This document shows positions 1-24,000 of a DNA stretch of 24,000 bases, piece after piece. Both the position numbers and the translations under genes were made by a program. The DNA comes from Bacillota bacterium (GTDB taxonomy: Bacteria; Bacillota; Bacilli; Paenibacillales; Paenibacillaceae). The first letter of the stretch is position 1, and the number at the start of each line of letters is the position of its first letter. Location of the stretch: the NCBI GenBank assembly GCA_023386495.1, contig JAEWJS010000138.1, forward strand, positions 7,688 to 31,687, written 5' to 3'. Below the pieces are notes generated by a model. It was not told where the DNA came from. It did not search any database and saw nothing but the letters and a program-made list of their open reading frames with translations.

Positions 1-2
1 AA

Positions 3-3000
3 ATGCAAGGGGATCGCAACTACGAGCTGATGATTCAGAGCATGGATGCGAGCCATAGCGTCGTGCGCTATTTTGAAGCGACCAGCGGGGGCCGCATCGA
101 TCTGGGCGAGGTTCCGCTTGAGCCGGCGGGAATACTGACCGGCAAGGCCGGCAATGTCGTCTGGATTGGAGGCGGTAAGCCGGCGGCCGGAGGTACGGCC
201 CAAGTACGCGCGACCTATTACCTTACAGGCGGAGGCCCGCAGCTGTCCGATGCGGTCGCGGTGCTGGATGTGCCGGCCGATACGGAGCTGGTGCCGGGTA
301 CTGTGATCTTGAACGGGAATGCGGTGGAGCCTGTCCTGCAAGACGGGCGGTATACTGTGCCGATTGGTACGATCGTGAACTACAAGATCGGTTCGCTGCA
401 GTATGAGCTGCGAATTGCCGACGACCCCGTCTCGAACCTGCTTCTGCTCGAGCCATCGATTCGCTTCAGGCGTGGCAGCGTTACGAGGGAGGAAGCAATT
501 GGCAGGGCCGAAGCCGATCTGACGCCGGTAACGCTGAAGGCCCCCGGACGGACGGGGCAGCGCGACCTGAGCATATCGGGCTCCGCGCCGCCAGGCAGCC
601 GCGTCACCTTGTACGAGGGCGACATTGCCGTCGGCGTGACTGAAGCGTCGCCGGCCGGGCTATGGTCGATCGCGGCGCATATTCCGGGCGAAGGCGCCAC
701 TGCCACCTGGCAGCTTCGCGCAGATGCGGAGCACGGGTCGGCGCGCTGGAGCAGCACGGTCGTCGCTGTGCGCTATGACAAGGGCTTGCCGGAGCCGATC
801 GCGTTCACGATGCGCCAGGCAGACGGACGTCTCATGACGCTCGATCCGAACGGCGGCGAAGGAAGGTTTCCTTATGTGTTCGTGCCGGGCATGCCCATGA
901 CGCTGACAGTCGAGTTCACGGATCCGGAGCTGGTGGATAACGTCGCGTTCACATTCGGGGATCAGCGCATTCCGGCCAGTCTGCAGAAGGGCATTTTCCA
1001 AGCGGTTATCCCGAGCGTTAGCAGAGGTGCCGCGATCGGTCTGGACTATACCGAGAAGGAACCGGCTGCGAGCTTCGACGCACCGCCTCCTTCACCGGAG
1101 GAGATCAAGCGTCAGCTGCCGCCGAGCTTCCGGGACGCAAGGGCCGATTACGTCTACGTTTCGCCGCGTCAGAACGGCGGGACGTCGCAGTCGGCTTCCT
1201 ACCGGGGCACGCTGCCGAACCCGAAGGGCGGCGCCCAACTCGATATGAACGCTTCAATGGTCGAGATGACGTACACGCCGAACCAGGCCGACCTCGATCG
1301 CGCCGAGCAGACAGGCGTTCCATTGTACGGCTTCCAGAATAGCGTGTCCTTCGAGAACGGGGAGCTTAGGGCCCAGTTGACGGGATACATTCCGGTGGAC
1401 CGGTTCAGCCAAGGGCTCAGCGCCGAGCAGGCAGCCGCCGAGCTGCTTGAGGCTGTCGAGGCGAGCATCATGGTGAGTGCTGCATCGGGTAACAAGTCGT
1501 CCGGCAAGGTCAGCGCACTATCCGCCGGGCATGCAGTGAAAGTCGTCAAAGTGTCGGTCGGTCTCGCGATGCGGTCCACGGCTGGCGAGAACACGTGGAA
1601 GACGATCGATGCGGCCTACAGTCTGTTCGACGGAATGGGCGTGAGCGATACGCTGAAGGATCTGGAGCGGCTCATGGACAAGATCGCATTGAATTGCCGG
1701 CCGGACCTTGTGCCGATCTATATGGAGAGTATCATGCGCATCCGGAACCAGATGATCGCGGTTGAGGTGTTCAAGGCCGGATTGATGGTGGCGGGGGCGG
1801 TCTTCGGGCCGGCAACGTTCGGGCTCGGAACGATCGGACTGTTCCTGGCATCGAACATGATGGGCAAGGTGCTCGATGCGCAGGTCGCAGCGGCCATCAC
1901 CCGACTCGACGAAGACGTGAGTGAATTCTGCAGCCCGCAGAAGAAGAAGCCGAAGCGGCCGCTCGCCGATCCGGAATGGATCTACGATCCGAGCGGGTAC
2001 GTGTATGAGGTCGAGGAAGGCAATCGAGTGGAGGGCGTGACGGCGACTGTGCTGCGGTGGAATGAGCAGGCGGGTCGCTGGGATGTCTGGAATGCCGGCC
2101 CTTACGGGCAGATGAATCCGCTCCTGACCGACAGGGAGGGGCGGTACGCATGGGATGTGCCGGAGGGCAAGTGGAAGGTGCTCTATGAGAAAGAGGGCTA
2201 TCTGCCTGCCGAGAGCGAAGAACTCATCGTGCTTCCGCCGCATTTTGACGTGAACATCCCGATGACATCGACCCTTCCTGCCAAGCCGGTTAAAGCATCG
2301 GCCTTACCGGGAGGTGCAGCCATCGAGCTGCTGTTCGACCGTCATGTGCGAAGTGAAGGTGCAGAGGAGGGACTGCTGGCTGTTGAGTCCGCGGATACCG
2401 GTGAAGCGGTGGAAGGCGAGTGGCGTCTGGTGGAGCCGGTAAGCGTCAACGGTACCGAAGCTTCCAAGCGGCTGCGGTTCATACCGAACGACTCGCTAGC
2501 AATCGGCGGCGTATATCGCGTGAAGGCAGAAGCGGCACTGCAATCGTACGCCGGCGTCCCGATGGGCAGCGATTACGAGGCCGAGGTCATCGTCACCGAT
2601 ACGGACACGGAGCCTCCGCTGCCGGTCGAAGCGCTGCATGCGGATTCCGATGCTGAGCGTACGTTGTTAACATGGCAGCTGCCTGACGATCCGGAGCTTG
2701 CGAAGCTGGAATTGCGCTACCATGCGGAAGGGGCGCAGGGCGAAGGCAGTACGGTCGAAGTTCCGCTCGACCAGCAATATGCGCTAGTTGAAGGGCTGAA
2801 CGGGTCGACGAACTACGTGTTCCAGGTTCGCGCCTATGACGAGGCAGGCAATTACAGTACAGCGGAAGTGGCGTCTGCGACAGGACTCATCTCGCGAAGC
2901 GGCTTGGATGTTCTGCCCCCTGCGGAGCTTGGGGAGCTTGACGCGAAGCCGGGATCGACTGCGATCGAGCTGACCTGGCACGATCCGGACGATCCGGATC

Positions 3001-4211
3001 TCGCTGCCGTCCATCTGCAGTGGGCGAAGCGGGGCGAGCCATTCGAAGGTGAGCCTGCTGTCGTAGGCAAGGGTGAGGGTCGCTACACGATAACCGGATT
3101 GGCGCCGTCCACAGCATACGAAATTCGCCATTGGACGATCGACGTGAGCGGCAATGCTTCCACCGTGGGATCGCTGTTCGTCACGACGACGGCAGCAGCA
3201 CCTGGAGGCCCTTCCGGTCCGATCGGGGGCCCGGTCGGCCAGCCTAGCGCCGATTCGGACACGGAGAGCGCTGAGCTTGGCGAAGAGGCTGTCGACATCA
3301 GCCTGTTCGACGGCAAGCTGCGGATCGCCGTGCCGGCTGGCGGTGCGGGAAGCGCGAAGAAGCTCATCGCGACCAAGCTCGGCGATCCGGCGAAACCTTC
3401 CGATAAGCGGCTGCGCTTGATGTCCGACGTGTTCGAGTGGAAGCTCGACAGCGGCGAAGCGCTTGCGAAGCCGGGGCGGCTGGCCGTGGCATACGATGAG
3501 GCGGCACTCGGAACGAGCGACTCCCGCAAGCTGGGCATCTATCGCTTGGAAGCGGGCGGCGTCTGGCGCTATGTCGGCGGCATTGTGGATCGGGAGCAGG
3601 GCGTCGTGGAGATGCCGACGATCCAGCCGGGCTTTTATGCCGTGCTGATCGCGGAGCACAGCTTCCCAGACCTGACCGGCCACTGGGGCCGGGCGGACAT
3701 TGAGGTGCTGGCCGCACGCGGCATCGTGACCGGTGACCCTGGCGGCACCTTCCGTCCGAACGGCAATGTCACCCGTGCCGAATTCGTGAAGCTGCTGGCC
3801 GCGCTGATAAGCGAGGTGCCGACCGCGGCAGGCGGTTCGTTCACCGACGTGCCAGCGGATGCTTGGTATGCCGAAGCGGTAGCCAAGGCGCACGCGGCAG
3901 GCGTGGTCGTAGGGTCCGGAGGCAAATTCAGGCCGAATGATCCGATCTCGCGCGAAGAGATGGCCGTGATGCTCTACAGAGCGAGCGGATCGGGCGAGAG
4001 CCCCGCAGCGTCTCTTGCCGGCTTCCGCGACGGCGGCAAGGTGTCTCCTTGGGCCCGCGAGGCGATCGCATACGAGGTGCAGAGCGGTACGCTGCGCGGC
4101 AGCGACGGGCTGCTAAGGCCCGATGCCACCGCTACGCGAGCAGAGGCGGCGGCCGTATTGATCCGTAAGCTGGATGCGCTCGGCTTGCTCGTCATGCGAT
4201 CAACCGAATAG
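3..4211 (+). CDS. Large SLH-anchored cell-surface protein; 5' end lies outside the window. It has a Cna-B/carboxypeptidase-regulatory-like module, two FN3-like modules and three C-terminal SLH domains.
   Basis: The ORF is open from the window edge to TAG at 4209-4211. Three tandem SLH-type repeats lie at about nt 3658-4180 (FPDLTGHWGRADIEVLAARGIVTG.., FTDVPADAWYAEAVAKAHAAGVVVG.., FRDGGKVSPWAREAIAYEVQSGTLRG..). Two FN3-like repeats lie at about nt 2610-3190 (LTWQLPDDPELAKLELRY..YVFQVRAYDEAGN and LTWHDPDDPDLAAVHLQW..YEIRHWTIDVSGN). A hairpin terminator follows. Confidence 0.85.
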   Translation: MQGDRNYELMIQSMDASHSVVRYFEATSGGRIDLGEVPLEPAGILTGKAGNVVWIGGGKPAAGGTAQVRATYYLTGGGPQLSDAVAVLDVPADTELVPGTVILNGNAVEPVLQDGRYTVPIGTIVNYKIGSLQYELRIADDPVSNLLLLEPSIRFRRGSVTREEAIGRAEADLTPVTLKAPGRTGQRDLSISGSAPPGSRVTLYEGDIAVGVTEASPAGLWSIAAHIPGEGATATWQLRADAEHGSARWSSTVVAVRYDKGLPEPIAFTMRQADGRLMTLDPNGGEGRFPYVFVPGMPMTLTVEFTDPELVDNVAFTFGDQRIPASLQKGIFQAVIPSVSRGAAIGLDYTEKEPAASFDAPPPSPEEIKRQLPPSFRDARADYVYVSPRQNGGTSQSASYRGTLPNPKGGAQLDMNASMVEMTYTPNQADLDRAEQTGVPLYGFQNSVSFENGELRAQLTGYIPVDRFSQGLSAEQAAAELLEAVEASIMVSAASGNKSSGKVSALSAGHAVKVVKVSVGLAMRSTAGENTWKTIDAAYSLFDGMGVSDTLKDLERLMDKIALNCRPDLVPIYMESIMRIRNQMIAVEVFKAGLMVAGAVFGPATFGLGTIGLFLASNMMGKVLDAQVAAAITRLDEDVSEFCSPQKKKPKRPLADPEWIYDPSGYVYEVEEGNRVEGVTATVLRWNEQAGRWDVWNAGPYGQMNPLLTDREGRYAWDVPEGKWKVLYEKEGYLPAESEELIVLPPHFDVNIPMTSTLPAKPVKASALPGGAAIELLFDRHVRSEGAEEGLLAVESADTGEAVEGEWRLVEPVSVNGTEASKRLRFIPNDSLAIGGVYRVKAEAALQSYAGVPMGSDYEAEVIVTDTDTEPPLPVEALHADSDAERTLLTWQLPDDPELAKLELRYHAEGAQGEGSTVEVPLDQQYALVEGLNGSTNYVFQVRAYDEAGNYSTAEVASATGLISRSGLDVLPPAELGELDAKPGSTAIELTWHDPDDPDLAAVHLQWAKRGEPFEGEPAVVGKGEGRYTITGLAPSTAYEIRHWTIDVSGNASTVGSLFVTTTAAAPGGPSGPIGGPVGQPSADSDTESAELGEEAVDISLFDGKLRIAVPAGGAGSAKKLIATKLGDPAKPSDKRLRLMSDVFEWKLDSGEALAKPGRLAVAYDEAALGTSDSRKLGIYRLEAGGVWRYVGGIVDREQGVVEMPTIQPGFYAVLIAEHSFPDLTGHWGRADIEVLAARGIVTGDPGGTFRPNGNVTRAEFVKLLAALISEVPTAAGGSFTDVPADAWYAEAVAKAHAAGVVVGSGGKFRPNDPISREEMAVMLYRASGSGESPAASLAGFRDGGKVSPWAREAIAYEVQSGTLRGSDGLLRPDATATRAEAAAVLIRKLDALGLLVMRSTE

Positions 4212-4222
4212 AAGACATGCAG

Positions 4223-4263
4223 GAAGCTTGCGGGCCGTATCGGGTTCCGCAAGCTTCTTTGTC
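4223..4263 (+). terminator. Rho-independent terminator of the SLH protein gene
   Basis: An 11-bp perfect stem pairs GAAGCTTGCGG (4223-4233) with CCGCAAGCTTC (4247-4257). It is followed by TTTGTCGTT and sits 12 nt after the stop codon. Confidence 0.6.
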
Positions 4264-4544
4264 GTTGCGTTGTCCGGGATGCTGGGGGCTTGGCTGCCCC
4301 ATCCGATAGGCAGCTTACATGCCCTCCCTCTTTTCCACTGATCCACGTTACAAACATGTGAGATATGGGACGTCGTCACAATGGAATGATGCAAACTATA
4401 GTCGCATTATATAAAGGAAAAGAACATGCGCATGCCATATAATAAGAATAGAGGTTGACGATGGGCAAATAGTGTTAGGTAAGTTGACGCAAACATAGGC
4501 TGAGGCGGTCCAGAAACAGGGTCAAGCGAAGGGAGGCGGTGAGG

Positions 4545-6182
4545 ATGGAACAGACGAGAGCGGGGTTGTCGGTGACGGATTTGCTGCGGATACCACAATT
4601 CAAGGATGCGGTATTGTTAGGCGGCGCATCAGGCCTGTCGGAAGAGGTTAGCCGCGTGAATGTCATGGAGGTGCCGGATGTCGTCGATTGGGTTCGACCC
4701 GGAGAATTTCTGATGACGACGGGCTATCCTTTTCGGCAGGAGCCGGAAGTCATGGCCACGCTGATCGAGCAGCTAGCGGGGAAGGGCGTTGCCGCGCTCG
4801 GCATCAAGACGAAGCGGTATATCGACGCCGTGCCGGAGAACGCGATTCGCGCCGCCGACGACTGCGGGCTGCCATTGATCGAGCTGCCGCCGGACACGAC
4901 CTTCTCGGATGTGGTCCGAGAGGTCATGGAGCGTGTACTCGTGCAAGAGTCCAAGCAGCTTGCCTTGCTTCAGTATCGTGTTCAACGACTATCGTACGTG
5001 CTTCTGCACGGTGACGGGCTTGATGCGTTCTTGCAATTGCTAGAATCGCTGGTCGATAATCCCGTGGCGCTGCTGGATGACCGCGGCCAGTGGACGGCAT
5101 CGCCATCCGCGCAGGAGATATGCGAACAATTGGAAGCGGAGCATTGGCGCAGGCTGCGCGAGGATAGTCCGCGCGAGACGAGCTTCCTGCCCGCAGGCGA
5201 CCGGAGCATCCGCGTATACTGCTCAGCCGATCAGGGCGGCGAGCGGCGGCATATGCTCCTCTTGTTCGAAGAACGGCAGGAGTTCAGCATCGTCGACTCG
5301 CTGACGATCAACTGGGCGAGCGAACTGGTCGGCTTCGAGATCAGCACCGCGCAGGCTCGCCGGAAGATCGAGGCGAAGTATATCGATCAATTCCTTCAGG
5401 ATTGGATCGTCGGACGCATCGTCTCGCCGATCGATCTGCAGCTGCGCGCCGAGGCATGCGGCTGCCCGCTCGACGCAGGGATGGACTATCGGGTGGGCGT
5501 CGTTGCGGTTCAGGATCGGAAGCTGAGTGCGCCTGCTCTGCAGGAGATTGCACAACGGCTGAATTGGGAACGGACGGGCGGCGAGATGCGATGGACGGTC
5601 ATCGAAGAGAATCTCGTCGTCGTGATTGCTTCGCCTAAGGATACCGCAGGAACCGGGAGCGGGTCGGATCGGCGGAAGGACGATGCCGGCGCCGGCGCTG
5701 CGGCCGCGCTGCGGCCCTTCCTGTTCGGGCGTGAGCGTGAGTATCGCGTATGCCTGGGTCGCACGGTCGCCGCGCGGGAGTCCGTTCCGACCAGCTACCG
5801 GGAGGCCAGAAGGGCCGCCGAGGTCAGCGCGGTCTGCCAGCTTCAGCAGGAGGTCGTCTCTTACGCGGAGCTGGGTACATACTTGCTGCTGTATCGGCTG
5901 CTCGGCACGGAGGAGGCGGAGGAGTTCAAGCGCAACTACCTGTTGCCGATTCTCGACTACGACAGCCGGAGCAGTCAAGGCGCGCTGCTCAAGACGCTTA
6001 AGACCTACTTCGAATGCAACGGCAACGTCAAGGAGACCGCGGATCGCATGTTCCTTCACTACAATACGGTGATCTACCGTCTTGACCGCATCAAGAATGA
6101 GCTCGGCATTCCGCTGGATCTGGCGGAGACGCGGCTGAGGCTGCAGTTAGCGATCAAGCTGCACGAGATCAAGGAGGCATAA
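4545..6182 (+). CDS. PucR-family transcriptional regulator (PurC-like N-terminal domain, C-terminal PucR HTH)
   Basis: The C-terminal motif GNVKETADRMFLHYNTVIYRLDRIKNELG is typical of the PucR_C HTH. The N-terminus (LSVTDLLRIPQFKDAVLLGG..VNVMEVPDVVDWVRPGEFLMTTGY) is typical of the purine-catabolism regulator N-domain. ATG 4545 lies 8 nt after GGGAGG (4531-4536). The track start GTG 4539 is too close to that RBS. Confidence 0.85.
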   Translation: MEQTRAGLSVTDLLRIPQFKDAVLLGGASGLSEEVSRVNVMEVPDVVDWVRPGEFLMTTGYPFRQEPEVMATLIEQLAGKGVAALGIKTKRYIDAVPENAIRAADDCGLPLIELPPDTTFSDVVREVMERVLVQESKQLALLQYRVQRLSYVLLHGDGLDAFLQLLESLVDNPVALLDDRGQWTASPSAQEICEQLEAEHWRRLREDSPRETSFLPAGDRSIRVYCSADQGGERRHMLLLFEERQEFSIVDSLTINWASELVGFEISTAQARRKIEAKYIDQFLQDWIVGRIVSPIDLQLRAEACGCPLDAGMDYRVGVVAVQDRKLSAPALQEIAQRLNWERTGGEMRWTVIEENLVVVIASPKDTAGTGSGSDRRKDDAGAGAAAALRPFLFGREREYRVCLGRTVAARESVPTSYREARRAAEVSAVCQLQQEVVSYAELGTYLLLYRLLGTEEAEEFKRNYLLPILDYDSRSSQGALLKTLKTYFECNGNVKETADRMFLHYNTVIYRLDRIKNELGIPLDLAETRLRLQLAIKLHEIKEA

Positions 6183-6204
6183 GGATCCCGGCGGCAGAAG
6201 CGCT

Positions 6205-7770
6205 TCAGTAGCCGTCGGTCTTTCGTCCGGACTGTTCCGCAATCGCCGCGCCTTCCCTGGAAGACGCGCTGCCGAGATGAGTTGCATCCGTGTTGGCCTT
6301 CGCGAGCCCATCGGCTACCCGCCGCCCGTAGTCAGGGTCCGCCTGCGTAAAATGATGCAACATTCGCTCTTGAATGGACGGCGCGCACACCTTGAGCCCG
6401 TCGACGAGATTCGCGATCAGTTCATCGCGCTCCCAGTCCTCGAATCGCCGGTAGGTTTCGCCTGCTTGCAAGTAATCGTTCTTGCGCGGCAGCGGCTCCC
6501 GCACCAGCCGATCGTTGTAGGCCGGCTGATGCTCCTTGCCTGGCGATGGCGCTTCTTGAAGTCCGCCAAGCGAGGACGGCTCGTAGTTGACATGCGGATT
6601 CTGCCCCGGTGCCCGGTCGACGGAATAGGCCATCTGGCCATCGCGCTGGTTCGTCGCTACGCGCGTCTTCGGCGCGTTGATCGGCAGTTGCAGATAGTTC
6701 GTGCCGACCCGGTATCGCTGCGTATCGGAGTAGGAGAAGGTACGGCCCTGCAGCATCTTGTCATCGGAGAAGTCCAAGCCGTCCACGAGCACGCCCGTGC
6801 CGAATGCGGACTGCTCGACTTCGGCGAAGTAATTGTCCGGATTCCGGTCGAGCACCATGCGTCCGATCGGCAGGAAGGGGAACTGCGCTTGGTCCCACAG
6901 CTTCGTGTCGTCCAGGGGATCGTAATCGAGCTCGGGATGCTCGTCGTCGCTCATGATCTGAACGCACAGCTCCCACTCCGGATAGTCGCCCCGTGCAATG
7001 GCCTCGTACAGATCCTGCGTGGCATGGCTCGTGTTCTTCGCTTGGATCGCTTCGGCCTCCTGCTGCGTCAGGTTCTTGATGCCCTGCTTCAGGGGCTCCC
7101 AATGATACTTGACGAGAACGGCTTCGCCCTCTGCATTGACCCACTTGTACGTGTTGACACCCGAGCCTTGCATCTGCCGATAGTTGGCGGGGATTCCCCA
7201 CGGCGAATAGACGAAGGTGACCATATGCGTCGCTTCCGGCGAATTGGACACGAAGTCGAAGAATCGTTCCGGGTTCGGCAGATTCGTCACGGGATCCGGC
7301 CGGAAGGCGTGGATCATATCCGGGAATTTCAGCGGATCGCGAATGAAGAAGATCTTCAGGTTGTTGCCGACGAGATCCCAATTGCCGTCTTCCGTATAGA
7401 ACTTGACGGCGAAGCCGCGCGGATCGCGGACGGTCTCGGGCGAGTGGCCGCCGTGCACGACCGTCGAGAAGCGCACGAACACCGGGGTGCGCGTGCCGGC
7501 CTGCTGCAGCAGCTTGGCGCGGGTGTACTTGGCGATGGGCTCATCACCGACCTTGCCGTACGCTTCGAAGTAGCCGTGAGCGCCGGCGCCTCGCGCATGC
7601 ACGACGCGCTCCGGGATCCGCTCGCGGTCGAAGTGGGACATTTTCTCCAGGAAGTGGTAGTTCTCCAGCGTGGAAGGCCCGCGTGCGCCGACCGTTCGAA
7701 TGTTCTGATTGTCCGTGATGGGATGCCCCTGTCGATTCGTTAAGCGCATCTCTTGATCGTTGTTCTCCAT
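6205..7770 (-). CDS. katA: Monofunctional heme catalase (small-subunit, KatA-like)
   Basis: It carries the distal-His motif [23 protein letters not shown] and the proximal-Tyr motif [16 protein letters not shown] chose ATG 7770-7768 ([10 protein letters not shown]..), which follows GAGAGGGTG by about 10 nt. The 46 extra N-terminal codons in the track (to 7908) run through the TetR-gene terminator and overlap its stop. Confidence 0.9.
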
Positions 7771-7852
7771 TGCCGCTCTACACCCTCTCATACGCATATT
7801 CCGCTCTACTATTTGCCATTTTACGGAACGGTATGCATAAGTTAACGACGCA

Positions 7853-7887
7853 AAGAGCCGCCCCCCTCGAAGCGGGATGCGGCTCTT
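7853..7887 (-). terminator. Candidate terminator after the TetR gene (end of the ABC operon)
   Basis: A 9-bp stem pairs AAGAGCCGC (7853-7861) with GCGGCTCTT (7879-7887). On the - strand it is followed by TGCGTCGTT, which is a weak U-tract. Confidence 0.45.
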
Positions 7888-7904
7888 ATGCGCGGCGCGA
7901 TTAA

Positions 7905-8573
7905 TCAAGGACGTCCGGCGATGCCGTACAGCAGCAGCTCTACCGTCCGTTCGATCTCTTCCTCTTCATCGATCGCGTGTTCCGGGAAGAGGATGACATG
8001 GGTGGCGATCATGCCGATCAGCATGCTGACCGATGCGCGAATGATACGCCACGGGGGCGCTTCGATCAACTGGCCGCGCTCCTGGAAATGGGCGATGATC
8101 TTCTCGAGGCGAACATAGACGATATTGGACATGACACCCTTTACCTGCTCCAGCAATTCCGGTTGAAAAGGGAGCTCGTGCACCAAGATGCGAATCAGCT
8201 TGACGTTCTTGCGCGCGAATGCGAGACGGTCCCGGGCGACGGCGCGGTAGAAATCTTCGATCCGTTCGTAGGGCATATCGAGCACCTTGGCGGCGAAGTC
8301 CCGAATGAGGAAGGGCGCGACGACCTTGGCCGCGATCGGGCCGGCAATCGAGAGAAGCAGCTCCTTCTTCGTCTTATAGTGCCGGAATATGGTGCCTTCC
8401 GCTACGCCTGCCTTCTGCGCGATTTCGCTGGTGGATGCGGCGGCGAACCCTTTTTCCGCGAAAATCTCGATGGCAGCCTCCAGAATGCGCACCTGCTTGT
8501 CGGTCTTCTTCTGGTCGTCAGCTTCCGTCAAGCGGATAATATCCTCCAGCCACTGCTCCTGCGTATCTGACAT
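7905..8573 (-). CDS. TetR/AcrR-family transcriptional repressor
   Basis: The N-terminal HTH is [45 protein letters not shown]. The RBS GAAGGGAGA lies 9 nt upstream of ATG 8573. It is the last gene of the ATPase-permease-TetR string. Confidence 0.9.
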
Positions 8574-8614
8574 AGAGGATGGTCTCCCTTCAATAAATGG
8601 TTGACCTAAAGATA

Positions 8615-9667
8615 CTATATCCGCCGATGCTTGCGCAACGCCAGTACATTGGCTGTCATGAAGAGCAGCGATAGGCCGAGCAGGACATACGCCTCCTGCG
8701 CGATGGCCTGCCAGCCCTCGCCTCGGATCATGACGCTTCGCAGCGCATCGGCACCGTACTTAAGCGGCGTGATGTACGCGATCCAGCTCAGCCATGGCGA
8801 CATGCTGTCCAGATCGAACAGGCCGGAGAAGAACACCTGCGGCACGATGACGAGCGGGATGAATTGAATCAGCTGGAACTCCGAGTTGGCGAATGTCGAC
8901 AGGAAGGTGCCGAAGCTGAGCGCCGTCACCGACAAGAGCAGCATGATCAGGATCACGTAGCCGAAGGAGCCCGCCATGAAGCTGCCGAGCGCGCCGATCG
9001 TGTAGCCGGCAATCAAGATCGCTTGCACGCTCGTGAAAATCCCGAAGCCGGCCATGTAGCCCGTGACGATCTCCCAACGGCGGAGCGGGGTGGCGAGTAG
9101 CCGTTCCAGCGTGCCGCTGGTGCGCTCCTTCAGGAAGGAGACGCCGGCAATCAGGAAGACGAAGAAGAAGGCGAACAGGCCGATCAGGACGGGGCTGAGG
9201 CTGTCGAAGGTCGACAGCTCTCCGCTGCCGTGCAGGTAGTCGAAGCTCGGTCCGGCTACTCCGGTTCCCGGCACCGCAGCCGCAGCCGTTGCGGCCGTCG
9301 CATGCTGCATGGCCTGTTGGATCGTCATCATGGCGGCGCGGTTCTTCGTCGGGTCGCTCCCCTCTAGCTTCACGCGGGGCGCAGTGCCGTCCAGCCAGAT
9401 GTACGCGTCGATCGATCGGTCTGCCAACGCGGCGTTCGCGGCCTGCGTCGTAGGATAAGTCGTGACGTTGGCGTTCAGTTCGCGCAGGCTGTCCGTTATT
9501 GTCGGGGGCAGCTGCACGGTACCGAGCTTCGGTTCATACGCATCGCCGTCGAATACGAGGTACATCAGCGATAGAACGAGAATCGGCGCGGCAATGAGCA
9601 GCGCCATGGAGCGCTTATCGCGGAAGAATTGGCGAATAATTCGCAGGATGAGGGCCCGGATTCTCAT
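8615..9667 (-). CDS. ABC-2 type transporter permease
   Basis: The 350-aa protein has one N-terminal TM helix, a large extracytoplasmic loop and five C-terminal TM segments, which is the ABC-2 topology. Its start ATG overlaps the upstream ATPase stop (ATGA at 9664-9667), implying translational coupling. Confidence 0.85.
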   Translation of the reverse strand: MRIRALILRIIRQFFRDKRSMALLIAAPILVLSLMYLVFDGDAYEPKLGTVQLPPTITDSLRELNANVTTYPTTQAANAALADRSIDAYIWLDGTAPRVKLEGSDPTKNRAAMMTIQQAMQHATAATAAAAVPGTGVAGPSFDYLHGSGELSTFDSLSPVLIGLFAFFFVFLIAGVSFLKERTSGTLERLLATPLRRWEIVTGYMAGFGIFTSVQAILIAGYTIGALGSFMAGSFGYVILIMLLLSVTALSFGTFLSTFANSEFQLIQFIPLVIVPQVFFSGLFDLDSMSPWLSWIAYITPLKYGADALRSVMIRGEGWQAIAQEAYVLLGLSLLFMTANVLALRKHRRI

Positions 9668-10398
9668 GCGCGCACACCTCCGTAGTAGAGGAAGGCTTCC
9701 TCAATTGTACGTCTGTCGGTCTCAGCCTTCAGCGCATCCGGCGTGCCGACGGCGATGAGGCTGCCGTCCCGCATCATGCCGAGCCGATGGCACTTGTCTG
9801 CCTCGTCCATGACATGGGTCGTGACGAGAATCGTCGTCCCTTCGCGGCTAAGTTTCTCGAGTTCATTCCAGATCGACTTGCGCAGGACGGGATCGATGCC
9901 GACGGTCGGTTCATCGAGGATGAGTAATTCCGGCTCATGCATCAGCGCAACGGCCAGCGACAATCGACGCTTCATGCCGCCGGAGTAAGTGCCGACGGGA
10001 CGCTTCAGGTGATCGGTTAAGTCCACGAGCGCCATGACCTCCCGCATGCGCTGCACGCGCTTCTGGCCGCGAAGCCCGAACAGCGCGCCGAAGAATTCGA
10101 GGTTCTCCAGCGCGCTCAGCTCTGCATACAGCGCATCCGACTGCGCCATATAGCCGATCCGCGGCATCATCGCCAGCTGCGGCATGCGCATGCCCAGTAC
10201 CTCGACATGGCCGCTCGTCGCCTCGTCGATGCCTGCGATCATCTTCACGAATGTCGTTTTGCCTGACCCCGACGGCCCCAGCAAGCCGAAAATTTCGCTC
10301 TTCTTCACCGTTAGGCGGATACCGTGCAGCACTTCCTTATGGTTGAAGCTTCGATAGACGTCCTGGGCGAGAATGCAGTCTTCCGTTATTGCGGACAT
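9664..10398 (-). CDS. ABC transporter ATP-binding protein
   Basis: Walker A is GPSGSGKTT, the signature motif is YSGGMKRRLS and Walker B is LLILDEPT. ATG 10398 lies 8 nt after GGAGG. The longer track ORF (to 10431) would include the operator palindrome. Confidence 0.9.
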   Translation of the reverse strand: MSAITEDCILAQDVYRSFNHKEVLHGIRLTVKKSEIFGLLGPSGSGKTTFVKMIAGIDEATSGHVEVLGMRMPQLAMMPRIGYMAQSDALYAELSALENLEFFGALFGLRGQKRVQRMREVMALVDLTDHLKRPVGTYSGGMKRRLSLAVALMHEPELLILDEPTVGIDPVLRKSIWNELEKLSREGTTILVTTHVMDEADKCHRLGMMRDGSLIAVGTPDALKAETDRRTIEEAFLYYGGVRA

Positions 10399-10418
10399 TC
10401 GAGCCACCTCCAAGCAGT

Positions 10419-10436
10419 AGTGAGTGATCACTCACT
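10419..10436. promoter_or_regulatory. Operator O1, a perfect 18-bp palindrome (probable binding site of the TetR repressor encoded in the operon)
   Basis: AGTGAGTGATCACTCACT is a perfect inverted repeat. It lies between the predicted -10 and the RBS of the ABC ATPase gene. Confidence 0.7.
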
Positions 10437-10447
10437 CTTATAGTGAC

Positions 10448-10476
10448 ACCATACTCCCGCGCTTTGATATTGTCAA
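10448..10476 (-). promoter_or_regulatory. Sigma-A-type promoter of the ABC/TetR operon
   Basis: On the - strand it reads TTGACA (10476-10471), 17 nt, TATGGT (10453-10448). It is flanked on both sides by the operator palindromes. Confidence 0.55.
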
Positions 10477-10493
10477 GTGAGTAATCACTCATT
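10476..10493. promoter_or_regulatory. Operator O2, a second copy of the palindrome that abuts the -35 hexamer (one base shared at 10476)
   Basis: AGTGAGTAATCACTCATT matches O1 at 16 of 18 positions and lies 57 bp from it. Confidence 0.6.
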
Positions 10494-10528
10494 TTTTGAG
10501 TTGGTCCGGCGTCACCGAGGTCTAACGC

Positions 10529-10705
10529 TCCATCGCCAATCGTCGACCGCCGTCCGCCGTCCATCGCCATCGTCCACATTCTACTGTCCGCTGTCCATCG
10601 CTATCGCCAATCACCCAAGGTCCACCGTCTACTGCCTACCATCCATCGCCATCGCTCCTGTCCATCGTCCATCGTCCATCGTCGACCGCCGTCCACCCAT
10701 CGTCC
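10529..10705. repeat. Strand-asymmetric CCATCG/TCCATCG microrepeat tract
   Basis: At least 10 copies of CCATCG occur in about 175 bp (10530, 10561, 10567, 10595, 10643, 10649, 10662, 10669, 10676, 10697). This includes a perfect (TCCATCG)x3 at 10661-10681. A 17-bp direct repeat ATCGTCGACCGCCGTCC occurs at 10539-10555 and 10678-10694. Confidence 0.8.
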
Positions 10706-10942
10706 ATTAGCGAACGCCGAGCTCGGGGTCTGGGTCATTAGCGAAGCAATTGCGCTGTTAAGGGACGTGCATGCGCTATTGGGGGGCTATATCGCTCATC
10801 TTGACCCAATAGCGACCAAGATTCGCTAAATAGCGCACGACGGTTCGCAAATTAGCGAACTCAAGCCATTTCGGGCATCTAAGTGGAACGAAGCCCCTGT
10901 AATTAGCGCATCGGTGTACGTTAATAGCGAAAATGTTTCGCT
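10706..10942. repeat. Array of short TAGCGAA/TTCGCTA half-site repeats, several arranged as small hairpins
   Basis: (A/T)TAGCG(A/C)(A/C) occurs at 10708, 10739, 10810, 10831, 10853, 10904 and 10925. Inverted copies are TGCGCTA at 10772 and TTCGCTA at 10822 and 10936. Paired units include TTCGCTA-AA-TAGCGCA (10822-10837), TTCGC-AAATTA-GCGAA (10844-10859) and TAGCGAAA-ATG-TTTCGCT (10925-10942). Confidence 0.75.
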
Positions 10943-11476
10943 GCGCGCCTAGCCAAGCTGGGCATAACTAGCCGGTGGAAGTCCGGCCGAGGTAAGGGTC
11001 AAGCCGCCTCGTAGCTAGCAGGCAGGCATCGGCGAAATCCGGTGACCTGAAGCCCTGCGAAAACCTGCACCAAGTGCAGGGAAGCAAGTTCACAGGCCGT
11101 AACATCCGACGTGAATCCTGCCGCATCGTCAATTTGAACCCGAGAGGGACAAGAGAGAGCCGAGCCGGGAGCGAAGCGGCGAAGGCCAAGGAATGCGCGA
11201 AGAACTTGGACAGCAGCGCAGAGAAACTCTCCGGTGTATGGGGATCGGCATGTGAACACAGTTATGCACGGAACTAGGGAGGCCCTCCCCCGCACGGCGG
11301 CAAGGCGCCGTAGAGAGCAAACCTATAAGCCCTACAGGGTGAAGTGGCGAGCTGCGGGAAGGGAGTCGGAGGGGGCCGTAGTACCGATGAAGCAAGGACA
11401 ACATAACCTTGCGGAGGGAAGGGCGTCGAAAGACAATACCCCACTTCGTTCATGGGAACTGAGGAGGTAAGAGTGA

Positions 11477-12844
11477 GTGAATGCCCGAAAGGCTAACTAC
11501 GCCAAAGAAAAAGCTCGAGAACTTCAAAGAACCCTCTACCTTGCAGCTAAGGAAAAACCAAGTCGGCGGTTCCACGCGCTGTATGACAAGATCTGCAGAG
11601 AAGACATCATGACGTATGCATGGAAGAAGGTAAAGGCCAACAAGGGGAGCGCTGGAATCGATAGAGTGACCATCCAGTCCATTGTCATGGATTATGGAGA
11701 AGGACGGTTCATCAAGGAGACGTGCGGGCAACTGCGAAATGGCACCTACCGTCCATCACCCGTGAAGAGAGTGGATATCCCAAAAGGAGACGGAAGGACG
11801 AGACCGCTCGGCATACCGATCGTGCGGGATCGACTGGTCCAAATGGCTGCGAAAATCGTGCTCGAAGGCATCTTCGAAGCCGACTTCAAGGATTTCTCCT
11901 ATGGATTTCGTCCGAAACGAAGTGCACACGATGCGCTGCGCAAAATCATGGACACCACCAACTACGGGAAGGTCTACTGGGTCGTTGATGTGGACATCAA
12001 GGGGTACTTCGATAACATCCCGCATGAAAAGCTGATGAAGCTTATCGAACAGCGCGTCTGTGACCGCAAGGTGCTCAAGCTAATCCGAGGGTGGCTTACC
12101 GCAGGGGTCATGAAAGATGATCAGTTTCATGAATCCGTCATTGGGAGCCCTCAAGGTGGCGTGATATCGCCGCTACTGGCTAATATTTACCTCAACTATC
12201 TCGATACGATATGGGAACGGCAATTTGCCCATCTCGGAACACTGGTGCGCTATGCAGATGATCTTGTTGTACTGTGTCACCGGAGAGCAGAAGCCCATGA
12301 ATCGATTCGAGTTCTGAAGGCAGTATTTGCAAGGCTGGAACTGACGATGAATGTGGAGAAAAGCAAACTGGTGAACATATGGGACGACGATCAAGGCTTC
12401 GACTTTTTAGGACACCATCTCAGAAGGCTGCCGGTGCTGCGTAAAGGGGGAAAGCACAGCCGCATCCTTCGATGCTTTCCATCGCGGAAAGCGATGAAGA
12501 AAATGCGGACAACAGTGAAGGAAGTCACGGCTCCCCGGCACGTACTGCGCAAGCAACTCTCCGAGCTGGTCAAGGAGCTCAATCCAAAAATCAGGGGATG
12601 GCGAAACTACTACGCGAAGGTAGATAAAGGGGCAGCCAATGGCTTCTTGTCTAAAATCGACTGGTATATACGCGGCAGGTTGATGATCTTCTGCAGGAAG
12701 AAGTTCAAACGGTGGAAGATATCTTACCTAAGCGGAGTCCTAAAACAAGCAAAACTTAGATCGGTCACGACTTGGCGAGTACGTACTGCGCAAGGTGAAG
12801 AACGTCGGAAAGCCGTATGCGGGAAAACCGCACGTACGGTTTGA
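11477..12844 (+). CDS. ltrA: Group II intron reverse transcriptase/maturase (no endonuclease domain)
   Basis: GTG 11477 lies 9 nt after GAGGAGG. RT motifs present are RRFHALYDKI, GIDRVT, RPLGIPIVRDRLVQ, SYGFRP and the YADD catalytic box (12251-12262). The maturase X motif is LNPKIRGWRNYYAKV. No HNH or Cys-rich C-terminus is present. Confidence 0.92.
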   Translation: MNARKANYAKEKARELQRTLYLAAKEKPSRRFHALYDKICREDIMTYAWKKVKANKGSAGIDRVTIQSIVMDYGEGRFIKETCGQLRNGTYRPSPVKRVDIPKGDGRTRPLGIPIVRDRLVQMAAKIVLEGIFEADFKDFSYGFRPKRSAHDALRKIMDTTNYGKVYWVVDVDIKGYFDNIPHEKLMKLIEQRVCDRKVLKLIRGWLTAGVMKDDQFHESVIGSPQGGVISPLLANIYLNYLDTIWERQFAHLGTLVRYADDLVVLCHRRAEAHESIRVLKAVFARLELTMNVEKSKLVNIWDDDQGFDFLGHHLRRLPVLRKGGKHSRILRCFPSRKAMKKMRTTVKEVTAPRHVLRKQLSELVKELNPKIRGWRNYYAKVDKGAANGFLSKIDWYIRGRLMIFCRKKFKRWKISYLSGVLKQAKLRSVTTWRVRTAQGEERRKAVCGKTARTV

Positions 12845-12880
12845 TGAGGAGGGGCTGGCAGTCCCAGCCCTTTACTCTAC
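12809..12880 (+). ncRNA. Group II intron catalytic domains V and VI
   Basis: Domain V is AAGCCGTATGCGGGAAAACCGCACGTACGGTTT, with the AGC triad, the 2-nt AC bulge and an A-rich loop. Domain VI is the stem GGGCTGG/CCAGCCC with the branch-point A bulged at 12874. Confidence 0.8.
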
Positions 12881-13105
12881 ATTGCAATCAAGCCGTCTGC
12901 CTGCACACGTTCTCACCATGGTCCGACAGACTCACTAGCCGAATGACGCGGGAATGCGCCCCTCACAGCCCACGTAGCAATTACGGTTCATCCATTCTAA
13001 TGGGATCCTTTCGCCTCGGCCGCAACCGCCGGTCCGCAAGCATATCTAGCGAGAATTCAATTTTATTTCATGGAATTCATAGAAACTACTTTACGAATGG
13101 CCGAA

Positions 13106-13135
13106 TTGGTTCTATTGTAGAGTTATAGATACAAT
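13106..13135 (+). promoter_or_regulatory. Possible sigma-A promoter for the acyltransferase gene
   Basis: TTGGTT (13106-13111), 18 nt, TACAAT (13130-13135), about 55 nt upstream of the start codon. Support comes from hexamer matches only. Confidence 0.3.
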
Positions 13136-13188
13136 CTGTATCGTTTATTATCGAAAGTCGGGGAAGTCCATGATTAGGGGGAAGCACA

Positions 13189-13791
13189 ATGGGGGTATTG
13201 CGAAGGATGAATCAGGTCAAAGGCTATATCGCAAGCAAGCGCGATCTGCGGGAGTTCCTGGAGGCAGAGCGGGTCAAGTACGGGAGGCGGAATAGCCGGA
13301 TGCCGCTGATCTGCATCGGCGAGCGATCATTCCTCTGGAAGCATAACGTCCTCCTCCGCAGAACGGAATACTATGTGAATACGGGCAATAGACTGATGAG
13401 CCTGTACTATAAAGTGCGTCTGCACCGCTATCAGAACAAGCACCAGCTGCATATCCCGATCAACACGTTCGATCGCGGGCTGCATATTATGCACCTCGGC
13501 CCCATTCTCGTGAACAGCAAGGTGCGGGGCGGCAAGAACATTACGCTCCACATGAACACGAGCTTGGTGGCCGGCGGGACGAACGACGGAACGCCGAAGC
13601 TTGGGGACGGCGTTGTCGTTGGCGTCGGAGCGGTTCTGCTAGGCGAGATTAAGCTGGCCGATAACATCGCTGTAGGCGCCAATGCCGTCGTGAACAAGTC
13701 CTTCGAGGAAGAGAATATCTCGATTGCCGGCGTGCCCGCTAGGAAAATCGGTGAGAACGGACGGTTAAGCTGGAATCGCAAGAACGGATAG
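13189..13791 (+). CDS. Hexapeptide-repeat (left-handed beta-helix) acyltransferase, serine-O-acetyltransferase-like
   Basis: The C-terminal half has tandem hexapeptide repeats (GDGVVVGVGAVLLGEIKLADNIAVGANAVV). The N-terminal region resembles the polysaccharide-type serine acetyltransferase family. ATG 13189 lies 6 nt after AGGGGGA. Confidence 0.8.
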   Translation: MGVLRRMNQVKGYIASKRDLREFLEAERVKYGRRNSRMPLICIGERSFLWKHNVLLRRTEYYVNTGNRLMSLYYKVRLHRYQNKHQLHIPINTFDRGLHIMHLGPILVNSKVRGGKNITLHMNTSLVAGGTNDGTPKLGDGVVVGVGAVLLGEIKLADNIAVGANAVVNKSFEEENISIAGVPARKIGENGRLSWNRKNG

Positions 13792-13883
13792 GCAGGATAG
13801 GCAGGCAGGGAGGGTAATCGCGTATCATTTTCCAACCTCGTAGGGTACAATGGGAATGACGAATTCGAAATGGGGTTGGAAGC

Positions 13884-14357
13884 GTGAGTACGGAAGAGAT
13901 ACTGTTGACGCAGGAAGGCAAGGAACAGATTGAGCATGAGCTGCAGGAATTGAAGACGGTCAAGCGCAAGGAGCTGGCCGAGCGCCTGAAGGTTGCGATC
14001 AGCTACGGCGACTTGAAGGAGAACAGCGAGTACCATTCGGCTAAGGATGACCAAGCCTTCATGGAGACGCGGATTCTGCAGCTGGAGCGGATGCTCCGCC
14101 ATGCCAAGGTCGTGACTGCCGGCGATTCGAACGTGGTCAGCGTCGGAGCGCTGGTCATCTTGAACGATGTCGAGTTCGCGGAGAAAATCGAGTATCGGAT
14201 CGTAAGTCCAGCGGAAGCGAACGTGACGGACAATAAGATCTCCTACGAGAGCCCGCTCGGCAAGGAGCTGCTCGGCAAGAAGGTAGGCGACGTGATCAGC
14301 GTTAACGCGCCGATGGGCGTTCTGAAGTATGAGCTGCTGGAGATTAAAGCGAATTAG
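13884..14357 (+). CDS. greA: Transcription elongation factor GreA
   Basis: The 157-aa protein has a coiled-coil N-terminus ([47 protein letters not shown]) and a GreA C-terminal domain. It uses a GTG start and is followed by a strong terminator. Confidence 0.95.
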
Positions 14358-14382
14358 ATCGGGCGAACCGATCAGACAGCAG

Positions 14383-14411
14383 AACCATTCCGTTGCGGGA
14401 TGGTTTTTTTT
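14383..14411 (+). terminator. Rho-independent terminator of greA
   Basis: The stem pairs AACCATTCC (14383-14391) with GGGATGGTT (14397-14405) and includes one G-U pair. The loop is GTTGC and the stem runs into a T8 tract. Confidence 0.85.
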
Positions 14412-14493
14412 GTGCGTTGCGAACACCATGAAGGGGAAGCGTGAAATTTGTCGAATTAGACAGATGACAACTATGATAAGGAGAGCATATCCC

Positions 14494-16194
14494 ATGTTCA
14501 AGAGTATCGCGGCCCAACTAGGCCTTATTCTGGTATGCGTCATGTCGGCATCGATGGTCATCACTTCAATCGTGAATTATCAAGTCACTTACCAAGAGAC
14601 CTATGAGGCGGCCGGCATCGAAGTGGTAGGCTGCGCGAGCATTACGACCGGCTTGATCCAGCCGAGCGCCTTGGAAGCCATTCTGCAAGGGGACGAGGAA
14701 GAGAGAGAGAAGATGCGTGAGGCCCTGAACTGGACGGTCGACCATAAGCACATCTTCGAGAATCAATATATCATCGCGCCGGACGGGACGATAATCGTGG
14801 CGGACCAGAACCTGGAGGCGCAAGGATTCCAAGCAGGCGATAAGTTCTATATCGACCCGGAAATCGTGCGCAGCATACAGGAGACGAGGCATACGCAATA
14901 CTCGGAGATCTATGAATACGGCGGCATGAAGCGGCTCACCGGCTATGCACCGATCTTCAAGGATCACGATCCGAATCAACCGATTCTCGGGTTCAATGCG
15001 ATCGACTTCGACGCTAATATCGTCAAAGAACGGACGTGGAAGGCCGTGGTCAGCGCCTTCTTGCTTGGGCTGCCGCCGATTGCTGTCGCTTGCTTCGCCA
15101 CCATTATGATCATTCGCAGAAGGACGAAACCACTCTCGCGGCTGATCAACTACACGAAGCGGATCGCAGCATCTGATCTGACAGTTGACAGCATTAAGCT
15201 GAAGAACAAGGATGAGGTTGGAGATCTCGCGCAGGCGCTTGATGCGATGACCGTCAATCTGCGCTCGCTGATCGGGACGGTTCGTGCAAGCACGGAGCAG
15301 GTAGCCGAGGCCTCGCAAGGCCTGACCGGCAATGCAGGCCAAGCTAACGCAGCGGCTGAACAGATCGCATCCTCGATGCGGCATCTGGCGGAAAGCGTGG
15401 AGGAACAGGTTCAGCACGTAACGGAGACGACGCATACCGTGCGGGATATGTCGGCTGGCGTGCAGCAGATTGCGGAGAGCGCGCAGCAGGTCACGATAAC
15501 CGCTGTGGAGACCTCCGAGCGAGCAGTCGAGGGAGGCCAGACCGTAGAGACAGCCGTGCGGCAGATGAATGCGATCCGTACGATCGTGGATGGCTTAGCG
15601 CAGGACATCGGCGGGTTGGGCGAGCGTTCGACGGAGATCGGCCAGATCATCCAAGTCATGACTGGGATCGCGCAGCAGACGAATCTCTTGGCGCTGAATG
15701 CTTCGATAGAAGCCTCGAGGGTCGGGGAGCAGGGGCGCGGCTTCGCTGTTGTAGCGAGCGAAGTGCGGAAGCTGGCCGAGCAGTCGGCTGTCGCAGCGGA
15801 GAAGATTGCGGAGCTGATCGCTTCCGTACAGCATGAGACGAGTCTGGCCGTACACAAGATGGAGACCGCAACACGCGAGGTAGCCGCAGGCATTCATGTG
15901 GTCCATGCGGCAGGCAGAACGTTCGGTCAGATCCAAGATTCGATCCAGTCGGTCACGGACCAGATCCATGAGGTGTCATCCGCGGTTGAACAGATGGCGG
16001 CAGGGACGCAGCAGATGGTACATGCCATGCAATTCATATCGGGAGTGTCGGAGACGGCCGCTGCGAGTACGCAGGAGGTATCGGCGTCTGCCGATGAGCA
16101 GCAGGCTTCGATCGGACGCATCGCAGATTCGGCAGAGTCGCTGTCCGCGATGTCTGCGGAGCTTCAGCGGCATATCGGCCAATTCCGGATCTAA
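14494..16194 (+). CDS. Methyl-accepting chemotaxis protein (Cache-like sensor, HAMP, MCP signalling domain)
   Basis: ATG 14494 follows AAGGAGAG by about 9-10 nt. An N-terminal TM helix, a roughly 200-aa extracytoplasmic domain and a second TM helix are followed by HAMP ([21 protein letters not shown]). The signalling core is [38 protein letters not shown]. The track start 14329 overlaps the greA 3' end and terminator. Confidence 0.9.
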
Positions 16195-16224
16195 GCGATC
16201 CTATCTAGCAGCGCAAGGGCGGGA

Positions 16225-16255
16225 GAAACCTGACAAGTCTGTCAGGTTTCTTTTG
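16225..16255 (+). terminator. Terminator between the convergent MCP and methyltransferase genes
   Basis: A perfect 10-bp stem pairs GAAACCTGAC (16225-16234) with GTCAGGTTTC (16241-16250) and is followed by TTTTG. An A-tract on the other side could give weak bidirectional function. Confidence 0.75.
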
Positions 16256-16262
16256 ATTCCTA

Positions 16263-17213
16263 TCAACGGCATACGAGCACATGCCTGACGAAGGAGCCTT
16301 TCCTTACGGCTCCGCGGTCGACGACGGTCCAGCCGACCTCGGCCAGCAGCTCGTCGATCGGCTGGACCGTGACGACAGCCATGCGATCGGCCAGACGTCT
16401 GGCATGCAGCAGAATCGAGCGCTGCGCATCGTCGGATATGCGGGAGACATGGTTATACGGCAGGTCGACGATGGCCGTATCATAGCGGCCGCCGGCATCC
16501 TCGATGCTGCCGTATGTGACGGGTACGTCGTAGCCGTAATAAGCGAGATTCTCCCGTGCGCCCTGCACGACGATCGGATTCAAGTCGCGGCCGACGATGT
16601 CGATTCCCATCGATAGCGCTTCGACGAGGACGGTGCCGATCCCGCAGCAGGGATCGATCGCGCGTACGCCATGCGGCTGCGGCACCGCGATATTCGCCAG
16701 CGCTCTGGCTACGCGCGTGCTGAGCGCTATGGAATAGTGGCGGGGCTTATCCATATGCTTCAGCCAGACGGCTTCATTCTTGGCGTACGGGCCGAAATAC
16801 CAGCGGCCGCGGCAGGTCGTGACGCCATAGCGCAGATCCGGCTTCCGGATATCCGCAATGCCTTGCACGCGGTCTCCAAGCTCTCGCTCGATACGCCGCT
16901 GCTCGTCATAGGACAGCTGCGGGGCTTGATCATGCGCCGGCGAGGCCGCGAAGTGCACCTTGAAGGTGGCATTCGACAGGTGCAAGCCTTCGACCTGACG
17001 GGCAAGCGCTTCGAAGCTGCCGGCCTCGTAGAGGACCTCGACACGCTCCCGTACAAAGGGGCTGCGGCTCGGATCCAGCAGGGTGCGCGACAGGTGCAGC
17101 GCATGCTGGGCATCCTCGAACGAGGCTTGGAACAGCATGCGCATCTCAAGGCTGCACAGCGAGACCTCGTCTTCATGGCAGGCGATCGTATAGAGATAGA
17201 GGGGCTGTAGCAT
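16263..17213 (-). CDS. SAM-dependent methyltransferase, Trm11/UPF0020-like (putative RNA m2G or N6-A type)
   Basis: SAM motif I is IDPCCGIGTVLVEAL and motif IV is VDLPYN (a DPPY-like variant). ATG 17213 lies 8 nt after GGAGG. The longer track ORF (to 17354) lacks an RBS. Confidence 0.8.
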   Translation of the reverse strand: MLQPLYLYTIACHEDEVSLCSLEMRMLFQASFEDAQHALHLSRTLLDPSRSPFVRERVEVLYEAGSFEALARQVEGLHLSNATFKVHFAASPAHDQAPQLSYDEQRRIERELGDRVQGIADIRKPDLRYGVTTCRGRWYFGPYAKNEAVWLKHMDKPRHYSIALSTRVARALANIAVPQPHGVRAIDPCCGIGTVLVEALSMGIDIVGRDLNPIVVQGARENLAYYGYDVPVTYGSIEDAGGRYDTAIVDLPYNHVSRISDDAQRSILLHARRLADRMAVVTVQPIDELLAEVGWTVVDRGAVRKGSFVRHVLVCR

Positions 17214-17241
17214 GGAAGGTTCCTCCATATAATGGGTGAGA

Positions 17242-17269
17242 TTTACATCGAGAACCGCTATACTAGAAT
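17242..17269 (+). promoter_or_regulatory. Possible sigma-A promoter of the ComQ-like/peptide genes
   Basis: TTTACA (17242-17247), 16 nt, TAGAAT (17264-17269), about 40 nt upstream of ATG 17308. Support comes from hexamer matches only. Confidence 0.35.
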
Positions 17270-17307
17270 CAGAATCGACGAGATGATGATGATAGGGAGC
17301 GAGTCGG

Positions 17308-18258
17308 ATGGAATGGATCAATCGATATGAGGAAGAGATCGCAGCCATATTCACATTGGCCGAGGATGAGACGGCGAAGTACCCCGCGCCGCTGGACGAG
17401 CTTGGCCGTGCCTGGGTGCAGCGGCTGAATCCATTGCGCGGCGCGCGGTCGAACTATATCGGTTATCTGCTTCCCTACTGGATGCGCGATGCGGCAGAGA
17501 TCGACCTGGCCGCATGCAGGGAGCTGGCCGCTGCGAATATTCATGCGCTCATTCATTTCTTCCTGCTCGATGACGTGATTGATACGGGGCCCGTCATGGA
17601 CAAGGCGGCGATCCGCGACGCGCTCGTGCTGGGCCAGCTCTTCCAAGCCTCGTTCCAACGGCGCTATACACGCTATTATACCTCCGATTCGCCGATCTGG
17701 TCCCATTATCAGCGTTACTTGGCAGAATGGGCGCATGCCGTAGCCCGTGAGAATGTCGTGCAGGCGAACCCGAATGACGTGCGCCAGCTAGCCGGCAAGT
17801 CGGCACCGGTGAAGCTAAGCGCGGCCGCAGTGCTGCTGTTGGCCGATCAGGAGGCCATGCTCCCGGAGATCGAGGAGGCAGTCGAGCTTACGCTCGCCAC
17901 GCTGCAGTTATCCGATGATTGGGCGGATTGGGGCGATGATCTCGCGGAAGGCAATAACAGCGCGTTCCTGTCTCTTGTGCGCAGCTGTCTGCTTGTCGAA
18001 GCCGATCACCCGCTGGATGAGCAGCAGGTGAAGCGGGCGATTTATCATGCGGGGTGCTTGGAGCGCTTGGCGGATATTGTCGAAATCCATCTGGCCAAAA
18101 TGGACGAACTCGCGCATGTTCCGTCGATGTTGGGCGCCTTTCATCATGCGCTGGTACAAGGAATTCGAGCGGATGCGACCGCTGCTGGCGAGTCGACAAG
18201 GACGCTGGCGACAGGGGGAATATTTGACTATTTTTTGTCGAATATAACAAAAACTTGA
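17308..18258 (+). CDS. Polyprenyl-synthase-fold (class 1 isoprenoid enzyme) protein, ComQ-like candidate peptide prenyltransferase
   Basis: The 316-aa protein starts 8 nt after AGGGAG. The first Asp-rich motif is FFLLDDVID (aa 88-92, nt 17569-17583). The second is LQLSDDWADWGDD (aa 203-207, nt 17914-17928), about 115 aa later, as in trans-prenyl synthases (FARM/SARM). LAGKSAPVKLSAAAVLL resembles the KT(G/A)xL helix. Confidence 0.7.
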   Translation: MEWINRYEEEIAAIFTLAEDETAKYPAPLDELGRAWVQRLNPLRGARSNYIGYLLPYWMRDAAEIDLAACRELAAANIHALIHFFLLDDVIDTGPVMDKAAIRDALVLGQLFQASFQRRYTRYYTSDSPIWSHYQRYLAEWAHAVARENVVQANPNDVRQLAGKSAPVKLSAAAVLLLADQEAMLPEIEEAVELTLATLQLSDDWADWGDDLAEGNNSAFLSLVRSCLLVEADHPLDEQQVKRAIYHAGCLERLADIVEIHLAKMDELAHVPSMLGAFHHALVQGIRADATAAGESTRTLATGGIFDYFLSNITKT

Positions 18259-18277
18259 AGACGAACCGGGACAAGCG

Positions 18278-18286
18278 TGGTATGAT
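18278..18286 (+). promoter_or_regulatory. Possible extended -10 promoter directly upstream of the peptide gene
   Basis: TGGTATGAT (TGn + TATGAT) lies 42 nt upstream of ATG 18328. There is no good -35 element. Confidence 0.3.
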
Positions 18287-18327
18287 AGGTACGAGCTTCA
18301 ACCACATTATGGAAAGGTTGTGTCTGC

Positions 18328-18561
18328 ATGTCAGTGACGCTGAAAGAACAGATTGTCAGGAAAGTATGGGAAGAGCCTGCCTTCAAGCAGAATCTGATGG
18401 CCGATCCTAAACTCGCGATCAAAGAGGCATTCGGTATCGAAATACCTGCCGGCATCGAAGTGAAAGTGGTCGAAGAAAATGCAGAAAGCTTCTATCTCAC
18501 ACTCCCGCCGAAGCCAGAAGAGCTCGTACCGAACGAGCCTAAACCGAACGGCGTCTGGTAA
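18328..18561 (+). CDS. NHLP (nitrile-hydratase-like leader peptide) family precursor peptide, 77 aa, ending ..PNEPKPNGVW
   Basis: The sequence KEQIVRKVWEEPAFKQNLMADPKLAIKEAFGIEIPAGIEVKVVEENAESFYLTLPPKP follows the NHLP leader pattern (AW.D..FK..L..DP..A..E.G..LP.G.EVKVVE....LYLVLP). The RBS GGAAAGG lies 10 nt upstream. Confidence 0.8.
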   Translation: MSVTLKEQIVRKVWEEPAFKQNLMADPKLAIKEAFGIEIPAGIEVKVVEENAESFYLTLPPKPEELVPNEPKPNGVW

Positions 18562-18573
18562 GTCATACGAATA

Positions 18574-20460
18574 TCAATCTTGCAGGGCCAAGGGGAACCG
18601 AATGATGACTTCGGTTCCTTTTCCTTTGGTGCTCTTGAATTCGATTCTGCCCTTCATCGCTTCGATGATGCGGTAGGTCACCATCAGACCGAGTCCCGTC
18701 CCCTTCGATTTGGTCGAATAGAACGGCTCTCCCAGCTTGGCGATCTCCTCTGCGTCCATGCCTTCCCCGTTATCCGTCACATGAATGAAGGCTTCCTCGT
18801 CCTTGGCATAGGCATAGATCTCGATAATGCCGTCACTGCGCAGTGCCTCGATGCTATTCTTGATGAAGTTGATGAAGGCTTGCTTGAACTTCGAAGAATT
18901 CCCTTGAATATATAGCTTCTCCTCAATATCGATCCGCAGGACGCCGCCGTGCAGGGACGCCATCGGGGTCATAATCGCTTCGATCTGCTGAATTTCTTCT
19001 GCTAAGTCGAGCCTGGTGACCGATTCCAGCTCCGGCTTGGCGAATGTCAGGAAGTCCGTAATGATCGAGGATGCACGATCCAGCTCATTGATGGCCATGC
19101 CAAAATAATGGCGGTTCTTCTCATCGGACTTCTCCTCCATCAGCTGCAGGAATCCGCGGGTCACCTGCAGCGGGTTACGCACTTCATGCGCGACCGAAGC
19201 CGCAAGATCGCTGATGATTTTCATCTTCTCCGCGCGCTGCAGGCTATGGTTATACAGCTCAAGCTCCTTCGAGTAGGAGACGAGCTTCGCATAATCGTCC
19301 ATGATGCTGCGTGCGAGAATGATGACGAGCGTGAGGATCAGGGCCACGACGCCGAATTTCCACAGGAACAGCACATACCGCATATCCGATAGGAAGTAGA
19401 AGGTCAGATCGGCTGCGCCGGAGACGGCAAGCAGGATCAGGCCGAGCGACAGGATGAGCGAGTGCCTGCTCCTCGTGCGGGCAAGCTGGATCGTATACGC
19501 GATGATCATCACCATCTGGAGCAGAATGAGCACGCCGAAGATCATGGTGGTGAACAAGTCGTAGAACGCCTCGAATCGCTTGTCGGTGATCTGATGGACC
19601 AACGCGATCGCGAGACAGATTGCGGAATACTGCATCAAGAATTTGCCGTATCTGCTGAACAGGCGATACCTGCCCTGGAATACATGGTCGATGTATGCGT
19701 GCAAGGCCGGGAAGAGCAGGAATAAGGACAGGTCGAAGATGAACAGCAGGCCATGGCCGTACTCCTTGAAGTAGAGATAAGGATAGGGCGAATAGACGAT
19801 GATCAGCGTGCCTGTCGATAAGGCAATGAGGCTGAGCGATATCCACGGTTTATGCTGTCTTCTGTTCAGATAGCCTGCGCAGAGGAGCATCATCAAGCCC
19901 AGGAAAGCCACGGAGCCGCCTAGCAGCAGGTCAGGCAGGTCATGGCGGGTCGCGCGGGCCGACAGCCCCTCGAAGTCCCCGACTCTCACGCTGCTCAGCA
20001 GGCCGATGCGGTCATTGGACGAGAGGATGCGCAGATAGAGATCGGTCTCTTCATCGGCTGGCTCTACTGCCAGCAGCAGCCGATTGAGGTCGAATGCAAA
20101 TTTGCGCTCGGATTGGAGCAGCAGTTGACCGCCATGGTAGACCGTCAGATCATGTCCGTTCAGACGCTCGATAAGCAAACCGGGGCGCGGCCATTCGGAA
20201 GTGGCGGGCAATCGCAGATGGACCCAGACGCCTCGGGCGCCTTGGGGAATCTGGTACCGAGGCAAGTCGATCCCTCCCGGTTTCCATGGGCCGTCTACGG
20301 GAGGAACGGTTCCTTGTGCCGCTTGGTCCTCAATAGTAAGAAGCTGCCACTCCTTCAAGATTCGATCGGGAGCAGAGGCATGCGCTTGCAGCGGCTCCAG
20401 GAGGAGCAAGCATGCAGCAACCGTTAGTAATAGGATCGAAAACCAGCGCAATAATGTCAT
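18574..20460 (-). CDS. Orphan sensor histidine kinase with a 7TMR-DISM extracellular domain, 7 TM segments and a KinA-type HisKA/HATPase core
   Basis: It has a signal peptide, a roughly 170-aa extracytoplasmic domain (GVWVHLRLP..LLIERLNGHDLTVYHGG) and about 7 TM helices. The H-box AASVAHEVRNPLQVTRGFLQLM resembles those of Bacillus sporulation kinases. The HATPase N and G boxes include DNGEGM and GTGLGL. No response regulator is adjacent. Confidence 0.9.
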   Translation of the reverse strand: MTLLRWFSILLLTVAACLLLLEPLQAHASAPDRILKEWQLLTIEDQAAQGTVPPVDGPWKPGGIDLPRYQIPQGARGVWVHLRLPATSEWPRPGLLIERLNGHDLTVYHGGQLLLQSERKFAFDLNRLLLAVEPADEETDLYLRILSSNDRIGLLSSVRVGDFEGLSARATRHDLPDLLLGGSVAFLGLMMLLCAGYLNRRQHKPWISLSLIALSTGTLIIVYSPYPYLYFKEYGHGLLFIFDLSLFLLFPALHAYIDHVFQGRYRLFSRYGKFLMQYSAICLAIALVHQITDKRFEAFYDLFTTMIFGVLILLQMVMIIAYTIQLARTRSRHSLILSLGLILLAVSGAADLTFYFLSDMRYVLFLWKFGVVALILTLVIILARSIMDDYAKLVSYSKELELYNHSLQRAEKMKIISDLAASVAHEVRNPLQVTRGFLQLMEEKSDEKNRHYFGMAINELDRASSIITDFLTFAKPELESVTRLDLAEEIQQIEAIMTPMASLHGGVLRIDIEEKLYIQGNSSKFKQAFINFIKNSIEALRSDGIIEIYAYAKDEEAFIHVTDNGEGMDAEEIAKLGEPFYSTKSKGTGLGLMVTYRIIEAMKGRIEFKSTKGKGTEVIIRFPLALQD

Positions 20461-20719
20461 CCCCTGCCATGATTGTTTCTGTCTACCATAATGGGATTTC
20501 GACGCAGACGGGCATTTTCCTGTAGGGGGAATGAGAATGTATGGCAGCCAGCTGCGAAAATGCGTCGATCGTCCTTGTCCGGCACGCGATGGGAACAGTT
20601 TACGAGCGGCCCGATATCAGCTAACATAGATAGAATAATAGGACTATAGTCTCTGTTTCGCGGTCATGCTGGCATGGCAGCTATGTATGGTGGCGTCCAA
20701 TAGCGGGGGTGTCGATCAG

Positions 20720-23700
20720 ATGAAGGATGAGGGCGTTGCGAATAAGGTTCGGGGAGAGCGGTTGACGATCGGCGTAATCGTCGAGAACAGCGCGCGTGAG
20801 GACGAGAATCGGATGCGGGCCGGCATTATGGAAGCCGCTGAACGCTATGATGCTCACCTGATCTGCTTCACGCACCTGGAAGCCGCCGTAAAGAATATAT
20901 CGTACGGCGTGGATGATCAGTATCGCAGAAGCCACGACATTCTGCTGCAGCTCGTCGAACAGTTCGAACTGGACGGCTTAATCTTCCTTGGCTGGTCGCT
21001 ACTCTATGACGGCGACCAGCTGAAGCGCCTGCAAGAGAGGTTCCCGAACATACCGATGATCAGTATGGGCAAGCCATGCGAGGATGTGCCGTTCACGTAC
21101 TTCAAGGGCGGCGATTATGTCAGCCAGATGCTCGAGCACTTGATCGCGGAGCATGGCCGGAAGCGAATCGCTTTCGTCGAGTCGTGGATCCCGGACACGC
21201 GCAAGGATTATTACGATGAGACGATGGCGGCGCACGGCCTGCTCGACGAGCAGCTCTTCGTGAGCGCGGACGATCTCGCAGGCGTGACCTTGCCGGACCG
21301 GCCGGAGGGCGCGCTCGCGATATTGCTCGATGAGCGCAAGGTCAGCTTCGACGCGATCATCGTGATGCGGCAAGAAGAGGCTCGAATCATGCTCGAGCTG
21401 CTCCAGCAGCGCGGCTTGCGCGTGCCGGAGGATGTGGCGCTTGCCAGCTATGAAGACGATGTGTCGATCCAGTACGCCTCCGTGCCGATTTCGACGATTT
21501 ATTTTCCGTTCAAGGAGCTCGGCTATGCTAGCTGCGAGAAGCTGATCGCGCTGCTTCGCGGAGAAGATGTGCCTGCGGCAACCAAGGTGCCAGGCAGCCT
21601 GCTGATTCGGCAATCCTGCGGCTGCATGAACGCCGAGCGGCTTGCGAGGCGGGATAGCAGGCAGGGGAGCAGCGACGAGGAGGGCGAGCTATTGTCCGGT
21701 CTCGACCTCGCGGCACTGGACGCGGCATTCGAGCGCAGCATGGAGACAGCCGACGTGAACAAGTATGTCGACGAGCTGAAGCGGCAGATGGATCCGCGCA
21801 GAAGCAGGCGCAATGAGAACCAGCAGCTCGTCACGGTGCTCCGCAGCCGTTATGCGGACCGCGGACCGGACAACGGAGAACCCCTTCGTCGAGCGGAGGA
21901 TATCTGGCATGCCGCACGGATTGCCGTCAGCGAAGCGGAGAAGTTCTGGATCGCAAGCGAGATGATCCGAACGACGAGAACCGAGGAAATGCTAGAGGAA
22001 TTCAGCCAATCGCTGCTGAACACCTACGATATCACGAAGACGCTGGAGAGCTTAAGCTTCTACTTGCGGGAGCTGGATATCCCGGGCTGCAGCATTTTCC
22101 TGCGTGGGGAAGAGGCCGATCCGTTCGCGGCGTGCACGCATATTTTCGCTTATGAGAACGACGTCCGACTCTATATCCAAGATCCGAAGACCGATACGAG
22201 AGCCTATCATCGCCGTCTGGTCGAAGAGAGCCGCACCTGCACGACGCGGATCGTCATGCTCCTGCACGTGGATACGAATTACCTCGGATATGTCGTGTTC
22301 GAACCGGGGCCATGGAACGGCGCGCTGTACTTGCGGCTCGCGATCCAGCTTAGCAATGCAATCGTCGGCGCCCACATGGTCGATCGGCTGCAGCGCGAGA
22401 TCGCGCTGCGAGGCGAGAAGGAACAACAGCTCATGTATCATGCCCATTTCGATGCGGTCACGGACATGCTGAACCGCAGGACGTTCCGGGATGCGGTGAA
22501 GCTGCTGCAGGAACGGGGGGAGCAGGAGGCGGCCGGAGCCGTGCCTGCAACGGGAGACGCGGAGGTGCCGGCAGATCCGGAATGGTACTTGTTCTATGCC
22601 GATCTGGACGGGTTCAAGAGCGTGAACGACAGTATGGGACACGCGGTCGGCGATCAGGTGCTGGTAGAGGTGGCCGGCCGGATTCGGCAGGTGATGGAGG
22701 ACTTCGTCGTGAAGCTGCCGAAGACGCTGCTTGCGATTAACGGCGATGAGGCGGGCTGCATTTTCCGCATCGGCGGGGATGAATTCACGATGATCGTGAA
22801 GCAGATGAGCCGGGAAGAAGCGGCGGTACTGGCTAGTCGGCTGATTGAGCAACTGCGTGCCCCTTTCGCCATAGCGGATACCGGCATTTCGCTGTCATGC
22901 AGCCTGGGCATCAGCTGCTATCCCGCGGATGCGAAGGGCATGCTGATCCGCCATGCGGATATGGCCATGTACAATGCCAAGCGGCAAGGCGGCAATCGCT
23001 TCGCGTTCTTCGACGAGGGGATGGAGCAGGAGGTCAAGCGGAAGCTCGAGCTCGGCAAATATTTGCGGCATGCCCTGGATTACGAGGAGCTGTCGCTGGT
23101 GTATCAGCCGCTGGTCGAAGGCGTGGAAGGTGCCATCATCGGGGTGGAAGCGCTCTTGCGCTGGAATCATCCGAAGCTGGGCCCCGTTCCGCCAAGCACC
23201 TTCATTCCGCTTGCGGAGGAATTAGGGCTCATCGACCGCATCGGCGAGTGGGTGCTTCGCGAAGCGTGCCGCCAGGCGGCACGATGGCAGCAGGAAGGGT
23301 ATGCGCCGCTGCTCCTCGCGGTCAATCTCTCCGTGAAGCAGTTCCAGGATGGGCTGCTGGTCGGCAAATTGAGGGACCTGTTGAAGGAGACGGGGCTTGC
23401 CCCGGACAGGCTGGAGCTGGAGATTACGGAGAACGTCTCCATGCAGGCCGAGCACCTGCCTGTCCTGCGCGAGCTCCGCGAGCTGGGCGTAGCCGTCTCG
23501 ATCGATGACTTCGGCACCCACTATTCATCCCTGAGCTACTTGAAGCGGTTTTCCGGTCACGAAGCTGAAGCTCGATCAGTCCTTCGTCCGCGGCATCCAG
23601 ACCGAACAGAAGGACCGCGAGATGATCAAGGCCATCGTATCCGTCGCGAAGGCATTCGAATTGGAGATCATCGCCGAAGGCGTGGAGACGCTCGCGGAGG

Positions 23701-23801
23701 CCGAATTCCTGATCGAGATGGGCTGCACGCAGATGCAGGGCTACTACTTCCATCGTCCGATGGGGGCAGAGCAGGTACGCGAGCTGCTGCGTCGGGCTTG
23801 A
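20720..23801 (+). pseudogene. PBP1(LacI-type ligand-binding)/GAF-like/GGDEF/EAL c-di-GMP signalling protein, frameshifted in the EAL domain (or a sequencing error)
   Basis: GGDEF is intact (RIGGDEFTMIV) and the EAL motif is present (GVEALLRW). After SIDDFGTHYSSLSYLKRF the frame read as given turns into RS-rich nonsense and ends at 23842. The +1 frame from 23553 reads PVTKLKLDQSFVRGI..IAEGVETLAEAEFL..GCTQMQGYYFHRP and stops at 23799-23801. The shift maps to the T4 run at 23549-23552. The start is uncertain: ATG 20720 has a GGGGG RBS 10 nt upstream, and the alternatives are 20666 and 20687. Confidence 0.75.
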
Positions 23802-23802
23802 C

Positions 23803-24000
23803 CTACGGCTTCGGCACCGCGTATGTGAGCATGACGATCTGATTCATCCGCTCAACCTGCGTCAGCCGGAAGGTGCTTGGTAGGGTTCCCTTGGGGAATA
23901 AGGGGAGACCGCTGCCGAGCACCTTAGGGATGATCGCGATGTGCATCGTCTCGAGCAGGCCGGCAGCCAGGAATTGTTCCACGAGCTGTCCGCCCCCGAC
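23803..24000 (-). CDS. Dihydrofolate-reductase-like (RibD C-terminal domain) protein, 3' end only
   Basis: The - strand frame is open from the window edge and reads VGGGQLVEQFLAAGLLETMHIAIIPKVLGSGLPLFPKG..LTYAVPKP, ending at TAG (23805-23803). The pattern GGG..L...L..GL.DE..L...P..LG.G..LF is typical of RibD_C/YwjB-like proteins. It is not in the supplied ORF track because no Met lies within the window. Confidence 0.6.
   Translation of the reverse strand, partial: VGGGQLVEQFLAAGLLETMHIAIIPKVLGSGLPLFPKGTLPSTFRLTQVERMNQIVMLTYAVPKP

Follow-up and report, generated by a model that had tools for sequence, protein, structure and literature searches.

The closest described counterparts of the locus analysed here are the PalQ, PalX and PalP genes of Paenibacillus alvei, reported in 2023 by Miyata, Ito & Fujinami (Adv Sci; PMC10853753). 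In vitro, P. alvei PalQ prenylates C3 of the C-terminal Trp of its NHLP-type precursor PalX in a forward, Mg2+/Mn2+-dependent reaction that yields a pyrroloindole; the leader raises the activity of the enzyme, and the C-terminal Trp is strictly required (PMC10853753). A 2026 review (PMC13290415) counts the PalQ type among the established enzyme classes, and work to engineer the enzyme for the lipidation of peptides has already begun. The 2026 StheQ preprint makes no mention of PalQ or NHLP, and in the literature on Pal systems the in vivo product of any such system has not been isolated. In the ComQ/ComX/ComP/ComA system of Bacillus subtilis, an enzyme of the isoprenoid-synthase fold similarly prenylates the indole C3 of a Trp near the C-terminus of a ribosomal peptide to form a tricyclic pyrroloindole; the genes of enzyme and peptide adjoin, and the gene of a membrane histidine kinase lies beside them (PMC10853753). 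ComQ and PalQ are at most 25% identical, PalQ forming a separate network cluster (PMC10853753). Moreover, a true second Asp motif is missing from ComQ, and the Trp on which this enzyme acts is internal, whereas PalQ-type enzymes need a terminal one, and ComX, unlike PalX, is devoid of an NHLP leader. According to the literature, Ord1/XiaM and the P domain of ChrPC belong to the same trans-isoprenyl-diphosphate-synthase (trans-IDS)-like fold class and share a Gln/Asp pair by the second motif; in contrast to PalQ-type enzymes, Ord1 prenylates free indole or a tryptophan-derived small molecule, while the Trp modified by ChrPC is an internal one and a cyclase domain is fused to this enzyme (PMC13290415). 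ComQ, which the initial annotation of the present DNA had taken to be the only well-characterised peptide-modifying member of the fold, is now joined by PalQ and ChrPC (PMC13290415).

The window (i.e. the whole 24-kb stretch of DNA that was analysed) contains an enzyme, a peptide and a kinase gene which are orthologs of palQ, palX and palP. Gene order and orientation are the same as in P. alvei, with the enzyme gene on the forward strand, a gap of 67–69 nt, a Trp-ending NHLP precursor gene on the same strand and a convergent kinase gene. Each product aligns over its full length with its P. alvei counterpart, at 34% identity for the enzyme (BLASTP E 2e-59, 316 of 312 residues aligned), 43% for the peptide and 41% for the kinase (628 aa, E 4e-170). 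The window lineage is divergent and Cohnella-like, its core reads EPKPNGVW as opposed to DNVRRFFW in P. alvei, and the nearest genome match is a Bacillota metagenome-assembled genome. Together with the kinase gene, the enzyme-peptide pair is a fresh copy of a published system, real and well conserved, and represents no novel system type; we are highly confident that the locus is a three-gene PalQ-PalX-PalP module with the prenyl-pheromone mechanism proposed below. The present analysis adds a firm assignment of this divergent, Cohnella-like locus to the PalQ family, the finding that the module comprises exactly three genes across 71 genomes, and a precursor gene that has a conserved promoter and a terminator to itself. 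Three points, all of them tentative, appear to be new, namely the antisense terminator hairpin in the end of the kinase gene, the KinB-like kinase core with no regulator nearby, and the peptides bearing one residue beyond the Trp.

The prenyltransferase and its precursor peptide

The enzyme gene (17308..18258, + strand) encodes a protein of 316 aa which was identified, from its homology to PalQ and its predicted fold, as a PalQ-type peptide tryptophan prenyltransferase with a trans-IDS-like fold. It contains the sequences LLDDVID and LSDDWAD at a spacing of 115 residues. The first Asp-rich motif, DDVID (17569..17583, +; D88, D89 and D92), corresponds to D89/D90/D93 of PalQ, while QLSDDWAD (17905..17928, +) comprises Q200, the equivalent of PalQ Q197, and the second Asp-rich motif D203/D204/D207 (PalQ D200/D201/D204). 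Both Asp motifs and Q200 were invariant among 46 aligned homologs and among the 68 locus enzymes aligned with PalQ. The P. alvei reference for these comparisons (P0109) was taken from a profile search, in which the enzyme-family profile matched the P. alvei proteins at E 1e-87, and the residue numbering was verified on it, as the published residues K39, D89, D93, Q197, D200 and D204 occupy their exact positions. The window enzyme thus keeps the functional residues D89/D90/D93, Q197 and D200/D201/D204 of PalQ, has a basic residue at the position of K39, and shares with PalQ the residues that typify enzymes of the W-terminal peptide class in the alignment of 68 locus enzymes. Additionally, it is 48% identical to a protein of C. 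abietis (P0012, A0A3T1DEA5) that is listed in Table S1 of the PalQ paper and falls within PalQ's own similarity-network cluster (PMC10853753). Q197 of PalQ has been proposed to contact the indole NH (PMC10853753; Ord1 crystal-structure paper, PMC12510300), and Q216/D219 of Ord1 correspond to Q197/D201 of PalQ (PMC12510300) and thereby to Q200/D204 of the window enzyme. A D200A/D204A mutant of PalQ retained activity (PMC10853753), which casts doubt on exactly what the second Asp motif does; the 2026 review regards this motif as repurposed for Trp recognition (PMC13290415).

The AF2 model of the enzyme is all-helical (pLDDT 92.6), and its best fold matches in the PDB are trans-polyprenyl diphosphate synthases, with TM scores of 0.6–0.68 at only 12–18% identity. 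The all-helical architecture and the two DDxxD motifs facing a central cavity are features in common with the canonical trans-IDS enzymes of PF00348, such as E. coli octaprenyl diphosphate synthase (5ZE6) and polyprenyl synthase (4JYX/3OYR), from which PalQ-type enzymes differ in taking a peptide Trp instead of IPP as acceptor. Membership of the ComQ/polyprenyl synthetase family was not apparent from sequence comparison, as no Pfam model (PF00348 included) or NCBIfam model matched at E ≤ 1, and the enzyme-family profile retrieved no solved prenyl synthase among PDB sequences with an E value better than 0.27. Because none of these models matched, the prenyl-synthase assignment draws on the motifs, the predicted fold and the homology to PalQ and not on PF00348.

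The peptide ORF (18328–18561, +) starts 69 nt past the enzyme stop codon and encodes 77 aa ending in ...PNEPKPNGVW; in respect of ORFs, motifs, spacing and peptide end, all statements of the initial annotation match the sequence. Residues 1–69 (18328..18534, +) constitute an NHLP-type leader, as judged by the identity to PalX and by a search with TIGR03793, which the previously proposed leader passed with 70.4 bits (cut-off 50.9; residues 5–66 aligned with model positions 5–66 of 77). The remainder, together with the stop codon (18535..18561, +), is the predicted core EPKPNGVW, in which the putative acceptor Trp77 is the last residue and lies in register with the terminal Trp of the PalX core; the boundary between leader and core was placed by alignment with the published PalX cleavage site (PMC10853753) and is to be read as a prediction. 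All 80 intact homologous peptides have Trp in the last or second-to-last position, and it is the sole invariant residue of a core that is highly variable across loci. In approximately half of the peptides the Trp is followed by a single further residue (W+1), and the peptide class (W-terminal or W+1) tracks the enzyme tree. The published PalQ data do not account for the W+1 subclade, which would need either an enzyme of relaxed specificity or trimming of the peptide.

Conserved neighbourhood and expression signals

Unbiased clustering of all ORFs of at least 90 aa within 6 kb, in all 71 loci, identified the enzyme, peptide and kinase families as the only conserved ones, the remaining recurrent clusters being shadow ORFs that lie antisense to the enzyme and kinase genes. 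Within the same distance and the same loci, no response regulator, protease or exporter was conserved. The co-occurrence across Paenibacillaceae on which the proposed pairing depended was borne out: an NHLP peptide gene lies directly downstream of the enzyme gene in 67 of the 71 Paenibacillaceae loci, and a convergent histidine kinase gene directly follows the peptide gene in 68. Given the invariant Asp motifs, the presence of the peptide in these loci and the terminal or penultimate Trp of every intact homolog, the pairing of enzyme and peptide is not due to chance. Two further genes of the window were considered as parts of the system and rejected, these being a methyltransferase gene (16263–17354, −), which recurs in none of the 71 loci, and a GGDEF/EAL gene (20666–23842), which recurs in three.

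A consensus scan yielded a candidate sigma-70-type promoter of the enzyme gene, TTTACA-16-TAGAAT (17242..17269, +), with 10 of 12 matches. For the peptide gene, an extended -10 element, TGGTATGAT (18278..18286, +), was confirmed at the position where the initial annotation had suggested that this gene may have a promoter of its own. The motif TGnTAnnnT occurs 40–75 nt upstream of 72 of the 80 peptide genes, in most cases between -48 and -57, against a background of 0.00056 per nt, and it is kept in two loci (L006 and L069) despite the insertion of 1.2–2 kb between the enzyme and peptide genes; this conservation supports the prediction of a separate promoter. The element was not called by the promoter scan because there is no -35 sequence at a spacing of 16–18 nt, and both it and the terminator hairpin described below, which are absent from the output of that scan, were established by conservation and controls. 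Further downstream, a Shine-Dalgarno sequence of the peptide gene, GGAAAGG (18311..18317, +), forms a conserved block in the 5'-UTR alignment. The possibility that the box in the 5'-UTR (AACCAC...GGAAGGTTGTG) represents a hairpin which hides the ribosome-binding site was rejected, since RNAalifold predicted no pairs on 30 sequences; the box therefore consists only of the Shine-Dalgarno sequence and the start context.

The transcript of the peptide gene would end at an intrinsic-terminator-like hairpin (GGGGAACCGAA-N7-TTCGGTTCC) with a T-rich tail (18590..18628, +), which is located antisense within the final codons of the kinase gene and has a ΔG of -17.4 kcal/mol (z -3.2). A hairpin with a T-rich tail was detected in 67 of 68 loci compared to 49 of 200 random controls, and the specific hairpin motif in 50 of the 68; furthermore, the kinase codons from which the hairpin is made are constrained at synonymous sites. 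The terminator falls inside the kinase gene because the stop codons of the peptide and kinase genes are only 12 nt apart in the window, as compared to 83 nt in P. alvei.

The convergent kinase and the proposed pheromone circuit

The convergent histidine kinase gene directly downstream of the peptide gene, which was absent from the initial annotation, is the third conserved gene of the locus. It encodes (18574..20460, −) a PalP-type orphan sensor histidine kinase of 628 aa with a signal sequence, an extracytoplasmic domain, seven transmembrane (TM) helices, and HisKA and HATPase domains. The HisKA (PF00512) and HATPase_c models were matched, and sub-threshold matches to 7TMR-DISM_7TM were obtained for five of eight kinase orthologs. 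The combination of HisKA with a 7TMR-DISM-like sensor sets this protein apart from the kinase of the ComQXPA system, which has another membrane architecture and, in ComP, a phospho-acceptor domain of the HisKA_3 type, which differs from HisKA. Additionally, no ComA-like response regulator is conserved within 6 kb of the 71 loci. The best PDB match of the catalytic core is 3D36, 'Sporulation kinase B', with 190 bits and approximately 50% identity, followed by ZraS with 106 bits; the NCBIfam KinD model scored 157.7 bits, far under its cut-off of 775.

The following mechanism is proposed. The 77-aa precursor, composed of an NHLP leader and a short core, would be transcribed both from the enzyme-gene promoter and from its own extended -10 promoter, and would be bound, with the help of the leader, by the PalQ-type enzyme, probably as a homodimer. 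With the aid of Mg2+, the enzyme would then transfer the prenyl group of an allylic diphosphate, most likely C10 or C15, to the indole C3 of Trp77, upon which the backbone nitrogen would close onto C2 to form a tricyclic pyrroloindole as in ComX. Cleavage of the leader by some protease would leave the predicted product EPKPNGV-W(prenyl), and the lipidated peptide would be released; its probable sensor is the 7-TM histidine kinase encoded next to it, which would complete a ComQXP-like pheromone circuit. In the window, this scheme is founded on the orthology of the three genes, on catalytic residues and a Trp that are conserved, and on the elements of promoter and terminator; we infer the length of the prenyl chain in vivo, the site of cleavage, the export step and, by analogy with ComP, the receptor role of the kinase. 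The earlier suggestion that the pair may make a Trp-prenylated peptide gains weight from the palQ/palX/palP orthology, as this function has been demonstrated for PalQ of P. alvei (PMC10853753); at 34% identity, the chain length and regiochemistry of the window member could differ from those of PalQ.

With regard to the biological role, the KinB-like orphan kinase offers a concrete and testable hypothesis for the signal and pathway of the peptide. A joint reading, which we advance tentatively and consider rather doubtful as a whole, would have a ComX-like signal perceived by a KinB-like orphan receptor that feeds the Spo0F-Spo0B-Spo0A phosphorelay, with the precursor as a separately and strongly expressed unit; as the precursor terminator is antisense in kinase codons, signal production and receptor expression would, on this joint reading, be coupled by convergent transcription. 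If this were true, a peptide with a prenylated Trp would act as a gate on sporulation, or on behaviour controlled by Spo0A, in Paenibacillaceae.

Alternative interpretations of the locus

Viewed from its sequence alone, the enzyme looks unclassified, as it matches no Pfam or NCBIfam model and database entries for its homologs mostly read 'hypothetical protein', and it is on such grounds that an unreported pairing of an NHLP leader with a prenyl-synthase fold, amounting to a new RiPP class, might be proposed. The combination put forward as unreported in the initial annotation was, however, already in print in 2023, with Cohnella homologs in Table S1 and biochemical characterisation of the same cluster (PMC10853753), and is by now an established class (PMC13290415), and all three window genes have their orthologs in it; a new class is therefore very improbable, and none is opened here, the enzyme-leader combination, the chemistry and the three-gene cluster having all been public since 2023. 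We also regard it as highly improbable that the 316-aa protein is a housekeeping trans-prenyl diphosphate synthase or a class I terpene synthase next to an unrelated small ORF. The top structural matches are indeed octaprenyl, hexaprenyl and geranylgeranyl diphosphate synthases, the protein has both DDxxD motifs, and some homologs are named 'polyprenyl synthetase' or 'terpene synthase', but these matches are of the low identity given above, and PF00348 and the PDB profile search gave nothing to place the protein among such enzymes. Moreover, instead of occurring in relatives without the peptide, the enzyme is adjoined by a Trp-ending NHLP peptide in nearly all loci (67/71), the class of which follows the enzyme tree, and its ortholog PalQ moves prenyl groups onto a peptide (PMC10853753). 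An extremely improbable account is that the peptide serves as substrate of a YcaO/TOMM enzyme, lanthipeptide synthetase or radical-SAM enzyme encoded elsewhere, with the adjacent enzyme being incidental. Those enzyme classes are the best-known partners of NHLP leaders, and weak sub-threshold matches to TOMM-type peptide models were observed; against this, YcaO, LanM/LanB and radical-SAM genes are absent from the window and not recurrent in the 71 loci, the window core is without Cys, Ser or Thr, and Trp is the only core residue that is invariant among the peptides.

An unlikely, though less remote, explanation concerns the function of the product, which may be an antimicrobial lipopeptide that acts on membranes, or a product that works in cis while anchored in the membrane; the kinase would then have a regulatory or protective part instead of serving as a receptor in cell-cell signalling. 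Prenylation increases the membrane activity of peptides, as in the case of PalQ-modified antimicrobial peptides (PMC13290415), and NHLP precursors are typical of natural-product RiPPs; the highly variable cores and the failure to find a response regulator nearby in the 71 loci would also be compatible with such a role. Conversely, no immunity gene or dedicated exporter is conserved in these loci, and the predicted cores are short and non-amphipathic, and in many cases acidic or neutral, the core of the window being EPKPNGVW. The strict pairing of three genes including a 7-TM kinase, together with the second peptide-kinase pair that is present in one locus (L013), better fits a ligand and its receptor.

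Membership of the PalQ family

The gene at 17308-18258 (+) encodes a 316-aa protein carrying the motifs LLDDVID (D88, D89 and D92) and LSDDWAD (D203, D204 and D207), and is followed after 69 nt by the gene for a 77-aa precursor peptide ending in ...PNEPKPNGVW (18328-18561, +); the two ORFs, the Asp-rich motifs, the gap and the terminal Trp are thus as the initial annotation described them. No Pfam or NCBIfam model matched the enzyme even at E ≤ 1, so that by sequence models it is not recognisable as a polyprenyl synthase or ComQ. A protein search with the enzyme returned 68 homolog clusters, nearly all from Cohnella and Paenibacillus, most of them unnamed and a few termed 'class 1 isoprenoid biosynthesis enzyme', 'polyprenyl synthetase' or 'terpene synthase'. 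Residues D88, D89, D92, Q200, D203, D207, W208 and D211 (window numbering) are invariant across a 46-member alignment, and the AlphaFold2 model built from this alignment is all-helical and confident (pLDDT 92.6, pTM 0.90). The closest solved structures to this model are trans-polyprenyl diphosphate synthases (4JYX, 5ZE6, 3AQB, 3OYR and others; TM 0.6-0.68), to which the enzyme is only 12-18% identical, and the sequence profile of the family matched no solved structure below E 0.27.

An exhaustive profile search yielded 99, 436 and 1,546 clusters (at 50% identity) at E ≤ 1e-30, 1e-10 and 1e-3, respectively. Two Paenibacillus alvei proteins, P0109 and P0120, were recovered by profile search. A three-gene cluster of this species encodes the histidine kinase PalP, an NHLP-type precursor named PalX whose C-terminal Trp is conserved, and PalQ, which belongs to the isoprene-synthase superfamily and formerly carried a terpene synthase annotation (Miyata, Ito and Fujinami, Adv Sci 2023, PMC10853753). 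In vitro, PalQ is specific for Trp and prenylates indole C3 of the C-terminal residue in the forward direction, generating a tricyclic pyrroloindole; it requires Mg2+ or Mn2+, accepts C5, C10 and C15 but not C20 donors, and is more active when the leader is attached (PMC10853753). The Trp prenylation proposed in the initial annotation was right and is proven for this ortholog, while two of its premises are out of date: ComQ no longer stands alone among characterised peptide-modifying enzymes of this fold (PalQ, PMC10853753; ChrPC, PMC13290415), and an NHLP leader paired with a prenyl-synthase-fold enzyme was published in 2023 as PalX/PalQ (PMC10853753). PalQ, ComQ and the ChrPC P domain now form an established class of 'trans-IDS-like' peptide prenyltransferases (2026 review, PMC13290415), and the Gln/Asp mechanism is supported by the Ord1 crystal structure (PMC12510300).

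The published PalQ positions K39, D89, D93, Q197, D200 and D204 are exactly those residues in P0109, which must accordingly be PalQ itself or an almost identical allele. The window enzyme aligns end to end with P0120 (34% identity, E 2e-59), its equivalents of the PalQ functional residues being R39, D88/D89/D92, Q200 and D203/D204/D207; with the exception of position 39, these positions are invariant in all 68 full-length enzymes from the sampled loci. The Cohnella abietis proteins A0A3T1DEA5 and A0A3T1DE98 are homologs in Table S1 of PMC10853753, and the C. abietis homolog P0012, which matches the N-terminus printed there, shares 48% identity with the window enzyme. Identity between the window peptide and PalX is 43%, their terminal Trp residues aligning, and that between the window kinase and PalP is 41% across 628 residues (E 4e-170), with the same phospho-His helix in both. 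The layout in P. alvei TS-15 (L072) is likewise PalQ, PalX and a convergent kinase, with an enzyme-peptide gap of 67 nt and a PalX ending in ...DNVRRFFW. The window locus thus very probably represents a new and divergent addition to the PalQXP family already described, to which it brings modest new leads in the architecture of the transcription unit, a KinB-like orphan kinase and a subclade with one residue after the Trp. Alignment to the published PalX cleavage site predicts EPKPNGVW as the core of the window peptide.

Additionally, seven multidomain proteins of 700-1,100 aa with a PalQ-like domain (P0239, P0241, P0244, P0247, P0249, P0250 and P0253) were found among the weaker relatives (E about 1e-25), and these may be of the fused prenyltransferase-cyclase type (ChrPC) described in the 2026 review (PMC13290415).

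Conserved gene neighbourhood and peptide classes

The window peptide passes the NHLP leader model TIGR03793 (70.4 bits against a curated cut-off of 50.9, residues 5-66), and the suggested co-occurrence of enzyme and peptide was confirmed in 71 loci fetched from Paenibacillaceae genomes, 67 of which have an NHLP peptide gene directly 3' of that for the enzyme, with 2-4 tandem copies at several. A homolog of the convergent window kinase (18574-20460, −; 39-59% full-length identity) directly follows the peptide in 68 of the 71; this third conserved part had been overlooked in the initial annotation. Unbiased clustering of neighbouring ORFs returned only enzyme, peptide and kinase as recurrent families, with no recurring response regulator, protease or exporter. 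The methyltransferase gene upstream in the window recurs in none of the 71 loci, and the downstream GGDEF/EAL gene in only three.

Four loci gave no peptide hit, two of them being cut off by a contig edge. In L046 (6001-8807) the enzyme and kinase genes are separated by only about 90 nt and a peptide gene is missing, while in L068 (6001-7500) unrelated genes follow the enzyme gene; both modules are decayed or variant. The Cohnella xylanilytica locus L013 (1240-3360 and 6001-9006) carries a complete module and, 4.5 kb away, a second peptide-kinase pair without an adjoining enzyme gene, its two peptides falling in different classes (...NFVW and ...SVWN).

A Trp near the C-terminus, the only one outside the leader KAWEDP motif, is present in all 80 intact peptides; it is the last residue in 43 and the second-to-last in 37 (W+1), where exactly one residue, mostly S, N, G or T, follows. 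Peptide class follows the enzyme tree, nearest-neighbour enzymes agreeing in class in 61 of 63 cases, and is correlated with the residues at positions 28, 50, 52, 153, 178 and 198 of the enzyme (window numbering). Like PalQ and PalX, the window pair is of the canonical W-terminal class. Alanines appended behind the Trp abolish PalQ activity (PMC10853753), a result that leaves the W+1 class unaccounted for; this class would need another specificity or a trimming step. W+1 peptides are encoded at about 7000-8400 in loci L004, L009, L011, L018, L020, L022, L024, L025, L027, L029, L030, L034, L035, L037, L040, L043, L045, L051-L055, L058 and L059. The last seven of these loci come from one Paenibacillus clade with two to four tandem precursor genes per locus, in which the core varies from copy to copy and every copy has a TGnTAnnnT of its own upstream.

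Promoter and terminator of the peptide gene

The extended −10 promoter proposed at 18278-18286 was not called in a consensus promoter scan because no −35 lies at 16-18 nt spacing. Of 68 enzyme-peptide intergenic regions, 61 contain TGnTAnnnT about 50 nt before the peptide start; counting every tandem copy, it precedes 72 of 80 peptide genes, mostly at −48 to −57, against a background of 0.00056 per nt, or an expectation of about 0.02 in a 36-nt window. It keeps its place in L006 and L069 despite enzyme-peptide insertions of 1.2 and 2.1 kb, respectively. This conservation supports the proposed site as a putative promoter of the peptide gene.

In the window, 12 nt separate the peptide stop codon from that of the kinase, and in 49 of 68 loci the 3' ends of the two genes overlap; the ORFs converge closely, abutting or overlapping by up to 35 nt (window 18574-18628), such that the terminator of one gene would be built from codons of the other. 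The peptide strand carries a terminator-like hairpin at 18590-18628 (+), GGGGAACCGAA-N7-TTCGGTTCC followed by a T-rich tail (delta G −17.4 kcal/mol, z −3.2), which is antisense to the codons specifying KGKGTExxxRFP in the kinase. Of 68 loci, 67 have a hairpin and T-rich tail no more than 130 nt from the peptide stop, compared with 49 of 200 random control windows, and 50 contain the specific motif. The codons forming this motif are constrained at synonymous sites (GGA 49/58, ACC 47/51, GAA 48/51), while codon usage for the same amino acids a few codons upstream is almost even, which speaks for selection acting on the nucleotide element as such. The predicted terminator is a new detail of the PalQXP family and, together with the conserved promoter element, would thus make the peptide gene a transcription unit complete in itself, nested against that of the kinase. 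A regulatory role for their convergent transcription is speculation.

The kinase and other genes of the window

The kinase has an N-terminal signal sequence and, besides HisKA (PF00512) and HATPase_c domains, some 150 aa of extracytoplasmic domain and a 7-TM block, for which near-full-length but sub-threshold 7TMR-DISM_7TM matches were obtained in five of eight orthologs. By a wide margin, the solved kinase closest to its catalytic core is sporulation kinase B of Geobacillus (PDB 3D36; 190 bits, about 50% identity), with ZraS next (106 bits); the kinase scores far below the cut-off of the NCBIfam KinD model. No paper on the biology of PalX or PalP was found in a literature search. The full Spo0F-Spo0B-Spo0A relay is retained in Paenibacillus (PMC12826061), and this, with the KinB-like core and the lack of a recurrent nearby regulator, suggests as a lead only that the kinase may feed the sporulation phosphorelay.

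Downstream, a Peripla_BP_3-GGDEF-EAL protein is encoded at 20666-23842 (+), the EAL match of which stops at model position 167 of 236 and resumes in the +1 frame after ...LSYLKRF (FPVTKLKLDQSFVRG...); this frameshift near 23545-23555 reflects either a sequencing error or a pseudogene. A group II intron reverse transcriptase/maturase (RVT_1 and GIIM domains) is encoded at 11477-12844 (+). The apparent overlap of the UPF0020/TIGR01177-like methyltransferase ORF (16263-17354, −) with the beginning of the enzyme gene arises only from listing this ORF from an upstream GTG; its translation more likely begins at an internal ATG near 17219-17234, leaving a divergent promoter region of roughly 75 nt.
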